Both the position numbers and the translations under genes were made by a program. From IMG/VR virus record IMGVR_UViG_3300036783_000080, positions 1 to 64,000 of that record: a stretch of 64,000 nt of DNA. The stretch is one strand, 5' to 3'. Shown here one piece after another: positions 1 to 64,000 of the stretch. Under the pieces are notes generated by a model. That model worked only from the letters and a program-made list of their open reading frames with translations. It did no database searches and was not told the origin of the DNA. Source of the DNA: a virus. Taxonomy: Duplodnaviria > Caudoviricetes. Every line of letters starts with the position of its first letter. Within the stretch, counting starts at the first letter, position 1.

Positions 1-461
1 GCGTTGTTTAAAGTAAGAACTGGTTCAGACTTGATACGGTGAGAGCCAGGCTGTCCAAAGTTATCCATGTTTTGCGCGGGGTCACGAAGGCTGACATCTG
101 TCTCCTCTGTAACAATGTACATATTTAACTTAATGCCTATAATTTCACGTCCTACGCCTTTTAACTGGATTTCTTGACGCTTAAACTCATGAATTCTTCC
201 GTCTACATAAACACGTCCATCTTCCACAATCAATTTATTATCCTTTGTGATTGCAAAACTCATACCAGACGTAATAGAACCATCTTTAAATAATGTGTCA
301 GAAAGCTTCTTTAAGTAGTGGTACATCATTGTTTGCATTTGAGTAAACTCACGAGCCTGTTCAACTCTACCTGGAACCGCTAAAATTTGAGAGTACTGCT
401 TTAATGGGTCAAAATCGTCATAATATGGTGCACCTCTTCTTAGCTCATCACTAGTCGCCAT
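1..461 (-). CDS. large baseplate/tail adsorption protein (DUF4815-like), 5' part only, runs off the window edge
   Basis: Not in the ORF track. ATG at 461 after AGAGGAG; reads MATSDELRRGAPYYDDFDPLKQYSQILAVPGRVEQAREFTQMQ. The PYYDDF...PGR..QARE.T.MQ pattern is typical of myophage DUF4815 proteins. Confidence 0.75.
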   Translation of the reverse strand, partial: MATSDELRRGAPYYDDFDPLKQYSQILAVPGRVEQAREFTQMQTMMYHYLKKLSDTLFKDGSITSGMSFAITKDNKLIVEDGRVYVDGRIHEFKRQEIQLKGVGREIIGIKLNMYIVTEETDVSLRDPAQNMDNFGQPGSHRIKSEPVLTLNN

Positions 462-479
462 ATTTGTACATCTCCTCTC

Positions 480-1043
480 TTAAAACTGAATAATAAAGCT
501 TAGAAACTCTTTTGTTGAGTCTCCTCTTAATGATTTCTGACGATTGTCAAGAATCTCTAGTATGCCAGCGGTTTTCACTTCACTTGGAAGCAAAGCAAAT
601 TTACCTGCTGCAACATTGTCGTTTCTTGTTGTACCTGTAAACACTCCTGCTTGTCTGTATTCACCTACAGGAAAATCAGTTGGCATAATAGTCGTTTCTA
701 AGTACACAAAGCAAGCTCCTCTTGTATATGCTTCTGCTTCTGATACAACCCTCCATTGAGAGCCTTCAGCGTATTCTATAATAGTTGTCCCAGGCGGAAC
801 TGTACTTCCATCGTGAGGAACAACCAATAACACTTTGTCCGCTTTGCGATATCCAATGACCTCTTGCATTGTTTTATAGAAAAGTGGTGAAGGTGGCTCT
901 TTCTCTGGGTCTGATGGAACTTGACTTCCGTTATAATCAGCCGCTTTCCAAGGCGATGTTTTACCAATAGCAAAGTAAATTTGAGCATTTTTATAGAATT
1001 GTATTGCTCGGCTGACTTGGAAGTCCTTTGTCTTTACAGCCAT
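480..1043 (-). CDS. baseplate protein
   Basis: 187 aa; IYFAIGKTSPW and YRQAGVF motifs as in SPO1/Twort-like baseplate proteins; synteny. Confidence 0.65.
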   Translation of the reverse strand: MAVKTKDFQVSRAIQFYKNAQIYFAIGKTSPWKAADYNGSQVPSDPEKEPPSPLFYKTMQEVIGYRKADKVLLVVPHDGSTVPPGTTIIEYAEGSQWRVVSEAEAYTRGACFVYLETTIMPTDFPVGEYRQAGVFTGTTRNDNVAAGKFALLPSEVKTAGILEILDNRQKSLRGDSTKEFLSFIIQF

Positions 1044-1055
1044 TGTAATCCCTCC

Positions 1056-1739
1056 TTATACTTGTTTTGTTTGACTCCAAACGACTTTCTCACCAGAACG
1101 CTTCATTGTAGCTAGTCCTGAGAAGACACGTCCGTTTTGGTCAATTACTCTTAACGTTTTCATAGAAACGAAGCTACTCAATATTGGCTCTTTGTTTCTA
1201 CCATCAATAACAATATCCTCTACTGGAGGGATTGCTTTATAAGTAAACTTAATTGATGAACCAGCAGCCTTAATGATTTCCATGAATGCAACTAGTTCTT
1301 TCGTAATTGGTTTGTTTACAATTATATCTACAACGCCAATTCTGTAATAGTCCTTATCTTGGAATCTCCCTTTACCGCTGAATGTAGATGAGTTGAATAT
1401 CCTCATATCTCTATAAGGCTCATAGATTCTAACAATAGTATCATCCCCAAGGATTTTCTTTGTGGCTTTCTCTAATGCAGGAATCGTAGCCCGTTCATCA
1501 AGAACTTCAAATATTCTTTCTCTCAACTCGTCGTCTGATTCATTATTGAGTCTGGCTCTGTTAAACCAACTGCCCCACTCTTCCAACCAATTGTCAGAAG
1601 CTGTCTCAGGTGACAGCTCCTTTCTCATTTGGTCTGTATCCTCATTGATTTTATCCAACTGTTTTGTTATAGAACCCAAGAATGCTTCATGGTCTTTATT
1701 AGCATCTTTACGTTTAAAGATAGATGGAAGGAATTTCAT
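1056..1739 (-). CDS. baseplate wedge/tail protein I-like
   Basis: 227 aa; LEEWGSWF...R..NESDDELRERI motif directly downstream of baseplate J. Confidence 0.6.
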   Translation of the reverse strand: MKFLPSIFKRKDANKDHEAFLGSITKQLDKINEDTDQMRKELSPETASDNWLEEWGSWFNRARLNNESDDELRERIFEVLDERATIPALEKATKKILGDDTIVRIYEPYRDMRIFNSSTFSGKGRFQDKDYYRIGVVDIIVNKPITKELVAFMEIIKAAGSSIKFTYKAIPPVEDIVIDGRNKEPILSSFVSMKTLRVIDQNGRVFSGLATMKRSGEKVVWSQTKQV

Positions 1740-1742
1740 ACA

Positions 1743-2813
1743 TTACACCCCCAGCGATGAAGACAGTTTAACTTCAATTTGTCCACTTCTGATTAACTGA
1801 GATTGGTCAATAGGTACATCTCCAATAGGTGATGTTATCTTACAGTTTCTGATTGCTACTTTGTCAATACCTCTGACAAATGCATTCAAGTCTGAAGAGA
1901 TGAAATCTTGTGATACAACGAAATCATCTAAATAATATCGTATTTCGTCCTCAATCATTATTTTAAAGTCATCTGTAGCAAATTGAGGTAATACCGTAAC
2001 TTCCATTTTGATATCCAACGGTTTCTTCACGATTGGGATAATATACATTGGAGTTCCTGCTGGTTTATAGTAGTATAAATTGTCTGAAATCTTTTTCTTT
2101 AAATCGTCAGACAAGTTTCCAGCGGCGTCATGAGCATATATTTTAATGATACCTACTTGAGAATCATCAACCCATACGCCCGTAACATCTTCAACTTCCA
2201 GCGTACCGTATTCAAGAGCTGGGATAGTTCCTCTTGCTCTTGTCTCAACGTATCTTGTGAAGCGTTGTTTTCGTTCAGCTAATGTCTCTTCATCTCGTCC
2301 CGTCATGAATCGGTTTGGATTATTAATTTCAGAAACATATCCAATGCCGTTAGTCATTAATGTAATAGTGTTGGCGGCTATGTTTCCGATACGTCCTGCT
2401 TTTGTACACTTCACTTCAATGATTGCATAAGATGAACTTTCTTTAACTACATAATCCCTTTCAGTTTCGAAATATAAGATTTCTTCACTGTAACGACTTG
2501 TAGTGAATCTTGTTCCTTTAGGGATTGTCATCGCTGCTGGAATGTTCTGAGTAAATGTTAAAACAACTTCACCAAAGGCATAAGTTGCTTCTTTTCTTTT
2601 AAATCCGAAAGAATCATACACAGCGTTCTCAACAGACCACATGAAGTTCTTATAAGATTTAAAATAGTATTCTTCAAGCTCTGTCGCAATCGCTTCAAGA
2701 ATCGTTCTTGTAGCTGACCCAACAGAGAAGTCAATAAGACGTTTAGAGTTGTTAGCAACCCAGTCAACCATACCTTTTAAGACTTCTTGGAAAGATTTAA
2801 TTTTTAAGCCCAT
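1743..2813 (-). CDS. baseplate J-like wedge protein
   Basis: 356 aa; DFSVGSATRTILEA, AGRIGNIAANTI and GRDEETLAERKQRF motifs. Confidence 0.85.
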   Translation of the reverse strand: MGLKIKSFQEVLKGMVDWVANNSKRLIDFSVGSATRTILEAIATELEEYYFKSYKNFMWSVENAVYDSFGFKRKEATYAFGEVVLTFTQNIPAAMTIPKGTRFTTSRYSEEILYFETERDYVVKESSSYAIIEVKCTKAGRIGNIAANTITLMTNGIGYVSEINNPNRFMTGRDEETLAERKQRFTRYVETRARGTIPALEYGTLEVEDVTGVWVDDSQVGIIKIYAHDAAGNLSDDLKKKISDNLYYYKPAGTPMYIIPIVKKPLDIKMEVTVLPQFATDDFKIMIEDEIRYYLDDFVVSQDFISSDLNAFVRGIDKVAIRNCKITSPIGDVPIDQSQLIRSGQIEVKLSSSLGV

Positions 2814-3496
2814 TCCACAACACCCTCCTCTCCTATTGTCATTCCCATGTTAATTATTTCATCGATGCCAATGGCAACTATCTTCAATGAAACATACAAA
2901 GCTCCTCTGTCTTTAACGTCCAGAGATTCTATAGTAATATCTTTAACACGGTTATCTCCTCTTACAGTACGCTCAATTTCAACACGTATTTTCTGACGAT
3001 TCTCAAAAGTATTCTTTTTACCAATCAATGTTTGAAGCAACGTACCGAAATCTGGATGATGTAAAAGACTTCCTAAAGGAGTGGAGAAGCGTATTAACAA
3101 TGCCTGCTTCAAGTTCTTGATTCCTCTCACAGTTCTTAAGTCTCCCTTGAGATTTCCTTCAAGTTCCGCTTGTTCAACGTCAGTCAATGAAATAGAGTCC
3201 GTATATTCAAACAACGCTAAGTCTTCACCAAGCAAGCGGTCATACTGTTCTTGAATCTCGAATTTGTGAAGGTTTTCAAGAGGATTAACATTTTCTGCAG
3301 GAACAAGAATGGCTTCGCCAATATACTTAATGTACGTTGGGTCACCTTTCTCTCTATATTTCGACATTGTGAATGGGAAATCCAGACCATTTAGCGTTAC
3401 AAGTTCCAACCAACGTTCTGGCGTTCCAAGATACTTCTGAGAAATACCTTGGACTGTATCGCCATCTAAAACTGTATGCTTAATATACTTTTGCAT
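2804..3496 (-). CDS. LysM + gp25-like baseplate wedge protein
   Basis: N-terminal LysM-like HTVLDGDTVQGISQKYLG; C-terminal NLKQALLIRFSTPLGSLLHHPDFG (gp25-like). Confidence 0.75.
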   Translation of the reverse strand: MQKYIKHTVLDGDTVQGISQKYLGTPERWLELVTLNGLDFPFTMSKYREKGDPTYIKYIGEAILVPAENVNPLENLHKFEIQEQYDRLLGEDLALFEYTDSISLTDVEQAELEGNLKGDLRTVRGIKNLKQALLIRFSTPLGSLLHHPDFGTLLQTLIGKKNTFENRQKIRVEIERTVRGDNRVKDITIESLDVKDRGALYVSLKIVAIGIDEIINMGMTIGEEGVVEWA

Positions 3497-3506
3497 TTAA
3501 ATCACC

Positions 3507-4679
3507 TCAATCCAAAATGTCTACATAATCCTGTAATGTTTTATAAACATCGTTTCCAAATAGTCTTGAGTTTGATAGGTACTGAGAAGAACGTTCCAAC
3601 CATCGCAGCTCAGAGATTAAATCATAATCTGGTCTTTTCTGCTTTGCTAGTTCTTCCGCTACCCAACGAGTGTTCATACCAAGTCTCTGTATGTCTGACT
3701 CAGAAATATACTTGGCGAATTTGTCTGGCTCATTTTTCAAGCAAAGTAATAATGATAGATACTCAGCCAACACTGTCTTTAATCCCGTAGAAACATTTGA
3801 AGGAAGATAAGAGTTTTTAATGTCTTGAATCTTTCCTAAAAAACTATCCTTCGTTATATGTCTATTTGACAGTTTAATCTCCCCTGCTTGAAGTCTCTGA
3901 AGCGTTTCTAACGTTAGTTGAGAAACTACTGCGTCAAACTTTAATTCAATAGGTGAGCTTGCAGGAGCTGCAAATGAACGGAAAGCAAGTCTGGGAGCAA
4001 AAGAGACAGAATTGTTAATCGTTGACTCTTGGACTCGTCCATCTGATAATGTTCTAATGTCAGAGACATACGTTGTTAGTGCTCTATTCGGTGCGAATTG
4101 AGACATGTCAAACGTTTGAGCAATATGACTAGCGGCTATTTCATCTGGAGTCTCAATGCTGATAGGTGCTCGGAATGCTGCTGGCGTTCCCATTGTTCTT
4201 GCTACTCCTCCAGAAGCTGGAGTTGAAGCTGGCTTTGGATATTGCGCTGGACGTAAACAAACCAAACGTATCTCATACATGTAGAGTAACGGGTTTGATT
4301 TTGAACGAAGTAAACGGAATGCTGTTGGGTCTGTATGGACAATCCAACTTTCTTCATCAGTATAATTGTGGAACGTGAGTTCATCTTTCACTTCAGCTCC
4401 AGGTGTACCGTTATTCATGTACTCACGAATGAAGTTGCGAAGCTCCATAAACTTCTCAGCTCCTGAACCCTTCTTAAATCCTGTTGTACCCTTCATGTAA
4501 ACCACAGGAAGACCAGCCCCAAAGTCATCCACCCAAGCTCCACCTTTTGTTTGCGTTGTTGTTGAACGTGATGGTTCATCTTGAGTGTATTCTTCTGGGT
4601 TTAACGTAAATTTGAACGACTTTCCTTTGAAAGCAAATTCCATTCTTTTTAAGGTATTTCTTCCATCACTTTGTGGCAT
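3507..4679 (-). CDS. tail/baseplate protein (tube-initiator-like N-terminus)
   Basis: 390 aa; FTLNPEEY...TQTKGGAWVDDFGAG...GTTG motif; synteny. Confidence 0.6.
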   Translation of the reverse strand: MPQSDGRNTLKRMEFAFKGKSFKFTLNPEEYTQDEPSRSTTTQTKGGAWVDDFGAGLPVVYMKGTTGFKKGSGAEKFMELRNFIREYMNNGTPGAEVKDELTFHNYTDEESWIVHTDPTAFRLLRSKSNPLLYMYEIRLVCLRPAQYPKPASTPASGGVARTMGTPAAFRAPISIETPDEIAASHIAQTFDMSQFAPNRALTTYVSDIRTLSDGRVQESTINNSVSFAPRLAFRSFAAPASSPIELKFDAVVSQLTLETLQRLQAGEIKLSNRHITKDSFLGKIQDIKNSYLPSNVSTGLKTVLAEYLSLLLCLKNEPDKFAKYISESDIQRLGMNTRWVAEELAKQKRPDYDLISELRWLERSSQYLSNSRLFGNDVYKTLQDYVDILD

Positions 4680-4694
4680 AATATCACCTCACCT

Positions 4695-5828
4695 TTATTG
4701 TTCTCTTGGGTCAATCCAAATCAGAAATGGCTTTGGATTCTCTGGTTCTTCTGGTGAAACAACGATATGGTTTATCTCGATAAATCTTGAGAGACTGTCT
4801 GAACGGATATCACCTTTTACTTCAAATTCCAAGTCTTCTCCCATCTTGAAGGAGCTACCTGAAGAATGATACAAATCAACGTTCCCTGCTTCATCAACTC
4901 CCACTTCTGCAATCTCTTCGCCCACAACCCTACGAAGTTTTGCACTTCCGTCAGTTCCAACATCAATCTCTCCATAGTTTTCAGAGTCATCATGATAAGC
5001 GTTGTCCACTTGTCGTTTTACTCGGAATCTTCCAAGTTCGTTCAACTCTAGAAATGTAAGCTTATCATCATTGTTATCTCTGGTCATACGGAAGATACCA
5101 GCGGCACTTAAGAAGAACTTTGTCCAAGTTGTTTCTTTATCCTTAAAAGATGTACGGTGAACGAATAACATGTTTGCTGGCTCTTTCGCTTCATCAAAGT
5201 CAGTTTCATACACTTTACCAGTTGTTGAATCATTTTCACTAAGATGTTGATGGTCAAACCCTAAATGGTTGTCACTCAAATAGCTCTGAGAGTCCATAGA
5301 GAGATTATACATTGCAAAGAATGACTTAGATGTATGAGCAAATTCCATGTTTCCTTCACCATCTATCTTTTTATAAGCAAGAGAGGGAAACACCTGCAAC
5401 GTTTTCAGTGCTTCCCTTCTGTGAAATCCTGGTGTTTTTTCTTTTAAAGGGTAAACCTCTGGAAGAACGTTCTCAACGTTATCTGGGTTTGGTAGCGTTC
5501 CCAAAATGACAGGTCTTGATTTCATATTATCCATGAAACCTAATAGTACAAGAGAGCCTACACCAATAGGTGAAATGCTTCCCCAATATTTCCCACGCTC
5601 TTCATCAAAACCTGAAAATCCTTGAAGCATTCTAGCTGCAAAACGTCCTTCATTCTCTGCGTTTGAAGTGAAAGTATCTTTCGTATTTACAACGATTACA
5701 TCTGCTGTACCGCTCTTGTGATGGACTTTTATAACCCTTGCGACAGTAAGATAACCAGACATATCCATGTCTGGTCTGTAGTTCTGTCTGATACGTCCTA
5801 ATGAACTTTGTAACTTCATAACATTCAC
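4695..5828 (-). CDS. baseplate central spike-like protein
   Basis: 377 aa; OB-fold-like N-terminus ARVIKVHHKSGTADV...VGSLVLLGF...PVILG followed by beta-rich repeats. Confidence 0.6.
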   Translation of the reverse strand: MNVMKLQSSLGRIRQNYRPDMDMSGYLTVARVIKVHHKSGTADVIVVNTKDTFTSNAENEGRFAARMLQGFSGFDEERGKYWGSISPIGVGSLVLLGFMDNMKSRPVILGTLPNPDNVENVLPEVYPLKEKTPGFHRREALKTLQVFPSLAYKKIDGEGNMEFAHTSKSFFAMYNLSMDSQSYLSDNHLGFDHQHLSENDSTTGKVYETDFDEAKEPANMLFVHRTSFKDKETTWTKFFLSAAGIFRMTRDNNDDKLTFLELNELGRFRVKRQVDNAYHDDSENYGEIDVGTDGSAKLRRVVGEEIAEVGVDEAGNVDLYHSSGSSFKMGEDLEFEVKGDIRSDSLSRFIEINHIVVSPEEPENPKPFLIWIDPREQ

Positions 5829-5833
5829 CTCTC

Positions 5834-7645
5834 TTATAATATTCTTCGTAAGCTACCTAAACCATATTTGTTAATCCACCAGTTCATATCAATTTCTCCA
5901 ACGCCTGTGTTTGTTTGAGTACCGATACATTTACCATTACCAAGGTAGATTGTGATATGTCCGTTATGCTTGTAAGTATTGAAGAATACTAAGTCAGCTG
6001 GTTGTAATGCCACAACAGAACCAACATCTTTACCTCTTTTTGCGATTGTGTCCGTTGTAGTTCCTCCAACATCGCCTATGTTTATTCCACATTTTTCAAA
6101 CACATATCGTATCCAAGAAGAACAGTCAAAACGTCCAGCCAGAATATCAGATTGGTTTCGTCCTCCTCCAAATACATATTTATTTGGTCGGTTCAACCAA
6201 CTTCTGGCTTCTGTGATAATTTGAGAAGCTTTACCGCCAGCACCACCAGCTCCTCCAAATCCTGGAATATAAATTCCGCCACCACCTGTTGATGTTCCTC
6301 CTCCTCCGCCGCCTTCCATACTTCCTCCAGCGGCTGTTCCTAATGCTCCGCCTTCATATTTCTTGTGTTCTCCCCAAGGAGCTGAGAAACGTGACTTTCC
6401 ATCTTCTGGGAGTCCTCTTGTAACACCAAGCTTTGATTTCCAGTAAGAATTATTTACAAAATCTTGGGCAACTGATTCAATGAAGAACTCAAACACAGTT
6501 CCGTCCTCTTTTGAGTCAAATGATAATCGTTCACCAATCTTGTACTTGTGGTCTCCTCTTACAACAATATAACCGTTGTAGAAGTTCGGATTCAATATGT
6601 TCCAGTTGTACAAATCTTCTTGATACTTTTCTAAGATTGGACTTACATCACCCATATCTTCAGAAGAACCAAAGAGAGCGTAACCTGTAAACCTTTGAAG
6701 CCGCTTCAATCCATATTTCTTGAAGTATTCTTCATTCCACAAAGGTGGTACATTCGTTGACTTACTCACGTCATTCTTACTAAAGTATTGTTGCATACCG
6801 ACAGCAAACAATGTATAAGATTCAAGGTCACTTCTCCCAATATCATCTGTCTCGACATCTTCATCAGTGATTTTATGAACTGTGAGTTTGTTCCAGTCAT
6901 CCTTATTGAATGGAGTAGGACGTTCAACCAGTTTATTCTTTCCATCATATACTTCCCAGAATAGCTGGTTGAATGGCTCGTCACATATCTCCTTAAGGAA
7001 TGAATTCATACTACCTTGATAGTTGATGAATGATTTCTCGTCCATTAGTCGTTCCCCTTCACGACTCTTCAAGTCCATCTCCATCATATCTTTCAAGGAT
7101 TTTCCGTTGTTGAACTTATACTCCATATATTTGAATACAAGTTCTTCCATAACGCCTTTCACAATGTTCGCTGAATTTTCTCCCGCAAATGTGACTCGTC
7201 CTTGCAGCCACCCCATACTTGCTGCAGTGACTTCTACTTCTTGTACAGCTCCCACTTCAAAGTTGATTAAAGCCTTCGCAAAGTTTCGTCCTACAATAGT
7301 GATAGTTCGTTGAGCGGCGTTCCCCTGCACTGATGTAGTTTTTCGAACATCGTCCACTAAGCCCACCATGACTGTAGATTTCGTGTCATCTTCCCCATTA
7401 CGACTCATCGAAATCATAACAAGGTCATTGGAAGCGACTGTTCTATGCCATGGTCGCTTCCTTGTTAATACTAACTGAAATGTTCCAGCATCAGCGTTCA
7501 AATCGTTCATAGTATTGACGCTTACAATGTCTGAATCAATTTCATTACCTTGTTTTTCTGGTTTAGAACGTGCCATGATTTTTCCCTCTTCAGTGTAGAA
7601 GGAAACAACTGATTTTGGTTTAAAACGTTTGCCTTGAATCGCCAT
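5834..7645 (-). CDS. baseplate hub / tail lysin with C-terminal NlpC/P60 peptidase
   Basis: 603 aa; Gly-rich linker, then YVFGG...FDCSSW...PADLVFF...GHITIYLG (NlpC/P60 Cys-His). Confidence 0.85.
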   Translation of the reverse strand: MAIQGKRFKPKSVVSFYTEEGKIMARSKPEKQGNEIDSDIVSVNTMNDLNADAGTFQLVLTRKRPWHRTVASNDLVMISMSRNGEDDTKSTVMVGLVDDVRKTTSVQGNAAQRTITIVGRNFAKALINFEVGAVQEVEVTAASMGWLQGRVTFAGENSANIVKGVMEELVFKYMEYKFNNGKSLKDMMEMDLKSREGERLMDEKSFINYQGSMNSFLKEICDEPFNQLFWEVYDGKNKLVERPTPFNKDDWNKLTVHKITDEDVETDDIGRSDLESYTLFAVGMQQYFSKNDVSKSTNVPPLWNEEYFKKYGLKRLQRFTGYALFGSSEDMGDVSPILEKYQEDLYNWNILNPNFYNGYIVVRGDHKYKIGERLSFDSKEDGTVFEFFIESVAQDFVNNSYWKSKLGVTRGLPEDGKSRFSAPWGEHKKYEGGALGTAAGGSMEGGGGGGTSTGGGGIYIPGFGGAGGAGGKASQIITEARSWLNRPNKYVFGGGRNQSDILAGRFDCSSWIRYVFEKCGINIGDVGGTTTDTIAKRGKDVGSVVALQPADLVFFNTYKHNGHITIYLGNGKCIGTQTNTGVGEIDMNWWINKYGLGSLRRIL

Positions 7646-10600
7646 TATCTGTTCCCTCCTACGCCTTGAGTGAATTCATATGCTAAGTTTGGTGCTGAGA
7701 ATGCGTTTTGTAGAGACTTCGTAACAGCTCCATTATTCTCTTGACTTAATCCGTTGATTCCGCCACTTACTTTTACGTTTAATGTACGAGTAGCTGGAGC
7801 AGTAGCCATGATTTTCGCAATGTTAGAATCCCAATCAGAATTTGTAGCATACTCATGTTCCCCGTTGTTGTTACGCATTTTGTAAATAGTATCTTGACCT
7901 TTATTCGTGTAGTTCTTCGCAATCCATTTAGCACCTTCTACGATACCAGCGTCAACACCGCCAAATTGGAAGGCTGAAGCCATTGGAGAGCTATCGTATG
8001 CACCAATACCAAACATGTTTCCTTTTTTCTTAGCAATGTTGGAAGTACCCCAACCAGTTTCTTCAGCTGCATGGGCAACAAGGTATTTAACGTCAAGACC
8101 AGATTCTTGTGAAGCTTTTACGAATGCCGCACCTTTACCTCTCATGATAGAGCCTGCAGGAGCTTTACTGTTAATCCAAGCATCTACTTCAGCCGCTGTC
8201 ATATTAGACTGTTGTTTTAAATTCTGGTTACGAAATTGTTGATACTCACCAGAAGCTTTTCCATTATTGTTGTACATAGTGCCGCCACCGCCAGAGTCAG
8301 CTGATGCAGAGTCTCCACCACCGAATAACCCAGCAATACCATCACCAATTCCTCCAAAGAATCCACCGATGCTCTTGAACATCTTAGAGAAGAATCCATC
8401 TTCTTTCTTCTCGCTCATAGCAGACATACCGTTAAATCCAAGGCTTTGGGCTTCTTGGTTACGTTTGCTTTGTTCTTGAGTTTTAGAGTCAGTTTTTGAA
8501 AGTTGTTCACGTTTGTCCAAGTTTCTACGTTCTTTGTCAAGAAGTTCCTCTTGGGCACGTTTAACTTTCTTTTCTTTCTCCTCTTTCTCTTTATCTTTAG
8601 AAGTAGTTGTGGAAGATGCTTTGACTTGGTTGTCGGCTTTCTTAAGGTCTTGGAATCCTTGTCCTGGCTCAATAGCTTTTGGAGTCATAACATGGTCTTT
8701 AGATTCTTCTTTAACCTTAACTTCAACAGGCTTCTCTTCTTCTGCCTTTTTAGGCTTCTTAAGTGCTTCAGCTTCTTTTGGAGATAGTTCAGCAGCTTCT
8801 GCTTTGTTGTCGTTACCAGTTAACCAGTCCCAACCTTTTCTGAATGCACTCTTTCTGTCGTCTGTATGACGCAAAGGTTCTTTTCCTATGTTAGTCAGAG
8901 GTTGGTCAGCTTTTATGTCACCTTTGCTATGACCAAATAACCAGTCACCAGCTTCATCTCCCATGTCCCCAGCCCACTTCAGAGACAGAGCTGTGCCAAC
9001 TGGACCAGCAATCTTTCCTAGTCCTTTTAATAATCCACCACCTTCTCCAGCAGCAGTGGCTGCTTTACCTCCACCGCCTTTGAAGAAGTCACCGATTTTA
9101 GAGCCAACAGCTTTCGTTCCTTCCCAAGCTTTGGAGCCAATGTTCTTAGCACCCTCAAGTGCTTTGGAACCAGTACCGCCGCTTTTGAATAAATCACCAG
9201 CCTTGGAACCAACCCATTTTGTAGCATCTACTGCTTTGGAACCAATATTCTTTGTGCCTTCCCAAGCCTTTGAACCTATGTTCTTAGCATTATTTATGAA
9301 GCCGCCGCCAGCTTCTCCGCCTTTGAACATGTTACCTATTCCACCAATGGCTTTCTTACCAGCCCACATAGAACCTGCGGCACCAGCACCCATTGTACCC
9401 CATTGAGCCCATTCTGGCATACCAAAGAACGCTTCTTTCATTGGTTCCCAGACAGCATCAACCTTTTCACCAAACCATTTCTGAGTCTTTTCTTTATGCG
9501 CATCGTTCTTAGCACGTCTTGCAGCATCAGAGCCAGAATAGTCTTTGGATTTCTTAGAGATTTCTGCATCCCCGTTATTAACAAGGCTTTCCATCTCTTT
9601 CTTAGACACGCCGCCTTTTTTAAGTTCTTCCAATATATCTGGTTGTAACAAGCGGTCTGCTTTCTCAATGTCAGTGTTAAATAGTTCTTTTACTAATAAT
9701 GCTTGTGCATCTTTATTTCCACCAGCATACTTGTCTATGTTGCTAAAGATACGTTTAACATTATCTGGGTCAGTGATACCTTTTGCCTTCATACGTTCTA
9801 TGTCAGCACGTCCCTTAACACCTTGGAACTCAGTACCCCATCCCAACAGTACGTCCATACGGTTGTCACCGTTTTTAATACCCGCATCCATATTAGAAAG
9901 CAAGTCAGCTCCACGTTGACCTTTGAAGCCTTCCTCTTTACTTCCTAACATAGCAGACATACCAACCATCTGTTGAAGCTCTTGTTGTGATAATGAAAGT
10001 TGACCTGAAGCCGCTTGAGTTGATAATCCAGAGATAGCATCAACAAGCTCTCTATCTCGTCCCTGCATACCTTCTTTCTTAATCGCACCAGCTAGTAAAT
10101 TAGCAAACTTCCGTTGGTCACCGTCTTGTAATGCTCCTAATTTCTTAAGAGTACCAGAAGATTGAGCAAGAGCTGTTGCATCAATGCCCATTGCTCTTGA
10201 AGCAGTTTGTGTTTGTTTTACTTCATCCCAAGTCGTTTTCTTATCCTTTGCCCCACCAGTGGATGTTAGAACATCAGCAACTTCCATAGTCTCTTTGGCT
10301 TTATACCCGTTATACATACCAGTTTCCATAGCATCTTTACGAGCATTATCATACTTACCATTATAACCACCCATACGGTTTCCAAGTTGAGCAGTGTACT
10401 CTTCTTCAGATTTAACCATCTGACGTCCTTGATTACCAAAGTTCCATAGTTTACCTACAGCCAACATACCGCCAAGCATACTAAGAGCCTTTGCACCACC
10501 ACCTCCAAGTAAAGCAGTAAGACCTCCACCATTTTGTCCCTGCATACCGCTAACTTGTTGAGATGAATCAGAAGCTCTCTGTTGAAGTTGTTGGGCAATC

Positions 10601-10956
10601 GTATTCTGAGATTGAAGGTTAACTCGTTGAGCTTCTACTTGACTAAGCTCTCTTTTAAGTTTATCAATCTCAGTTTGGTTGTTAGCAGTTTTCATTGACT
10701 TTTCAAGTTCGGATTTCTTTCTGTCGAACTCCTGTTTCATCTGCTCGTACTGTCTGAAGAATGTTCTATATATCCCTTCCGCTTGTTTGGACATCCGTTC
10801 AAAGCTCTGAATGTCTTTATCAGAAAGGAATCCGTCAGAGTAATCCCCTTTTCTCTTAACATTGTCCATTCCAGAGACAGCCTTTTCCAAGTCCTTTACG
10901 GAACGTATGGCATCGGCAGTGTCGGCTTTCAGTTTAATTCCAATTTCCTGTTCCAT
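7645..10956 (-). CDS. tape measure protein with C-terminal glucosaminidase (GH73-like) domain
   Basis: 1103 aa, helical and Gly/Ala-rich; C-terminal YLVAHAAEETGWG...NMFGIGAYD...YAT motif. Confidence 0.85.
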   Translation of the reverse strand: MEQEIGIKLKADTADAIRSVKDLEKAVSGMDNVKRKGDYSDGFLSDKDIQSFERMSKQAEGIYRTFFRQYEQMKQEFDRKKSELEKSMKTANNQTEIDKLKRELSQVEAQRVNLQSQNTIAQQLQQRASDSSQQVSGMQGQNGGGLTALLGGGGAKALSMLGGMLAVGKLWNFGNQGRQMVKSEEEYTAQLGNRMGGYNGKYDNARKDAMETGMYNGYKAKETMEVADVLTSTGGAKDKKTTWDEVKQTQTASRAMGIDATALAQSSGTLKKLGALQDGDQRKFANLLAGAIKKEGMQGRDRELVDAISGLSTQAASGQLSLSQQELQQMVGMSAMLGSKEEGFKGQRGADLLSNMDAGIKNGDNRMDVLLGWGTEFQGVKGRADIERMKAKGITDPDNVKRIFSNIDKYAGGNKDAQALLVKELFNTDIEKADRLLQPDILEELKKGGVSKKEMESLVNNGDAEISKKSKDYSGSDAARRAKNDAHKEKTQKWFGEKVDAVWEPMKEAFFGMPEWAQWGTMGAGAAGSMWAGKKAIGGIGNMFKGGEAGGGFINNAKNIGSKAWEGTKNIGSKAVDATKWVGSKAGDLFKSGGTGSKALEGAKNIGSKAWEGTKAVGSKIGDFFKGGGGKAATAAGEGGGLLKGLGKIAGPVGTALSLKWAGDMGDEAGDWLFGHSKGDIKADQPLTNIGKEPLRHTDDRKSAFRKGWDWLTGNDNKAEAAELSPKEAEALKKPKKAEEEKPVEVKVKEESKDHVMTPKAIEPGQGFQDLKKADNQVKASSTTTSKDKEKEEKEKKVKRAQEELLDKERRNLDKREQLSKTDSKTQEQSKRNQEAQSLGFNGMSAMSEKKEDGFFSKMFKSIGGFFGGIGDGIAGLFGGGDSASADSGGGGTMYNNNGKASGEYQQFRNQNLKQQSNMTAAEVDAWINSKAPAGSIMRGKGAAFVKASQESGLDVKYLVAHAAEETGWGTSNIAKKKGNMFGIGAYDSSPMASAFQFGGVDAGIVEGAKWIAKNYTNKGQDTIYKMRNNNGEHEYATNSDWDSNIAKIMATAPATRTLNVKVSGGINGLSQENNGAVTKSLQNAFSAPNLAYEFTQGVGGNR
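9080..9290 (-). repeat. 11-residue KNIGSKAWEGT-type repeats in the tape measure protein
   Basis: KNIGSKAWEGT/KNIGSKAVDAT/KWVGSKAGDLF/KNIGSKAWEGT/KAVGSKIGDFF visible in the translation. Confidence 0.8.
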
Positions 10957-11445
10957 TAGTCATCCACCTCCTCCCACTCATCATCATTGATTGGTTGATT
11001 GAAGAACTCTTCATCTTCCTCTTCCCAATCACCATCATTAAAGTCAACCTTTTCTGGTGTTGTTTCTTTATTCTGTTCCCTTTGTTGAATCTCGGCAAGA
11101 ATACGTTTTGACTCATCAGAGCGTTGAATTTCAACATTATTGTCCTTAATGAATTTATTGTAGTTGTCAACGACTTCTTCAAACTCTTCATCTTTAGACT
11201 CATGTTTCTCGTCATCCCATTCTTTGTTGAACTCTTCGTCTTTACTGTTCTCAATCTTTCTGGCAATTTCAGGGTTGTCAAGCAAGTAATCCTCCCAAAG
11301 ATATTCTTTCTGTTCCTCTGTTAAGTTCAGAAAGTCTGGATTGGTTGGAAGGACTTTCCATTGTTTAAGAATCCAAGCATCAAACCTATTGCTCGGATTG
11401 CTCGCTATTTCCTTCATTGTCAGCTGATTGAGGCTTTCTGCGAAA
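10956..11445 (-). CDS. tail assembly chaperone extension (gpT-like), probably reached by a +1 frameshift
   Basis: Overlaps the upstream chaperone in the +1 frame; VLPTNPDFLNLTEEQ motif; acidic tail; directly precedes the tape measure gene. Confidence 0.65.
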
Positions 11446-11787
11446 GGTACGTTGCCACTGGTTGTACTCCTCATATACTTCATCTAAAATTTCATAGTCA
11501 TACATGTTTTGTGGGTCAAACCAATCTGGAGTTGAATCAAGGACATAATGTAACGTAGCAATCATGTGAATGATATTATCCGCAATCAATTCTACTTCTC
11601 GCATGCCCTCTAACATTTTTGTTTTCATTACGCCGATTTGAGCACGTTCCATAATTGTTGGGTGGTGGAATACGAATTTACCAATGTACGTTGGGTCAAA
11701 TTCTGTAAAGTCCATCGTTTTTGAATGAACACGTTTACTCCCTTGTAATACTTGTTGTCCTACGTTTCTTGTATCTTGATTTGTCAT
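11386..11787 (-). CDS. tail assembly chaperone (gpG-like)
   Basis: 133 aa between tube and tape measure; RBS AGGAGG; contains ACC TTT CGC near its 3' end. Confidence 0.75.
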   Translation of the reverse strand: MTNQDTRNVGQQVLQGSKRVHSKTMDFTEFDPTYIGKFVFHHPTIMERAQIGVMKTKMLEGMREVELIADNIIHMIATLHYVLDSTPDWFDPQNMYDYEILDEVYEEYNQWQRTFRRKPQSADNEGNSEQSEQ

Positions 11788-11811
11788 TATAAATACCTCC
11801 TGAGTGTAATT

Positions 11812-11842
11812 AAAAAGACATGAGCATTATACTCATGTCTTT
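11812..11842 (-). terminator. intrinsic terminator after the tail tube gene
   Basis: Perfect stem AAAGACATGAG/CTCATGTCTTT followed by a T run on the minus strand. Confidence 0.8.
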
Positions 11843-11858
11843 AGTATCTGTTAATAAT

Positions 11859-12377
11859 TTAGTTTTTTGCGTCAGATGCTTTTAGATATTGGAACGTAGC
11901 ATTCTCACCCGCAATAGCGTTTGTTCTGATGTTCTCAGAGTATTCAGAGATTGTACATCCACGGTAAGCACGGACAATACTTTTTGACTCTTTATCAACC
12001 ATAACAATGTCAATTAAGTCAAGATTTAGAACTTCCTCACCTAAAGCAGCAAGACCTAAATCGTTTAATGATTTATTTTTAACAAGGAATCTGTCAAGAG
12101 TTGCAGAACCTTCATAACGGTTTTGAACGTGTTCTTGAGGCATGATAGAACCAACCTCATATACACCCTCTGTACCAAATGAACGTCTTCCGTCAATACC
12201 TTGTGCCCGTCCGATAACTTTGTTGTTAATCATAAGTAACACAGTAGCACCAGAGTGAACTGTTTGGTTCTTTTGCGTAGCAAAGAACTGTAAGTCCAAA
12301 CGTAAAGGTGTAGCGGCTACTGGATGAACAACTGGCTTAGAGAACAAGCTTTTGAATTTTGAAATTAAATTCTTCAT
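11859..12377 (-). CDS. tail tube protein with a 32-aa N-terminal extension ending in LRLDLQFF|A
   Basis: QTVHSGATV...IGRAQGIDGRRSFGTEGVYEVGSIMPQEH is the SPO1/Twort-type tube signature; strong RBS AGGAGGTG upstream of ATG 12377. Confidence 0.9.
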   Translation of the reverse strand: MKNLISKFKSLFSKPVVHPVAATPLRLDLQFFATQKNQTVHSGATVLLMINNKVIGRAQGIDGRRSFGTEGVYEVGSIMPQEHVQNRYEGSATLDRFLVKNKSLNDLGLAALGEEVLNLDLIDIVMVDKESKSIVRAYRGCTISEYSENIRTNAIAGENATFQYLKASDAKN

Positions 12378-12393
12378 GTTCAGCCACCTCCTA

Positions 12394-14097
12394 TTATGCT
12401 AAAATTTGTTGTTGATAGTATTTAGCAGTGATTAAGATGTAGTTGATTGCTCCTACTGGGATACAAGAGTAATCTACAAACACTTGGTCGCCTACTAAAC
12501 GGACAACAACAGATTCTGGTTGATATGTTACAATTACTTCTTCACGCACTTTCTTATCAAGGAATGCTTGTGTTTCATTCTTAATAAGTGCGATAGATGA
12601 GATTGTACCTTTTCCGCCTGCGAATTTTGATTCTAAGTGTTCCACAAGTTCTGTGCTTAACTCGTCATCAAGGATACGCATTGAGATTTCACGGAATGAA
12701 GGGTTTGTATCAACTTGATAAGTCGTAACGCCTTGAACAATACGATAGCCTTTCTTGTTTGTTTGACGAACGAACTCAACGCAAGTTACACCAGACTGGA
12801 TTAATCGGTCAATCTCTGTAGCTGTAAGAACTCTCTCAAGCCCAATAAGATTTAAGAAGTTTAATGTTACAGGCTCTCCAGTAGGTTTTCCAGCGATACG
12901 TCCAGCAATCATAGCCGCTGTGAAGTATGGTGGAAGGACTTCTTGCTCATCACTGTTAATTGCACGTGTGATTCCTGGGTAAGCTACAACTGCACGAGAA
13001 CTATTGAATGTTAACGCACGTCCAATAGCGTCATCCACAGATTCACCCAATTTACCACCGTAAACACCAATCATTTTATTACGTTCTAACACTGATTGGT
13101 TATTGATGAAACGAGCACATTCTGCATGGATAGCTGCGTCACCAGTTAATGGTACTACAATGTAGCAACCTTCACCAAATAGCTTGTTGAACTCTTTTGC
13201 CCAAGAAGCTGGAATTTCACCTTCAGCGCCGCCAGCAAGGTATGTGAAATCAAAGTCCGTAATAGCTCCCGTTGCTGCGAAGTCAACGTTAATTAACTTA
13301 GAGTAACGAGTTTGATACAGTAAGTCTCCTTTTAGAGCTGTTACTGTATAAGATACATCTTTGATGATTTGACTTGCTACCACATCCAAAGCATCTGACT
13401 TAAGGTTTTTGTTACCATAAGTTACCATAGCCGCTTCAAAATCTTTGTTCTCATTGATTTTGTAGATGATTTTATTAATGTCAGCATATTCACCATCACC
13501 TAATTGGAAGCTCATTACATCTGCAGTTCCTACTTTAAGTGCTAGTGTTTTCGCTTTCTTCGTTTGAGTATCTTCAATGATAGATAACGTTGCTGTGTCC
13601 TCTTTACCTTTATATTTAACAGTGAATATTGGTCCAATGTTATCAAATACTTCACGAGTTTCATCAGTCCACAAGTACGCTGTTAAACGTTTAGAACCAA
13701 CTGCTGTACCTGCTTCCAATTTAACTTGTATGTTCTTTGTGAAGTCTCCCCAGTCTTTAGATGTCAAAACTAATGAACCTTTTGTTAAAGTAGATTGTTT
13801 TGCATCAGAAACACGTAAGAAGGAAATAGAGCCTGCTCCCACTCCGTCACCAGATGGAGTCCAAGCTAAATCACCAGCTTTGAATAAATCGCCACCACGT
13901 AGAACGTCACGAGCATCAGCTGGATTGTCAAACGTGTGAACAACGCCTGGTTTCCCACCTTCAGAAGTACCAACAAACGCAATACGCTTAGAACCAGCTG
14001 TTCCAAGAGTCGTTAAACTGTCTGAGTTTGTACGTGAATGTGCTCCTGGGTGAACAATGTTCTTCCCATTAAAGTTAACACCGATATTACGTGCCAT
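12394..14097 (-). CDS. tail sheath protein
   Basis: 567 aa; FVGTSEGGKPG, LRGGDL, GEPVT and YRIVQGVTTY motifs; position before the tube gene. Confidence 0.9.
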   Translation of the reverse strand: MARNIGVNFNGKNIVHPGAHSRTNSDSLTTLGTAGSKRIAFVGTSEGGKPGVVHTFDNPADARDVLRGGDLFKAGDLAWTPSGDGVGAGSISFLRVSDAKQSTLTKGSLVLTSKDWGDFTKNIQVKLEAGTAVGSKRLTAYLWTDETREVFDNIGPIFTVKYKGKEDTATLSIIEDTQTKKAKTLALKVGTADVMSFQLGDGEYADINKIIYKINENKDFEAAMVTYGNKNLKSDALDVVASQIIKDVSYTVTALKGDLLYQTRYSKLINVDFAATGAITDFDFTYLAGGAEGEIPASWAKEFNKLFGEGCYIVVPLTGDAAIHAECARFINNQSVLERNKMIGVYGGKLGESVDDAIGRALTFNSSRAVVAYPGITRAINSDEQEVLPPYFTAAMIAGRIAGKPTGEPVTLNFLNLIGLERVLTATEIDRLIQSGVTCVEFVRQTNKKGYRIVQGVTTYQVDTNPSFREISMRILDDELSTELVEHLESKFAGGKGTISSIALIKNETQAFLDKKVREEVIVTYQPESVVVRLVGDQVFVDYSCIPVGAINYILITAKYYQQQILA

Positions 14098-14110
14098 GTA
14101 ACATCACCTC

Positions 14111-14329
14111 TCATATTTTTCTGTTGTAGAACTCTTTTAACGATTTCTCAAAGTCTTTCAAATCACTTTGATAAACAGCTCCTTGGAGTTTAAGGAAGGT
14201 TTTGAACGCAAACACTATGTCTTCGTCCATCCCCTTCCCAGCCAAGAACTCATCAACGTGATAATACTTAACTTCAGGCTTTTTAGCAGCTTTTGGAGTT
14301 GCTTTTTCTTCAGCCATCAGTAACACCAC
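14111..14329 (-). CDS. small conserved pre-sheath protein
   Basis: 72 aa with YHVDEFL motif; usual position upstream of the sheath gene. Confidence 0.55.
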   Translation of the reverse strand: MVLLMAEEKATPKAAKKPEVKYYHVDEFLAGKGMDEDIVFAFKTFLKLQGAVYQSDLKDFEKSLKEFYNRKI

Positions 14330-14338
14330 CTTGATTTG

Positions 14339-15346
14339 TTATTTTACATCAACGTACGTTGGGCTTGCAGTAATGTAGTAAATAGCTCCTTTGGAGTTTT
14401 TCACTTTATACTGAGGAGAGCCACTCACGTCAACTTTGTCAACGATTTCGAACCCAAACCCAGTATCTACAGTTCCAACAATATACGCTTTGTCCCAAGT
14501 TGGACGGTCATAGAAGTTCAGCCCGTCTACTTTAGAAACAACACGTTTTCCAACGTAGCTTCCTCCACCAGTAGAGCCACCACCGTTACGTTCAAAGCGT
14601 AAGAATGAAGAGTCATTTTTCACCCATTGGTCTCCACCAAGGTTTAACCATCCATCTTGCTCTGCCCAAACGATATAGCTTTCTGGAGCATTAAGCTGAC
14701 GTAAGATACCATAACCTGTTCCTGGACCAGAACGAAGGTTTACACCTGTTCCAGTGATGTAAGCAACACCAATTCCGTTACTTCCACCGCCACCAGTTGG
14801 AGGTGTTGTTTCCCCACCAACATTACCACTACCAGAACCCGCAGAGCCTGACACAAGGTCTTTGAATCCTTGGAATCCTGAAGCAAGTAAGTTACGTGGA
14901 CAGTTTTTACCACTCCAATGTTGGTGAGGAACAACGTTACTTAGACTGATTCCTAAAAGTCCCATAAGGTACTTAGTAAGCTTTGCAGCATTGGCTTTCG
15001 CCTTCGCATAGTTACCGTCACTGTTTACACAGATTTCAGTACCAACAGAATTATAGTTACCAGCAGTTGTACCAGCATGCCAACCCACTTCATTAAGAGG
15101 TAAATGCTGAATGATTTCTTTTTCATCTACAGTAAAGTGCCAAGACACTCCTGCAGAGCCGCCACCATTCGCAATGAAGTTAGCATGAGCATTTGCATTC
15201 GCTCCAGCACTGTCGTTATCAGTTTCATGAATCGTAAGCCAAGTAGGACTCATTGAAATCTGTGGACGGTTACTGTTTGAAGCTGGAATAATTCTAGCGG
15301 AAAAGGGAACACCATCAATGTTAGAAACATTTAAAACTGTTGCCAT
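14339..15346 (-). CDS. N-acetylmuramoyl-L-alanine amidase (Amidase_2) with SH3-like cell-wall-binding domains; endolysin
   Basis: LTIHETDN, SWHFTVD, GWHAG and VVPHQHWSGKNCP zinc-amidase motifs; VNLRSGPG SH3b-like domain. Confidence 0.9.
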   Translation of the reverse strand: MATVLNVSNIDGVPFSARIIPASNSNRPQISMSPTWLTIHETDNDSAGANANAHANFIANGGGSAGVSWHFTVDEKEIIQHLPLNEVGWHAGTTAGNYNSVGTEICVNSDGNYAKAKANAAKLTKYLMGLLGISLSNVVPHQHWSGKNCPRNLLASGFQGFKDLVSGSAGSGSGNVGGETTPPTGGGGSNGIGVAYITGTGVNLRSGPGTGYGILRQLNAPESYIVWAEQDGWLNLGGDQWVKNDSSFLRFERNGGGSTGGGSYVGKRVVSKVDGLNFYDRPTWDKAYIVGTVDTGFGFEIVDKVDVSGSPQYKVKNSKGAIYYITASPTYVDVK

Positions 15347-15360
15347 GTTATCTCCTCCTA

Positions 15361-16179
15361 TTATTCTTTATTTCTATCATCAATTACTTCTGAAATGTAG
15401 CCTTCAAACTCAACAGGAATAACATACTCATAAGATACATCCATAGTCATTGCTCTGCGGTATACGAATGTTGGGAAGTAGTCAGGAGAAGCTTCAAAGT
15501 CAAGTCCTCCATAAGATTGCTTAACCAATCCTTTCTCTGCCAGCTTTCCTCTATCCAGTATAAACATCCACTTCAGTAGATGATAAAGCAGCACTGTTAA
15601 GTCCCCATTTTCACTCCAAGTTTCCACTCGGTATTGAGACATAAATAATGTTCCATAGTTTTCTGTTCCTGTAGTTTTACGAGAGTAGATGATTTCAACA
15701 GTGTTAGAAATATCTAAGTCAATAGGGAAATGTAATGAAACAATACCTCTTTGTTCATCCAAGACTTCAAACCCGTCAAAGTGAGTCATTCCATTATAGT
15801 AAATGCTCGTAATCTCGTTGATAGGTTTCTTCTCTGTTTGTACAACGAAGAATCCATCATGAGACTTGATTGGAAGGTCTTCTGTCTCTTCTTCTACTTC
15901 AAAGATATCAACGTCTTCATCAAGGAAATCCCCTATGCTCTGTTGTTCTTCCCTCTCAGCTCCTAACAGGATTACATAACCTGGAAGCATAGTTTGGTCT
16001 CTGGGAAACCCACGAACAACTTTAATTTGGCTGCTCTTAAGGTAGCTTTTGAGCTTATTTCTCAGAGAAATTGATGATGTCTGAAAAATTCTATCAACAA
16101 TATCTACATTGTCTTTCAAGAATTTTAATCTGGATTCAATAATTTCTGTTATTAAGTCTTCAACTAACACATCCGTCAC
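15361..16179 (-). CDS. neck/tail completion protein
   Basis: 272 aa; synteny between head genes and sheath. Confidence 0.55.
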   Translation of the reverse strand: MTDVLVEDLITEIIESRLKFLKDNVDIVDRIFQTSSISLRNKLKSYLKSSQIKVVRGFPRDQTMLPGYVILLGAEREEQQSIGDFLDEDVDIFEVEEETEDLPIKSHDGFFVVQTEKKPINEITSIYYNGMTHFDGFEVLDEQRGIVSLHFPIDLDISNTVEIIYSRKTTGTENYGTLFMSQYRVETWSENGDLTVLLYHLLKWMFILDRGKLAEKGLVKQSYGGLDFEASPDYFPTFVYRRAMTMDVSYEYVIPVEFEGYISEVIDDRNKE

Positions 16180-16910
16180 CCCATTGTTTGTTTGATGTAA
16201 TCTTGTAACACACGTGCAAACGTTTGCTGAGCAAAAGGATAAACAGTATCAGCAGCTTTAATCCCAGCAAACCCTGGGTGCCACCAAGACTGTGGGTCAG
16301 ATTTATCACTAACACGTCTGAATGACGCATATGTGTTCTGAGATGCTTTGTCGTATTGTTTTGTGTCCTTCTGAATCCCTTCGTAGATACCGCTTTTATG
16401 CTGATATCCGTTCCAAGATGTCTCGGCTGGATATTGTTGTTCTGTTCCCGTTAGTCGTCCAGTGTTACCTTGTAAGGCTCTGGCTTGACTATAAATATCA
16501 GTAGGCATAGCCGCTCCCCCAACAGCTGAACCCGTACTGTTTGGAGTGCGGTGTCTAAATGGAACAGTTAAATACCAGCCACCATCTTTCTTCATTTTCT
16601 TCTTTGTGCTATTGGCATATCCATCTTTAATATCAAAAGATGTGAATCCTTCCTCTAACATGTTTGGCCATTTCCCTCTTAATGTTAGAATACCAGTCAT
16701 AGCATCAGGGAACTGTAAAGAGTTATCCGCATTCAAACCAAGAATATAATCTGCTCTTGTAGTGGTAAGTTTCTGTTGTGCTACTTGCTCCCATTTTGAT
16801 TTTGTAACCATTAAAGTGGAAGAAATAGCTGCTTGTGTTGCTTGTTGTATCTGGTTGTTTAAGACATTAGAGAATCCCGTTGGAACGTTTATCTCAAGGT
16901 TTCTGCTCAT
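16176..16910 (-). CDS. neck/head-tail joining protein
   Basis: KKDGGWYLTVPFR...YASFRRVSDKSDPQSWWHPG motif of SPO1/Twort-like neck proteins. Confidence 0.7.
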   Translation of the reverse strand: MSRNLEINVPTGFSNVLNNQIQQATQAAISSTLMVTKSKWEQVAQQKLTTTRADYILGLNADNSLQFPDAMTGILTLRGKWPNMLEEGFTSFDIKDGYANSTKKKMKKDGGWYLTVPFRHRTPNSTGSAVGGAAMPTDIYSQARALQGNTGRLTGTEQQYPAETSWNGYQHKSGIYEGIQKDTKQYDKASQNTYASFRRVSDKSDPQSWWHPGFAGIKAADTVYPFAQQTFARVLQDYIKQTMG

Positions 16911-17620
16911 TTAACATCAGCCATGAAATCTTCACGTTTGATAAGATACATTTTTGGAAGTTCAACCCATTCTTCCTTCGCTCTACCAAACTTGATGTAT
17001 TGTCCTCTTAATTCATGAGGGATATTCAACACAATGTATCTTGGCTTCATACGAACAAGAATTGAGAATTGTTCCCCATATTGAAGGATTCCGTCTTCAA
17101 ATACAATATGCGTCTTATCGTCTGATAGTTTATATTTGTCTTTAGGGATGTCTGTGTCTAATACCTTTACAGCAACAATCTCTTCAGCCTTAAACTTCAA
17201 CTTTACAGGAGCATCTTGATATTCTAAAAATTGAGAGTATGGAGTCAGACAATCATTAAATATGACTCTATCTCTGAACCCAATTCTGTGTTTCGCTCTA
17301 GCGGTCATTGTAGCTGAACCGACTTCAAGCAAACCGATTGGAATTTGGTCTTTGCTGCCATTTAATCCTGAAGAAACAACTCGTATGACTTGCGGGTCAA
17401 AGTATAAATAGCCTAAACCATGACAAGCAGGACATGTAAAGTCAGGTTGTCCAGAATGTTCTTCATAACAAGAACAAAGCATGGATTTCTCCCAAGTTAC
17501 CTCAGCACCATGCTGTTCAATAGCTCTGTCAAATTCTGTCTCTTTAAAGTCAACCCGTCCAAGGTTTTTGGCATGTTCTGGGTCTTGAGTAGTCGGAAGC
17601 TTATTTTGTTCTTCAGCCAT
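16907..17620 (-). CDS. head completion/neck protein with Cys-rich knuckle
   Basis: WEKSMLCSC...PDFTCPACHGLGY; start moved to ATG 17620 (MAEEQ), downstream of a GGTGGTGG RBS-like sequence. Confidence 0.7.
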   Translation of the reverse strand: MAEEQNKLPTTQDPEHAKNLGRVDFKETEFDRAIEQHGAEVTWEKSMLCSCYEEHSGQPDFTCPACHGLGYLYFDPQVIRVVSSGLNGSKDQIPIGLLEVGSATMTARAKHRIGFRDRVIFNDCLTPYSQFLEYQDAPVKLKFKAEEIVAVKVLDTDIPKDKYKLSDDKTHIVFEDGILQYGEQFSILVRMKPRYIVLNIPHELRGQYIKFGRAKEEWVELPKMYLIKREDFMADVK

Positions 17621-17621
17621 A

Positions 17622-18389
17622 TTAAACCACCACCATTTCTGTACCACCATAGTAGTTCTTCAAGCCAGGCATCATAGCATCAATATCCGTTTGTAACTGT
17701 GCGATACGAGCTGACGCACCGCCATACATAGGCGACTGAGTTGTATTAATAGATTGGCTTAAACCATCCATAGATAAGGATTGACTGGCAACCCCAGCAC
17801 CAATGATTAAGTCTCCCCAAACTCCTAAAATACTCATAGCCGCTTTCTTATAGATGATTTCTCGTAAGTTCGGTTGAATATTTGTCTGTCTGTATACTTG
17901 TGTTTGCTCTGACTCAGTCATACCAGCAGTATATTTAATCTTCCACATTTGAGGAGCATATCCAACACTACCTTGTAGAATAGGCGTTACTAATCCACCT
18001 GAAGCAGTGATAATCATACCACCAGCAGAACCAGAAGTTGGAAACAACTGAATTGCTCCTCCTAATTGGTCTATACGTAACCAGTCATTAGGAATCGTGA
18101 ACATAGGTCTTTCCCCATAGTACATTTCAACTGATTCTACTGACAGAACAGGTTTCTTCCACAACTTGATATAACCCCAGTTTACATAGTCTGACATCAG
18201 ATAGTCATGGTGTTCTTCCTCTTCACGTGGTTGAATTGCGATTCCTAACATTTGTTCAGCCCAAGCCACTGCTGAATCTAAATATGATTGGAGTAAGTCA
18301 GGTGGAAAGGGATTTCCTTCAGAATCTTTTAATGGAATACCGAAAATTATGCGATTTTGAATTTCATCAATATCGAACTTCAGTGTCAT
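17622..18389 (-). CDS. head-tail adaptor protein
   Basis: WGDLIIGAGVASQSLSMDGLSQSINTTQSPMYGGASARI motif conserved in this phage group. Confidence 0.75.
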   Translation of the reverse strand: MTLKFDIDEIQNRIIFGIPLKDSEGNPFPPDLLQSYLDSAVAWAEQMLGIAIQPREEEEHHDYLMSDYVNWGYIKLWKKPVLSVESVEMYYGERPMFTIPNDWLRIDQLGGAIQLFPTSGSAGGMIITASGGLVTPILQGSVGYAPQMWKIKYTAGMTESEQTQVYRQTNIQPNLREIIYKKAAMSILGVWGDLIIGAGVASQSLSMDGLSQSINTTQSPMYGGASARIAQLQTDIDAMMPGLKNYYGGTEMVVV

Positions 18390-18406
18390 GATTCTTCACC
18401 TCCAGA

Positions 18407-18721
18407 TTATTTACCAGCTTTCTTTTTCTCTAAGTTCTTTTTGCGAGTTAAAGCAGCACGTTGTTGCGGTGTTAATTCTTCCTCTTCTGTTTCCTCTTCT
18501 TCAACTTCTGCTTCATCTGAAGTTTCAGCTGTCTCTTTGGCTTCCTCTTTGACTTTAGATTCCTTTTCTACTTCTAACTTGGCGAAGCATCCTGCGTCAA
18601 ATAGGTAGGCAATCTGGTCTTTATCTAATGTCGGTTCAATAATGACGCCATTCTCATCTAGTTTTAAGTCACCAAAAGTTGAGTTTAATACAGTTGAACG
18701 TAAATAGTTATGTTTTAACAC
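18407..18721 (-). CDS. small acidic/basic protein of the head region
   Basis: 104 aa; RBS AAGGAGG; position downstream of the capsid gene. Confidence 0.55.
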   Translation of the reverse strand: MLKHNYLRSTVLNSTFGDLKLDENGVIIEPTLDKDQIAYLFDAGCFAKLEVEKESKVKEEAKETAETSDEAEVEEEETEEEELTPQQRAALTRKKNLEKKKAGK

Positions 18722-18794
18722 AATAATTCCTCCTTGGTTTTACAGTATAACCAATAATATAGAAAAAAGAGAGTTGGTTTTTACACCAACTCTC

Positions 18795-19424
18795 TTAGTC
18801 ATTCACATATATTAAGTTTTCTTTCAAATATTCTCTGAGTTTATCTATGTCCATGATGTTTTTCTCTAAGTATAGTTTGAATACGATATGAAGAGTCTCT
18901 GCTTCAACTTGCTTATGACATTTACCGCAAAGTGTTATCAGATTGAGAAGTTCATCTGCTTCCTTAAAATCCTCAAAAAGCCTTCTTGGGATTATATGAT
19001 GTACTCCATATCTTTTTTCTGTAAGTTCTTCTTTACATTTTTGACATTGTTTTCCATCTCGTTCATACGCTTTTCTTTTCTGCGTCTTTCCTGATGTTGA
19101 TTTACCATCTGTATATGCAACGTTTTCTTCTCCTGATTTAACAATAGGATTATCTCCAATTTCGACTCTATGGGAGCTTGAACAAGAATAAGAACAAAAT
19201 TTGTTATGTTTCCCTCTTACTTTATTTTCACAACCTTCTCTTAAACAAGTTTTTCTTTCGGTCTTGTTACCTCTGGTGTCACTAAGTATTTTTGTCATCT
19301 TTTCATCTTTCAACAAAGCTCCAGGGAACTTCTCTTTGTAATCTTCTTTTGTCATATCATGCTGTCTTAAATGAGTGTTTTGAATCCACTTCATTTCTTT
19401 TCCGCAAACTTTGCATACAACCAT
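18795..19424 (-). CDS. free-standing HNH endonuclease with Zn-finger-like N-terminus
   Basis: CKVCGK..., CQKC...VHHIIPR...NLITLCGKCH HNH motif; start moved to ATG 19424 (GGAGG RBS) because the longer ORF-track call overlaps capsid exon 2 and the terminator. Confidence 0.85.
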   Translation of the reverse strand: MVVCKVCGKEMKWIQNTHLRQHDMTKEDYKEKFPGALLKDEKMTKILSDTRGNKTERKTCLREGCENKVRGKHNKFCSYSCSSSHRVEIGDNPIVKSGEENVAYTDGKSTSGKTQKRKAYERDGKQCQKCKEELTEKRYGVHHIIPRRLFEDFKEADELLNLITLCGKCHKQVEAETLHIVFKLYLEKNIMDIDKLREYLKENLIYVND

Positions 19425-19461
19425 ACAACCAACCTCCATGTATACTTTAGTCATCCATAAG

Positions 19462-19490
19462 AGTATAAAATAAAAAGAGAAGAAAGTCAA
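19462..19490 (-). promoter_or_regulatory. sigma-A-type promoter for the HNH gene, embedded in the capsid terminator
   Basis: TTGACT (19490-19485), 17 bp spacer, TATACT (19467-19462). Confidence 0.7.
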
Positions 19491-19504
19491 GCTTTCTTCT
19501 CCCC
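19469..19504 (-). terminator. intrinsic terminator after the capsid gene
   Basis: GAGAAGAAAG-cttga-CTTTCTTCTC followed by TTTTTATTTT, just after the exon 2 stop codon. Confidence 0.8.
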
Positions 19505-19513
19505 TTATTAGAA

Positions 19514-21231
19514 CTACATGCTCATAGTAGTCTTGATGTTTTTGAATCTCATCCATTTTTTCGGTGCGTATACCTGTGTCTTCACATAAGTTCGCTAGTC
19601 CTTATGCCGTTCTCTTATGAACTGCTGTATGTCGCCATACAGAGGAGACTATATCACCACCTTCAGCTTTACCTGTTCAGGTGACTCTGCATTTCCACTC
19701 GCTTGAGTGTACTCCCAACCATGGGATAGTCGTTAGGCTTTTATCACTTTTCAGTGAATTTAGCACGGTAGGTTGTCTCTTCTCAGAGATTTTCCCCGTT
19801 TAACAGAGTTTCTTCGACTAACATTTCTGCTAGAAGGTACTATGCCGCAATCGTGTCATTGACAGATTCCTGCGTTAATACTGGTACACCGTATAACAGA
19901 ATCATCCAACGGTAAGAAGGAGACAATGTTGCTAAGTCCATCTTCATCATAGGAGCTAACTGTTTGAACGCAAGAACTTGCTCGTTCATTTCACCCATGA
20001 AAGCAGTGAATGTGTTCGGCATAGTTTCGTTACGGTCAACGAATGTTGTAACAGTTCCAGGAGCAGCTTGAGCAGCAGCGAAGCGGTCAATTTCAAAGAA
20101 TCGAGTTCCGTTTGCTTCAGTACGGTAAACACGGAAGTATTCCGTTGGGTACTGAGTTGAAGCTGCGCTTGTGATTGTGATTGTATGAGATTTATTTAAG
20201 TCTCCATCGCCAATTATTAAGTCAGCAGAGAATACTGGAGCAGACTCACCATGACGGTTACAAGCTGTAACTGCATATTTGTAAGTACCTTTACCAGAGT
20301 TATAGAACTCACCATCTTGAGTGTTATTAGTACCAATAGCACCAATAGTAGCAGAAGCTGGAAGAGCAGGAGCTTTCGCAGAGTTTGCTGTCATATTTAA
20401 TGCTTTTGTACGTTTTAAGAAGATATCTGGAGTGAAGTTGACTTTACCACCTTGAGTTTGGAATTGGTCAACGATAACACCAGCAGAATATCCTTGTTGT
20501 GTTGGCATGATAACACGCTCTTTAGGGAAGAACTCTTGAGAGAACTGAGCATGAACTTCGAATGGTAAGAAGATATCAGTTGGAATACCATAGTTATCCA
20601 CAATCATCTGAGCTCCCCAGTTCATGTGACGCTCTTCAAGTGGGTTACCTTTCATGTTGATAGTGTTTTCTGGGTCAATCATGTTATCTAAACCATCAAA
20701 CTCAACATATTCTTTTCCACCAGGAGCAAGTTTTGAGTTACCCCAGAATAAACCATGCTCAAGTTTCTTAAGCATCCATAAAATACCATCTTGGTTATAA
20801 CGAGAAACTACATCACCATGAGCACTATTTACTAATGTCATTTGGTGAGATACTTCACGAGTAGTACCAAGGAATTTTACGAACGCAGCTTGGCGTTGGT
20901 ATTGAGAATCTTCAGTATCTGGTAATTGACCTTCAGGAATGAACCCGCCGCCTTCAGAACCGTAACTGATTAATTGGTTGTACTCTTCAACAGTGTTTGT
21001 AGCTGTTAATTTTGGAATACGTTTCCAGAATTGAATGTGTTGTTCAGAGTAAGTAAGAACTTTTAAACTATTTTCAAGAGATTCAACACGGAACGCTCCA
21101 CCATTGGATTGCGTTTCAGGTGTCGTAGCATAACCTGCTTCCAAGGCTTTGCTTAAGTTATCCAATTCTGCTCCAGATGACATACCGAAGCCAGATTGCA
21201 TGTTACTTCCAAATTGATTTAAAGTATCCAT
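19514..21231 (-). CDS. major capsid protein, spliced: join(21231..19878, 19572..19514), 470 aa
   Basis: GGAFRVESLE, TVEEY and EFDGL capsid motifs; the expected C-terminus ...LYGVPVL-YAPKKWMRFKNI is recovered only after removing 19573-19877. Confidence 0.9.
19573..19877 (-). ncRNA. group I self-splicing intron (305 nt, no internal ORF)
   Basis: Exon ends in U (CCAGUAU) and intron ends in G (GACACAGG); P7 pair GACUA/UAGUC in AACGACUAU and GAUAUAGUC; P/Q-like AAACGGGGAAA and UACCGUGCUAAA; removal restores the reading frame. Confidence 0.88.
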
Positions 21232-21255
21232 AAAGCACCTCCATGGGTTATTAGA

Positions 21256-21996
21256 TTAGTTATTTTCAATTAGGTCTTTAACATGTAAAGACATTTGGCC
21301 AGTTGACTCATATTTAACAACGTCATTCACGGTAATACCTTGAATGCCCTTCATAAGCATGTTAGACATTTTAGCTAACTTTTCGCCTTTAGAAAGTTCT
21401 TGTGGTTGGTTACCTTGAGCCTGAGGTGTATCTAAGCCAGCACTGTGGTTGAATCCTTTTTCGATAACAGTTACTGCAGCTTTGCGTGGTACTGGTTGTT
21501 TTTCAACATCGTCCACACGTCCTTGTAAGGACTTGATCAATTCAGCTTGTTGATTGATTGTGTTAACTAACGTTGATTGAGATGTTAGCACAGCTTGTAA
21601 ACCTTTTGAAAGAACTTCGTTTACACGAGCACTACCTTCAAGTGATTTAGAAAGTTCTGCACGAAGACCATCAATCGCACCAGCACTCACATTAGCAAAC
21701 TCAGAAAGGAAGTCTGACGCATCAATAGATTTAGAGATAACTTCATTATCATCTAATTCCTCACGGAAACTCTTTTTAGTGTCTTCTTCTTCTTTCTTTG
21801 GAGCTTCTTTTTTAGCAGGAGCTTTGTCATCAGTTTCAGGAGCAGCGTCATTTTCTTCAGCCACTTCGCCTGACTTCACTTCTTCACCTTTTTTGATTTC
21901 ATCACCAGCAGGAGCTGCTTGTGATTTTAAAAGCTCTTCAGCCTGCCCTTCAAGAGCATCTAAAGATTTAGACAAATCTGTTTGAACTTTAGTCAT
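21256..21996 (-). CDS. capsid scaffolding protein
   Basis: 246 aa, acidic and coiled-coil, between protease and capsid; multiple (L/I)xKS motifs. Confidence 0.7.
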   Translation of the reverse strand: MTKVQTDLSKSLDALEGQAEELLKSQAAPAGDEIKKGEEVKSGEVAEENDAAPETDDKAPAKKEAPKKEEEDTKKSFREELDDNEVISKSIDASDFLSEFANVSAGAIDGLRAELSKSLEGSARVNEVLSKGLQAVLTSQSTLVNTINQQAELIKSLQGRVDDVEKQPVPRKAAVTVIEKGFNHSAGLDTPQAQGNQPQELSKGEKLAKMSNMLMKGIQGITVNDVVKYESTGQMSLHVKDLIENN

Positions 21997-22013
21997 TCAA
22001 ACACACCTCCAAG

Positions 22014-22757
22014 TTATATTGTTTTATTGATAATATCCAGAGCTTGTTGTCTTGACAAACCCTTAGATAATTGTAAAAACACGACTGCTTCTGACTTAGA
22101 AACTGTTTGCCCGTTAGCCATGTTTGATTTAACTTGTTGCCAGAAATTGAAGTTATCTAAGTTCTCGGCAAGTTGTTTAATCTGACATTCAATGCTTTCA
22201 GTTCTATGAGCACCCCCACCAGATTGTTCTAGCGGCGATGTTGCATATCCAGCTTCTAACGATTTAGACATTCCACCAGAGCTAAAGGACTTTACTACAG
22301 CTTCCCAGGTAGCATTAGTATTCACGGGACTAGGAGTGATTGCGCAGTGATAAATCTTCGCTTTCACAATTTTGTCTCCTTGACGTTCTAACACTTTACC
22401 TTCAACAGAGAAGCCAAGTTTTCTTGGAGCATTTGATTTCTTCAAAGCAACTGCAGTTTCCCACATCCACTTCGCTTTCTCAACGTGCTTCAATAACTTT
22501 CCTTCAACCCAAAGACCATGGTCATCAACTCTCGTGTTTTCCGTAGGATAACCAAGAATTTCTGCGCTGTTATGGTCATAATTTAAATATCCATAATTTA
22601 CGAAGTCAGTTATATCTAGTCCTTTTTGAACCAGACTTTCACCTTGTCTGTCTTGGTCAGGAGTTGAAGCATATCCTTGAATATACCATTCACCCTCATC
22701 CTGAGACTTGACTAAGTCAACATCAGCATCGACTCGGAATTTGAAAGTATCTTGCAT
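22014..22757 (-). CDS. prohead protease
   Basis: IQGYASTPDQDRQGE, LNYDH, LGFSVEG and AITPSPVN motifs. Confidence 0.88.
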   Translation of the reverse strand: MQDTFKFRVDADVDLVKSQDEGEWYIQGYASTPDQDRQGESLVQKGLDITDFVNYGYLNYDHNSAEILGYPTENTRVDDHGLWVEGKLLKHVEKAKWMWETAVALKKSNAPRKLGFSVEGKVLERQGDKIVKAKIYHCAITPSPVNTNATWEAVVKSFSSGGMSKSLEAGYATSPLEQSGGGAHRTESIECQIKQLAENLDNFNFWQQVKSNMANGQTVSKSEAVVFLQLSKGLSRQQALDIINKTI

Positions 22758-22840
22758 TATGGTTCACCTCCTTTAACCCACAAGGTGATATTGAACAATT
22801 CTGAAAACAATATATACAAAGCTTTGAAGATATTTTAAAT

Positions 22841-24496
22841 TCAATCAATAAATTCAAAACTAATAAACTTTGTTTCTGACTTGTTTACATCATCGTCCTT
22901 TTTCTCATCCTTGGGTTTATCTGTGGTTTTCTGTTTGTCAGTTTGAACATCTTCTTTGTCTTCCTTATCTTCTTTGTCGTCATTGTTATTAAAGTCCTGT
23001 CCAAATCCGCCATTCTGCTTCATCATCTCTTGCTGTGCTTGTGCGTTTTTCATAGACACATAGTTAGGGTCAAGGATAATGTCACCGCCTTCTAACGGTG
23101 GTAAGTCTTCCTCTTTACGGATTTCATTTACAGTTTTGAATACTTTAACTTGTTTTTGTTGTAAGTCTACAATCTCACTTTCAGACTTCGCATCAATACC
23201 AACGAATGTGAAGACAAATCTATTATCAAAACGAGATACGATGTACTTGTTGATTAACATCTCAATGAAACGTAATAATGGACGCAATCCTTTATCTTTG
23301 GAATGTTGTAAACGGTCTTCAATTCCACCATTTCCAAGTCCTCCTCCACCAGTGTTTCCAGCTCCACCACGGTTTGGGAAGTTAATTTCAGCTGGGTCAA
23401 CTTGGTATACTGCGCAGGCAATATTGATAAGGTAGTTCATCCACTTCTCAAATTCCATCTCTCTGTTTGATTGAGACACGTTAATGTACTCAACTCCATC
23501 AACAGAAATAACAGGCGTTTTCCAAGCTCCTGTCATACCAGATACTTGGGAAAGCCATTGACGTTTAAATGATTCTAATTGTTGACGTTGTAGTCCTTCG
23601 CCTTGAGTTGGCTTTAAGTTCAAGATACCTTTCGTTGTCCCACCTTGAGAGAAGAAACGTGAGTTGTATTGTTCAGCCCATAAGTGAGATGTAACTTGAT
23701 GAATTAACATTTCTAATTCACTGAATCCATAAGGAGCAATATTGATATCTGTTCTTGGGTTTGCTACACCGAAAGCCATTTCATTGGCTGTAAAATAAGT
23801 TTGTATTGAGCCATTGATTAACTGAACATATTTAATCTCTTCTCCACGTTTCAACCCTGCTTCCTTCCAGTTAGTTGTTTCATTCAGATGTTCGGTAGCC
23901 ACTCGGATTGTTGAAGCATCAATCGCATAAAATTCAGCTGGTCTACCTTTTCTGTCTGGAACAACCTCAAAACAAGTTTGGTCAAAGATAAGTCTGTCAC
24001 GTACAATTTTACGTACAAATGTATCAAAGTCGTCACGCTCATTGTCATCATTGTATCCAGTATTCTCCAGAAACTTTTCGATAGCCAGAATTGTCTTTTC
24101 GTCCTCTTTCGATGGAGTTTCATTTGGGTCACGAAGAGATATTTCATAACCAACCCCAGAACGGTCAAAACGAGCTGGACGTGTAAAGGAAGATACCTGG
24201 TTCACACGTGTTGTTAATATAGAAGCAATAACTGCGTTTCTTGAAGCCATTCTTCGCAGAACATCATAAGACAGTGAATAAGGTCTGTCTTTGAATCCCA
24301 TTGCATTTACAAGTCCCAATGGGTCTTCTAAGTATGCTTTTTGCTCTCTCACTGCCTGACTCTTTTGTAAATTCATTGCACCAACTTGGCTAATGTCATC
24401 CATAAACATTGGTTCTGATTTCATCATATTTGCGTCAATGGGTTGCATACCGTTCAGAGAACGATATGCGTCACCCAGCTTGGAAAATAATCCCAA
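22841..24496 (-). CDS. portal protein
   Basis: FVRKIVRD, YNSRFFSQGGTTKGIL, SKDKGLRPLL and TVNEIR motifs; probable start TTG 24496 after GGAGGTG. Confidence 0.9.
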   Translation of the reverse strand: MGLFSKLGDAYRSLNGMQPIDANMMKSEPMFMDDISQVGAMNLQKSQAVREQKAYLEDPLGLVNAMGFKDRPYSLSYDVLRRMASRNAVIASILTTRVNQVSSFTRPARFDRSGVGYEISLRDPNETPSKEDEKTILAIEKFLENTGYNDDNERDDFDTFVRKIVRDRLIFDQTCFEVVPDRKGRPAEFYAIDASTIRVATEHLNETTNWKEAGLKRGEEIKYVQLINGSIQTYFTANEMAFGVANPRTDINIAPYGFSELEMLIHQVTSHLWAEQYNSRFFSQGGTTKGILNLKPTQGEGLQRQQLESFKRQWLSQVSGMTGAWKTPVISVDGVEYINVSQSNREMEFEKWMNYLINIACAVYQVDPAEINFPNRGGAGNTGGGGLGNGGIEDRLQHSKDKGLRPLLRFIEMLINKYIVSRFDNRFVFTFVGIDAKSESEIVDLQQKQVKVFKTVNEIRKEEDLPPLEGGDIILDPNYVSMKNAQAQQEMMKQNGGFGQDFNNNDDKEDKEDKEDVQTDKQKTTDKPKDEKKDDDVNKSETKFISFEFID

Positions 24497-24510
24497 GGAA
24501 TCCACCTCCA

Positions 24511-27114
24511 CTATTTTGAAATACGAGTTATATCAATCCACAGTTTTGGAAGTACAGCTTTCTCCTCCTTAACTGCCCATTCTCTATTTAATACATTTGG
24601 TTTATCCATGAATAATGTATCAGTTCCATTTTTATCAAGCATTCTCGTGTTGACTCCTGAATCTCTTATTTTAGATTCTTCAACTTTACCAAGAGAAGCT
24701 TTACAAAGTAAAAGAACACCAGAAGACTGTCCCCTGCTGAAGTCTCTTGAAGAATATTGAGCTGATTTTGAAGAGTTCTCTGCAAGATAAACTCCATCAC
24801 CCAACATACGTCCAGCCTTCACATTCGTCTTCGTTACAACGAATTGACCAGATTCTCCAAATATCTTTTGAGATGCCCAATAGTCTGTACCATGATAATA
24901 ATAGTCTGTATGGTTACGAGCATCATCAATCTTCTGGAACTCATCTTCATAGTGCATGTGTTTGATTCTGAACACGTTATTAACTTTAATATCGAAAGAT
25001 GCATGGTTTCGTTTGTCATGCGTTGCTTCAACTCTATCTTTTATCTTTTCTTGTTCGGCTGCTGGAACTGCTCCCAATGTTGTTTTAATCTTTTCTTTTG
25101 CCTTTTCTGGCGTTGGATATTCAAGTTTGTCTAACTGTTTGTAATCCTTATCTCGGAAGGATTCATGAAGAGTTCTATTAAACTTATCAGCATTTTTGTT
25201 ATCTTTGGCTTTCATTGCTTCTTTCAGTTTTGTTCTTTCTGTACCAGATGCATTAAAGAGAGCTGCTTGTCTCATTAGTATCTCTTTGAAACTTACAGAA
25301 GACATTTCTTTCTCAGATACAGGTTCAAGGTGACCATAGTTTTGCACACCTACATAACTGTTAAGAGTGTTGTAAGTATGCTGGTAGATGACCATGTTTT
25401 TAGCAACCCATCTTGCATCCTTCGTTGTCATTGGTTTTAAGTCCTTAATAATCGCATCAACAGAAGAGTTGAGTTTGTTTATGTCTAACTCGTACTCAAC
25501 AGGAATGCCAGGCTTTTTCGTAGAACTTTCTTTCAGAAGTCTAGACGCTTCACCAAAAGCTGACCAGTCAACGACTTCTGCTAGGAAGTTGTCTTTTCTT
25601 CGTCTTGAACTCATTGCGTTACATTCTATCTCGATTGCTACAGAGAATGCATTAAGAATCTCTTGTTTGGTAACAGTTCCCTGCTCATACTTCTGTTGGA
25701 TGTTTGTGATAGGAGATAAACCTGTTGAGCCTAATGCTGCAGAAGCCGCTCTCACAATATCCGTTGATGCTCCAGTCATGTCTATAAACTTCCCTAAAAC
25801 AGAAGCCGACTCACTTACACTAGCATTTGGGTCAAGGAGGTTGTCCATTCCAAGTTTAACCCACAGTTTGTTAGCTTTGATTTTCCCTTTAGCGTTATCA
25901 CGTAGATGGTCGCTCATTCTTGACATGATGTCGTATTTTGACACCTTGCTGATAGATACTGTGTGAAGGTCTTTTTGAATGAACTCAACTGTGTCTTTAA
26001 TAGCTTGCATTCCTGTTACACCCTCTCTCAAAGCATCAGAACTATGATTTTTCACGAACGTTCTCATGTCCTTTTTGAGAGTGTTGAGTTTATCTTCTTC
26101 GCCAACGTTAGCAAACATCGCTTTAACTCCGTTACTTCCACGACTTCTCCAAGCTATGTCAAAGATTCCTGCGTCACTGATTGGATTGACTGTTCCAGCT
26201 CTTTCCTTGGCTATTCTGTTAATCGCTTCAACAACTCGTTTTGAAAGTCCATAGTCTTCACCGCTTTGAGTGATTTCAAATTTTCCTTCTTCAACAAGTT
26301 TCAGAAGATATGACATTGCTTCAGGAGATTCTGGCATAATTCCTGTATGAATTGCTATCGCCTTATGAATTGGATTGGCATCTTCATACGCCTTTTCAAA
26401 AGAGCTTTCTTTATATTTAGACTTTGGAACTGTAACTGCTGGTTTGTCATCTTTCTTCTTTTTACCTGCTGGAACAGTTACTTGTGATTGACTATTTGAA
26501 CTTGATTTACCACCAACACCATCGAATGTTCCGCCACTCTCAAGGTGAGAACGTAATGCCATGAACGCACGCATTTTGTTTATACCTTTATGAGAATGCT
26601 CGTTCCAAGTTAGTCCTGATTGTTTAATTTTATCAACCATCTGGTCTGAACCATGTTTCTTTGTCAACTCTTTAATAGCCGCTTTTGCGTCATCAGTTGA
26701 CATTAGTGCTCCTTTAGCGGCTGTGCTTGCTGCAGGTTTATTCGCTGGGACTGTTGGAGTTGCTTGGCCAGGTGTCGAACTAATAAGACTTTTTGCTGAC
26801 ATCAAAGCACGCATCCAGTTGATTCCTTCATGCGTACTCTTATTCCATGACGCTCCCATGTCCTTTTCTAAGTGTGTTAGGAGCGCTTCCTTCAGTACTT
26901 TCTTCTCAGATGGGTCTTTTATCTTGTTAATTCGTTTCACTTCATCGTCAATGTCTTGCGTGCTTTTAAAACTCCACGTAGGAACTTGAACATGTTGTGT
27001 TTGATTTTTAATCTTAGAAACTTGGTTTGGATTAATGTAAACTGTTGTAATAAAACTTCTACCATTTCTCATTACCTGTCTTTGTACAGGAACTAAACCT
27101 TGTTTACCAGCCAT
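24511..27114 (-). CDS. 867-aa protein with C-terminal PARP-family (H-Y-E) ADP-ribosyltransferase domain
   Basis: YYYHGT...GRMLGDGVYLAENSSKSAQY...GVLLLCKASLG...LNREWAV aligns by eye with the PARP catalytic signature. Confidence 0.8.
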   Translation of the reverse strand: MAGKQGLVPVQRQVMRNGRSFITTVYINPNQVSKIKNQTQHVQVPTWSFKSTQDIDDEVKRINKIKDPSEKKVLKEALLTHLEKDMGASWNKSTHEGINWMRALMSAKSLISSTPGQATPTVPANKPAASTAAKGALMSTDDAKAAIKELTKKHGSDQMVDKIKQSGLTWNEHSHKGINKMRAFMALRSHLESGGTFDGVGGKSSSNSQSQVTVPAGKKKKDDKPAVTVPKSKYKESSFEKAYEDANPIHKAIAIHTGIMPESPEAMSYLLKLVEEGKFEITQSGEDYGLSKRVVEAINRIAKERAGTVNPISDAGIFDIAWRSRGSNGVKAMFANVGEEDKLNTLKKDMRTFVKNHSSDALREGVTGMQAIKDTVEFIQKDLHTVSISKVSKYDIMSRMSDHLRDNAKGKIKANKLWVKLGMDNLLDPNASVSESASVLGKFIDMTGASTDIVRAASAALGSTGLSPITNIQQKYEQGTVTKQEILNAFSVAIEIECNAMSSRRRKDNFLAEVVDWSAFGEASRLLKESSTKKPGIPVEYELDINKLNSSVDAIIKDLKPMTTKDARWVAKNMVIYQHTYNTLNSYVGVQNYGHLEPVSEKEMSSVSFKEILMRQAALFNASGTERTKLKEAMKAKDNKNADKFNRTLHESFRDKDYKQLDKLEYPTPEKAKEKIKTTLGAVPAAEQEKIKDRVEATHDKRNHASFDIKVNNVFRIKHMHYEDEFQKIDDARNHTDYYYHGTDYWASQKIFGESGQFVVTKTNVKAGRMLGDGVYLAENSSKSAQYSSRDFSRGQSSGVLLLCKASLGKVEESKIRDSGVNTRMLDKNGTDTLFMDKPNVLNREWAVKEEKAVLPKLWIDITRISK

Positions 27115-27128
27115 TTAACAACAACTCC

Positions 27129-27422
27129 TTATTTGTCCTTTTTAACACTGATGTTTTCTTTTGGCTTTTCAATATTGTGTATGATTAGAGACACAACTTC
27201 TTCCCCTGGGTCTGTAACAGGATATGGACTCTTGACATCAGGTCTTGAATCAGCCCATTCACACTCTACCCCGTCACCTTGAAGAGAGCCAGCAAACATA
27301 GGACAAGTTTTACAGTGGTCTGTAATGTGTTCACCGTCAAGTTTTACGACTCCAGCCAATTGTCTACAGTAAACATGACCTGTCTCTGTTGCATAGTTTA
27401 AATGGTTTACTAAATTTTTCAT
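27129..27422 (-). CDS. small Cys-rich hypothetical protein
   Basis: 97 aa with C...HCKTCP...CEW; its start overlaps the MuF-like stop codon. Confidence 0.6.
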   Translation of the reverse strand: MKNLVNHLNYATETGHVYCRQLAGVVKLDGEHITDHCKTCPMFAGSLQGDGVECEWADSRPDVKSPYPVTDPGEEVVSLIIHNIEKPKENISVKKDK

Positions 27423-28300
27423 TTCTTATTTCCTCCTTTTAGTCCAACATATTCAAGTTCTCCTGTTGAATCGAAATCAAATCCATCAGGCATAACCGCT
27501 AGTGGACAATTACAGTTTGGATGAGTAACTCCGACAATCGGCTGCCAGTCAGCTACTTTCTTTCCAACGTTATCTCCATTAGCCATTAAATCACTTAGTT
27601 TGAATAACTTTGGAGTCATTTGGTCTGACTTTAAATATAACCGTTTGCAGTGAGAACATCCGTCTGGTGCTGGTCTTCTGAATACAATTGTATCTCCTCT
27701 TTTTGTATTCGAGTAGATTGAATCACCTTGAAGAATTGTAATAACTTCCCCTTGTAATCTCGCATCCCAAAGTTCCGTATGCGCAACCCTCTGCCAATCT
27801 CTCTTCCAGTCTCCTGTCTCGTGTCCTAAATCACTGGCTAGTTGTCCCCTAGTCTTTTGTTTAAGGACTCCTTGAGCAACTGTATCATTTATGATATCTC
27901 GTTCAACTACCTTCAAATTAACAGCCTGAGATTGATTGTTAATTTTAGACATAATTGCGTTAGTCATCTTCTGTCCTAATCCTGTAACATATCTAGCGGC
28001 GTTATGCTTTGCGTAGTTCAATGAATTTCTTTCAACTGTAGAAAGTGAATACTCTTGAGCCTTTTTCTTCAGTTCATCGAAAGTCATTTTCTTTATATCG
28101 TTTTCATCAAGGAGCTGAACAAGTTTACCTAAAATAAAAGAGCTTTGAATCATTGAAGCTGTATCTGATGGAAGTTTTAACTTCGCTAACAACTTTGAGT
28201 CTACATTTCCTTGTCCTGTCGCTGTCTTCAGAATAACTCCTACGTGACTTTCAATAATCTCTGTTATTTTCTTGATTTGGTCTTTCGTTAATAAGTCCAT
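27419..28300 (-). CDS. MuF/SPP1 gp7-like head morphogenesis protein
   Basis: RDWQRVAHTE, CSHCKRL and HPNCNC motifs; start moved to ATG 28300 (GGAGGG RBS). Confidence 0.75.
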   Translation of the reverse strand: MDLLTKDQIKKITEIIESHVGVILKTATGQGNVDSKLLAKLKLPSDTASMIQSSFILGKLVQLLDENDIKKMTFDELKKKAQEYSLSTVERNSLNYAKHNAARYVTGLGQKMTNAIMSKINNQSQAVNLKVVERDIINDTVAQGVLKQKTRGQLASDLGHETGDWKRDWQRVAHTELWDARLQGEVITILQGDSIYSNTKRGDTIVFRRPAPDGCSHCKRLYLKSDQMTPKLFKLSDLMANGDNVGKKVADWQPIVGVTHPNCNCPLAVMPDGFDFDSTGELEYVGLKGGNKK

Positions 28301-28374
28301 TTCTTTTCCCTCCAAATTGAAAAAGGTGAAGAACATTCTCTTCACCTTAATATCTTCATTACAACAAGTATTCT

Positions 28375-28587
28375 TTATTTTTCAGATATAACATCATTGA
28401 TTTCCTTCATCATATTGTTCAACACTCTGTCAAATACTTCATTGGAATCCTTGCGGATTGATTCTGAAAGTTTGTCAGGGAAGAACTGCTTTGGCTCCTC
28501 ACGATTTTTCTTGACATTCTTCAGAGCCTTTTCCAACGTTTCCTCTAGTTCAACAGGATTAAGGTTGTGAGATACTTTAACCGACAA
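28375..28587 (-). CDS. hypothetical protein
   Basis: 70-aa ORF with GGAGGTG RBS at the end of phoH. Confidence 0.55.
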   Translation of the reverse strand: MSVKVSHNLNPVELEETLEKALKNVKKNREEPKQFFPDKLSESIRKDSNEVFDRVLNNMMKEINDVISEK

Positions 28588-28590
28588 CGG

Positions 28591-29238
28591 TTACACCTCC
28601 ATTTCGTCAGCCCATTTAGAAAGTTCACCACGGAAGTTCTTTGTTAATTCGCAAACTTTGCACCAAGGTCTAGTAGCAAAGTGTTCAATTAGGTAAGTGA
28701 ATCCACTCATTGATGGTACTTTTAAGTCAATCTGTCCATCATGACCAATTACAACAACAATGTTACTATCGTGAATACGAGTTAACATTTTCTTTAATTC
28801 AGCTTTTGTCCAGTTCTGAGCTTCATCGATGATAATAAAAGCATCTTTTAAGTTTGTTCCACGCATGAAGATATGAGAACGTGGATACACCCAAACGTTA
28901 CCATTCTTGATGTTTTCAATATTTTCAGGACTGTCGATGACTCTGGCTGGGTCTTCGTTAATTTCCAGTAATGCGTCTTTTAGTGGCTGCGTGTAGTCTA
29001 GTTCCTTTTCATATTGTTTTCCTGGTCGGAATCCCATTTTGCCTTCTTCAACAGGAGAGAACACATAATATAAGTCTCTCTTAAGAATCTTAGCACAACC
29101 CACAGCAATAGTCGTCTTACCAGTTCCTGCTTTCGCATTCGCAATAGTCATACGATTATCATGAATTGAATCAGCATAAATTCTTTGTTCTTCAGTGAGT
29201 TCTAAACCATAAAACATTGAGTTAACATCTAAAGGCAT
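28591..29238 (-). CDS. phoH: PhoH-like ATPase
   Basis: AKAGTGKT Walker A, MGFRPG, FMRGTNL, IIIDEAQN, LTRI and GHDGQID motifs. Confidence 0.9.
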   Translation of the reverse strand: MPLDVNSMFYGLELTEEQRIYADSIHDNRMTIANAKAGTGKTTIAVGCAKILKRDLYYVFSPVEEGKMGFRPGKQYEKELDYTQPLKDALLEINEDPARVIDSPENIENIKNGNVWVYPRSHIFMRGTNLKDAFIIIDEAQNWTKAELKKMLTRIHDSNIVVVIGHDGQIDLKVPSMSGFTYLIEHFATRPWCKVCELTKNFRGELSKWADEMEV

Positions 29239-30011
29239 GTAAATTCCTCCCTATACGTTGTTTGGTATTTTAACATCAGCCCATCTTCTTCCAGATTTAA
29301 TTGCGTAAGTAGTTCCAAGACTAATGTTAAACTGTTCTGCAATGTCTTTTGCTTTACACCTTTTTGTAATAAAATCTTTATCTCAATGACTTTTGCTTCA
29401 TCTAGTTTTGCACTTGGGTTTCCTATGCCAGTTAATGCTTTACTTATCTTATTTCTATGCTCTTTTGTATGATGTTTTCCCCAAGCATGATGTTTATCCC
29501 CTATTTGAGCTTGACCAATTTTCATTTTGGTTTCTTCTGACAAACGTTTACCTTTGTGAGCTTTGCTGATTTTCTTCTTCGCTTCTTCTGAGAGAGTCTG
29601 ACCTTTCTTCGCATTACCAATTCTTTTTCTCGTTTCTTCAGAAAACTTCTTCCCCTTAAATGGGTGGTTAGTCAACATTAACGCAGAATGTTCTTTTCTT
29701 CTTTCTTCTGTCCATTTAACTCCAAAAGCACCGTCACCACCAAGAGTAGAGTTGTATCCATTGTTAAATGAATCAAACTTTTCTATATAAACTTTTTCAA
29801 GTTCACAAAGTTCTTCCCATTTCTCAGCGTTGTCGATAACTTCCCATTTAAAGTTGTCAAAGCCATACTTTCTTAAAGCACGTCTAAAGTGTTCTTGTTT
29901 ACCTTGAGTCGCTTTTGTTTCATGTATAGCTTTTCGCTGTTTTAAAGACTTCTGCGTTATCCCAATGTAGACTTTCCCAGTTACAACGCAAGTAGCTTTA
30001 TAAACAATCAA
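29229..30011 (-). CDS. GIY-YIG homing endonuclease with NUMOD3-like repeats; C-terminal HTH shifted out of frame
   Basis: IVY...VYIGIT, NGYNSTLGG and repeated SEETR/SEEAK/SEETK motifs; the HTH tail continues in the -1 frame to TAG at 29251. Confidence 0.8.
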   Translation of the reverse strand: MIVYKATCVVTGKVYIGITQKSLKQRKAIHETKATQGKQEHFRRALRKYGFDNFKWEVIDNAEKWEELCELEKVYIEKFDSFNNGYNSTLGGDGAFGVKWTEERRKEHSALMLTNHPFKGKKFSEETRKRIGNAKKGQTLSEEAKKKISKAHKGKRLSEETKMKIGQAQIGDKHHAWGKHHTKEHRNKISKALTGIGNPSAKLDEAKVIEIKILLQKGVKQKTLQNSLTLVLELLTQLNLEEDGLMLKYQTTYREEFTCL

Positions 30012-30064
30012 GAAAACACATCCCTTCTCATTTTATAGAAAAAGCCATGGCAATAGCCAAGGCT

Positions 30065-30289
30065 CTAGAAAACTATTTCATCAAGAGAATCAACTTTCTC
30101 ATTTCCGAACTCTTCCCAACCTTTTGCTTCTTCAGATTGAGTCAAGTCCTTATCAGTCCAAGCAACGTCTTTGCTGTAAGGCTTGAAGATTGTTTGTTTT
30201 CCGTTTGAATTATCCTTCGCAACGAAAATAGCTTCATCTCCATATTTGCCATTCCAACGTAGTAGTGTAAATCCTTTTAGTGCTCCCAT
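30065..30289 (-). CDS. hypothetical protein
   Basis: Start moved to ATG 30289 (GAGGAG RBS); MGALKGFTLLRWNGKYG..., 74 aa. Confidence 0.55.
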   Translation of the reverse strand: MGALKGFTLLRWNGKYGDEAIFVAKDNSNGKQTIFKPYSKDVAWTDKDLTQSEEAKGWEEFGNEKVDSLDEIVF

Positions 30290-30302
30290 GTAAACACGCT
30301 CC

Positions 30303-30986
30303 TCATAGTATCGTAACTTGTACAGTGCGAACTCCCCAGTTGTCAGCTTGAGAATCCGTTGGTACAAGAACATCAATTCTGTTTCCTTTAATCGCTCCGC
30401 CTGTATCAATAGCTAATGCTTCACCATAGCCTTCAACGTAAACCTTTGAGCCTAAAGGAATTACACTTGGGTCTACAGCGATGATTCGTGCATTAGGATT
30501 CTGAGAGAGGTTAAACCCAGTAGCAGTTAGAACTTGACCATTATAAGTCCCACCGTTTTCCTCTGGAAATGGAGTGTAGGCTGTAGCTTTCACTGTTAGT
30601 GTTTGCTTTCCTTCGCTCATGCTCCTGGGAGACTCCTTTTGCGGCTGTTCAGCCTGCTGTTTTTGCTTCTCACTCAATAATTGTCTATTTTCCTCTTGAA
30701 GCTTTTTATTTTCTTCTTGTAACTTATTTTGCTCATTCGTCAGGTCATTGATATTCTGTGTCATCTGACCTTTCTCCTCAGCAATCTTTTTATTGATTTC
30801 GCCCATTTCATAGGACTTGTCTTTCTCAATCTTTAATTCTAGTTTCTTAGTTTTCAGTTCAGTCGTGTTTGTCTCTAATTGTTTCTTCACCTCTGTAAGT
30901 TTATCAATATGAAAATAAAGTTGGACTGCTAAGAATCCTACAAGAGCCCAACCAACAGTTACAAAGATGAGAGTTGATTTATTCAT
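30303..30986 (-). CDS. membrane-anchored coiled-coil 3D-domain protein
   Basis: N-terminal TM segment, coiled coil, then ATAYT...IAVDPSVIPLGSKVYVEGYG...DTGGAIKGNRIDV. Confidence 0.88.
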   Translation of the reverse strand: MNKSTLIFVTVGWALVGFLAVQLYFHIDKLTEVKKQLETNTTELKTKKLELKIEKDKSYEMGEINKKIAEEKGQMTQNINDLTNEQNKLQEENKKLQEENRQLLSEKQKQQAEQPQKESPRSMSEGKQTLTVKATAYTPFPEENGGTYNGQVLTATGFNLSQNPNARIIAVDPSVIPLGSKVYVEGYGEALAIDTGGAIKGNRIDVLVPTDSQADNWGVRTVQVTIL

Positions 30987-31000
30987 CGCTTTCTCCTCCC

Positions 31001-31819
31001 TTACTTTGGTTGGCAGTTATAACAGTAATACGTTGAACGAGTATCAAATTTGTCTGATTTATAGACTTTTGCCAAACATTTCTGACAACGTTCATTCTGA
31101 TAAACATTTAAGTGCCTTTGAGTTCTTCCCTGCGAACCGTCAACGTGGAAATAATCCTTCAATGAAAGTCCTCCATGGTCATAACTCCAACGCAAGATTG
31201 TCTTTATTGTGTGAGCTAACTTTTTGTATTGTTGATTTGTCAACTCACTGATGAGCTTCCCAGGAAATAGTCCTGAACGAAAGAGAATTTCATTCACATA
31301 CACGTTACCCAAGCCACTAATGACTTTCTGACTCATTAGAAACTCTTTGACATTTTTGTTTGGGTATTTCTTCGCTCCCCTTTTCAGCTCTTTCAAAATA
31401 TCTTCTTCAGGACTTTCTAATGCATCTAGTCCCTTTTCAAGAGCGGAAACATCGTCAACTACAACGATACGCCCAAAGATTCTCACGTCACTATAACGTA
31501 GCTCTTTGCCGCTTTTCATCTTGAATCTTATACGTGTATGCGAAACTGTATCCTCTGAAACGTCCACCGTAAATCTTCCTGTCATTCTAAGGTGCGTAGC
31601 AACCTGCAGGTTGTTATCTAGTTTAAAGATGATATATTTACCAATTCGAGATACTTCGTCAATCCTCCGCCCAGTTAGGAGCGTTCTGAAGTCCTTTTTC
31701 TCGAAAGGTCGTATAATCTTCTCACCTCTATCCTCAAAGATGATTTCCTTGAAGGTATCTTTGAGGATAGTTTCCCGCAAGCCTTCGACTTGAATTTGTA
31801 CTTCAACTATTTCAGGAAT
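31001..31819 (-). CDS. mutM: formamidopyrimidine-DNA glycosylase (Fpg/MutM); probable ATT start at 31819 (ORF track uses GTG 31828)
   Basis: PEIVEV N-terminus, RIGKY, HLRMTG, DVRIFG, GLGNVYVNEILF (H2TH), and C-terminal CQKC...RSTYYCYNCQ zinc finger. Confidence 0.88.
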   Translation of the reverse strand: MPEIVEVQIQVEGLRETILKDTFKEIIFEDRGEKIIRPFEKKDFRTLLTGRRIDEVSRIGKYIIFKLDNNLQVATHLRMTGRFTVDVSEDTVSHTRIRFKMKSGKELRYSDVRIFGRIVVVDDVSALEKGLDALESPEEDILKELKRGAKKYPNKNVKEFLMSQKVISGLGNVYVNEILFRSGLFPGKLISELTNQQYKKLAHTIKTILRWSYDHGGLSLKDYFHVDGSQGRTQRHLNVYQNERCQKCLAKVYKSDKFDTRSTYYCYNCQPK

Positions 31820-31881
31820 CTTGGCCACCCTCTTTCTTCTTGCTTAATAAAAGAGGAATGAATAAAAGAAAACTCCCATAC

Positions 31882-32085
31882 TCACCAGTATAGGTTGTAC
31901 ATCTTGTCATTATGAGCGAGTTTCTTTCTGTTACTCTCAATGCACTTCATTAGTTCTTGAATATCTTGAAGTTTACTTTTAAGCTCTTCAACGTATCCAA
32001 TATCACCCAGTTTCACTGCGACTGACAGCAAGCAAAGGTGTTTATCAAGCTCTTGACCTAAATCAGAAATATTACTCATTGACAT
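31882..32085 (-). CDS. small helical-hairpin protein
   Basis: Start moved to ATG 32085 (AAAGGAG RBS). Confidence 0.5.
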   Translation of the reverse strand: MSMSNISDLGQELDKHLCLLSVAVKLGDIGYVEELKSKLQDIQELMKCIESNRKKLAHNDKMYNLYW

Positions 32086-32174
32086 GCACTCCTTTCTGAG
32101 AAGCTTCAATGAATAATGTAATATATGTATGTATGTCGTTATAAAATGAAAAAAGAGCTGGATTTCTCCAACTC

Positions 32175-32663
32175 TCACCAAAATTTAAATATTTTCTTGA
32201 CACTGTCAGGTATCTTTGGTATTGGGTCAACTTTATCTAATCGGACAAAATCCGTTAAAACTTTTGGATTATCTTTTGGAGCTTTCATAAAGTTCACGTG
32301 CTCACCTACTCGCATTGAAGTATTTTTGGCCATTCTTCCAGTTCCAAAGACAACTCCACGTAAGCGGCTTGCAACTCCCTGAACCTTTTTATGGACTCTT
32401 TCACGTTGGTCTTCGTTATTCCGATAGAAACCATCTATATCTCTTTCACGAAGCCGCTGGACTCTTGAAGAGTTTTGTACTGAACGCTTTTCGTCCTCAT
32501 CGGTCTTCCTACGTTTTATTGGTTCTCTCTTCGTGCTCAATCCTTCTTTCTTTCTCAACGTTTCCCAAGCTTCACCCATATATTCATACGGTTTCCCTCC
32601 ACGTTGTCTTGATAATTCATTCGCCAGTTTACAAACTTCAGAACGGTCTGCCACTGTGGTCAA
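32175..32663 (-). CDS. basic hypothetical protein, possibly DNA-binding
   Basis: 162 aa, Arg/Lys-rich; AAAGGAG lies very close to the annotated TTG, so the start is uncertain. Confidence 0.5.
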   Translation of the reverse strand: MTTVADRSEVCKLANELSRQRGGKPYEYMGEAWETLRKKEGLSTKREPIKRRKTDEDEKRSVQNSSRVQRLRERDIDGFYRNNEDQRERVHKKVQGVASRLRGVVFGTGRMAKNTSMRVGEHVNFMKAPKDNPKVLTDFVRLDKVDPIPKIPDSVKKIFKFW

Positions 32664-32729
32664 CTCCTTTATAATGGTTTTACATTATTAGCATATCCCA
32701 CAGTTTGACTTTTTAGAACTAAAGAACGG

Positions 32730-32764
32730 AAAAAAGCCACCCCAGAGCGGTAGGGTGGCTTTCT
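32730..32764 (-). terminator. intrinsic terminator downstream of holin
   Basis: AGCCACCC...GGGTGGCT stem followed by a T run on the minus strand. Confidence 0.75.
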
Positions 32765-32867
32765 CACATAAGAGAGTTATAAAAATAATTAGCAACGGTT
32801 AATCAACAATATAACTTTCTTACCAGATTATTTTAAAAGAGCGATTGGAAGAATGAGTAAGCGGAAT

Positions 32868-33137
32868 TTACTCAGGTTTTTTCAGCGTTAGGACTTCTGG
32901 GTGGTCTGTCACGCCTTTTGTAGTTGGGTCTTGAACTAATCCTAAACTTGAGAAGATAACAAGCACAGCGTTGACTACAGTCAATACATAAGTGTTCACT
33001 TCTTCAGTCCATTGGAAGTCAGTTACACCAACCATGTTCAATCCAACTACAATAAGTTGAACCAACAGTAAGATTTGAGATACAAAAGATGTAACCCAAA
33101 GAGGATTTTGAAAACGAACTTTCCAGTTAATATTCAT
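32868..33137 (-). CDS. holin (phi LC3-like)
   Basis: INWKVRFQNPLW...two TM segments...LGLVQDPTTKGVTD signature. Confidence 0.88.
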   Translation of the reverse strand: MNINWKVRFQNPLWVTSFVSQILLLVQLIVVGLNMVGVTDFQWTEEVNTYVLTVVNAVLVIFSSLGLVQDPTTKGVTDHPEVLTLKKPE

Positions 33138-33285
33138 TGTATATCCCTCCCTTCAAATAAGAATATCTCTTATTCTCCAGAAGATTATAAAAAGACAACA
33201 ACATGTTATAATTATTTTGGACATCTACACCACTAGAAGCAATCTTAAATTCACTTTTTATACTTAACTTAACGTGTATGAATCA

Positions 33286-33597
33286 TCAAGTATATTTTTT
33301 AGTATTCGCACGAATGTCTTCGTACTTTTTCCTTGTTGTCTCTCCGCCACGGATATGCTTATCAACTTGGCGAAATTCAAACTTGGAAACGATTTCATTA
33401 TATTCTTCAGGGTGTATATATTTAATAATTTGGTGGATATACAAGTGAACACTAGACTTGGTACGTCCAATTCTCTTTCCTGTTTGGACAAGCGTTAAAT
33501 CTTCTTCAAGTATCAAATTCATTGCCGTTATCGCAAGTGAAATTGTACTTTTAGAATGACTTTTGGGAAGCTTGTGTAGTTTTGGTAAACTTTTCAC
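33286..33597 (-). CDS. spoIIID: SpoIIID-like sporulation transcription regulator
   Basis: KSSVH...IHPEEYNEI...KHIRGGETTRKKY matches the recalled SpoIIID pattern KSTVH...INPDLANEV...RHLRGGEATKLKY. Confidence 0.75.
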   Translation of the reverse strand: MKSLPKLHKLPKSHSKSTISLAITAMNLILEEDLTLVQTGKRIGRTKSSVHLYIHQIIKYIHPEEYNEIVSKFEFRQVDKHIRGGETTRKKYEDIRANTKKYT

Positions 33598-33966
33598 ATC
33601 TTTGTTTCTCTCCTCTCACTAACTGATTCTGTATAATAAAACGTGGGTGTGCAAAAGTATACTCCTGGAAACATTACATATGAATTATATTATTTTAGCA
33701 AGGATATAATATATAGCACCTCTCTTAACCTATTAGCTTGAAATATGAGTTGTGAGATTGATTGACTAGTTGATTCTAAATCTCGTTTTGATAAATTATA
33801 CTCTTTACCCCTTAAACTGAAAAACTAATGTGAAATAAAAGCTTATACGTTTTGCGCAAGCAAAACATGCGTTAGCATTAACTATACCTTACTATTAATA
33901 TTACATTATTTATATTTTGTATGGGTCTGCATAAAAAATAATTTATTATTTTTTACTATACATAAC

Positions 33967-34031
33967 TATTCTTTATATTCTTTATGTACTTTATATTCTT
34001 TATATCTTTATGTTATTTATATTCTTTATAT
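33967..34031. repeat. about 7 tandem imperfect 9-mers (minus strand ATAAAGAAT) in a ~550-bp AT-rich non-coding region
   Basis: Minus strand reads ATAAAGAAT ATAAATAAC ATAAAGAT ATAAAGAAT ATAAAGTAC ATAAAGAAT ATAAAGAAT. Confidence 0.75.
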
Positions 34032-34152
34032 TTAGCCCAAAAAACTATGCAACAGTCATACCCACATACGAACTCATGCTATGGGATTCCTACAGTCATA
34101 CTTTTTTGTAAAGAGAAAGAGCCGCTGAATTCATAGCAGCTCTCCCTGTATA

Positions 34153-34335
34153 TTACTTGAAAGACTCAACTTGACGTAGGTTAATCTGAAGTTTATTCTT
34201 CATAGCTTGGTCTTCATAAACTTCTAATACGCACATACCACCGCTTTTGTTTGAAGAGTTCACCCACGTTCTAATGTTTAATACAGGCTCTGCTGAGTAT
34301 ACTACCTTGCCTGTTGCTAATGTAATTGTAGTCAT
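34153..34335 (-). CDS. hypothetical protein
   Basis: 60 aa with AAGGAGG RBS and a downstream terminator-like hairpin at 34118-34143. Confidence 0.6.
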   Translation of the reverse strand: MTTITLATGKVVYSAEPVLNIRTWVNSSNKSGGMCVLEVYEDQAMKNKLQINLRQVESFK

Positions 34336-34391
34336 ATAAAATTCCTCCTTTGTGGTTATACTTTAAAATATAAGAAAAGATGTGCAGAAAT

Positions 34392-36638
34392 TTAATCCTG
34401 CACACCGTTGAACAAAATATCTTTAATATCGCTTGAAGATAAGTTAGCACCGATTTCAGTGGAAGAGCCTGATGCGTTCTCTCCAAGAAGTTGGTCAATC
34501 ACTTGAGCCTTTTCTTGTACTTTTGCCATCTTAGTCACTTCAATCGTTCCAACCATTCTCGGTGATAAGAAAGTTGTGTATGGGTTTGGTTGACCATTAC
34601 GTGTGATACGTCCGCAACGTTGTACGTAACTTTTTGGCACCCAAGGAATATCAAGGTGAATCATTGTATGACCTCCATGTTGTAGGTTGATTCCCTCTTC
34701 TCCTGCGTTCGTACAAAGCATAACTCTGATTTTACCAGCGTTGTAAAGTTCCATCTGCTCAAAGCGGCTTTTCTCTTTCACTGAACCGTTTATCTCGCCA
34801 ATCTTAGCAGGATGGACTCCGTTTTTCACAAGGTGGTGTCTAAGTTTTTCTAGTGGGAGTTTCTTGTCACAAAAAATTATGATTCCTCTATTTTCCACAT
34901 CTTCAAGGTGAGCAAGAATCGTTTCCAAAGCCCACTCAACTTTCGGATATAATTTATCCATGTCAGCTTTATTTTTATCTTTTACTAAATCAAGGTCAAG
35001 AGCTACTTGCTCAAGTCGAGTTAACATTGCCAAGATATTTGGTGGAATAGAGTTTCCTGTAAGTTTCTGAACTTCGTTCTGAGCTTCCTTCAGTAAGGCG
35101 TTATAAAGTTTCTTCTGGTCTTTATCCATCGACAATTCAAATGTTGTATGACGTTCTTTAGGAAGTGCTGCTTCAACGTCTTTACTGCTATGAGTACGAA
35201 TCATAACAATTTCTTTCATCTTTTCACGAAGCTCTTTCAAGTCTTTAAATCCAACAGGAGATTCAATGTATTTAACGCCAGTCCATACGGTTTCTGTTTC
35301 AACGAAGTCTCTGCAGAAGTCCCACCAATGTCCAACTTTCTTTTCCTGTACGTTACTTAACATTGTGTGAGTTTCTTTTGGCTTACCATTAGGGAATGGA
35401 GTTGCTGTAAGAGACCAAGCATATTTAGCAGCTCCCCAGTACTGTCTGAACGCCTTCGTTGATTTCGTTGTGATACTTTTCAGCTTGTGTCCTTCATCAG
35501 TTATAATCAAATCAGGACAAAGCTTTACAAGTTCAGTTGCTATTTCATCTTTTCTAATCATCTCATAGTTTACAATCAGGAAAGAACTTTCAGCCGCCGC
35601 TTTCCAAGTCTTCTCTGCTTTCTTCCCTCTTAAATCTTCAGAGTTCATAACCAAAGCTGTTTCATCAGTGAACTTCGTGATTTCCTTTTCCCACCCACGC
35701 TTTACAGATTTTGGAGCGACAACAAGAACTTTCTTCACTTCACCTTTATTCAAAAGATACTTCGCTGCCGTGATAGCAGTTAATGTTTTACCTAAACCAA
35801 CCGCAAACCCAAGAATCGTTCTTCTGTTACTTAGAAGGAACTCAACGCCTGTTTTCTGATACTGGAATAAATTAAGTTCTTTTGACATACCTTTCGGCAT
35901 TTTGAATTTAACTTTCTCAACTTTGTACTTCATCTTTTCGGCTTTCGTGTTTATGTTCTCAAAGTTAATGTTTTCAAGAACTCGTTTCACCGCTGGTGCG
36001 ATAACTTTTGAAATCTCTATATTCTTGAATACTTTGAAAGCATCTAAAAGTTGACTGAATGGAATGTACCATTTCTTAGTTCCGTGATAGTCAAACCGTC
36101 CATTCAATAAATCTTTAACCAATCCTTTATCTTCAAACGCAACGTCAACCAAAATGTAATGGCCACCGTCCCATTGTTTCATATTGTCGATAAATAACAT
36201 TCTCATATATCCCGTAGCCGCTACAGGTTTGCCATATTGATTTATAGTTTGTTGAAATCCTTTTCCAATGACAATCGTGCCATCTGACTCTTCTTTATAA
36301 GTTCTTTCTACGTTTGTAAGAAAACTTTCCATTCTGCTTGTCGAGTTTTCAACCTCTGGAACTCTAATCTCATTTTTAACTTCTTCTACAGGTTGAGGTT
36401 TAAAGTCAACAGGAGACTCAAAACTAACAATGAAAACGTTTCCCTTTGATATATGTTTATTAATAGCCATTGCACATCTCATCCATTTAACTTTAAATGT
36501 TTCACTATCTTTCCAAGTTAACCCAGAATTAATCGCAATCGTCATTATTCGCTCTCTATCCTCTGTTTTTAACTTCTTACAGAACTGCTTAAATTCCTTA
36601 GTTGTATCAAACCGTTTTAAGCTTAGTGTTGAAATCAT
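34392..36638 (-). CDS. SNF2/SF2-family helicase-like ATPase
   Basis: LFQYQKTG, GLGKT, DEGH, LTATP, GEEGINLQ and QRCGRITRNGQ helicase motifs. Confidence 0.9.
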   Translation of the reverse strand: MISTLSLKRFDTTKEFKQFCKKLKTEDRERIMTIAINSGLTWKDSETFKVKWMRCAMAINKHISKGNVFIVSFESPVDFKPQPVEEVKNEIRVPEVENSTSRMESFLTNVERTYKEESDGTIVIGKGFQQTINQYGKPVAATGYMRMLFIDNMKQWDGGHYILVDVAFEDKGLVKDLLNGRFDYHGTKKWYIPFSQLLDAFKVFKNIEISKVIAPAVKRVLENINFENINTKAEKMKYKVEKVKFKMPKGMSKELNLFQYQKTGVEFLLSNRRTILGFAVGLGKTLTAITAAKYLLNKGEVKKVLVVAPKSVKRGWEKEITKFTDETALVMNSEDLRGKKAEKTWKAAAESSFLIVNYEMIRKDEIATELVKLCPDLIITDEGHKLKSITTKSTKAFRQYWGAAKYAWSLTATPFPNGKPKETHTMLSNVQEKKVGHWWDFCRDFVETETVWTGVKYIESPVGFKDLKELREKMKEIVMIRTHSSKDVEAALPKERHTTFELSMDKDQKKLYNALLKEAQNEVQKLTGNSIPPNILAMLTRLEQVALDLDLVKDKNKADMDKLYPKVEWALETILAHLEDVENRGIIIFCDKKLPLEKLRHHLVKNGVHPAKIGEINGSVKEKSRFEQMELYNAGKIRVMLCTNAGEEGINLQHGGHTMIHLDIPWVPKSYVQRCGRITRNGQPNPYTTFLSPRMVGTIEVTKMAKVQEKAQVIDQLLGENASGSSTEIGANLSSSDIKDILFNGVQD

Positions 36639-36738
36639 TTTTATAACTCCTTTCGCACTCTCTATTATTTATATTATCCTAAAACAAGAAAGGTTATTCT
36701 TGTTGATTATCTGTTGTCCGTTGTTAATGCTTATCCCT

Positions 36739-36767
36739 ATCATAGTAAAAGATATTCCAATAGTCAA
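36739..36767 (-). promoter_or_regulatory. sigma-A-type early promoter
   Basis: TTGACT-17-TATGAT upstream of the SNF2 gene. Confidence 0.75.
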
Positions 36768-36802
36768 GAGAATATTACTAGAAAATAAAAAGAATCCCCA
36801 CT

Positions 36803-37318
36803 CTATGACAGGGATTCATGCAACTCTCTCGTTAACTGGCCAATCAAATCATCTGTAATCTCCAGCTTGTAGCCTTCTGTTTTGTCAACTTCTTTTTTCG
36901 GAACAGGTTTTTTCTTTGGTGTGGAATCCCCTACTTCTATGTAATCCCCTGTTTCCTCAATTTCAATATGAGCTTTTGGCAACCATCCCTCAAATTTAAC
37001 CTTACTCATTTTCTCTTTTAACTCTTCAACGAATGCTTCCAAGTCAGCTTCAGATTTTAACGGATTCATGTGGAAGTGTCCTCCGCAAACTGGACCAATT
37101 CCGTATAGTAAAGATACTGGGTTTGTAATTTGTCTCCCGCAGTGTAAACAAGATGACGCTGGTTCTGGCTTCCCTTGTAACTTGACATAGTACGCTCTTT
37201 CTGATTCTCTTTCAATGACGCCGAACATCGTGCGAAGTGGAACTGGGTTTGATTGACTCTTCGTCAAAAACTGTCTCACTGTGATTCGATATTCTTTTAC
37301 TCTCTCTATAACCGCCAT
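36803..37318 (-). CDS. Zn-finger protein (DUF6011-like)
   Basis: CLHCGRQITNPVSLLYGIGPVC motif. Confidence 0.65.
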   Translation of the reverse strand: MAVIERVKEYRITVRQFLTKSQSNPVPLRTMFGVIERESERAYYVKLQGKPEPASSCLHCGRQITNPVSLLYGIGPVCGGHFHMNPLKSEADLEAFVEELKEKMSKVKFEGWLPKAHIEIEETGDYIEVGDSTPKKKPVPKKEVDKTEGYKLEITDDLIGQLTRELHESLS

Positions 37319-37351
37319 ATTTTTATTCCCCTTTATTCAGTTGATAAGTAA

Positions 37352-37380
37352 ATCATAGTGGTTTCTTTACCAATAGTCAA
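37352..37380 (-). promoter_or_regulatory. sigma-A-type early promoter
   Basis: TTGACT-17-TATGAT. Confidence 0.75.
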
Positions 37381-37589
37381 GAGGAAAATTTAAAATATTC
37401 ACAAGCCATCAATCTTTTGTGCAAGTCTTGGAGTTTTTCTTTGTGAAAATCAATATTCTTGTTATCCTTCTTCTCCATTGCTTTGTGTAGCTCTGAAAGA
37501 TGAGTATCAACATAAAACAGATATTGTGTCACTTGGTCTTCCACAATGTGAGTTGTTTTCATTAACCGATTGAAGTCACCAGCTTTCAT
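37377..37589 (-). CDS. small helical hypothetical protein
   Basis: Start ATG 37589 after GGAGGTG. Confidence 0.55.
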   Translation of the reverse strand: MKAGDFNRLMKTTHIVEDQVTQYLFYVDTHLSELHKAMEKKDNKNIDFHKEKLQDLHKRLMACEYFKFSS

Positions 37590-37714
37590 TTTTAACACCT
37601 CCAAGTTTATTTCCTAATAAAAGGATAATTGTTCAAAATATCTTCCTGGAAGTGTTAAGTTTTTAGAAAATTCTAAAATAAAAAGGCTGAGCAAGAGCGC
37701 CCAGCCTTGAGAAC

Positions 37715-37897
37715 TTACTTATTAATTTTGAATGTCCGACAATTTCTGTTATTCATTTTCACTTTTAATTTATATGAAGTCATATTGTTGCTGGCGTTCT
37801 GTTCATGCATTATCCCTGCTAACTGTTCTGCAATCTTTTCATTCGCCGCTACCATTCCAATCATATTTCCTTTAATCTCGGTTACAAATCTTTTCAT
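37715..37897 (-). CDS. hypothetical protein
   Basis: 60 aa with AAGGAGG RBS and a downstream terminator. Confidence 0.55.
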   Translation of the reverse strand: MKRFVTEIKGNMIGMVAANEKIAEQLAGIMHEQNASNNMTSYKLKVKMNNRNCRTFKINK

Positions 37898-38008
37898 TGT
37901 AATTCCTCCTTGGTGTTTGGTTTCTTGGTGTTTCTTTCTCTCTATGCTATAATATATGTATCAACGCTCTTGGTTAGAACTAAATAAAAAGAAAAGATGA
38001 GAATTTTC

Positions 38009-38245
38009 TCATCTTTCATAGAAGTGTATTTTCTTCCCAGTATCTGTCCCACAGTTGTAGTAATAGAACTCATTCAAGTATTTCTCCATCTTGTCAATGT
38101 CATTGAACTCAACGCTTGCGCACATGTTAAATGGAGTGTCATTAGGATAGAACTTGGATGGACAAACATAACCCAACCAAGTTTCACCTCTCTTTATTTT
38201 CGCTTTAATCTGTCCTTTTGTAACCTTCTTCAATGTTGTTGTCAT
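38009..38245 (-). CDS. hypothetical protein
   Basis: 78 aa; start overlaps the upstream stop codon. Confidence 0.55.
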   Translation of the reverse strand: MTTTLKKVTKGQIKAKIKRGETWLGYVCPSKFYPNDTPFNMCASVEFNDIDKMEKYLNEFYYYNCGTDTGKKIHFYER

Positions 38246-39117
38246 CCTTCAATCTCTCCTTTCGGTGATTGGAACTGTTTGCCATTTTTGAATCCTTCTT
38301 GCGCAGCTTCTGCGTTTGTACTAACTTTTGCCGATGTAGTGGACTTCTTATTGAATGTCATACTTTCAAACGCTTCAACAACTTCAGAATCTTTCTGTAA
38401 CACAAGTCCCCATTCTTGGTTCTTCTCCTTCTGTTCTTCAAACGCCGCTCTTAATCCTTTGATGAAACCGTTGATGTAAGCATTTTTAACTGTTGTGTTG
38501 TTTACTTTCAGATTGAAAAGTTCTTTTACATACATTGTAAGCTGCATACGGTACGTTCTTGGCTCAGGGAACTTCAATTGTAGCTCTTTAATCTTGTTCT
38601 TACCAAATGTTCTCTTGTTAGAAGCAGTAAATTTAGTAACAACAAAATCTTCAAGTTCCTCTGTAGTCATTTTCTTCAGTTTGTCAACATCCAATCCAAC
38701 CTTCATAGCCGCTTCTTTCTTATGTTTTTCAAGGTACTTCTTGGACTGATATTCGATTGCTTTCTTTGCGTACTCATAAACAGATAATGCGATTGTTGTG
38801 TCTTCTTCTTTTCCTAAAAATACAATACGTTGTTTTCTTGTACCAGTTTCAAGATAAACATAGCAGCGGAAGTTTTCCCCTAATACTACAGCCAACTGTC
38901 CTGTCCACCATTTTGTAACTTCCATTTGAGTTCGGTTGTCAATAACTTTGTTTAATGTAGCTCCACCGTCAACGTCAGTCATTGACAACCCTTGTTCCGC
39001 CATTAGCTGTTGAGCTTTTAACATAGCCGCCTTTGCTTCCTGCTCGTTTGGGTTGTTCCCTGCTAATGCTAATAACTTCTTAATCCTTCTCATTGAACTC
39101 TCTTTTGCTTTTTCCAT
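38242..39117 (-). CDS. DUF2786-domain protein
   Basis: RIKKLLALA..NPNEQEAKAAMLKAQQLM motif; start moved to ATG 39117 (AGGAGCGG RBS). Confidence 0.75.
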   Translation of the reverse strand: MEKAKESSMRRIKKLLALAGNNPNEQEAKAAMLKAQQLMAEQGLSMTDVDGGATLNKVIDNRTQMEVTKWWTGQLAVVLGENFRCYVYLETGTRKQRIVFLGKEEDTTIALSVYEYAKKAIEYQSKKYLEKHKKEAAMKVGLDVDKLKKMTTEELEDFVVTKFTASNKRTFGKNKIKELQLKFPEPRTYRMQLTMYVKELFNLKVNNTTVKNAYINGFIKGLRAAFEEQKEKNQEWGLVLQKDSEVVEAFESMTFNKKSTTSAKVSTNAEAAQEGFKNGKQFQSPKGEIEG

Positions 39118-39120
39118 TTT

Positions 39121-39189
39121 AACCGCTCCTTTTTCCACTTGGTAATTGTCTTGCAAGTTAATCATAGTATAGTATACTCCAATAGTCAA
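39121..39189 (-). promoter_or_regulatory. early promoter-leader-RBS cassette (short variant)
   Basis: TTGACT-17-TATGAT then TAACTTG...CCAAGT.GAAAAAGGAGCGGTT, shared with the cassettes at 57.6-59.3 kb. Confidence 0.75.
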
Positions 39190-39192
39190 GGA

Positions 39193-39453
39193 TTATTCCA
39201 CAGAAATATTTTCTTCAACGATAATATTGTTTATATCAACGTATTCTTGTAAATAAATCATATTGGCCAGAATCTCATCAATCGTATCTACAAGTGTTTC
39301 ATACACTTCTCTCTGGTCAAGTTGGTATTGCGTTTCTAAAGGCTCTTGAAGATATAGAAGAAACAACTTTGTCAAAACAAACTTTCTAAGAGTTAACATC
39401 GTCAAAGCATAATCATCTTGAAATAAAAATAGGAACTTATCAGTTGAACGCAT
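39193..39453 (-). CDS. hypothetical protein
   Basis: 86 aa with AAGGAGG RBS. Confidence 0.55.
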   Translation of the reverse strand: MRSTDKFLFLFQDDYALTMLTLRKFVLTKLFLLYLQEPLETQYQLDQREVYETLVDTIDEILANMIYLQEYVDINNIIVEENISVE

Positions 39454-39520
39454 AAATATCTCCTCCTTAATGGATTTAATAAATGATACGCTACTCTGAC
39501 AAGTCCCTATTCCTAATCAA

Positions 39521-39892
39521 TTATAATAACCATTTTCCAGTTGCAATAAAGGAGATAATCACCGCAGCAAGTTTTAAGATGTCGATGATGATTCCTCTCC
39601 ATCCTTGCTCCTTGTCTACCTTTTCCGCAATCTTTGAAACATCTTCTTTTAACTCACGTTGACTCTCCAAGAAGTTACTGAACATAATTTCGATTCTGTC
39701 ATTGAATGATGCAACTTCATCTACTTGTTCATTTAACTTCTCGAATTTGGTCTCAACCTTTTGTTGGAACTCTTTATGTTCCTTTTTGATTTCCTTGAAC
39801 CCTTCCTTCTGAGACTCTTTAATCTCATGAAGCTCTGTCTCTAATTGTTCAAGACGTTGATTAATAAGAGCAACGTTGAATTCTTCCCTCAT
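39521..39892 (-). CDS. coiled-coil protein with C-terminal TM helix (XhlA/BhlA-like architecture)
   Basis: Heptad-rich N-terminus and hydrophobic C-terminus. Confidence 0.5.
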   Translation of the reverse strand: MREEFNVALINQRLEQLETELHEIKESQKEGFKEIKKEHKEFQQKVETKFEKLNEQVDEVASFNDRIEIMFSNFLESQRELKEDVSKIAEKVDKEQGWRGIIIDILKLAAVIISFIATGKWLL

Positions 39893-40377
39893 GACAACTC
39901 ACCAACCTCTCTGAAAGCATAAAAAGCTTGTAGAGCAAACACGGCATAGATGACTGAGCTCATGTTCATGTTATTTGCTCCCAGTAAAAAGAAACCTGCT
40001 GAAATTGAAGAATAGACAATTGCACTGAACATTAAACTTCCTCTGCGTAGGTGTTTATGTCCTTTGAAGATACCATATAAGGATATTGTACCATTCAAAC
40101 CAAATAACGTTCCCCAATGGTAAGGCTCTGAGAATGACGCAAGCATATCTGGGAATGAATCCAGTGCGTTTGTCTTCGTAAACAGAACGGCAGCCGCCCA
40201 GAAGGAGATAATCACAAGACTCAATTCAAGTATAACAGATGCATTAACACGTTCTCTTTTTCTTGCTGCTGCAAATAGCTCTCGTTGTTGTTTTAACTCT
40301 TCAACTTCCATTTCTACTTTTTGTAGTTTCTTAATTACTTCTTTTTCTTCTGTTTTGTTACACATCTTATAACACAC
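39889..40377 (-). CDS. multi-pass membrane protein
   Basis: About four hydrophobic segments; overlaps the downstream start codon. Confidence 0.6.
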   Translation of the reverse strand: MCYKMCNKTEEKEVIKKLQKVEMEVEELKQQRELFAAARKRERVNASVILELSLVIISFWAAAVLFTKTNALDSFPDMLASFSEPYHWGTLFGLNGTISLYGIFKGHKHLRRGSLMFSAIVYSSISAGFFLLGANNMNMSSVIYAVFALQAFYAFREVGELS

Positions 40378-40455
40378 CTTTCTGTTTAACGTAATTGCAA
40401 CTACAAAAAAGAATCCTACAAATCAGAATATTGTAGGATTCCAGTTGTGATAATA

Positions 40456-41436
40456 TTATGGTAAGAATTTAAATAAATCTGGGTTTGTAAGGATGTGAGT
40501 TATTTCATTGACTTGGTTATCTGTTATCTTTGTTCCAGCTGCTGGGGGATGTCCGCCACCACTCTCATGGAACATTTTCGCTACTTGTCCAAGGTCAATA
40601 TCAACAGCTTCACGTCTTCGCAAGCTCATTGTACCATAACCAATGTTAACCATAATGACAAAATCAATATCGCGATTCTCGTCACAAATTACATTACCCG
40701 TTTCTGAATGGTATGATTCGTTGAAGATAAGTCCAACATGATATTTATTGCCTTCAAGTTCAATGTCCATCTTTTTAAGTTCTTTAGACTTCTGTTTGAT
40801 ATGACGTTTAATACGTTTTTCTTCAAGTTCCAACAAACGCTGTTCTGTATGACTAAACTGAATATCTGGATTCTTCCAGAAACGTTCTTCAAAGTCCCAA
40901 AGTCCTACAATCTGAAGAAGGTCATTCAGTTGTTTGGCAACTTCGTTACCGTAAACATTTTTCCACTCCCAAGAATCGTACATGCGGACATGCTCAACGA
41001 ACTCTGCCAGGAAAGTATTGCTGCTTGCTTCGTCACTAGGGAACAAACTAATAAGAGTCTCATATAACAAGTTTGTTCCGCTTGTAATCTGATTTCTGTT
41101 TTCCTTATAGTTAGGTTGAACAGGAGTAACAGAAGCCCAATCATATTCGTTTAGCCATTCAGCGGTTTTGTGATGGTCAACTAACATGAACTTTGTAGCG
41201 GATTCAAATTCGATTAAGTCGGCCACTTCTTTATCAACAGAGATATCAGTTATGAATACTACGTCATAATTTTTGATTTCTCCTGATAAAATGAACTCTT
41301 TAACCTTCTCATTGATTTTCCCATAGGAACAATATTCAACATCTAACTGCTTTTGGAAGTAATGTCTTGCTACTATTGCACAACCAACTCCATCTAAGTC
41401 AGTGTGAGTAAATTGTTTAGCCTTGAATAATGTCAT
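40456..41436 (-). CDS. DHH/DHHA1 phosphoesterase (NrnA/NrnB-like)
   Basis: HTDLDG, ITD, VDHHKT and GGGHPPAAG motifs. Confidence 0.88.
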   Translation of the reverse strand: MTLFKAKQFTHTDLDGVGCAIVARHYFQKQLDVEYCSYGKINEKVKEFILSGEIKNYDVVFITDISVDKEVADLIEFESATKFMLVDHHKTAEWLNEYDWASVTPVQPNYKENRNQITSGTNLLYETLISLFPSDEASSNTFLAEFVEHVRMYDSWEWKNVYGNEVAKQLNDLLQIVGLWDFEERFWKNPDIQFSHTEQRLLELEEKRIKRHIKQKSKELKKMDIELEGNKYHVGLIFNESYHSETGNVICDENRDIDFVIMVNIGYGTMSLRRREAVDIDLGQVAKMFHESGGGHPPAAGTKITDNQVNEITHILTNPDLFKFLP

Positions 41437-41920
41437 TTTCTGATTCTCCTTGTCCGTTAATTGATTTCCAAATGTCTACTGCGTTGTATTGAGATTTTCT
41501 TGTAATCTCTTCGCCAAACCAAACAGGAGGTGTGAAATGTTCAGCTTCCTCTACTGTCTTAAATTCAACTTCAACTACAACAAGTGAAGTATCGTGGAAG
41601 AATCTATCAATTTCTGCAATCTTCCCATTCTCTAATTCAACCTCATACCTTACTTTCTCAAGAGGTTCATGTTGAGATAACTCAACCAGTCTGTTGTAAG
41701 TATGTTCAGTGATTGGAACTTCTGTTTCTCTTCGCTCCAACCCTTTGCCTCTTTTAACGGTTAAATTGTATTTAATAATAGCTCCAGAAACTGTCTTTCT
41801 GACACGAACTTCCTCAAACCCTGTAACGATGAACTGCTGGTTAATCAATTTAAATCTGACAGTGTCAACGCCTTCAGGAATCCCGTCAAGCTTGAAACGT
41901 CTTTCAATTTCTTTTCCCAT
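41417..41920 (-). CDS. CYTH-domain (triphosphate tunnel) protein
   Basis: EIERRF, VRVR, RRETE, KVRY and VEVEF motifs; start at ATG 41920. Confidence 0.85.
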   Translation of the reverse strand: MGKEIERRFKLDGIPEGVDTVRFKLINQQFIVTGFEEVRVRKTVSGAIIKYNLTVKRGKGLERRETEVPITEHTYNRLVELSQHEPLEKVRYEVELENGKIAEIDRFFHDTSLVVVEVEFKTVEEAEHFTPPVWFGEEITRKSQYNAVDIWKSINGQGESENDIIQG

Positions 41921-41966
41921 TCGTTCTACCACCTTTCAACATAATAAAAGGAGCGACTCATAAAAG

Positions 41967-42731
41967 TCACTCCTGAAGTTCACCTTGTCTATACAGTTTG
42001 TAATACTCTTTAGCCTTCTTTGTGAGTCTGGATATATGAGATTGACCAAATCCAACATAGTCCTCAATTTCTTGCTGCGTTTTACCCTGCGCACGTAGTT
42101 GTATAATAGGAATACATTTCTCATCATGTTTTTTAAGGATTCTCAGAAATCGTTGGAAATCGTCTGCGAACTCTAAGTCTTCATATTTCTGTTCATTGAA
42201 TCCAAATCCTTCATTAAGGTCGCACTCAACATCCCCGTCATTATTATATGAGAAGTCCATACTGAGCATGTTTTTAACTGTTTTATCGTATTCAAGAGCT
42301 TCCCTGACGTGGTTTTCCTTCTCTCCTAATTTAGAACATATTTCTTCAACAGGAGCATCAAGCAGAGCATTGGATGCTAATTTCACCCCAAGCTCTCTCA
42401 CTCTCCTTGGAACGTATATTCCATTATGTTGTGTTGCATTCAGATATGCCATCATATATCCGTTCATCATTCTATAAGCGTAACTTGAAAACTGAGCTTT
42501 TCTTCCATCTTTTTCGTGGTTAGGATTATATTTGTTATATGATTTTAAGAATGCTATTTGAGATTCTTGATATAGGTCGTCAAAAGTTAGTCCCAAAAAT
42601 TTGGCTGACTTTCTAAAACGATATGCGATTGAGTGTACCAATCTTTTGTGCTTTTTCAACACAACCTCAAAGTCCTCAAGATATTCATTATGTGGCTCAA
42701 GTGTCTTTCTTTCTTCCGCCGCTGCTCCCAT
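41967..42731 (-). CDS. RNA polymerase sigma factor, SigF/SigG/SigB-like
   Basis: LVHSIAYRF, DDLYQ, FSSYAY, VPRRVRELG and region 4 TQQEI...QSHISRL. Confidence 0.85.
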   Translation of the reverse strand: MGAAAEERKTLEPHNEYLEDFEVVLKKHKRLVHSIAYRFRKSAKFLGLTFDDLYQESQIAFLKSYNKYNPNHEKDGRKAQFSSYAYRMMNGYMMAYLNATQHNGIYVPRRVRELGVKLASNALLDAPVEEICSKLGEKENHVREALEYDKTVKNMLSMDFSYNNDGDVECDLNEGFGFNEQKYEDLEFADDFQRFLRILKKHDEKCIPIIQLRAQGKTQQEIEDYVGFGQSHISRLTKKAKEYYKLYRQGELQE

Positions 42732-42797
42732 TTCAACCTCTCCTTATCCAGTCTTTAACTAAATAAAAGAAGGAGTGCAAAAGTTCACTCCCATAAA

Positions 42798-44441
42798 TCA
42801 TATGAAATCCCAAGTAAATTCTGATTCTGATTGGAATGGATTTTTGAGCTTCTCTTTACCAATTAAGCAATAAACAAGCGCAGAAGATAAATGGTCATCC
42901 CCAACCCTTGTCGCAATTTGATAAAATTCTTGTGTTTCTTCGTTTTCTTCATCCATGACTCGCACATTCTTGACGTGCTTCGTGAACATTGAAAGCTTTT
43001 CTTCCATTCTCCAATATCCAATTTGTCTTCCTTTGATAGCGTGAAGCATACGTTGAACCGCTAATGTTTTATCAACTGTAACCACTCTTGTTGAGTCATT
43101 CCATCTGTTAATAGGCTGCGAAGCTCCTTTGAATGTTTGATACTTACAAGCCCAAACTCGTCCCTTGAATAACTGCATTAAGTAAGCATTTCTGTCAGCC
43201 CCGTACCCAAAGTCACAGACAATTAAATCTGGGTCATAAGGCGTTATAGTAGCCGCTAACATTTTTACAGGCTCTAATGGAACAGTAGGATTGTCTTTGA
43301 ACCAGAATACGTTTAGAAGGTCTGTTTGACCATCCTCTTTAATTCCGATAACGCAGCACCAGTTCGTTAGTCCCCAGTCAATTCCAACTACAATTCTAGC
43401 ATATCCCAGGCGAGCATTGATAGGGTTATCAAAGCGTTGAGCTGCTAAGATATCATCATCATTAATGATTAACCCTGTAGCTGCATAAGGCTCTCCAATA
43501 ACGTAGTTGTAATATAACTGTTTCGATTGATATTTGAACTGTCGTCTCATTATGTCATCGGCACTAATCCAAACAGCATTCAACTGAGATATGTGATATC
43601 CTCTCATATGCTTGCGGTCTGGGTGTTTAGCAACCCAATGGCCATTATACCATCTGTCAAGGGCAGCACCACACTTAGCACATGCAAACTCAAACGTACC
43701 ATCTTCAACTTCCTCTGTAACGTAGTTAATACCATTTGGCTTTAACTGTCTGATGTTATCTTCTACAGATAGAGTCTGATAATGATTACATTTCTCACAC
43801 TTATGCATATAAAAATTTTGGTCAGTCTTCGCAAACTGCTTATTTACACCACGTCCAGGGATTGTAGGCGTTGACCATCTTCTCAAACGTCCATAAGCTG
43901 AAGACTTCATACCTTCTTGGAAGGCTAGTTCAACGTTGTCCTGCATACGGTCATATTCATCGAACGCAAGAAAGTCAATATCCGCACCCTCACCCAGTGC
44001 TCCGCCCCAAGCAGAACGGAAAAGCAAGAATGATTCCCTTATCTTTTTAACCTCTAATGAGTCCATACCTTTATCACGAATTGAGTTGAAGTACGGGTTA
44101 CTGTCAAGTACGGGATTGAAACGGGTTTTAACAAAGTCAGTCAGCTGTCTGTTACGTGGAAACGTGTACATGAGCTTAACATGGTTCTTTGTATCAGCAA
44201 AGTGCAAGGCTTCTGCTACGCCCATTTCTGAAAGTCCTAACTGACGTGATTTCTGTACAATCTTATCTTCGTGTATATCGTTGATGATTTTCTCCTGCCA
44301 CGGTCTATGAGCACGTGCTCTTGCTTCGTTTCTATCGGCTATATGAAATGTAAGCGGCTTCCCACGGATTGTATAGTATTCAAGTAAGTAAAGGGAAGGC
44401 GTTTCACGAATCAACTGTTTTATGAGTTGTGATGGTTTCAT
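42798..44441 (-). CDS. terL: terminase large subunit (gpA-type)
   Basis: HRPWQ, KSRQLGLSE, FDEYD, STPT, GYHISQL, GIDWG and GDDH motifs; start moved to ATG 44441 (AAGGAGG RBS). Confidence 0.9.
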   Translation of the reverse strand: MKPSQLIKQLIRETPSLYLLEYYTIRGKPLTFHIADRNEARARAHRPWQEKIINDIHEDKIVQKSRQLGLSEMGVAEALHFADTKNHVKLMYTFPRNRQLTDFVKTRFNPVLDSNPYFNSIRDKGMDSLEVKKIRESFLLFRSAWGGALGEGADIDFLAFDEYDRMQDNVELAFQEGMKSSAYGRLRRWSTPTIPGRGVNKQFAKTDQNFYMHKCEKCNHYQTLSVEDNIRQLKPNGINYVTEEVEDGTFEFACAKCGAALDRWYNGHWVAKHPDRKHMRGYHISQLNAVWISADDIMRRQFKYQSKQLYYNYVIGEPYAATGLIINDDDILAAQRFDNPINARLGYARIVVGIDWGLTNWCCVIGIKEDGQTDLLNVFWFKDNPTVPLEPVKMLAATITPYDPDLIVCDFGYGADRNAYLMQLFKGRVWACKYQTFKGASQPINRWNDSTRVVTVDKTLAVQRMLHAIKGRQIGYWRMEEKLSMFTKHVKNVRVMDEENEETQEFYQIATRVGDDHLSSALVYCLIGKEKLKNPFQSESEFTWDFI

Positions 44442-44539
44442 ATTTCTCTCCTCCTTGTATATACAATAACAATCCATAATATGTATGAAGTTTTTTATAA
44501 AAGAAAAGACGCACACTATTGTGTACGCCTTTAGAATGG

Positions 44540-44815
44540 TTATTTGATTATAAGACCTAGTTGACTTGCTCTGTTTAAAGCGTCAACATAAGCTCGGTGT
44601 TCAGCTGTAGGCTGATGATAGTTCGCTGCCACTTCGTCAACGTGACGTCCTGTAACTTCGTATGTTTTGACATTGTCTGACATAATTAAGTTACAAGAAG
44701 TAATTTTGTGAGTAAATTGTTTTGGATGTACGTAAGCTACTGGAACTGACGTTACAACAAACGCTTTACTTTTTAAATCAACAGGAATACGTTTCATAGT
44801 TTTCACCTCTCTCAA
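44540..44815 (-). CDS. hypothetical protein
   Basis: ORF upstream of terL; the start may be the downstream MKRIP. Confidence 0.5.
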   Translation of the reverse strand: MREVKTMKRIPVDLKSKAFVVTSVPVAYVHPKQFTHKITSCNLIMSDNVKTYEVTGRHVDEVAANYHQPTAEHRAYVDALNRASQLGLIIK

Positions 44816-44847
44816 TAGTAACTACAATTAAAATATAGTGTTACACA

Positions 44848-45216
44848 TCATTCTCTTTTGCCGTCTTCATTTCTCTCATTCATAGAAGCAAACAATTGAG
44901 CTTTCAGTGCTTCCATATCACCTTCTGGAATCAACTCAGCATACCTGATTTCCTCTTCAGCTTCTATATCAGATTGGTTCTCAATAATCTCTGTAGGCTT
45001 TTGAAGAAGTAACATCTGAATCTTAGCAAGCTTTTCAAATTCAGTTACGCCAATGTCAACTTGTCCCATTTGAATCTTTCTAGCAAATTGAGCCATACCA
45101 GCATCAACAACATCCTGCATTTGACTGATTCTTGCATCATCTTTATCGTTCGCTTCACGTAGCCGCTTCTTCATTCTACGAATGCTTGTTGTAACGTAAT
45201 TAGTATTACCATACAT
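44848..45216 (-). CDS. putative terminase small subunit
   Basis: 122-aa helical protein just upstream of terL; assignment rests mainly on position. Confidence 0.4.
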   Translation of the reverse strand: MYGNTNYVTTSIRRMKKRLREANDKDDARISQMQDVVDAGMAQFARKIQMGQVDIGVTEFEKLAKIQMLLLQKPTEIIENQSDIEAEEEIRYAELIPEGDMEALKAQLFASMNERNEDGKRE

Positions 45217-45231
45217 AATTTATTCTCCTTT

Positions 45232-46085
45232 CTAGTCGTCCCACCCGTCCCATTCATAATCTTCCCATGATTGTGATTTCTTTGCCTTTTCCAACTCACT
45301 GTTTCTTGTGTCCCAAAGGATTAGCCTGAAGGTCAATCTCTTGTAAGTAACTCTGTTGATTTGACGTTTACTGTAACGTTTGTGTAGTATTTCAAGATAG
45401 TGGTGGAAGTTGTACATAGGTCAACGCTCTTTTCTCATCTTGCGTACTCTTTGAATCGGCTTTTCTTCATCAATATGATATTTAGAGTTACAAGAGAAGC
45501 AAACATCAGAGTCTCCCTGTTTTAAAGGAGCTTTACAGATTACACATTTATCTTTTACATCACACATTCCCCTCACCGCCTTGTTGTTGATATTTCTCGT
45601 GCATCTTTTTACACTCATCGCATAAGTGAACTTTACGATTCTTGATATAGTTCCCTTTCTCTGTAACGATGACTGGTGACTGAATTATGTTTGCGTGACG
45701 TTCTCCTGTAATCCAGTGAGTTGAGTGACAATAGTGACATTTCCAAAATCCTAATAGCCACATAATACCTTTTCCAGTTCTTTCTACAAGGAAAATAAGC
45801 AACCAAATTGGGAATAAGATTGGTGGGAATCTTTTGATGTCTTTAAATTTTTCTAAATAATTCATGTCTTTTAATCTTCCTTTCTTCGCAATATGCTCCG
45901 TTCCAACACTTTCGTACCTGAACACCGTTGTTAAATGTAATTAATCTATGCTGTTTATATGATAAAGTTCCCTTTTTCAAATCAAGCTTTGTTACTTCTG
46001 AACCGCAGTTATGACAGAACTGATGGCAGTCTGTAACACGTTTTCTCACTTTCTGGGAACGAACAATGTAAATATCTTCCTCCAT
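45232..46085 (-). other. cluster of four small overlapping hypothetical CDSs (45232-45417, 45421-~45555, 45560-~45865, 45843-46085), several with CxxC motifs
   Basis: ORF track plus RBS-like purine tracts; starts approximate. Confidence 0.5.
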
Positions 46086-46171
46086 TGGCTTTCACCTCTT
46101 ATTATGTAATTTCTAGTTTATATGTAAATCCTTATAAAAGAAAAGAGTGACCTTTGGCCACTCCTTAAATG

Positions 46172-46312
46172 TTATAGACGTATCTCTTCATAAGTTGTAT
46201 AGACAGGTACTTGATTAACTGGACAAATAAAGCCATCTGCAAGCGATTGCACATCAATATGGTTATTTCCGCAGGAAGAACAATCAAACACGATATAATC
46301 AAATCTCGACAT
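46172..46312 (-). CDS. 46-aa Cys-containing protein (not in ORF track)
   Basis: MSRFDYIVFDCSSCGNNHIDV...; AAGGAGTG RBS. Confidence 0.5.
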   Translation of the reverse strand: MSRFDYIVFDCSSCGNNHIDVQSLADGFICPVNQVPVYTTYEEIRL

Positions 46313-46329
46313 TATTATGAACACTCCTT

Positions 46330-46542
46330 TTAGTTATATGGGATTCCTCTTTCAAATAAGTTTCCTTCAACGTTAAATACTAGCCAAACTGCTTCTGACT
46401 CGTGATGGACGTATATTCTTGTGATAAGTCCTCCGCCCATTGTTTCTCCTTCTTTGAAGCCTTTCCAGTCGTCTATCTTATCAAGCGTTTCATCATCGTC
46501 CCAAGATTGGACTTGTTCAGGTGTTACTTTTTCAAATTCCAT
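46330..46542 (-). CDS. hypothetical protein
   Basis: Start ATG 46542 (AAAGGGG RBS), downstream of a class-II promoter. Confidence 0.55.
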   Translation of the reverse strand: MEFEKVTPEQVQSWDDDETLDKIDDWKGFKEGETMGGGLITRIYVHHESEAVWLVFNVEGNLFERGIPYN

Positions 46543-46569
46543 TTTAAATCCCCTTTCAGTTTTATACAT

Positions 46570-46601
46570 AATAAAAGGAGCATCCTGTAAAGGATACTCC
46601 T
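46570..46601 (-). promoter_or_regulatory. class-II (putative middle) promoter RGGAG-N20-T-rich box overlapping a terminator hairpin; representative copy
   Basis: AGGAG-tatcctttacaggatgctcc-TTTTATT; same 20-nt spacing at 31846, 37616, 41943, 42761, 48562, 49339, 52588, 55600 and 63241. Confidence 0.6.
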
Positions 46602-46606
46602 GAGAA

Positions 46607-46897
46607 TCACTTGTTTTTATTCTTTTGGTACCACCGTGCTATAAATAATATGGATACAAGGTAAACGTATGCCATAAAATCGCTTGACATAACAACCAAC
46701 TTTTGTAGTGATAGTGTGGTCATCGCATAGGAATAAGTCGCATAATCAACGTTCACTCCATCCCATTTATTTACTTCCATGTTGTATCCCGTCACCTTAA
46801 AGAATACTAATGCCAAGAAGAATAAACTAAGTAGGGTGATAGATAGCATGAATTTCTTGTCATCTATCACAACCTTTCTAAATAATTTCATTTTCAC
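46607..46897 (-). CDS. membrane protein
   Basis: 96 aa with two hydrophobic segments. Confidence 0.55.
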   Translation of the reverse strand: MKMKLFRKVVIDDKKFMLSITLLSLFFLALVFFKVTGYNMEVNKWDGVNVDYATYSYAMTTLSLQKLVVMSSDFMAYVYLVSILFIARWYQKNKNK

Positions 46898-46955
46898 CAG
46901 CTCCTTTTCTTTAATACTATAATATGGTGAATGCTAGTTTTTAGTACCAAAAGTT

Positions 46956-47864
46956 TTACCAGTCACTAGATGAACTTGAGCTTGAATCGTATGAACTGCT
47001 ACTATCATATGAAGAACTTGATGAATAAGATGAGCCTGAATCAGATGAACCGTATGAACGTGAGCTTGAATCATCTGAACTAGTATAAGACGGGCTGCTG
47101 TCAATTACTGAATGGCTTGAGTTCCCTGAAGTTTCAGCTAAATGACGCATAGCATCTAAGCTATCTTCAGATTGATTGTTTTGAATTTCTTTTTCTTCTG
47201 TAACTCCTGTAATATCTTCCATTAGGTTTTGAGTCATAAACGCTCCTGCAACCCAATCTGAACTGTCATTACGTTCATTGTGGTTGTGAGTATTCCAGAT
47301 TGTAGAACTCCCTCTTGGGTAACTTGAAGAACGAAGATTAACGCTGCCACTATGCATTAACAATGGACTATTTTCCTTCGTCATATTCAGATTACTTCCT
47401 TGAATTGCTGCGTTAGCAGCCTGACGTGATTCTCTCTTTGTCAAATCAACTTCTGGAACAACAGTAATTTCTTTTGCTTCTTTTTGTTTCATATATTCTT
47501 CATGCCCGACTTTTTGAATGAACTGTTCATTATGATACTGTAACAGATAATGTTTGTCGTGTTGTTGTAAGATAAGTTCTGCTTTGTATTCATCGTGACC
47601 AACATATACAATATCATCTTTACCTTCCTGTTCAAGTCCGACAATATATGTGTAAGTAGGTGTCTCATTCCTTGTGTTTAACTCACGGATAGTTCTTTCA
47701 AGTTTGAAGATTTCAGCATCTCTTCGTTCAAGAATCTGTTGAGCTTCATCCAATTCAAAAGCGTTCTGCTTGGCTTGGAAATCTGTTGTTTCAAACTTGT
47801 CCTCTAAACGGTTAATTTCATCAATGAACTTCTGACGTCCGAAAATTTTGTTAAAGATACTCAT
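46956..47864 (-). CDS. coiled-coil protein with Ser/Asp/Tyr-rich low-complexity tail
   Basis: 302 aa ending SSYDSSSSYDSSSSSSDW. Confidence 0.7.
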   Translation of the reverse strand: MSIFNKIFGRQKFIDEINRLEDKFETTDFQAKQNAFELDEAQQILERRDAEIFKLERTIRELNTRNETPTYTYIVGLEQEGKDDIVYVGHDEYKAELILQQHDKHYLLQYHNEQFIQKVGHEEYMKQKEAKEITVVPEVDLTKRESRQAANAAIQGSNLNMTKENSPLLMHSGSVNLRSSSYPRGSSTIWNTHNHNERNDSSDWVAGAFMTQNLMEDITGVTEEKEIQNNQSEDSLDAMRHLAETSGNSSHSVIDSSPSYTSSDDSSSRSYGSSDSGSSYSSSSSYDSSSSYDSSSSSSSDW

Positions 47865-48532
47865 TATTGTACATCCTCCTTGGATAATTTAATATCGTTA
47901 AATAAGTTTACATCAGATTGAATTTGTAACGCCGCTGGAAGGTTTCCGCTGCTTCCTCCCAATCGTAACTTCGTTTCAAGAGGTTTTAGGTCAAATCCAA
48001 TTTGTACTAGGTCTTTCCAAGCGTTACTTCCACGTGGAGCGACACGAACGATTCTTGTCAGCTCTCCATGTAGCTTGTTGATAGCTTTTATATCACCATC
48101 AAATCCTTTACAGATGTCATTATACTCTTGATATAAGTCTTTGATAGATTGCGGATAATGTTTCTCAATCGTTTTCATCATCGTTTTAGGCATTCCATAA
48201 GTTCTTTCAACGTGTTGTGTGATAGCAACCTCAGCTTTTGAGTTTTTACGTTTGTATGCAAATTGACTCACGTTACTATATTCGCGTAGTTTACTCAACA
48301 TATGGTCAAAGACAAACTCTTCATCTTTCAATTTATCTTGTCCAGCAAAGAATCTCTGAGCATTTTCATCATACGCTTTCGCTTTCGGAACTAACAACGC
48401 TCTTGCTTTCTCAACCAAAGGTTTCAAAAGCTCCTCATATTTCTTTGTCACCTCAGTTTTCTTAATAGAGGATAACTGGTCAATATGGTCGTACAAATCT
48501 TGCTTCTTAATATCTCTTGGAATACTAATCAT
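47864..48532 (-). CDS. hypothetical protein
   Basis: 222 aa; AAAGGAG RBS. Confidence 0.65.
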   Translation of the reverse strand: MISIPRDIKKQDLYDHIDQLSSIKKTEVTKKYEELLKPLVEKARALLVPKAKAYDENAQRFFAGQDKLKDEEFVFDHMLSKLREYSNVSQFAYKRKNSKAEVAITQHVERTYGMPKTMMKTIEKHYPQSIKDLYQEYNDICKGFDGDIKAINKLHGELTRIVRVAPRGSNAWKDLVQIGFDLKPLETKLRLGGSSGNLPAALQIQSDVNLFNDIKLSKEDVQ

Positions 48533-48598
48533 AATAACTCTCTCCTTTCGATTTTCTACATAATAAAAGGAGCATCCTGTAAAAGATGCTCCTCTGAC

Positions 48599-49957
48599 TC
48601 ACTTATTTGATTCAAAGTTGTCAAACAAATGTTCGCACATAATAAGAGTGTAAGCCATTACAACACGAGCAAGCTCACCTCTATCCTTCTGTAACAACTC
48701 CTGCTCCATAGTTAACGAGATTGGAACGCCTTTAAAGTCAGTCAAGAACATGAGTTCTTCTTTCTTCAAGTCATTCTCATATTTCTTCAAGTCAACCTTC
48801 TTTGTAATGCCCATCTTTTCTACTGTGTTTTCACCTTCAGAAATGAACTTCTCAACTGATGTCCATTGGTGTGCTGGTCGGCAATCAAATCGGATATACT
48901 CCTGAAGAATCTCTTTCTTTTTCTTTGTTGTGATGATAGCTTCAGGTGGAATTTGTACGCTAGTGAATGTACTGTTCTTTTGACGGTTAAACCCAAAGAA
49001 TGATTTAAATTCTCTCATATTAAGAAGTTGCTCTTGTGAAACCCAAATATTAATTGTCATTATTGTCACCCTTTCCATGTAAGGCTTTCGCATAAGTAAG
49101 TACGCCTTCAAGCTCCTCCAAAGGAGATTTGAGCTGTTGTAACTCTTTTAGAGCTTTATCAACATTCTCAGTGTCAAGACCTTTCCACAGGAAGTTGTTC
49201 ACATCCTTGACAGTTTCTCCCCACTCTTCTGTAATAACGCTCATAAGCTCCAAGAGTCTTATGTAAGGCTCTTGCTTTCTCGGATTCTGTTGTTTATTCG
49301 TTGCCAATTATATCCCTCTCTTCAAATCATTTTCACATAATAAAAGGAGCAACTTGTAAAAGTTACTCCCATAAAACACCTATTCTTCTTCAAGAGCAGC
49401 TAGTGTCTGTTCACCTTCATGAATGTAGAACAAAGCTTTGCCCTGTCTTAAATCACGTTTGTCAAATTCAATTCCAAGAAGTTCCTCAAGCTCCTCCACA
49501 CGTTTGAGTTGCTCTTTGGTTGCCTTCCTATATCGTTGACTAATCTCTTTCTGAAAGAGTCTTCCTGGTTCATGGTTACTTCTCGCAGATTTTCCTTTAA
49601 ATGGTCTTTCCTGATGAACCGTCCCAAATCTTGAATACTGTTCATGATTTAACTTACTCATCCGATATCCAACCAAACAGGAACAAGTTTACCATTTCTT
49701 GTATTCTCATCAAATTGTTTCGTAGTGAACGGTGACATCTTACCAGTTCTTGAAAAATGAATACCAGCCGCTGCTGGAGTCAAAGCTTTTCCGTTAGATA
49801 CAAACATAGTCATAGTCGCAAATACATATTCCACATAGTTTTTACTTCCTTCAAGATATCCTTGAGAATTATCCTGCTCATAGTCCTTTAACTTTTCATT
49901 AACCTCTTCCACATGTTCTTGCTTCACATACCAAATCATTTCCATATCTCCTCTCAA
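48599..49957 (-). other. four hypothetical CDSs (48599-~49063, 49050-49307, 49380-49676, 49658-49957)
   Basis: Overlapping minus-strand ORFs with RBS-like sequences; starts approximate. Confidence 0.5.
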
Positions 49958-49971
49958 ACATTTATAACCTA

Positions 49972-50000
49972 ATCATATATGACGCTTCTCCAACCGTCAA
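49972..50000 (-). promoter_or_regulatory. sigma-A-type early promoter
   Basis: TTGACG-17-TATGAT. Confidence 0.7.
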
Positions 50001-50007
50001 GAAGAAT

Positions 50008-50688
50008 TTATTTGTTTTCAAGTTCAGAAAGTTTCTTGTCAAATCGGTCTACAGCAGGCGTAACCAGTTTAGCAACATCTTCCACTTTAATGACGTTGTC
50101 TGCTTGGTTAAATGGAGCGGTAACACCATCCACTGTAATGTTGAAGTTATCTAACAGTTCACCCATTCCTTGAGTCTTATGAAGTATAATATCACCACTA
50201 GTGTATAACGCCGCTTTGTTCTCTTCATCATAATGACGTCCGATACTTTCCCAAAGTTCATCTCTCAGGATGCGGTCTGCTTCTGCTTTCTCTACATCTA
50301 TAAGCTGCGGAATCATGTTATACATTACAGAAACCTCTTCAGGCTTTGTTTGGCTTAATCGTTTTAAGTGAACAAATACAACATATTCACCTTCTTTTGT
50401 TACTTCTGTAACTTCATAAACCGCTTCTAAGTTTGATGGAATCTTGACGAAAGTTCCAACAACTACATCTTTCTTTGCGTATTCTTCGTATTTAGCGTTC
50501 ACTGGGTCATTCAAGCTACTTAATGGTGTCCAACTTCTTGTAAACTGGTCAAAGAAATAAGCTGCTCCTGTCTGTTCTATTTTCAATAACTCAACAGCAC
50601 CTGCATTATTTGGGTCAGTCTTCAAAAGAAGATTCCCTGTTGTTTTCGCTTGATTTAACCAGTCTAACCAAATTGTATTTTCAGCCAT
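50008..50688 (-). CDS. hypothetical protein
   Basis: 226 aa; GAGGAGG RBS. Confidence 0.65.
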   Translation of the reverse strand: MAENTIWLDWLNQAKTTGNLLLKTDPNNAGAVELLKIEQTGAAYFFDQFTRSWTPLSSLNDPVNAKYEEYAKKDVVVGTFVKIPSNLEAVYEVTEVTKEGEYVVFVHLKRLSQTKPEEVSVMYNMIPQLIDVEKAEADRILRDELWESIGRHYDEENKAALYTSGDIILHKTQGMGELLDNFNITVDGVTAPFNQADNVIKVEDVAKLVTPAVDRFDKKLSELENK

Positions 50689-50690
50689 AA

Positions 50691-50912
50691 TTATTCCTCC
50701 TCATTTAGTTCATAGGGTTCAACAACAAGCGGCTCACTAGTATCGGCATACCATTTTTCTGCATAGTCGGCATGTTCCTTAGAAGGAAAGTGTTCAGCAT
50801 CTTCAGGTTTCTTGACATTCTTGTATTGATAAACGTAAGGGTCATAGTTACCGTTATGTTTCAGATATTCACCCGTTTCAGTGTTTTTGATTACATAAAC
50901 CTTTCTTGTCAA
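50691..50912 (-). CDS. hypothetical protein
   Basis: Start TTG 50912 after GAGGAGGG. Confidence 0.55.
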   Translation of the reverse strand: MTRKVYVIKNTETGEYLKHNGNYDPYVYQYKNVKKPEDAEHFPSKEHADYAEKWYADTSEPLVVEPYELNEEE

Positions 50913-50973
50913 ATTAATCCCTCCTCTCATAATATAATAAAAGAGCGAACCATTTAATGATTCGCTCTGTTTT

Positions 50974-51534
50974 TCATATATTAAGTTCAGGTGTTGGTCC
51001 AAGTTCAACCGTCATCCCGTATTCCTTTAATAAGTCTTTTACATCTTTCTCAGCCTTCTTCACAACTTCTTCTCTTTTCTTTGCTGGTGCGTAACAATAA
51101 CGATAGTCCAACATAATGCGGTCATAACGGTTTAAAAACTCATTCCATTCTCTTTCAACCCAAACTTCTCGGACATTCTTCACAGCAACTGGGAGACTCA
51201 TACAAGCGTTTCTTATACAAGAGTATTTATGAACTTCAAACACTTGAATGGATGCAGGTTCACAGTTTACATGTTCTTTTGTGTAAGGTTCTTTCCCTGG
51301 GACAAAACTTGGATAGTCAAGAGTTATTATCAATTTACCAGTCGTGTTATATCTTTTAACAACTTCGCACATCTGACTGTAGTTCAAATAAGCTCCTTCA
51401 ACAGTATAAAATATACTACCTTCAGTTGGAGCGTACTCAATTTTGTAGTATTTACGGAACTGTTTATGGTCTTCGTTAATACAAGTCGTTATCTTCACAT
51501 CATGAGTTTTCACTTCATCTAAGAACGATTTCAT
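50974..51534 (-). CDS. hypothetical protein
   Basis: 186-aa ORF. Confidence 0.6.
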   Translation of the reverse strand: MKSFLDEVKTHDVKITTCINEDHKQFRKYYKIEYAPTEGSIFYTVEGAYLNYSQMCEVVKRYNTTGKLIITLDYPSFVPGKEPYTKEHVNCEPASIQVFEVHKYSCIRNACMSLPVAVKNVREVWVEREWNEFLNRYDRIMLDYRYCYAPAKKREEVVKKAEKDVKDLLKEYGMTVELGPTPELNI

Positions 51535-51550
51535 TCAAAACACTTCCTTT

Positions 51551-51808
51551 CTAATCTTCATATTCCACTTTCATCTGAACTCTTCCGCTTGGACTAACAA
51601 CGAAGCCACCACAAGTACATTGAACGCCATATTCTCTTGGGTCAACCTTTGTCCAGTCGTAAGATTTATGACATTCAAAACAAAAGATGGTCATTGATTT
51701 AATCTTTCTTTCATTATTCTTAAACATATCACCATAGCAGCTCTCACAAAGTCCTAATCTATACACCTCATTCTTCTTACATTCTTGACATGTATTCATA
51801 GTATCCAC
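51551..51808 (-). CDS. Cys-rich zinc-finger-like protein
   Basis: CQEC, CESC, CFEC and CTC motifs. Confidence 0.55.
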   Translation of the reverse strand: MDTMNTCQECKKNEVYRLGLCESCYGDMFKNNERKIKSMTIFCFECHKSYDWTKVDPREYGVQCTCGGFVVSPSGRVQMKVEYED

Positions 51809-51809
51809 C

Positions 51810-52313
51810 TCATTCGTATTCTTTACAAGCCCAATGAGTACCTTTAGATATACCAGTTATAATATCATGACTGAGTTTTGTTTTTGTTACAATATCTTTC
51901 TTTTTAATTCCAGATTCTAACATAGATACAATAACGTTATACTTTTGTTTTGTCACTTTGGCTCTCGGATTAATTGAACCTTTCGGTTTAAAAGTTCTAT
52001 CTCTTTGTACAGTATCACGCACATTATCCTGTTGCGTTCCCAACTCAAGATGCCCTGGATTTATACAAAGAGAATTGTCGCATTTATGTCTTACTACCAT
52101 GTTCTTTGGGATATCTCCATTAACCAGATAATACATATAGCGATTCAAACGCCACTTTTTGGATAATCGCTTAATTGATGGATACCCTTTTTCCATACCT
52201 TTATGACTAGTACAAACCCAACAACCGTTTTCTGTTGTCTTATACTCAATTGGAAATCTTGAGTGATTCGGCTTAAATTGTTTTGCTAGTCTTGACTCAT
52301 CGACAGTAGGCAT
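51810..52313 (-). CDS. HNH homing endonuclease
   Basis: GCWV...VVRHKCDNSLCINPGHLELGTQQDN, followed by an NPRAKVT-HTH tail. Confidence 0.88.
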   Translation of the reverse strand: MPTVDESRLAKQFKPNHSRFPIEYKTTENGCWVCTSHKGMEKGYPSIKRLSKKWRLNRYMYYLVNGDIPKNMVVRHKCDNSLCINPGHLELGTQQDNVRDTVQRDRTFKPKGSINPRAKVTKQKYNVIVSMLESGIKKKDIVTKTKLSHDIITGISKGTHWACKEYE

Positions 52314-52316
52314 TTC

Positions 52317-53686
52317 TTAGTCCTCCTTGATTTTTCCTTCTACAGAGAATCCGACTTTTCTTGGTCTAATCGGTAAAAGCTCCCCAATGTTAATAAGGTG
52401 TAATAGCTTGTTATGAATATCGCATTTAATTCTGGACATTGTTTCTTCTGTATTAGGTTGTCCAACATACTTTGGATTAATCTCATCAAGAATCCCTTGG
52501 TAAACGCTATGTTTAACACCATAAAAGTCATCATTGATGTATATCTCATATACTTCTTCCCTATCCATATAAGCACCTCCTTTACATAAATAAAGAGCAG
52601 AAATGTAAAGTACACTCCTGCCCCTCATCCTTTAGGAGAACGCTGAGATGAAATTCACAATGTACACTATCAACATAATGGAGCCAATTGCTAGTGAACA
52701 AAACAGTACCGATTGAACGAAGAGAAGTGCAAACCAAGTCAAGCTCGACTGTCCTTTGCGAATATCTGCTGTTGTTCTCGCCGCTAGGAAGACAAGGAAG
52801 CCTATGACTGCGATTGAAACTATGATGTCTAGCAGGAAACTAGCAATTTTATGCATCTTCATCACCTCAAAATCAGATGTTTCTCCATAAAAGAAACTCG
52901 TCAATAATATGACGAGTCATCGGATGTTCTTATATGTCTCTATTCTCTTTTTCCTTTTCTTTAATATATTCCAGTAGCCAGATTCTCCCTTCATCTGAAT
53001 TGAGCCATTTCTTTACAATTGAGCTCACTCCTCGCACAACTTTTATGATTCCCATGTCCACAAATAGGTAACAAGGAATGAACACAGTTTGTCGCTCTCC
53101 TGTACTCATTGTAACACGTATCTCGTAACGATTGATGCCCATTCCACCCATAGCTACAATCTGAGCTTTATGAACAAACGGTTCAACCTCTGAAGCCTTG
53201 CGCAGTTTATCCTTCTTGTGATGTTTCTTAATAAGTTCTCCAAGTTCCTTCTTGAACTCTTCATTTTCAGGCTCTGCCATTTTTAACACGATTACTTGAT
53301 GTGCGTTAGGATTTCCTGATGCTCTGCGTAGTTCCGCTGTCAGCCCGTCCTCTTTGATTGTCTCGTTTATAGCAGTTAGTCCTAACTCAATAAAGGGGAT
53401 GATGTCTTTCTCTTCCTTCGTAGTGTAGATTGTCATAAGATAATTAATTGCTTTCGTACCTTTCATACCGTTTTTCCTCCCATTCATTTATAGTGTGTTT
53501 TAATGCTATAACAAAGCTGCCAAAAGCGTATATGAATAAATATCTGTCAAAGCTAGGCAACAACCAACCATAATGTATAGACAACGTTAAATCCAACGCA
53601 TAGATGAACTGCGTAACCATGAAACCGATAACTTCACAAAATAATAAGTTCTCTATGAACCTTGCTAAAAATGTTAAGAACTTCAT
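52317..53686 (-). other. four hypothetical CDSs (52317-52568, 52632-52862 membrane, 52930-~53466, 53444-53686 membrane)
   Basis: ORF track with starts adjusted to RBS positions. Confidence 0.5.
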
Positions 53687-53733
53687 ATTTGTCCTCCTTA
53701 CATAAAGAAAGAGGAAAGCAATGCTTCCCTCTC

Positions 53734-54249
53734 TTATTCGTCTTCTTCCATGCTAGTGGCGATTTCTGCTGCTGCTTCAATTAATCCTGTAAACATAGCA
53801 TTAATCTGCGGTGGAAGATTCTCAGCTGCTCTGAGAAGTCCATCTTTGTCCTCTTTTGCGGTCATAGCAAATTCTGTTAGAATACCAATCAAAATTTTTG
53901 CTGGCTTTTCAAGTAACGCTCCTTCAAGAGGTTTAACTAATTCTGTTTGAGGGTCAATTCCCATAATCTGGAAGAAGTTCTTATCACCCGTTCCAATAAT
54001 AATCAGATAGTCATCTTCATTTTCACTGTCTGTTGATAAGATATGCGTTACTTTCGCAACACCTTTTTCTATCTCTTCCGCTTCTCCATCTGGAGCGTAG
54101 TTTCCTAACACTTCTGACACATCTTCGTTAACAGGGATTAACATATCCATTTTATTCGTTTCTTTATCAATACATTGAGCACCTTGCACAAATTGTAGTA
54201 GACCAATACAACCACTTAATTTTTCCAAAGTTTGATATAACATAACCAA
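53734..54249 (-). CDS. acidic hypothetical protein
   Basis: 171 aa; AAGGAGG RBS. Confidence 0.6.
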   Translation of the reverse strand: MVMLYQTLEKLSGCIGLLQFVQGAQCIDKETNKMDMLIPVNEDVSEVLGNYAPDGEAEEIEKGVAKVTHILSTDSENEDDYLIIIGTGDKNFFQIMGIDPQTELVKPLEGALLEKPAKILIGILTEFAMTAKEDKDGLLRAAENLPPQINAMFTGLIEAAAEIATSMEEDE

Positions 54250-54257
54250 ATTCCTCC

Positions 54258-54668
54258 TTAGTTTTCCATAACTTTTTGTAACATCAAAACATAACGGTTA
54301 AATCCTGCTTCATCTCTTTCATCTAAACAAATATCAATCATCAATCTGATATCCTCTTCTTCAAGAGCTGACAAATCATCATACTTTCTTATTTGAAGCC
54401 TTTTTATGTCAGTAAGCTCAACGCTGACTGTTCGCTCTCTATCTCGTCTAGAAGGACGGACAAACTCACCGCCATTCTCACGAACTTGAACGATTTTGAA
54501 CCTCATCTTGTTAATAAAGGTTTTAGATACTTGCGCCAAGGCTTCAACACCGTGGACGTAATACTCTGGGTGATTTACAAGTATGTAATCTCCTGAACTT
54601 AATTGTTCCCTGAAAGGAATCTTCGTGTCCAAAAGTTCTTCCATATTCTTTTCCTCCCTTGTAGTCAA
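54258..54668 (-). CDS. IDEAL-domain protein
   Basis: C-terminal IRLMIDICLDERDEAGFNRY. Confidence 0.6.
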   Translation of the reverse strand: MTTREEKNMEELLDTKIPFREQLSSGDYILVNHPEYYVHGVEALAQVSKTFINKMRFKIVQVRENGGEFVRPSRRDRERTVSVELTDIKRLQIRKYDDLSALEEEDIRLMIDICLDERDEAGFNRYVLMLQKVMEN

Positions 54669-54689
54669 CTGTAACTCGCCTACAAACTT

Positions 54690-54718
54690 ATCATACTTTA
54701 CATTTTAATAGATTACAA
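54690..54718 (-). promoter_or_regulatory. sigma-A-type promoter
   Basis: TTGTAA-17-TATGAT. Confidence 0.55.
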
Positions 54719-54794
54719 GAAAAAATTTGACAATTTTGGGAATATTTTCTTGATTACAAATAAAGATGAGCAGATACATGTCTACTCATCGTTG

Positions 54795-56224
54795 TTAGGA
54801 GATTATAATTTTGTTAGCTTTATAGTAACGATGTCCATTACTTTGTTTAGATGTTACATGTGCGAACGGTATTTGTTCCCTTTTACACCAAGTTTTCAAT
54901 GCATCCTCTTCATCTTTCGCCTTAATAAATCTTTGACGTTTAACAACATTCTCTTTAATTCTAAGACCAATCATAAAGGTTTCCATATATTTCCCCTCTC
55001 CCTTATCTAAATCAAAAGAAGAAATAAAAACCTCCAACTACAACGCCAATCATAATGATTAACGACAGACAGCCGATAATTGCACGTTCAACTTTTTCAC
55101 TCATAAGATACTCACTCCCACTCGTTACTTTGGTATATGTACTCTTATTTTGTCCTGTATTGAAGGTTTTTATCCTCTTGCTTAATATAAGCCGCTTGTT
55201 GAATTACGCTCTCCTGTAGGTCAGAAACGAACGCCTGGATGACGTTTAACTGCACCGACTTCTTCAGGTGTTTCTGGGACATAAACTGCTTGGAATCCTT
55301 GTTCACGATATTGTTCAAGGGTTGTAATGCCTTGCGTTGTATATGGAATTGTTTTAACTTTTCCTTCAAGGATATAACCAGCCATCAGCTTGTCAATCTC
55401 TTGTGGTTGAATACCTTTCTTTTTCTGCTGATTCTTCATCAGCTTCCCTAAAGCAACATTAACATCTGGAGTAACCGCATAAATTTTCATATTAACTCTC
55501 CTATCGTTTATTTTTGAGTAACAAAAACCATAATACTGCACCAATTAATACTAATCCTAGTACGATTCCGACTGTTTCCACTATTATCACCTCTCATCTA
55601 AAGAAAAGAGGTAACTCAAAAGTTACCTCCCAATACTCATTCCTTTACGATACCAAGAAGCAATCTGCTCCTCAGTAACATCTCCCACAAAAGTCCTTGG
55701 TTGGACTATATCAATAAACTTTTTGATTGCTCCAAGGTTCTCTGTTTCACAATATGGAGTCCCATCTTTCTCAGTAACACAAAGAGCTACGATGTCATCA
55801 GTAAAATATATACTATATCTCATTAGATTTCCACCCCATTAAAATGACTTAAACGAATGTCTTTCATGTGGGCGTAGCTCTCAGCATTAGATTGATGACG
55901 TCCATAAGGAACAATTTTGTCATCCCAATGTACAAAATGTTCGTGTTTCTTTCCATAACCTTCTAAACGTTTTGCTTTTTCTTGTAAGTCGGGTTTCAGC
56001 CACTCTGCTTCTTCCCCTCCACGTAAAGCATACGCCAACTCAATCACCTTCAACGCAGCGTTTTCAGAAGTTACTTGGACAGCTTGCTCTGTGATGTTGT
56101 TTATAACTTCGAACTTTGTTGACTGAGTTTGAGTGATAGTATACCATTTCCAGTTCACAATAACTGGGTAGTCGTGTAATTTCTTCCCTTTTACGCCTTT
56201 AGTTGCAACCGCTGCTTTTGTCAT
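54795..56224 (-). other. cluster of small hypothetical CDSs, including a 30-aa TM peptide (55012-55104), 55221-~55490, 55623-55823 and 55823-56224
   Basis: ORF track plus manual translation. Confidence 0.5.
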
Positions 56225-56241
56225 TTTAATTCTCCTCCAAA

Positions 56242-56742
56242 TTATAAAGTTTTTACGATTTCGTTTGTATTCTTATTCACAAATTTAACAGTAATATCAT
56301 CAGATGTTACAATATGAGCTTCCTTGCCATACTCTTCGTGTGCTTTCTTTTTAACCCATCCCCAAGTTTCATACGTCACACCTTGGCCAAATGCCTGTCT
56401 TGCCTGCGGATATTGTGAACTTGGTATCCCCATTTGGTTCGCCACAGCATCCATATCCATAAACAAAGTTATCGTTTTACCTGTTTCATCAATCTCAACG
56501 TGCGTTTTCATGTAGTCCAACTGTGGTTGGTTCTTTACAGGCGTATTTACAGCCAACTGAAGGATAGCCTTGTAGTTGCGAATACGTTCTTTCAGAAGTA
56601 CTGCTTGTTCCTTTGCCTTGGAATCCTCTTTAAATCCTTGCTGTGTAGGTTTCTCTGTTGTAGTCTTCTCTGTGTTGCTACAAGCTCCCATAAGTCCCAC
56701 CGTTACTAATAAACCAATACCAACCTTTTTCCAATTTTTCAT
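56242..56742 (-). CDS. lipoprotein
   Basis: Signal peptide MKNWKKVGIGLLVTVGLMGA-C with lipobox-like end. Confidence 0.75.
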   Translation of the reverse strand: MKNWKKVGIGLLVTVGLMGACSNTEKTTTEKPTQQGFKEDSKAKEQAVLLKERIRNYKAILQLAVNTPVKNQPQLDYMKTHVEIDETGKTITLFMDMDAVANQMGIPSSQYPQARQAFGQGVTYETWGWVKKKAHEEYGKEAHIVTSDDITVKFVNKNTNEIVKTL

Positions 56743-56780
56743 TGTTATTCCTCCCCAGGATAATTAAATGAAGTTGACTT

Positions 56781-57644
56781 TCATTCAAACGCTCTGTTGT
56801 TTGCAACTTTGTATTCCGCAAGCTCTTGTGAATAATTCAAGAAAGATTCTCTGTCACCTTCGTCAATCGCTTTGTCAATAAGGAAACGCAATCTTTGTTC
56901 ACCAAATAATTTGGAAACTTCTTCCACTAGTTGGTTCACCTCCTTTCGATACTCTGGAGAAATCCTACTTGATTTGGCCATAGCATCGTGCTCTTGAATA
57001 ATGCCATTTTTGAACTCAACCTCTTTACCGTTGACTTTGACAGAACCTTCTACAATATGGGTCATTAGAGATTCAGTGATGGCATCGTCCTTCTCTCGGT
57101 ACGCAGTTAAATCATCTTCAATTTCATTCCAGAAGCTATCATTCACGTCAGGCTCACTTGAACTACTAAAAGAATGACTGTTCTGACTCATCATATTCCT
57201 CTGTTGTTCATCATATTCCGCCATTTTACGTACAACTTCAGGAGAATATTCACGTAAGTCTCGTTGATACAATCTGCGATACCTGCGAGAGTCACTAGCA
57301 TAGAATCCAAGAACAATTGTCACTTCATCTTCCTCTTTGAGCTTATCCATAAATTTGTTCATCGCAGACTTGTCCACGTGTCTGAATTTTGGTCCATCGT
57401 GTTCAATGTACTCTGCTCGACAGAATTTTCTACTTTCGTCAACATCTATAAAGATAGCAAAATCAGTATAATACGAATACACATAACGCTTAAATGTTGC
57501 GTAATTTTCTGCCACAAAAACAAATTTGACATTTTTCTTTGATATTAGTTCTCTATGTATGTCTGTGATGAACACTCGAATGCCCGTATGAATTTCTGCT
57601 TCATGTAAATAATCGTTCATTTTAAGTAATAGAGAATTTTTCAT
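56781..57644 (-). CDS. IDEAL-domain protein
   Basis: C-terminal LRFLIDKAIDEGDRESFLNYSQEL. Confidence 0.7.
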   Translation of the reverse strand: MKNSLLLKMNDYLHEAEIHTGIRVFITDIHRELISKKNVKFVFVAENYATFKRYVYSYYTDFAIFIDVDESRKFCRAEYIEHDGPKFRHVDKSAMNKFMDKLKEEDEVTIVLGFYASDSRRYRRLYQRDLREYSPEVVRKMAEYDEQQRNMMSQNSHSFSSSSEPDVNDSFWNEIEDDLTAYREKDDAITESLMTHIVEGSVKVNGKEVEFKNGIIQEHDAMAKSSRISPEYRKEVNQLVEEVSKLFGEQRLRFLIDKAIDEGDRESFLNYSQELAEYKVANNRAFE

Positions 57645-57647
57645 CTC

Positions 57648-57727
57648 AACCGCTCCTTTTCCTACTTGGTTAGTGTGTAAGAACTATCTTACAAGTTAAT
57701 CATATATTATCCTTTCCCAACGGTCAA
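57648..57727 (-). repeat. early promoter + 5' stem-loop + RBS cassette, copy 1
   Basis: TTGACC-17-TATGAT-TAACT-TGTAAGA tagt TCTTACA-CACTAACCAAGTAGGAAAAGGAGCGGTT. Confidence 0.85.
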
Positions 57728-57796
57728 GAGATATTTATGAAATTTTTGAAAATATTTTTATTCAAGAGAAAAGCGTGGATTTCTCCACGCCGCTTA

Positions 57797-58102
57797 TTAA
57801 TAAGTTAGCGCTCTACAAGGGTCACACATTAGGTTTTTATCTTTCGGTTTCGGCATACCGCATCTTGGACAATAGCAGTGTTCCGTTTCTTTAGGTTGAG
57901 AGGTACTTACAAGATGGAAATTCTTCTCTAAAGAGCTTTCAGTGTGTTTTACGTACATTTGACTATTTACAGAGATTTTATAAATGATACAATCAGCGAT
58001 AATTTCAATTTTTGTAACCGCTCCTTTGATACCTTTTTCAATACCAGTGTACCCAAGACCTTTTGATTCAACTAATGTTCCAACTAAGTATTTGTTTCTC
58101 AT
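57797..58102 (-). CDS. hypothetical protein with C-terminal Cys cluster
   Basis: 101 aa, directly after cassette copy 2. Confidence 0.6.
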   Translation of the reverse strand: MRNKYLVGTLVESKGLGYTGIEKGIKGAVTKIEIIADCIIYKISVNSQMYVKHTESSLEKNFHLVSTSQPKETEHCYCPRCGMPKPKDKNLMCDPCRALTY

Positions 58103-58106
58103 AATT

Positions 58107-58186
58107 AACCGCTCCTTTCCTACTTGGTTATTGTGTAAGAACTATCTTACAAGTTAATCATAATATAAGTATGTTCCAATAGTCAA
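58107..58186 (-). repeat. early promoter + 5' stem-loop + RBS cassette, copy 2
   Basis: TTGACT-18-TATGAT with a near-identical leader. Confidence 0.85.
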
Positions 58187-58226
58187 GTGTTTATTCTGAA
58201 AATTTGAAAATAAAAAGAGAGCCTTT

Positions 58227-58571
58227 TCAGGCTCTCCTTCTTTCCAACTCTTTACACACATTCATCTTCATCTTTATATGAGGGTTACTAACCAATTCTT
58301 TTTCCGTATGATTATCATCTTTGAACAACCTCCCATATTTATGTTCGTAGTATAGAAAGAACGGTAATGAAGCAACAATCCCTAAAACGAGTGTTCCGCA
58401 AGCTATAAGGAGAAAATTGATAGACAGTTCTCCCAGGCTGTTCGTATACCACCAGAATCCTTCTGTAAAGAATCCTTTTGATAAATACGTCAAGAGAGGA
58501 AATGTCACCGCTCCTGCGCCAAATAGAACACTTAAACTCAACGCTTGTAACTTTGTTTCTTTATCCATCAT
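58227..58571 (-). CDS. membrane protein
   Basis: Two hydrophobic segments; GGGAGG RBS. Confidence 0.6.
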   Translation of the reverse strand: MMDKETKLQALSLSVLFGAGAVTFPLLTYLSKGFFTEGFWWYTNSLGELSINFLLIACGTLVLGIVASLPFFLYYEHKYGRLFKDDNHTEKELVSNPHIKMKMNVCKELERRRA

Positions 58572-58633
58572 ATTTCCTCCCTATAGCTTGATTTATAAGA
58601 GGAGAAGCCGCTTTGACCTCGCCTCAATTTAAT

Positions 58634-58837
58634 TTATCGAACGTCAACCCAACGCATCATAACTTGTAACGCTTCATCATAACTGTTTGAAGATGTTACT
58701 TCATTTTGGAACTGTTCAATCTCCTCTTTAGAGATTTTATTTCTGCGCATCGCTTTCGATACAATCCCCATAAGGTTGAAAACATTTCCATCTTCCCCAA
58801 TTAATTTTACTTCAATTCCAGTTTTGCTTTTACTCAT
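58634..58837 (-). CDS. small phage protein
   Basis: LIGEDGNVFNLMG...SYDEAL; GGGAGCGG RBS. Confidence 0.6.
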   Translation of the reverse strand: MSKSKTGIEVKLIGEDGNVFNLMGIVSKAMRRNKISKEEIEQFQNEVTSSNSYDEALQVMMRWVDVR

Positions 58838-58856
58838 TCCAATCCGCTCCCTTTTA

Positions 58857-59174
58857 TTAGTAGTTTAAGATTCCAACATATCGGCAGTAGTCATAACCTT
58901 GAGTGTCAACCGCAACTGTTTCATATCCATTTGTTACTACCAACACGCGGTCTTGCTTCCATTTGCGATTATGTTTTCTACAGATTTCACTGTCTTTCAT
59001 AAAGTTGTTAACGAATAGTTCAAAAGAATCATGATTCAACTTTACAATTTCTCCCACAGCCAACTTTGTTGTTTCAAAATTTGACTTGCTTTCATAAGAC
59101 CTTTGTAACTCATCAAAGTTTCTAAGTTTACTAAACATTTTGACTTGAATTTTCTGACCAACTTTTAGTCTCAT
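58857..59174 (-). CDS. hypothetical protein
   Basis: 105 aa ending VDTQGYDYCRYVG, directly after cassette copy 3. Confidence 0.6.
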   Translation of the reverse strand: MRLKVGQKIQVKMFSKLRNFDELQRSYESKSNFETTKLAVGEIVKLNHDSFELFVNNFMKDSEICRKHNRKWKQDRVLVVTNGYETVAVDTQGYDYCRYVGILNY

Positions 59175-59178
59175 AATT

Positions 59179-59259
59179 AACCGCTCCTTTTCCTACTTGG
59201 TTAGTGTGTAAGAACTATCTTACAAGGTATAGCATAGTATATTATACTACAATGGTCAA
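59179..59259 (-). repeat. early promoter + 5' stem-loop + RBS cassette, copy 3
   Basis: TTGACC-17-TATGCT with a near-identical leader. Confidence 0.85.
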
Positions 59260-59334
59260 GTGTTTATTCTGAAATTGTTGAAATTATTTTTTATGTAAAA
59301 GAAAAGAGCTGAATATAACAGCTCTTTACTAGGA

Positions 59335-60858
59335 TTATTTTATGTCATCTTCCTTTAATGGATTTCCATTAGCATCTTTTATAACAATACGAAGAACTTC
59401 AGTTAATGGCAAGAGATGTACAGAACCGTCTTCTTGTCCAGCAATTATGAAGCGTTCTTTTTTCACAGCATCTCGCAGCCAGAACTTAATATCAGAAGTT
59501 TCTACATCAACAGTATGTTCCTCAATGACTTTCTTTCCTACTTCCTTTATATCAGGAACAAGAAGAACGAATGTAACATTATATTTCTTCATTTTTGGAG
59601 AAGAGATACCAACACCAACAGATTTCTCAGTAATACTTTTCTTTTCCATTATTTACCACCCTTTCTTCTCTCATCAATTATACAACCTAACATCACGCCT
59701 ACGAACAACACAACCCAGAACAAAGTAGCCATTACCTTCTATCAAGCAACTTTTGCATTTCTTTTTGTTGCTCTCTAAGTTCTTTCTTCTCAGCATGGTC
59801 TTGGTCATAAAGTACGCCGCTTGCGATAGTTGTTACGATTAATAAGACAACGCCACCAACATATTGTTCTTTAACTATAAGAAGAAATAATCCACTCAAC
59901 AACATAGCAAAGATAGAAAGAGCCATCATAGTTCTCGGAACATTTAATTGGTCTTTTTCTACACTAGTGAGAATCATTCTTGGTCTGTCGTCTGGTAATA
60001 TCTTTGCTGTTTTGTCCCATTCTTCTATTTCTTTCTTTAGATATTCTTTTTCATCTTTCGCCATTTCATGTCCTCCTAATATAGACGTAAACTGTTGGCT
60101 TCCTCTGGTTCACAATATTCTTTAATATATTCATTGTACTCATCAATAATTTGTCTGGGTAACATACGTGTAATTGTGTCAAACTCTGTGTACTGTGTTT
60201 TTATCTTTAGGTATTGTATGCAACCATCTTCACCATACGGTTGTATCTTCAACATGCGTAAGAAATATGCTTTTCTCTCAACAAGATATTGAATAAAACT
60301 GTAATTATTGTCACCTATGTCCATGTTTGGGCAGCTCCTTCGCTTTTATGACATACATTGAAGAACTTTCTTCAAAGTAACAATCAACACCATAGTTAAT
60401 TACATCCCTTACATCAATCATCTCCCTTTGAGGGATTCTGATTTCACCGCCATAATGTTGTATAATGTTGCAGAAATATCGTAATAGCTTGTGATAATTC
60501 TGTTCTTGTAACGCCAGCTTTCCTTCAAGAATCTTAATGTATTCTTTATCTTCCATTAGTTTCTCACTTTCCTTTTGGAGATACTAACTTTAGCGAAGCC
60601 GATTTCACCACATAATTCTGCAATGAATCTATCGCTGAGAGCTTCACACATCTGAATGAATCCGTTTAAATCTGAATGGAATCCCATAGTAATTTCTTCA
60701 CCTTCATCAGTTCCACCAAGGTCTATCGGCACACCATTGTAACGTTTCCCAGGGATTGCGATATAACCATCAATGTCTTTCGTTAATGTTAACGTTTCAT
60801 CAATCTTAACATCCAAACCCAAATCTAAAGCTTCCATAACCTTTAATGTCTTTCTCAT
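59335..60858 (-). other. five small hypothetical CDSs (59335-59649, 59732-60064 membrane, 60076-60324, 60311-60556, 60556-60858)
   Basis: Tightly packed or overlapping minus-strand ORFs. Confidence 0.55.
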
Positions 60859-61457
60859 TTTGCTTCGTTCATCTCCTTAATTCTCTGGCCAACTTCCACA
60901 TCAAATTTGAAGCTCTCAATGTAAACATCTTTTAATTGAGCAGATAGCTCTTTAAATTGTTCTTCATCACCTGCGCTCAAAGAGGTATCAATCTCAGCTT
61001 TCAAGCGGCGTTCTTTTCCTTGAATCATCGTAACATTAAGGAATGCATCAAGCATCTCTTTCTCTTCAGGTTTTAAATAGACATCAATATCGTATGGATG
61101 CGGCTCAATAACTTCCATAAAACGAAGGTCTTGGAAACGATTAGGCAGAAAAATCTCCACATAAGTTATTTCATTAAGATTCATACGAATGTCGTGGAAT
61201 CCTTTTTCTGGGTCTTTCGTGAACACTTCTCCATTTTTGAAGAACTTGAACGCAGCTGGAGAGCCTTTGGCATCCTTTACCGCAATCTTGAATCCTCTTG
61301 GAACGTTCCGTATATCTGTTGTAAATACAATATTCTCAAGAATACGGTCTTTTGAAGCAAGAAAATCAAGAATCCAAACATTTTCTCTTTTACGATGTTC
61401 AAAGTTGTTCATAACGTATCTGATGAACGCTCTTTTTTGTGTAACCGTTACAGTCAT
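60855..61457 (-). CDS. ypiB: YpiB/ReoY-like protein (UPF0302 + IDEAL)
   Basis: QKRAFIRY...KRENVWILDFL...F.F.KNG...DPEKGFHDIRMN...EIDTSLSAGDEEQFKELS pattern. Confidence 0.75.
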   Translation of the reverse strand: MTVTVTQKRAFIRYVMNNFEHRKRENVWILDFLASKDRILENIVFTTDIRNVPRGFKIAVKDAKGSPAAFKFFKNGEVFTKDPEKGFHDIRMNLNEITYVEIFLPNRFQDLRFMEVIEPHPYDIDVYLKPEEKEMLDAFLNVTMIQGKERRLKAEIDTSLSAGDEEQFKELSAQLKDVYIESFKFDVEVGQRIKEMNEAK

Positions 61458-61534
61458 CTTTATCTCCTCCTTTACCTAATATAAGGGAGGAAGCACAAAA
61501 CGTTTCCCTGTAATCATGGAAAAAAGAATCCTTT

Positions 61535-62056
61535 TCAGGATTCTTTCGGGGAATAACACCAATGTACTTGTCCACATTGTCCACAAGGAGAATAGAAGTA
61601 ACTTGTATCAGTTGTCTCGAATTTAGTTAGTCTTACAGCAGTCACTCTATCTTCAGAAGGTTCTCCAGTTCTTGCAACTTGAGCCCACATATTCTTATGA
61701 GTTTCAGGACACATTATAGCAGTCACATCAAATCCAAACGAAGGCATGTCTCCTGTATACTCCCAGTTCATAACGCCAATTCCTTCACCATATCGTTTTA
61801 CAGCTTCTTCCAACAACTTGAATGGCGGATTAATCCTCTTGTGTTTTGGTCTGTCAGGAATCTCAAAGAAATATGAAGGAGTCATTCTCTCAAAGCTAGT
61901 TGATTTGACATAGTTAATCTTTCTATTTTTCAAGAATCTTTCAAACCGATTCACTTCAGATTCCATTACCATTTCATAGTTGTCAACTTCTCCTTGAATA
62001 AGCATACGCACGATTGTTGAGAAATGGTCTTCTAAGCCAAATTCAGGACTTATCAT
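61535..62056 (-). CDS. hypothetical protein
   Basis: 173 aa with C-terminal CGQC. Confidence 0.6.
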   Translation of the reverse strand: MISPEFGLEDHFSTIVRMLIQGEVDNYEMVMESEVNRFERFLKNRKINYVKSTSFERMTPSYFFEIPDRPKHKRINPPFKLLEEAVKRYGEGIGVMNWEYTGDMPSFGFDVTAIMCPETHKNMWAQVARTGEPSEDRVTAVRLTKFETTDTSYFYSPCGQCGQVHWCYSPKES

Positions 62057-62368
62057 AGTTTTCCCTCCGACTTATTAAAAGATTCACCCTGCAAGCCGCC
62101 TAATGGCTTAGATGTTAGGTTTTTCTTGAAGTCCCCTCTAAGAGCTTTCTGCGCACAAGCACCGCAAGTCGTTTTATATTCCACTTCTAACGGTCTTCCA
62201 CATCCTGTACAACGTTGTTTAGCCATCATTGTTCTCCTTTCAGCCTTAAGGCTTCCGCTTTACGGATTTTTATTGGTATCTTCTTATAGCATATAATACA
62301 AAGCAGCTTTTCCTTAAATTGGACAAAGTATGTTGTTCCTTCACGTCCACAGCGTTCACACTTCTTCA

Positions 62369-63931
62369 TCAGTGGATAACTCCAATACTATGCGCAACCC
62401 ATTGCGTTTTAGGTGACCAGAAACACATAAACTCCTTCGTTGATTCATTAATCTGCATCATAATAGTATAGCGTTGATTCAAACCTAAAGGAAGCTCGTC
62501 ATTGGCCATTTTCTCGTACATCTTCAAAGCTGCCATACATTCTTCATGTTGTTCTATCGGAGTATCTGAACCCTTGTGAATAGCCATAACATTACGGAAC
62601 GCATTCATTCCAGTGAACTGTGTATACATGTTTAAGAAATCCTCTTCTTTATTCCTCATTTTGTAAAGCTCCTTCCTTTAATCGAATATCTTTCCATCGT
62701 TCCCACATTTCGTTTGTAGGATTCTTCTTGTTAACCCAGCCTTCACTATCTCTGTAGTCAATCTTCCCAGCATAGATTTCATCGCCTTTCTTACCAGAAA
62801 CCTTTTCACCAGGACAATCCGTTGTTAAAGAGCCTTCAAATAATCCACATACTTTACATAAGGACAAACCGCCATCAATGATGTTCCGTTCTTCCCATTC
62901 CGTTGTACAATCTTTACCAGTCATATATTGGTGATTCATTCCAGTCTTCCCTCCATCTCTTTCATCTCTTCCAAATATTGATTCCAAGGAATCGCAACGA
63001 GCTTGAATATTGTTTTATCATTCTCAGTAAGACGTACTTTAATCACATAATACTGTTTAATAATTTCAGGTAATATCGTGTTAATGTGGACATCAAAGTC
63101 GCATATAACCTGAGAGAAAGTCAATCCGTTTGTAACTGAATTGCATAACCGCTTTGTGAACTCCTTCTGTTGGTCTTTCAAGAATCCCTGAAGGAATCTC
63201 TCAATGTCTTGAATAGAACGCATATTAACACCTCCTACATAATAAAAGGAGCGACTCATAAAAGCCGCTCCCATAACTCAGTGTCTTCTCTTGTAGTTTC
63301 TGAAAGCCAGTTTGTCCTTAATATTAAGGAATACGTCAATGGATAGTAATGTCATAGATAGATACAACAGGGAATGATAGCCTGTTATGACGCTTATGAC
63401 AAAACATAGGAATCCAACTAGAAGACAGTATGTAGAGCCAGATGTGTCCATATACATGTCTCCCCAAGTTAACACAATAAGTATCTTCGCCAACACTAGG
63501 ACGACAACGAGCGTGTGTAATAATAACATATTATTTATCCTTTCTTAGTATTTACTAAAATCAATATTTGCTGTAAAGGACTTTCTAAAGTTGTTGACAC
63601 GTGCAAAAGCTTTGTCAAACGGATTCTTTGTAGCTTCCTCTGCTTCTTCATATTCTTTTCTAAGCTCTTTCTTAATTAATCCTTCACCATAGTCTTTTAA
63701 ATCAAACTTTTCCATTATAGCACCATCCACTTCAATGTCAGCATGAAATTTCGCAGTGAATTCCTCTTTAGTACCTTTAAAAATGTCTATCTCGGCCAGA
63801 ATATTGTGCGGGATTCCAGTGAATGGTGACATACATGAGTATTCAACTCTTACATAACAAAGTCCATCCTCTTCTGAATATAGAGTTCTCGCACTAAATG
63901 GGATAGCGTATACTGTTGGTATGTTTGACAT
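62369..63931 (-). other. five hypothetical CDSs (62369-62659, 62649-~62938, 62936-63223, 63278-63529 membrane, 63545-63931)
   Basis: ORF track plus RBS-like sequences; starts partly approximate. Confidence 0.55.
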
Positions 63932-64000
63932 GTTACATTCCTCCTAATTTGTTATAATATAATAATTCTACGTTAAAGCTCAATTCACCTCCCTTCGCAT

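Follow-up and report, generated by a model that had tools for sequence, protein, structure and literature searches.

Tail-tube gene and its genomic setting

The DNA analyzed here (the window) is a 64,000-nucleotide stretch of a viral record whose complete length is 150,650 bp, and all genes in the window lie on the minus strand. The tail region is 91% nucleotide-identical to that of Bacillus phage Nachito (Herelleviridae, Spounavirinae), and the phage is a large, lytic, Nachito-like Bacillus phage of the Herelleviridae. The host would be a Bacillus, as judged from the 91% identity to Nachito. The tail-tube gene, its neighbors, and the head protease gene were located as follows.

11859..12377, minus strand: tail tube protein precursor gene (P0001), 172 amino acids, Phi812_tail_tube (PF26461) / phrog_985
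12394..14097, minus strand: tail sheath gene (PF04984 and phrog_279, E value 2.7e-102), adjoining the tube gene on its 5' side
10956..11787, minus strand: two overlapping tail assembly chaperone open reading frames (phrog_25000 / phrog_1038), after the tube gene
22014..22757, minus strand: phage S78 prohead serine protease gene (PF04586 and phrog_1028, E value 2.6e-101)

In a profile search, P0001 matched phrog_985 with an E value of 1.6e-61, and residues 33 to 171 corresponded to profile positions 2 to 140 of 141. The match to the tube of phage 812 (PDB 8q01_A) had an E value of 7e-44, with Ala2 of that chain aligned to Ala33 of P0001. A local Pfam scan of P0001 returned no family match; PF26461 was assigned via the precomputed annotations of homologues. 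The AlphaFold2 model of P0001 (pLDDT of 69) was matched by Foldseek to the 812 tube chains with an E value of 1e-18 and a TM-score by target of 0.82, followed by tubes of other phages, tailocins, and contractile injection systems, among them those of monocin, diffocin, lambda (gpV), and 80alpha (gp53). By the model and the Foldseek matches, the fold of P0001 is the tube fold, a beta-barrel with a stacking loop. The gene order was sheath, tube, chaperones, and tape measure, the last encoding a product of 1103 amino acids beyond the chaperone frames, and the same order was found in Nachito, YungSlug, LysYB1, and metagenomic loci.

Several other features of the structural module were noted in passing. 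The two chaperone genes (11386..11787 and 10956..11483) lie in different reading frames with an overlap of 98 nt, as is typical of a programmed frameshift product. An endolysin gene (Amidase_2 and SH3_3, phrog_2338; 14339..15346, minus strand) lies within the tail module, just before the sheath gene in gene direction, and so stands among the tail genes instead of forming part of a distinct lysis cassette. Just downstream of the capsid gene, inside the structural module, a 253-amino-acid frame (18795..19556, minus strand) combines an HNH endonuclease domain with a ROS/MucR-type zinc-finger segment and probably encodes a homing endonuclease. Residues 22 to 80 of the capsid protein (19840..21231) matched the head maturation protease family phrog_1028, and the C terminus (residues 163 to 219) of the S78 protease (22014..22757, minus strand) matched the capsid family phrog_752. 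These matches thus point to a segment present in both proteins, perhaps a pro-region that they have in common for scaffold binding or targeting.

An N-terminal leader ending in a copy of the L27 leader

Compared with the family profile and the solved 812 tube, P0001 carries additional residues at its N terminus. The features of this part of the gene are listed below, where the downward arrow in a motif marks the predicted cut.

12384..12392, minus strand: ribosome-binding site AGGAGGTGG, read directly, 6 nt before the ATG
12282..12377, minus strand: leader (pro-peptide), codons 1 to 32, predicted to be removed; lacking in both the family profile and the solved 812 tube
12336..12377, minus strand: cationic amphipathic segment, residues 1 to 14, lineage-specific
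12279..12305, minus strand: L27-type Prp recognition motif LRLDLQFF↓A, residues 25 to 33, single occurrence in the genome
12282..12284 and 12279..12281, minus strand: Phe32 and Ala33, flanking the predicted scissile bond within the L27-type motif

Codons 1 to 33, that is, the leader and the first mature Ala, occupy positions 12279..12377. The preliminary description had placed this N terminus behind a strong ribosome-binding site and had noted that no ATG stands just before ATQK. Both statements held when the sequence was re-read. The N terminus was identical, the start ATG lies at 12375..12377, AGGAGGTGG follows directly after the sheath stop codon, and neither ATG nor GTG was found beside Ala33. 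The layout of stop codon, ribosome-binding site, and ATG is identical in Nachito and YungSlug. An internal start at Leu27 (TTG), the sole alternative within the leader, was rejected; it is not preceded by a Shine-Dalgarno sequence, and YungSlug has TTA there. Because the alignments to the profile and to the 812 tube both begin at Ala33, residues 1 to 32 are a true extension of the tube protein.

Residues 25 to 33 correspond to residues 2 to 10 of Bacillus subtilis L27 and are identical to them at 9 of 9 positions around the cut site (compared with L27 as printed in PMC9405229, Table 2), so the resemblance noted at the outset is exact. They also fit the pattern (D/N)-L-Q-(F/L)-F↓A at every position, with Phe at P1, Gln at P3, hydrophobic residues at P4 and P6, and a small residue at P1'. 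A search of the entire 150,650-bp genome, in all six frames, with the nine-position L27-leader pattern gave one occurrence. The motif is not a chance match, since it is single in the genome and lies exactly at the mature N terminus of the family. As had been proposed, P0001 thus has the form of a precursor bearing a Prp site of the L27 type. The profile and 812 alignments indicate that cleavage there would yield the canonical Ala start.

The leader had low confidence in the structure model (pLDDT of 46 to 56) and is predicted to be disordered. The first 14 residues, which had been described as amphipathic, had a hydrophobic moment of 0.56 (shuffle P of ~0.02), and the part of the leader before the motif had a net charge of +4. 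In the DNA alignment, codons 2 to 24 formed a 23-codon insertion relative to YungSlug, present only in this phage and the Nachito lineage. Between this phage and Nachito, the amphipathic part showed no nonsynonymous and two synonymous differences.

Leaders among tube homologues

For comparison, a set of 121 tube proteins was used, comprising P0001 and its 120 best homologues from a collection of 5.8 billion proteins. A leader was present in 39 of these tubes and absent in 82. Each of the 39 leaders ended in an L27-type motif directly before an Ala aligned with Ala2 of the leaderless forms. Among the leaderless tubes, 78 of 82 started with MA, which agrees with the MA...QTVH start given at the outset for SPO1/Twort-type tubes. 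Since all leaders carry the motif and nearly all leaderless tubes start with MA, both routes lead to the same mature end.

A survey of extended homologues for the motif had been suggested as a check on the cleavage proposal. Across 40 unique leaders (those of the comparison set and three more distant leader-bearing representatives), which ranged from 8 to 42 residues in length, none was without the motif. Phe at P1, Gln at P3, Leu, Ile, or Val at P4, Asp or Asn at P5, and Phe, Leu, or Met at P6 were found in all 40. P1' was Ala in 37 and Val in 3, and P9 and the positions further upstream were not conserved. In the substrate-bound crystal structure of Prp, P1 stacks on His22, the P3 Gln is hydrogen-bonded, P4 and P6 occupy a hydrophobic pocket, and P1' has to be a small residue (PMC9405229). 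The conserved leader positions are therefore the key contact determinants named for that structure.

The three leaders with Val at P1' (FD(L/I)QRF↓V, in P0095, P0124, and P0125) have a larger residue there than expected for Prp. This Val may indicate that the cleavage site is shifted or inefficiently cut, or that the S1' pocket of the Prp involved is wider.

Beyond the motif, the leaders differed widely. The YungSlug tube (P0002) has a 9-residue leader, the same length as the L27 leader, and many metagenomic relatives likewise carry only an L27-like leader of 8 to 10 residues. In the Lysinibacillus phages LysYB1 and LysYB2 (P0003), the leader has 28 residues and is unrelated apart from sharing the ending; further long leaders are either acidic or lack amphipathic character. 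Only 4 of 50,697 phage isolate records, namely Nachito, YungSlug, LysYB1, and LysYB2, contained a leader. SP-10, Goe26, SPO1, and the Staphylococcus, Listeria, and Enterococcus members are leaderless, and in SP-10 an in-frame TAG stands just before the ATG of the tube gene.

On a tree of the mature domain of the 121 tubes, the leader state changed at least 13 times, with at least 7 of these changes forced by well-supported branches. Sister pairs with and without a leader were found (P0009/P0028 and P0023/P0043). Leaders were also kept through subclades, in 7 of 7 members of the LysYB1 group and 11 of 12 members of one group with QRF-type leaders. In a separate observation, homologues among P0053 to P0114 (loci L004 to L006) formed one clade of 190 to 229 amino acids, with the extra sequence mostly after the conserved domain; leader and leaderless forms were intermixed within it.

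Leader variants and L27 types

Leaders of the QFF type were found in the half of the tree that contains the Bacillus and Lysinibacillus phages. Metagenomic sequences make up the remaining half, which carries FDIQRF or FDIQLF leaders, with the same order of sheath, tube, chaperones, and tape measure. Tubes in the metagenomic half were 140 to 229 amino acids long, and those with a leader were 192 to 229 amino acids long.

Because the Arg at P2 in FDIQRF looked odd, genomes were scanned for an L27 with this leader. In 185,579 species genomes, FDIQRFA followed by xKKG gave four matches, all in Selenomonadaceae. Two of the four matches were translated, and both were the start of an L27 gene, MFNFDIQRF↓AHKKG. 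A Prp gene was present in all four of these genomes and lay directly upstream of L27 in G002, the genome in which the coordinates were compared. These L27 leaders with Arg at P2 (FDIQRF↓A) are those of rumen Selenomonadaceae (L007 and L008, from metagenome-assembled genomes). As a side observation, Prp occurred as two tandem domains in a single 241-amino-acid frame in two of the four genomes (G001:C16:351611-352321 and G004:C28:17360-18070) and as a single domain of ~105 amino acids in the other two.

For the other variant, the L27 leader of Erysipelothrix is DIQLF (PMC9405229). The variants used by the tube leaders thus exist as real L27 leaders among various Firmicutes, which is what would be seen were each phage matched to the Prp of its host. 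The tie of the FDIQRF tubes to Selenomonadaceae is a resemblance of motifs only. A search of 262 Selenomonadaceae genomes with an FDIQRF-type tube (P0070) gave no match, an empty result that is expected for lytic phages, and the nearest isolates to P0070 were the same Bacillus phages, at ~60% identity.

Candidate protease

A Prp gene (PF04327) was absent from the complete phage genome in a search in which the B. subtilis control was positive. Since the phage has no Prp, a Prp acting on the tube would have to be that of the host. The complete phage genome held no second copy of the motif, and the N terminus of the capsid protein had no L27-like site, so the tube is the only protein that is a candidate substrate of Prp. 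Prohead proteases work within procapsids, and head maturation in this phage relies on its own S78 protease and needs no Prp. Prp (MEROPS C108) is a cytoplasmic enzyme that acts on ribosomal precursors, and L27 that stays uncleaved prevents ribosomes from functioning (PMC9405229).

The B. subtilis Prp dimer was modeled with residues 1 to 45 of P0001. The binding model reached a score of 0.70, and the best of three controls had 0.01; because a complex of Staphylococcus aureus Prp with a peptide has been solved, this pass may reflect memory of that structure and shows likeness, not binding. Of 78 solved complexes, 51 attained the mark applied to such models, as did 2 of 108 mismatched pairs. The runs agreed in at least 73% of contacts, and the pLDDT of the partner was at least 53. 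The modeled interface comprised residues 22 to 36, with Prp residue 34 touching residues 29 to 32, and the model placed the F32↓A33 bond at the active site of B. subtilis Prp.

Taken with the homology of the tube, the conservation of the motif, and the lack of a phage Prp, the sequence makes cleavage of the tube leader by host Prp likely.

Proposed maturation and role of the leader

The proposed maturation is as follows. The tube would be translated as a 172-residue precursor with a disordered 32-residue leader ending in a copy of the host L27 leader. Host Prp, which normally trims L27 between Phe and Ala, would cut between Phe32 and Ala33. The cut would free a 140-residue subunit with an Ala N terminus, the same end that leaderless relatives would reach by removal of methionine from MA. 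While attached, the leader would mask the N terminus, and uncut subunits would probably be poor at stacking.

The masking step draws on general knowledge of tail tubes, mostly those of siphophages. In tube proteins, the N terminus touches the long loop of the adjacent ring; the YSD1 tube requires it to self-assemble, and it is a candidate assembly switch (PMC9022992). Given this contact, a bulky leader would plausibly block stacking until it is cut, and by this analogy, the leader may have a transient masking role.

An essential regulatory role is unlikely; the repeated changes in leader state on the tree, and the presence of a leader in only 4 of 50,697 isolates, argue against it. The distribution suggests that the leader is a dispensable or conditionally useful add-on and not an essential switch. 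The earlier proposal that a host protease controls tail assembly found no support, as the leader has been gained or lost at least 13 times.

The best-placed alternative accepts cleavage by Prp and holds that the leader itself is a near-neutral addition, easily gained and lost and tolerated as the host removes it cleanly. We regard this as a real possibility, although not the probable one. The frequent gains and losses among the 121 relatives fit it well, as do the sister pairs of either state and the lack of conservation in length and character of the upstream parts. In addition, the capsid protein of 80alpha is normal whether it is precleaved or uncleavable (PMC5744158). The strict retention of the motif in all leaders speaks against near-neutrality, yet it would be expected if an uncleaved tube were harmful. 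The persistence of leaders across whole subclades, in the LysYB1 group and the QRF group, suggests some benefit.

A stronger form of the Prp proposal makes cleavage a real checkpoint, in which a subunit still bearing the leader could not use its N terminus to engage the long loop of the adjoining ring, and polymerization of the tube, and hence of the sheath, would be paced by the ribosome maturation protease of the host. In the Nachito-like lineage, the amphipathic segment would add a further layer by sequestering the precursor or by acting as a released peptide. This form is doubtful. If true, it would be the first host-protease-gated step in the assembly of a contractile tail.

It is improbable that amphipathic residues 1 to 14 hold or sequester the precursor at the membrane until Prp releases it, timing tail assembly. 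The cationic amphipathic character of the segment stood up to shuffling, and its protein sequence is unchanged between this phage and Nachito. However, the segment is an insertion confined to these lineages, YungSlug and many other relatives have leaders of only 8 to 10 residues, and the other long leaders are acidic or not amphipathic. Prp is, moreover, a cytoplasmic enzyme (PMC9405229), and the leader is modeled as disordered. Of the preliminary description, the amphipathic segment therefore stands, while holding at the membrane does not extend to the whole system. Membrane anchoring as a general mechanism was rejected, because the amphipathic part is lineage-specific.

We give a similarly small chance to the leader not being removed by Prp, so that it would stay on the tube or be cut by S78 or by another host enzyme. 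According to its title, a recent preprint found pneumococcal bL27 to be rescued by an alternate protease. On the other side, 32 extra residues per subunit would be hard to fit at the ring interface, as judged from the review PMC9022992. The conserved leader positions are the determinants of Prp and covary with the L27 leader types, and the motif is unique in the genome. Cleavage of the leader by S78 was rejected, since no similar site was found in the capsid protein, including its N terminus, or elsewhere in the genome.

Tail tubes are among the most abundant late proteins. On this basis, the tube precursor could act as a decoy that competes with L27 for Prp and depresses ribosome maturation, or the released 32-residue cationic peptide could be active, for example, on the membrane; this is very improbable, for although uncleaved L27 blocks ribosomes (PMC9405229) and the leader peptide is cationic and amphipathic, a late block of ribosome assembly has no obvious benefit, leaders of 8 to 10 residues cannot form an active peptide, and nothing in the data points to either effect.

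Implications

Cleavage of the tube leader by host Prp remains the preferred account. If this cleavage is confirmed, Prp, an essential ribosome maturation protease, would also mature tails and not only the heads of small staphylococcal phages, and even large lytic Herelleviridae with a head protease of their own would use it. The tubes would then also constitute a clean natural experiment, in which close relatives with and without a leader would have the same mature protein, and it could be asked why the tag is borrowed at all.

The leader variants mirror the L27 types of the Firmicutes and could serve as a clue for predicting the hosts of metagenomic phages. For annotation and structural work, caution is advisable, because the mature tube would start at Ala33 and not at Met1. 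Inhibitors of Prp, which are under development as antibiotics, could interfere with such phages.

Comparison with known systems

The likeness to L27 (bL27) itself is closest around the cut, where all nine residues are those of the B. subtilis protein, and the YungSlug leader even has the length of the L27 leader. The two proteins differ in the residues after the cut, ATQ in the tube and ASKK in L27, and the P0001 leader has 23 extra residues before the motif.

Use of the same motif by the capsid and scaffold proteins of staphylococcal phage 80alpha, which had been mentioned in the preliminary description, is stated in PMC9405229 and PMC5744158. Both cite Wall 2015 for cleavage of the capsid (gp47) and scaffold (gp46) proteins by host Prp. 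As in the tube, these are structural proteins with an L27-like leader and a Phe↓Ala cut site, and the 80alpha leaders, at 13 to 14 residues, are likewise longer than that of L27. The 80alpha substrates are head proteins of a phage without a prohead protease, whereas here the motif is on the tube of a contractile tail in a 150-kb lytic phage with S78. Cleavage is experimental in 80alpha and predicted for the tube. In 80alpha, cleavage of the capsid protein is dispensable, and of the scaffold leader only the presence, not the cleavage, is required (PMC5744158). Since these cleavages are not needed, the presence of a Prp motif does not imply a functional requirement.

The closest analogue is the major tail protein of Staphylococcus phage phi13. 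Its motif was pointed out by Kizziah 2017 (PMC5744158), with the remark that ribosomes, procapsids, and tails all seem to have Prp associated with them. Its 19-residue leader ends in LKLNLQHF↓A, and phi13 has its own head protease. Thus, in both phages a tube-forming tail protein alone bears the host L27 tag beside an own head maturation protease. In contrast to the phage studied here, phi13 is a temperate siphophage with a noncontractile tail, and its motif was noted from sequence only. The phi13 tail protein was not among the tube matches in the phage collection, and the likeness described here is one of leaders. With this precedent in Kizziah 2017, the novelty first claimed for a Prp tag on a tail protein was overstated.

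No paper linking Herelleviridae tubes with Prp was found in the literature search, and the comparative paper on YungSlug mentions neither L27 nor Prp. A search for virion proteomic or N-terminal data on Nachito, YungSlug, and LysYB1 likewise returned none. No earlier survey is known to show that tubes divide into leader-bearing and leaderless forms or that the Prp tag came and went repeatedly. The scheme itself was already known from 80alpha and from the remark on phi13, and here it is extended to the contractile-tail tube of large lytic phages.

Follow-up and report, generated by a model that had tools for sequence, protein, structure and literature searches.

The window, by which we mean the whole 64,000-nucleotide stretch of DNA that was analysed, is part of a virus record of 150,650 bp whose genome is rated complete. 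The closest public genome is that of Bacillus phage Nachito (Herelleviridae, Spounavirinae), with 94–96% nucleotide identity across the capsid region. Here the minus strand carries a major capsid protein (MCP) gene in two parts, separated by 305 nt, and further downstream a gene for a free-standing HNH endonuclease (Table 1). The product of the first part of the MCP gene matches PHROG 752, major head protein, in a profile search (E 7e-136) as well as Pfam SU10_MCP. It is 97.6% identical to the Nachito MCP at the amino acid level, and about 60% identical to the SPO1 Gp6.1 capsid structure 9vel. In the list of open reading frames this gene appears as an ORF from 21231 to 19840 on the minus strand, coding for 463 amino acids with the C-terminus ...LLYGVPVLTQESVNDTIAA; the last letters of this unspliced frame are ...GVPVLTQESVNDTIAA. 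A short frame from 19570 to 19514, read directly from the minus strand, codes for YAPKKWMRFKNIKTTMSM followed by a stop. This tail matches the tail of the Nachito protein, YAPKKWMRFKNIKATMSL, is present in about 75 IMG/VR homologues, and aligns to the C-terminal end of SPO1 Gp6.1 (9vel) and of phage 812-type MCPs. The initial annotation of this DNA had pointed to an abnormal end of the capsid ORF, with the expected tail 305 nt downstream, and the minus-strand reading bears this out.

A separate observation concerns the N-terminal part of the MCP. Residues 26–72 (21156–21016, minus strand) are 49% identical over 47 residues (E 8e-12) to residues 163–209 of the prohead protease (22271–22131, minus strand), which lie in its C-terminal part. 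The same duplicate match recurs in many relatives, and the common segment may be a module that targets proteins to the capsid interior, or a common cleavage module.

Downstream of the second MCP part there is a hairpin with a T run, found by direct reading and probably the terminator of the capsid transcript. The consensus scan did not report it; in Nachito, too, the MCP gene is followed by a hairpin and T run in the corresponding position. The HNH protein encoded beyond it has an N-terminal ROS/MucR-type zinc finger, a central Cys-rich segment and a C-terminal HNH motif. It matches the Pfam families HNH (33.9 bits, cut-off 21.4) and ROS_MUCR (29.5 bits, cut-off 25.4) as well as PHROG HNH families, and its best match in the PDB is the phage HNH protein 5h0m (E 0.012). 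The catalytic and zinc-binding residues (His-His, Asn, His, Cys) are invariant in the five homologues that were aligned. Searched alone against IMG/VR, the protein gave no match, and the IMG/VR homologues described below were found by using the alignment of five homologues as the query. A packaging-type HNH protein that acts together with the terminase was rejected as the main reading, since the gene is absent from Nachito and the protein contains a zinc-finger DNA-binding module.

Table 1. Features of the capsid region in the window, with related features in other genomes (last three lines)
Feature	Position	Strand	Remarks
MCP exon 1	19878..21231	minus	codons 1–451 and first base of codon 452; 3' end is U19878
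MCP exon 2	19514..19572	minus	last two bases of codon 452, 18 codons, stop TAG
Group I intron, 305 nt	19573..19877	minus	ORF-less, subgroup IA, td-like core; preceded by U19878, terminal G19573
In-frame UAG ending the unspliced frame	19840..19842	minus	11 codons into the intron, within the internal guide sequence; its G19840 contributes to the U.G pair
P1	19881-19876/19842-19837	minus	GUAU|UA with UAGUAC, 6 bp; U19878.G19840 wobble at cut site
P2	19836-19829/19822-19812	minus	base-pair check
P3	19809-19804/19689-19684	minus	base-pair check
P4	19799-19794/19772-19765	minus	base-pair check
P5	19789-19785/19780-19776	minus	base-pair check
P6 and P6a	19764-19737	minus	base-pair check
P7	19731-19727/19651-19647	minus	GACUA with UAGUC; crosses P3 as a pseudoknot
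P7.1	19726-19713	minus	UCCCA/UGGGA
P7.2	19709-19696	minus	CACUC/GAGUG
P8	19683-19658	minus	base-pair check
P9	19642-19625	minus	GCGA loop
P9.1	19621-19581	minus	base-pair check
Hairpin, 10 bp (19501-19492/19486-19477), and T run	19472..19501	minus	probable capsid-transcript terminator, by direct reading
Sigma-A-like promoter, TTGACT-17-TATACT	19462..19490	minus	consensus match only (10/12); overlaps the hairpin and precedes the HNH gene
Free-standing HNH endonuclease gene, 209 aa	18795..19424	minus	90 nt after exon 2; RBS GGAGG at 19437-19433
Terminator-like hairpin after the HNH gene	18767..18796	minus	consensus scan
Unannotated group I intron in the MCP gene, 327 nt	L002:3811-4137		LysYB2 (OP628076.1), Rfam 58.2 bits; same in LysYB1
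Group I intron at the LysYB2 site, 321 nt	L008:2648-2968		IMGVR_UViG_3300003846_000022, 68.8 bits
HNH homologue, 231 aa	L008:3127-3822		after the intron-bearing MCP gene of L008

The group I intron and its splice junction

The Rfam model RF00028 matches the interrupting sequence over its full length (model positions 1–253, match 19887–19625) with 55.2 bits, 5 bits above the gathering cut-off of 50. The E-value is 3.5e-13 when 800 nt are searched and 1.6e-14 for the 150-kb genome, well beyond what would be expected by chance. When Rfam was run on the whole 64-kb window, the intron was not found with the gathering threshold or with E <= 0.001. We attribute this to the speed filters of the search and not to a true absence; as the scans of 800 nt and of the genome do score the intron above the cut-off, whole-window scans can under-report group I introns. 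The same genome has a second group I intron outside the window (G000:C1:106604-106877, 86.3 bits), which is of the polA type.

When base pairs were counted helix by helix, P1 to P9, P7.1, P7.2 and P9.1 were all found to be fully complementary. The count is that of a single sequence and has no support from covariation, as this intron lineage is represented by one copy. Exact 20-mers of it were not found elsewhere in IMG/VR, and with blastn against the phage collection it matched other introns at the level of the core only, with a best coverage of 73% of the intron at ~69% identity. An unconstrained minimum free energy fold recovers P1 to P6 and P7.2. The exon contributes only 4 bp to P1, and an extension hairpin lies between P1 and P2. 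A P10 is possible, in which AUA (19843–19841) and GCG (19848–19846) of the guide would pair with UAU and CGC of exon 2. The presence of P7.1 and P7.2 places the intron in subgroup IA, and its resemblance to the td introns suggests IA2. According to the ORF list there is no reading frame of more than 40 amino acids within 19573–19877, the longest (40 amino acids) lying on the opposite strand only. Thus the proposals of the initial annotation, that the intervening RNA follows a U and ends in G, that it has a GACUA/UAGUC P7, and that its guide can pair with both exon ends, all hold, in the last case through P1 and the possible P10. That it is a group I intron is likewise supported by the Rfam match, the helix check and an intron-less homologue.

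The splice register needed to be checked, since the intron and exon 2 both start with UA. Joining U19878 to U19572 gives GTA T|TA TAC GCA CCG in frame, and among the shifted registers that were compared, only U19878/G19573 combines a U at position -1, a terminal G and a junction of the Nachito type. The resulting coding sequence has 1413 nt and 470 codons for amino acids, reads ...YGVPVL|YAPKKW..., and has WMILLYGVPVLYAPK as its junction peptide. The MCP gene of Nachito is uninterrupted, also 1413 nt and 470 aa long, and ends in ...YGVPVLYAPKKWMRFKNIKATMSL; the two are collinear with 62 mismatches. These comparisons support the exact junction that had been proposed. The interruption was also placed correctly, although it had been described as lying 19 codons from the end, while the interrupted codon 452 is followed by 18 sense codons and the stop. 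In a tblastn search with exon 1, the matches of 784 phage records end at residue 452, or at 449 in the case of the LysYB phages.

Exon 2 differs from the Nachito sequence in 11 of 59 nt but in only two of 18 residues, which points to purifying selection on a segment that is translated. As exon 2 is translated and constrained, the exons have to be joined. A translational bypass or frameshift that connects both MCP parts was rejected, because the 305 nt match a ribozyme model. Together, these results make it well supported that 19877–19573 is a group I intron that splits the MCP gene, and the full-length capsid protein would depend on its splicing, as the initial annotation had it; the Rfam match, the helix check and the intron-less Nachito gene all point this way. 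In the expected reaction the guide sequence of the ribozyme would pair with the exon end GUAU, forming the U19878.G19840 wobble. An external guanosine would then attack, and the RNA would be cut after U19878. Finally, the terminal G19573 would take the place of the guanosine and the exons would be joined. The joined RNA would code for ...YGVPVL-YAPKKWMRFKNIKTTMSM, the conserved C-terminus of all relatives, while unspliced RNA would give a product that ends 11 codons into the intron, at the UAG within the guide sequence. Such an unspliced C-terminal variant, also suggested earlier, follows from the sequence (stop UAG, 19842–19840), but the production and use of this protein remain hypothetical. 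The intron RNA is expected to splice itself efficiently in infected cells.

Introns and HNH genes at the capsid locus of relatives

Nachito has neither the intron nor the HNH gene, and the spacer of 64 nt after its MCP gene corresponds to 778 nt here. Divergence between the two genomes is unevenly distributed: in exon 1, 51 of 1354 nt differ (3.8%), and in exon 2, 11 of 59 (18.6%; Fisher p 2.5e-5). Another 4 changes fall in the last 50 nt of exon 1. A rise in divergence towards exon 2 is the pattern that would be expected for a block copied in from another phage.

Among other herelleviruses, HNH homologues directly after the MCP gene are found in the Lysinibacillus phages LysYB1 and LysYB2, in Bacillus phage S4-1, and in L008, L010, L089 and L096 (the L loci are IMG/VR or metagenome contigs; L010 is the same contig as L097, and L089 is similar to L098). 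LysYB2 and L008 also have group I introns in the MCP gene, with Rfam scores of 58.2 and 68.8 bits. These are inserted 8 nt upstream of the site in the window, after GT or AT of the codon that follows YG. The LysYB2 and L008 introns are 80% identical to each other but only 53–55% identical to that of the window, which is no closer to them than to the polA-type intron of its own genome. In LysYB2 the CDS deposited in GenBank (L002 2492-3853) runs into the intron, and the true C-terminus is encoded at about L002:4138-4213. In S4-1, L010, L089 and L096 the HNH gene is present and the MCP gene is uninterrupted. Altogether, the MCP gene is interrupted at this spot in 3 of 7 HNH-carrying lineages and in none of about 77 HNH-less loci (Fisher p 4e-4, or 0.015 among closer relatives), with counts that are phylogenetically non-independent and represent two insertion events.

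The histories of intron and HNH gene are discordant, however: between LysYB2 and L008 the introns are 80% identical and the HNH genes 57%. The exon flanks show patterns of their own. L008, with an intron, and L010, without one, are 92.6% identical overall, with dense synonymous differences within ~25 nt of the site. Between LysYB2 and L008 the first 22 nt of exon 2 are nearly identical, as opposed to 75% elsewhere. These two patterns resemble what homing-associated conversion or target-site immunity would leave behind.

Two further loci deserve a comment. In the S4-1 record (PQ069208.1, UNVERIFIED) a 1114-aa ORF at L003:43-3387 combines a long tail-fibre-like N-terminal part with the last ~60 residues of an MCP, and is followed by the HNH homologue; given that the record is unverified, the fusion has probably arisen by misassembly. 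In a distant, GC-rich relative (L059:3230-3300, IMGVR_UViG_3300045988_153922) the MCP reading frame is broken precisely after YGI, where site A lies. A third intron was rejected here, as there is no Rfam hit, the next gene follows immediately, and the tail IGRASN lies a few codons further on in another frame. The break may be a short deletion or frameshift at a hotspot for introns and nucleases, or an assembly error.

Origin of the intron and its probable link to the HNH gene

Taken as a whole, the locus is best explained by a spliced IA intron at codon 452 of a herellevirus MCP gene, one that probably travels together with the downstream HNH gene; we give this reading a probability of roughly 85–90%. 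In this scenario the intron would spread, or be kept, together with the free-standing HNH gene. Capsid alleles of co-infecting phages that lack the intron would be cut by the HNH enzyme within the conserved stretch that codes for YGVPVLYAPKK, and in the course of repair the intron, exon 2 and the HNH gene would be copied into the recipient. In the carrier genome the target of the enzyme would be split by the intron, an arrangement called collaborative homing. The term stands for an ORF-less intron and a free-standing endonuclease that converge on one site (PMC3984707; PMC10448857). The locus has an intron without an ORF and an adjoining free-standing endonuclease gene, and the close relative Nachito lacks both. 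Judged by gene arrangement and comparative patterns only, intron and HNH gene have probably spread or been kept jointly.

A different explanation is that the intron is real and spliced, while the HNH gene is an independent homing element with another target, such as the intergenic region downstream of the MCP gene. The intron would then have come, or stayed, by way of an internal endonuclease gene that was lost, by reverse splicing, or by ordinary recombination. The four HNH-carrying lineages with uninterrupted MCP genes fit this explanation, as they indicate that the nuclease does not need the intron, and together with the discordant intron and HNH phylogenies they leave room for independent elements. 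Homing endonuclease genes are also often found clustered beside capsid genes, and endonuclease gene turnover has been proposed as the source of such layouts (PMC10448857). Against this stands the occurrence of two unrelated intron lineages 8 nt apart, only in genomes that have this HNH family, and of exon flanks that look converted at both insertion sites. We regard independence of the two elements as rather unlikely, though it deserves to be taken seriously.

A bolder form of the joint reading is that a single family of post-capsid HNH enzymes in Bacillus and Lysinibacillus herelleviruses targets the invariant YGVPVLYAPKK-coding stretch, and that two unrelated ribozymes have been recruited to it independently, 8 nt apart, each splitting the target and moving along with the nuclease. 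This we hold only tentatively, with the odds somewhat against it. If it is true, alleles with the HNH gene only, with the HNH gene and a site-A intron, with the HNH gene and a site-B intron, and with neither element form a natural series, one that captures successive steps in the assembly of a mobile intron within the most highly expressed late gene of a phage.

Splicing could also be seen as a regulatory gate that tunes the timing or amount of capsid protein, or that provides a minor truncated capsid species. This could work through the balance of spliced and unspliced RNA, or through ribosomes at the UAG that compete with folding of the ribozyme. The stop of the read-through frame does fall in the P1 guide strand, which would set translation against the formation of P1. 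An early in-frame stop is usual in phage group I introns, though, the closest relative Nachito does without the intron, and the way in which it is present or absent among relatives looks like the behaviour of a selfish element; a gate of this kind is improbable. Least probable of all, to the point of being nearly dismissed, is a decayed ribozyme relic that no longer splices, leaving a 463-aa capsid protein that ends in TQESVNDTIAA, or a record that stems from a defective genome: the Rfam score is near the cut-off, but no helix of the core is broken, the frame of exon 2 and 16 of its 18 residues have been kept through 11 nt changes, every relative has the conserved C-terminal tail, phages whose capsids have been solved among them, and the genome is rated complete.

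If the capsid gene is spliced as proposed, the phage would rely on a ribozyme to make the roughly one thousand capsid subunits of each virion. There are also practical effects on genome annotation, because gene-calling programs end the capsid gene too early, at the in-frame stop that lies in the intron; the GenBank entries for LysYB1 and LysYB2 contain this error. For Herelleviridae, the MCP gene has been selected as a phylogenetic marker on the view that it is free of introns (PMC7409376). Herellevirus MCP introns appear to be undescribed so far, and a literature search on the LysYB phages found nothing. Cultivable phages (Nachito-like ones and LysYB1/2) offer a system for the collaborative-homing route to mobile introns, with intron-less, nuclease-only and two kinds of intron-bearing alleles of the locus available in nature.

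Comparison with known systems

The kind of element found here is known: both capsid-gene introns and pairs of an intron with a free-standing nuclease have been published. In mycobacteriophage LittleE, an intron in the capsid gene was found to be spliced by RT-PCR and judged to be most likely group I (PMC3706429), and a capsid-gene intron of lactococcal phage Tuc2009 is cited in the same paper. The intron in the window thus has a precedent, and the statement in the initial annotation that phage introns mostly sit in other classes of genes has to be qualified by these two cases and by the other intron that related herelleviruses carry 8 nt away. As in the window, the host is a tailed phage with the intron in its major capsid gene, which makes the most abundant late protein dependent on splicing. 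In LittleE the intron has 820 nt and an endonuclease ORF of its own, whereas that of the window has 305 nt and none, and the phage families and capsid genes are unrelated.

With regard to the ribozyme, the core is most like that of the T4 td intron (IA2), and its nearest relatives in sequence are the td introns of Tequatrovirus N2 and Bacillus phage TimeGriffin. The td introns of T4, Tequatrovirus N2 and TimeGriffin share 69–75% identity with it over P3–P9; they, too, possess the P7.1 and P7.2 helices and meet an in-frame stop shortly downstream of the 5' splice site. Differences are the host gene, which is that of thymidylate synthase for the td introns and that of the major capsid protein here, and the long P1 extension hairpin of the window intron. 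In addition, the T4 td intron has I-TevI inside, while the window intron is ORF-less. Closer in location are the introns of LysYB1/LysYB2 and of 3300003846_000022, which share the gene, the YG(V/M)PVLYAPKK stretch and the HNH homologue directly downstream, but differ in their site, 8 nt upstream (GT|A or AT|G), and in belonging to another ribozyme lineage.

Another instructive example is the DNA polymerase intron of SPO1 and SP82 with I-HmuI, as cited in PMC3706429 and PMC7409376. The genome of the window likewise has a polA-type intron; in SPO1/SP82, however, the HNH gene is inside the intron and the host gene is that of DNA polymerase, while here the HNH gene is outside and the intron lies in the capsid gene. 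As collaborative pairs, the psbA intron of cyanophage S-PM2 with F-CphI, and the DNA polymerase introns of T3/T7-like phages with a neighbouring HNH gene, have been described (PMC3984707; PMC10448857; PMC6083498). In these systems, as in ours, close relatives differ in the presence or absence of both elements. F-CphI is an Endo VII-type enzyme, while the window encodes an HNH protein whose zinc finger is of the ROS/MucR type, and the interrupted gene here is that of the major capsid protein. For the S-PM2 and T3/T7-like pairs cleavage of the insertion site has been established by experiment, whereas the pair in the window is known from its sequence.

Follow-up and report, generated by a model that had tools for sequence, protein, structure and literature searches.

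Genomic setting of a phage PARP gene

The 64,000-nucleotide window analysed here (positions 1 to 64,000 of IMG/VR record IMGVR_UViG_3300036783_000080) derives from a Nachito-like Herelleviridae Bacillus phage and encodes, in its head-morphogenesis block, a modular protein that ends in a PARP-type ADP-ribosyltransferase (ART) domain (Table 1). The ATG of the PARP gene lies 10 nt downstream of a Shine-Dalgarno sequence (AAGGAG), and the junction sequence shows a one-base overlap, the final base of the PARP stop codon also being the first base of the portal gene. Compared with Nachito, the gene has a dN/dS of 0.10 (0.08 for the ART domain alone) and is thus under purifying selection. The genes are ordered PhoH, orf70, MuF-like, orf97, PARP, portal, protease, scaffold and capsid, with PARP, orf97, MuF-like, portal as a variant arrangement. 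Either order recurs in >20 diverged loci whose PARP proteins are 28–50% identical, which bears out the initial annotation's placement of the gene in the head-morphogenesis block beside the portal. Its description of the gene as wedged between the MuF-like gene and the portal holds as well, except that it omitted a 97-aa ORF (27129–27422, here orf97) between the MuF-like and PARP genes. In the syntenic relative SP-10, the MuF-like gene is followed directly by the portal gene, no PARP homologue was found anywhere in the record and orf97 is absent. The PARP gene and orf97 form a two-gene accessory cassette that lies within the transcription unit for head morphogenesis and immediately precedes the portal gene. 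SP-10, Goe26 and SBSphiC are without the cassette.

A terminator-like hairpin lies in the gap that separates orf70 from the MuF-like gene. It may delimit the upstream end of the transcription unit formed by the MuF-like gene, orf97, PARP and portal. On the minus strand between these four genes, the only terminator-like site is a weak one inside the PARP gene. Searches with SPO1 late and middle promoter consensus patterns returned nothing useful near the PARP gene.

The upstream neighbour is less securely named than first proposed. Its likely start is ATG 28300 rather than GTG 28345, with a ribosome-binding site (GGAGGG) 7 nt upstream and the same start in the Nachito annotation. The initial annotation called it MuF-like, but the Phage_Mu_F model (PF04233) matches neither the genome nor ten homologues of this gene, and PHROG, NCBIfam and PDB-sequence profile searches with it gave nothing. 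What remains for the label is an Atlas language-model similarity of 0.95 to a cluster of which 91% is PF04233, structural TM-scores of 0.44–0.57 to MuF-bearing clusters and the Nachito label 'minor capsid protein'. An effector fused to a MuF or portal domain was not found: the PARP gene is separate and PF04233 is absent from the genome.

Table 1. Features of the PARP locus, with positions in the window.
Feature	Position	Strand	Details
Portal gene	22841..24511	-	Phage_portal E 3e-23; PHROG 12 E 4.5e-75
PARP-domain protein gene (P0001)	24511..27114	-	867 codons open; 867 aa; modular
C-terminal PARP-type ART domain, residues 673–867	24514..25098	-	PF00644; PARP1 ART structural match; invariant triad
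E845 codon	24580–24582	-	Verified by translation
Y776 codon	24787–24789	-	Verified by translation
H741 codon	24892–24894	-	Verified by translation
All-helical middle region, residues 239–672	25099..26400	-	AlphaFold model of residues 1–672, pLDDT 81
Module copy 2, residues 141–194, gp27CT/gp44-type	26533..26694	-	Profile match 76.6 bits
Module copy 1, residues 63–113, gp27CT/gp44-type	26776..26928	-	Profile match 68.5 bits
N-terminal beta-hairpin domain, residues 1–50	26965..27114	-	Motif GLVPV...TVY; strands 8–16 and 19–27, pLDDT 86–88
orf97 (P0157), 97 aa, Cys4	27129..27422	-	Alignment: invariant H7, C19, C37, C40 and C54
'Minor capsid / MuF-like' gene, 293 aa	27419..28300	-	Likely start ATG 28300, not GTG 28345
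Terminator-like hairpin, orf70/MuF-like gap	28323..28348	-	11-bp stem, then T-run

The C-terminal domain is a PARP-clade ADP-ribosyltransferase

All motifs quoted in the initial annotation are present in the translated ORF. The Pfam PARP model (PF00644) matches the protein with an E value of 3.5e-17 and 63 bits against a cut-off of 26.7; it is matched by all 32 homologues, and in a six-frame scan of the 150,650-bp genome it gives a single match, at 67.4 bits. Among PDB sequences, phmmer ranks PARP1 catalytic chains first (E 6e-7) and aligns HGT with HGS, GRMLGDGVYLAE with a stretch of 12 PARP1 residues and SKSAQY with SKSANY, so that H741 falls within HGT (HGS in PARP1) and Y776 within GVYLAE (GIYFAD). 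The AlphaFold model of the protein has a mean pLDDT of 81.6; it aligns with the human PARP1 ART domain (VIA) with Z 20.2 and an rmsd of 2.8 Å over 203 of 241 residues at 24% identity, and Foldseek matches the model to PARP at E 1e-9. H741, G742, Y776, K783, Y787 and E845 are invariant across the 32 homologues, which are only 21–36% identical, and M770 is kept in at least 90% of them. The resemblance to PARP lies well beyond chance, and the domain is confirmed as a genuine PARP-clade ART with an intact H-Y-E triad and conserved counterparts of the PARP1 Met and Lys, as first proposed.

E845 is assigned as the catalytic Glu indirectly, by family invariance and motif position rather than by residue-level superposition, and HMM alignments to PARP end at residue 815–839, before it. 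The residue remains at least 90% conserved in a set of 38 homologues and opens a strand (845–848) in the model, and the structural alignment with PARP1 reaches the last residues of both chains. No R-S-E motif of the Alt/VIP2 clade was found, and ART-PolyVal (PF18760) matched none of the 32 members in a Pfam scan at E ≤ 1, which returned PARP instead. The enzyme is probably catalytically active. An H-Y-E triad is necessary but not sufficient for poly(ADP-ribose) synthesis, and mono- versus poly-transferase activity is not readable from it; we consider the synthesis of ADP-ribose chains by this enzyme rather unlikely.

Modular architecture and modules shared with SPO1 transcription proteins

Across the family, the ART domain is present in 135 of 152 representative clusters, always at the C terminus and with a median of two residues after it. 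It is combined with the N-terminal domain and one or more modules in ~60 clusters, though the middle regions vary, and individual Pfam scans of this protein and 24 relatives gave no confident domain other than PF00644. Several proteins also carry a precomputed weak or faint match to PF26856 ('Phage_SPO1_gp51').

The N-terminal beta-hairpin domain is 100% identical to that of Nachito, co-occurs with modules in ~75 of the 152 representative clusters and has a weak match to PHROG 1917 ('virion structural protein', E 7e-5). A tblastn search of the phage collection with the N-terminal 233 residues returned only four phages and a weak match in an Exiguobacterium phage.

Two copies of a short module follow. 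The pattern is G-h-x-W...N-x-M-R-x-x-M-A over ~45–55 residues with a helix-loop-helix form, and residues 144–190, within the second copy, match PHROG 13880/12391 ('transcriptional regulator'). A profile built solely from the PARP-family repeats and searched against the whole 132,562-bp SPO1 genome has three matches only, namely gp44 (E 3.9e-5), gp25.1 (E 1.1e-4) and the gp27 C terminus (E 2e-3), all of them transcription-linked early proteins. Direct scans score gp27 residues 118–153 at 20.7 bits and gp44 residues 142–174 at 24.4 bits; matches to gp27 and gp25.1 are modest (15.6–21 bits). The gp27 and gp44 homologues of the phage studied here carry the module as well, and elsewhere one copy is fused to an SNF2 ATPase and another bearer has a ParB-like nuclease PHROG match. 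Gp27-CT (residues 111–155) is a two-helix domain that binds Bacillus subtilis RNA polymerase in NMR titrations, and constructs that include the gp27 disordered region also bind DNA (PMC13401047); gp44 inhibits the polymerase fully only when its C-terminal region is present (PMC8208478). Binding to RNA polymerase has been demonstrated for Gp27-CT only, in one study, and we judge the chances evenly balanced that RNA polymerase is the docking site of the PARP protein. Given the DNA binding of the gp27 constructs, it is also conceivable that the module marks DNA or condensates instead.

The middle region is entirely helical. Modelled without the ART domain, residues 1–672 give no Foldseek match at E ≤ 0.001 and no PARP chain, and the best Z across VIA is 5.4, for a three-helix module only; since a model of 672 residues exceeds the size at which a single-domain comparison is fair, we do not call residues 239–672 a new fold. 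The evidence on a PARP1-like helical regulatory domain before the ART is mixed: PARP_reg (PF02877) matches neither the protein nor the 32 homologues, and the ART-less model has no PARP match, but the family profile reaches weakly into the PARP1 helical domain, adding ~6–9 bits, and Foldseek alignments span 360 columns. In bacterial PARPs this domain frequently escapes the Pfam model (PMC5966428). WGR (PF05406) is likewise missing from the genome at E ≤ 10 and from the 32 homologues at E ≤ 1, as the initial annotation had stated, and no zinc finger of the kind that senses DNA breaks was detected in the enzyme. Macro, PARG, ADP-ribosylglycohydrolase (ARH) and NADAR families have no match in the genome, nor does an NAD+ salvage partner among the families searched; with no eraser encoded, no reversible system is evident.

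A small Cys4 protein accompanies the enzyme

The second gene of the cassette, orf97, was located through its own motif in 12 loci and adjoins a PARP gene in every one; it mostly lies on the upstream side. It has no family in Pfam, NCBIfam or Atlas; its conserved Cys residues suggest a protein that is probably zinc-binding. Complex prediction for orf97 and the PARP protein gave a score of 0.53 (runs of 0.31, 0.56 and 0.53), with 0.00 for the best of three controls, at least 78% contact agreement between runs and a partner pLDDT of at least 76. In calibration, 58 of 80 solved complexes passed the mark, as did 2 of 110 mismatched pairs, and scores at or below 0.60 accounted for only 7 of the 80 solved complexes and for both passing mismatches; the prediction therefore weakly supports binding of orf97 to the enzyme. 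Neither the obligate partner orf97 nor the module link to polymerase was picked up by the initial annotation.

Relation to known ADP-ribosyltransferases and phage effectors

The phage ART domain shares its fold with those of PARP1, PARP2 and PARP4 (Z 19–20, rmsd 2.6–3.1 Å over ~200 residues, 18–24% identity), along with the H-Y-E triad and the donor-site motifs HG[ST], G.GhY.A and SKSA.Y. Unlike these enzymes, the phage protein is without WGR, zinc fingers, BRCT or a Pfam-detectable helical regulatory domain, and everything N-terminal to its ART is phage-specific. The stretch from the LG motif to the catalytic Glu is shorter than in PARP1, and an invariant Asn stands two positions before that Glu, where PARP1 has Tyr. 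Bacterial PARPs such as those of Herpetosiphon aurantiacus and Clostridioides difficile CD160 carry WGR, sometimes together with PARP_reg, and PARG accompanies some of them (PMC5966428); they too are prokaryote-associated H-Y-E catalytic domains, whereas the phage protein has neither WGR nor a Pfam-detectable PARP_reg and the phage encodes neither PARG nor Macro.

The characterized phage ARTs (T4 Alt, ModA and ModB) belong to the R-S-E clade. T4 Alt is packaged in the head and, once injected, modifies the alpha subunit of RNA polymerase by ADP-ribosylation. The likeness to the protein described here lies in a proposed late, head-carried modifier of host RNA polymerase, with packaging here predicted from gene position; the difference is that the phage PARP is of the H-Y-E rather than the R-S-E clade and has no sequence relation to Alt, and its targeting to polymerase is suggested by docking-type modules. 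SPO1 gp27-CT, the gp44 C terminus and gp25.1 share the helix-loop-helix module of ~45–55 residues; these proteins are early regulators of small size that contain disordered regions but no enzyme domain, whereas the PARP protein joins two copies to an ART and, elsewhere, one is joined to the SNF2 ATPase. MuF-fused polymorphic toxins and polyvalent proteins resemble the system in having a C-terminal effector in a head-gene neighbourhood, here beside a putative MuF-type gene, but the PARP protein is encoded separately and its ART is PF00644 rather than ART-PolyVal or Alt/VIP2.

The initial annotation's suggestion of an undescribed system was too strong. A survey of viral ARTs by Iyer, Burroughs, Anantharaman and Aravind (2022; PMC9503650) counts PART/PARP as one of the most frequent ART groups in viruses, concludes from portal and terminase neighbours that phage ARTs are packaged in heads and proposes their early deployment. 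A PARP-clade ART in a myovirus, encoded beside portal and head genes, fits that catalogue, whose main text is generic and does not cover the gp27CT/gp44-type modules, the obligate Cys4 partner or the SP10-like lineage. The YungSlug homologue is annotated 'PARP polymerase', and UniProt already labels large phage proteins with C-terminal PARP domains. The literature searched holds no experimental work on, or assay of, a phage PARP-domain protein, and the PARP gene goes unmentioned in papers on YungSlug, Nachito and JC307.

A candidate host-takeover enzyme and alternative readings

Because the module is known from phage proteins that bind RNA polymerase, the PARP protein is probably a host-takeover enzyme aimed at transcription. 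Our best explanation, held tentatively and a little short of even confidence, is a late, head-packaged PARP tethered to RNA polymerase, an analogue of T4 Alt. The protein would be made late, together with head proteins, be loaded into capsids and pass with the ejected DNA into the next host, where its two modules would dock it on host RNA polymerase or transcription complexes; using NAD+, it would ADP-ribosylate the polymerase or neighbouring proteins and so promote host takeover. orf97 would probably bind the enzyme and either inhibit it, so that it is silent in the producer, or serve as an assembly factor. Packaging and ejection, which gene position suggests, could go either way, and no capsid-targeting signal or protease site was identified in the protein. 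A stronger form, in which a virion-delivered, polymerase-tethered PARP builds ADP-ribose chains and its zinc-binding partner keeps it inactive in the producer, is improbable.

The strict portal-side placement across diverged phages fits head cargo better than an unpackaged enzyme. Even so, the gene is predicted to be co-transcribed with late head genes, is fused to neither MuF nor portal and carries modules that match gp27, gp44 and gp25.1, which act inside the infected cell. These points are consistent with a late intracellular enzyme that docks on RNA polymerase or condensates and shuts down host or earlier phage transcription, or modifies head or portal components during assembly. We regard this as fairly unlikely: an enzyme that first appears when the cycle is ending would have scarcely any time to modify polymerase, and an obligate partner suits an enzyme held silent in the producing cell. 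T4 Alt is itself a late, packaged enzyme. The target might also be nucleic acid or the NAD+ pool rather than polymerase, through ADP-ribosylation of DNA or RNA ends (which could protect the incoming genome or damage host DNA), NAD+ drain or interception of NAD+-derived defence signals. PARP-family enzymes can modify nucleic acids. This possibility also draws on DNA enzymes among the module bearers, namely the SNF2 ATPase and the ParB-like nuclease match, and on DNA binding by gp27 disordered-region constructs (PMC13401047). It is nevertheless improbable, as conservation of M770, K783 and E845, which line the PARP1 acceptor site, favours transfer over plain hydrolysis, the enzyme has no WGR or zinc finger for sensing DNA breaks, and the families searched include no NAD+ salvage or eraser partner.

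The constant position of the ART at the extreme C terminus behind variable N-terminal and middle parts, the small gene that always adjoins the enzyme gene and, weakly, the complex score of 0.53 against 0.00 for the best control would also suit a polymorphic toxin and immunity pair of the MuF-toxin type, directed mainly against competing bacteria or phages. That such a pair is encoded here is very improbable, however: the carriers are large virulent Herelleviridae-type myoviruses rather than temperate phages, orf97 lies mostly upstream rather than downstream of the enzyme gene, MuF fusion is absent, and the N-terminal region is conserved with the ART in ~60 clusters rather than swapped.

Implications for phage–host interaction

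The phage PARP family is a testable case, with an intact active site, a predicted polymerase docking site, a candidate regulator gene, cassette-free controls and culturable members (Nachito, YungSlug, LysYB1/2 and JC307). If the enzyme makes chains, poly(ADP-ribosyl)ation would be placed in phage–bacterium conflict; a chain-building, polymerase-tethered enzyme would be the first case described in bacteria of host takeover by poly(ADP-ribose) and, with orf97 as its partner, the first example of a PARP under the control of a small phage protein. If the link to polymerase is true, phages would have recruited unrelated ART folds more than once to modify host transcription early, and a function would emerge for the small module that several enzymes of SPO1-like phages carry.

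Gene order around the PARP gene

All long ORFs of the window lie on the - strand. The window covers the initial 64 kb of a virus record 150,650 bp long, and its region 22000-29000 shares 91.5% DNA identity with Bacillus phage Nachito (Herelleviridae, Spounavirinae). The PARP gene lies between a 97-aa ORF (orf97) and the portal gene, downstream of a MuF-like gene. The portal start and the PARP stop codon share one base, the MuF-like gene runs four bases into orf97, and a terminator-like hairpin is found directly upstream of the MuF-like gene, so the MuF-like, orf97, PARP and portal genes look like one late unit. Within 28298-28348 (-), the ORF list starts the MuF-like gene at a GTG at 28345, inside this hairpin (28323-28348); an alternative ATG at 28300, with GGAGGG ahead of it, fits the 293-aa gene annotated in Nachito. 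The listed GTG of the portal ORF overlaps the PARP stop (24494-24511, -) and is followed by a strong SD (GGAGGTG) with a TTG six bases on, so codon 6 of the listed ORF may be the true start.

Genes of the PARP neighbourhood, in the direction of transcription, and further module-bearing genes of the same virus record (G000, the whole record; L007, a region handle)
Feature	Position	Strand	Remark
PhoH	28591-29238	-	1st
70-aa ORF		-	2nd
293-aa 'minor capsid' (MuF-like) gene	27419-28300	-	3rd
97-aa ORF (orf97)	27129-27422	-	4th
867-aa PARP ORF	24511-27114	-	5th
Portal	22841-24511	-	6th; then protease, scaffold and major capsid protein
SNF2-family ATPase (P0156)	34392-36638	-	one module copy
SPO1 gp27 homologue, 155 aa	G000 118156-118623; L007:1157-1624	- (L007)	outside the window; beside gp28-like sigma gene
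SPO1 gp44 homologue, 243 aa	G000 120779-121510; L007:3780-4511	- (L007)	outside the window; two module copies

A PARP1-like catalytic domain

The initial annotation had proposed a PARP1-like ADP-ribosyltransferase (ART) in this ORF, which is open and contains all of the motifs quoted there. Residues 687-839 match the Pfam PARP family (PF00644; E 3.5e-17, 63 bits versus a cut-off of 26.7), the only PARP match in the 150,650-bp genome, and PARP1 catalytic fragments ranked top in a phmmer search of PDB sequences. AlphaFold modelling of the whole protein, based on 32 homologues, gave a mean pLDDT of 81.6, and the C-terminal domain of the model has a predicted ART fold that aligns with the human PARP1 ART domain at Z 20.2 and rmsd 2.8 A (203 residues, 24% identity), with PARP2 and PARP4 close behind. 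Domain and structure comparisons thus both bear out the observation, and the interpretation placed on it is supported only in part.

H741, M770, Y776 and K783 pair with their PARP1 counterparts in the phmmer alignment, and M770 and K783 are conserved alongside the triad in the family alignment, in line with the Met and Lys counterparts noted initially. Y740, H741, G742, T743, Y776, K783, Y787, N843, E845 and W846 are invariant among the 32 homologues, which are otherwise 21-36% identical. The proposed H-Y-E triad holds directly for His and Tyr, but its glutamate is assigned to E845 indirectly because the HMM alignments end short of this residue; the assignment follows from its invariance, its position at the start of a beta strand in the AlphaFold model, and a structural alignment with PARP1 that reaches the end of both chains. 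With regard to possible ADP-ribose chain formation, the triad, M770 and K783 are conserved; in the phage family, an invariant Asn stands two positions before the glutamate, where PARP1 has Tyr, and a shorter segment than in PARP1 leads up to this glutamate. Compared with Nachito, dN/dS is 0.10 for the whole PARP gene and 0.08 for the ART domain.

Other PARP1-associated features were sought. No WGR domain is present in the genome or in any of the 32 homologues, in agreement with the initial annotation, and PARP_reg has no Pfam match in the PARP protein or these homologues. The family profile extends weakly into the PARP1 helical domain and Foldseek alignments are long; in bacterial PARPs, the helical domain is known to escape Pfam (PMC5966428). 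A second model, of residues 1-672 (pLDDT 81), matched neither a PARP chain nor any other clear fold. Macro, PARG, ADP-ribosylglycohydrolase and NADAR domains have no match anywhere in the genome.

Family architecture and accessory distribution

An exhaustive search of 1.84 billion representatives returned 400 relatives at E <= 0.001 (30 at E <= 1e-30), the best 152 of which were profiled using per-domain models derived from the family alignment. The ART is present in 135 of these 152, always at the extreme C-terminus, and is undetected in the other 17, which have the N-terminal domain and modules. In about 60 of the 152, the ART occurs together with an N-terminal beta-hairpin domain and a ~50-residue module in one to three copies, while the middle regions differ. 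Neither MuF nor any other confident Pfam domain besides PARP was found in 24 relatives scanned. One close relative, P0004 (93% identical), is encoded on a contig of 149,255 bp that was deposited under Bacillus paranthracis and is probably the genome of a similar phage assembled with a bacterial isolate.

In contigs from metagenomes and IMG/VR that encode PARP proteins with just 28-50% identity to this one, the PARP gene is directly upstream of the portal gene; a second arrangement among related contigs is PARP, orf97, MuF-like gene, portal. SP-10 is syntenic on both flanks, with the portal straight after the MuF-like gene, and SP-10, SBSphiC and Goe26 are not among the tblastn matches of the PARP protein. 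The PARP gene is thus an accessory insertion and not part of the core head machinery.

N-terminal modules resembling RNA polymerase-binding domains

Residues 63-113 and 141-194 of the PARP protein are two copies of one module. A profile built solely from PARP-family repeats matched SPO1 gp27 (118-153, 20.7 bits) and gp44 (142-174, 24.4 bits), and, across the whole SPO1 genome, only gp44, gp25.1 and gp27. Gp27-CT (111-155), which folds as two helices, binds Bacillus subtilis RNA polymerase in NMR titrations and is required for the early-to-middle transcription switch (PMC13401047), and gp44 binds the beta and beta' subunits, with its C-terminal region required for full inhibition (PMC8208478). 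These profile matches, modest in score, and the single experimental study of Gp27-CT binding suggest that the duplicated module of the PARP protein is of a kind whose best-studied example binds RNA polymerase.

The module recurs elsewhere in the genome. The SNF2-family ATPase P0156 has one copy (N-terminal residues about 12-65, 37.6 bits), which would tether a Swi2/Snf2 motor to the same target as the PARP protein, an arrangement reminiscent of polymerase-associated RapA. The module is also present in the 243-aa acidic gp44 homologue and, weakly, in the 155-aa protein, a full-length gp27 homologue (36.7% identity, E 3e-12). With full-length gp27 and gp44 homologues in the genome, this SP10-like lineage seems to have kept the SPO1 transcription-switch set. 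SPO1 gp25.1 (NC_011421 88668-88796, region L034) shares the module of gp27-CT and gp44 (E 1.1e-4), a link of which no mention was found in the literature searched; gp25.1 is catalogued as an early, essential 'transcription factor' whose mechanism is unknown. Judged by sequence, the module is a widely reused putative adaptor in these phages.

Related contigs encode further ORFs with one or two module copies near the PARP gene (L015:8272-8721, L017:9855-10304, L019:1915-2328, and L004:1022-1183 and 2021-2182). The SNF2 protein of one related contig has the module close to its C-terminus, and other neighbouring proteins there have it too. Pfam PF26856 ('Phage_SPO1_gp51') has weak or faint precomputed matches to several module-bearing proteins, among them the PARP and SNF2 proteins, one with HATPase_c and one of 505 aa, and may model the same module as the PARP-protein repeats.

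A Cys4 partner

Every PARP gene with a visible neighbourhood has orf97 beside it, and SP-10 lacks orf97; at 12/12 IMG/VR loci retrieved by the orf97 motif, the PARP gene adjoins it. It matches no known family (Pfam, NCBIfam, Atlas) and is the fastest-evolving gene of the block (77% identity to Nachito). Invariant H7, C19, C37, C40 and C54 and the motif G-x-x-Q-G-x-G-[VI]-[ED]-C suggest a small zinc-binding fold. Controlled complex prediction of orf97 with the full-length enzyme gave weak support, scoring 0.53 (best control 0.00), in a range (0.60 or under) where most passes are false unless the pairing was already likely; strict co-occurrence makes binding plausible.

Proposed role and alternatives

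For an enzyme aimed at RNA polymerase but encoded among late head genes, the most likely course is that it is packed into the capsid and acts at the onset of the next infection; orf97 could either silence it in the producing cell or aid its loading. T4 Alt follows this course. Iyer and colleagues proposed the same head-packaging logic for phage ARTs encoded near portal genes (PMC9503650). A rival reading keeps the enzyme inside the cell as a late protein that is never packaged; the constant position at the portal gene in diverged phages favours packing. The enzyme might also act on nucleic acid or the NAD+ pool, and the module might bind DNA or condensates. The least likely alternative is that the PARP protein and orf97 form a toxin-immunity pair.

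The description of this locus as an undescribed system needs narrowing. C-terminal PARP domains are already labelled in UniProt on large phage proteins, such as one of Pseudomonas phage pf16, and in YungSlug the homologue bears the annotation 'PARP polymerase'. Comparative genomics (PMC9503650) has already described phage ARTs of the PART/PARP family and put forward head packaging of ARTs. The PARP gene receives no comment in the papers on YungSlug, Nachito and JC307, and no enzymology on any phage PARP-domain protein was found in the literature searched. What is new, relative to the text of that survey, is the presence on a phage PARP protein of two modules that by sequence are of the polymerase-binding type, and the obligate Cys4 partner of the PARP gene. 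Also new is the demonstration that PARP and orf97 together make up an accessory cassette belonging to one lineage of Herelleviridae.
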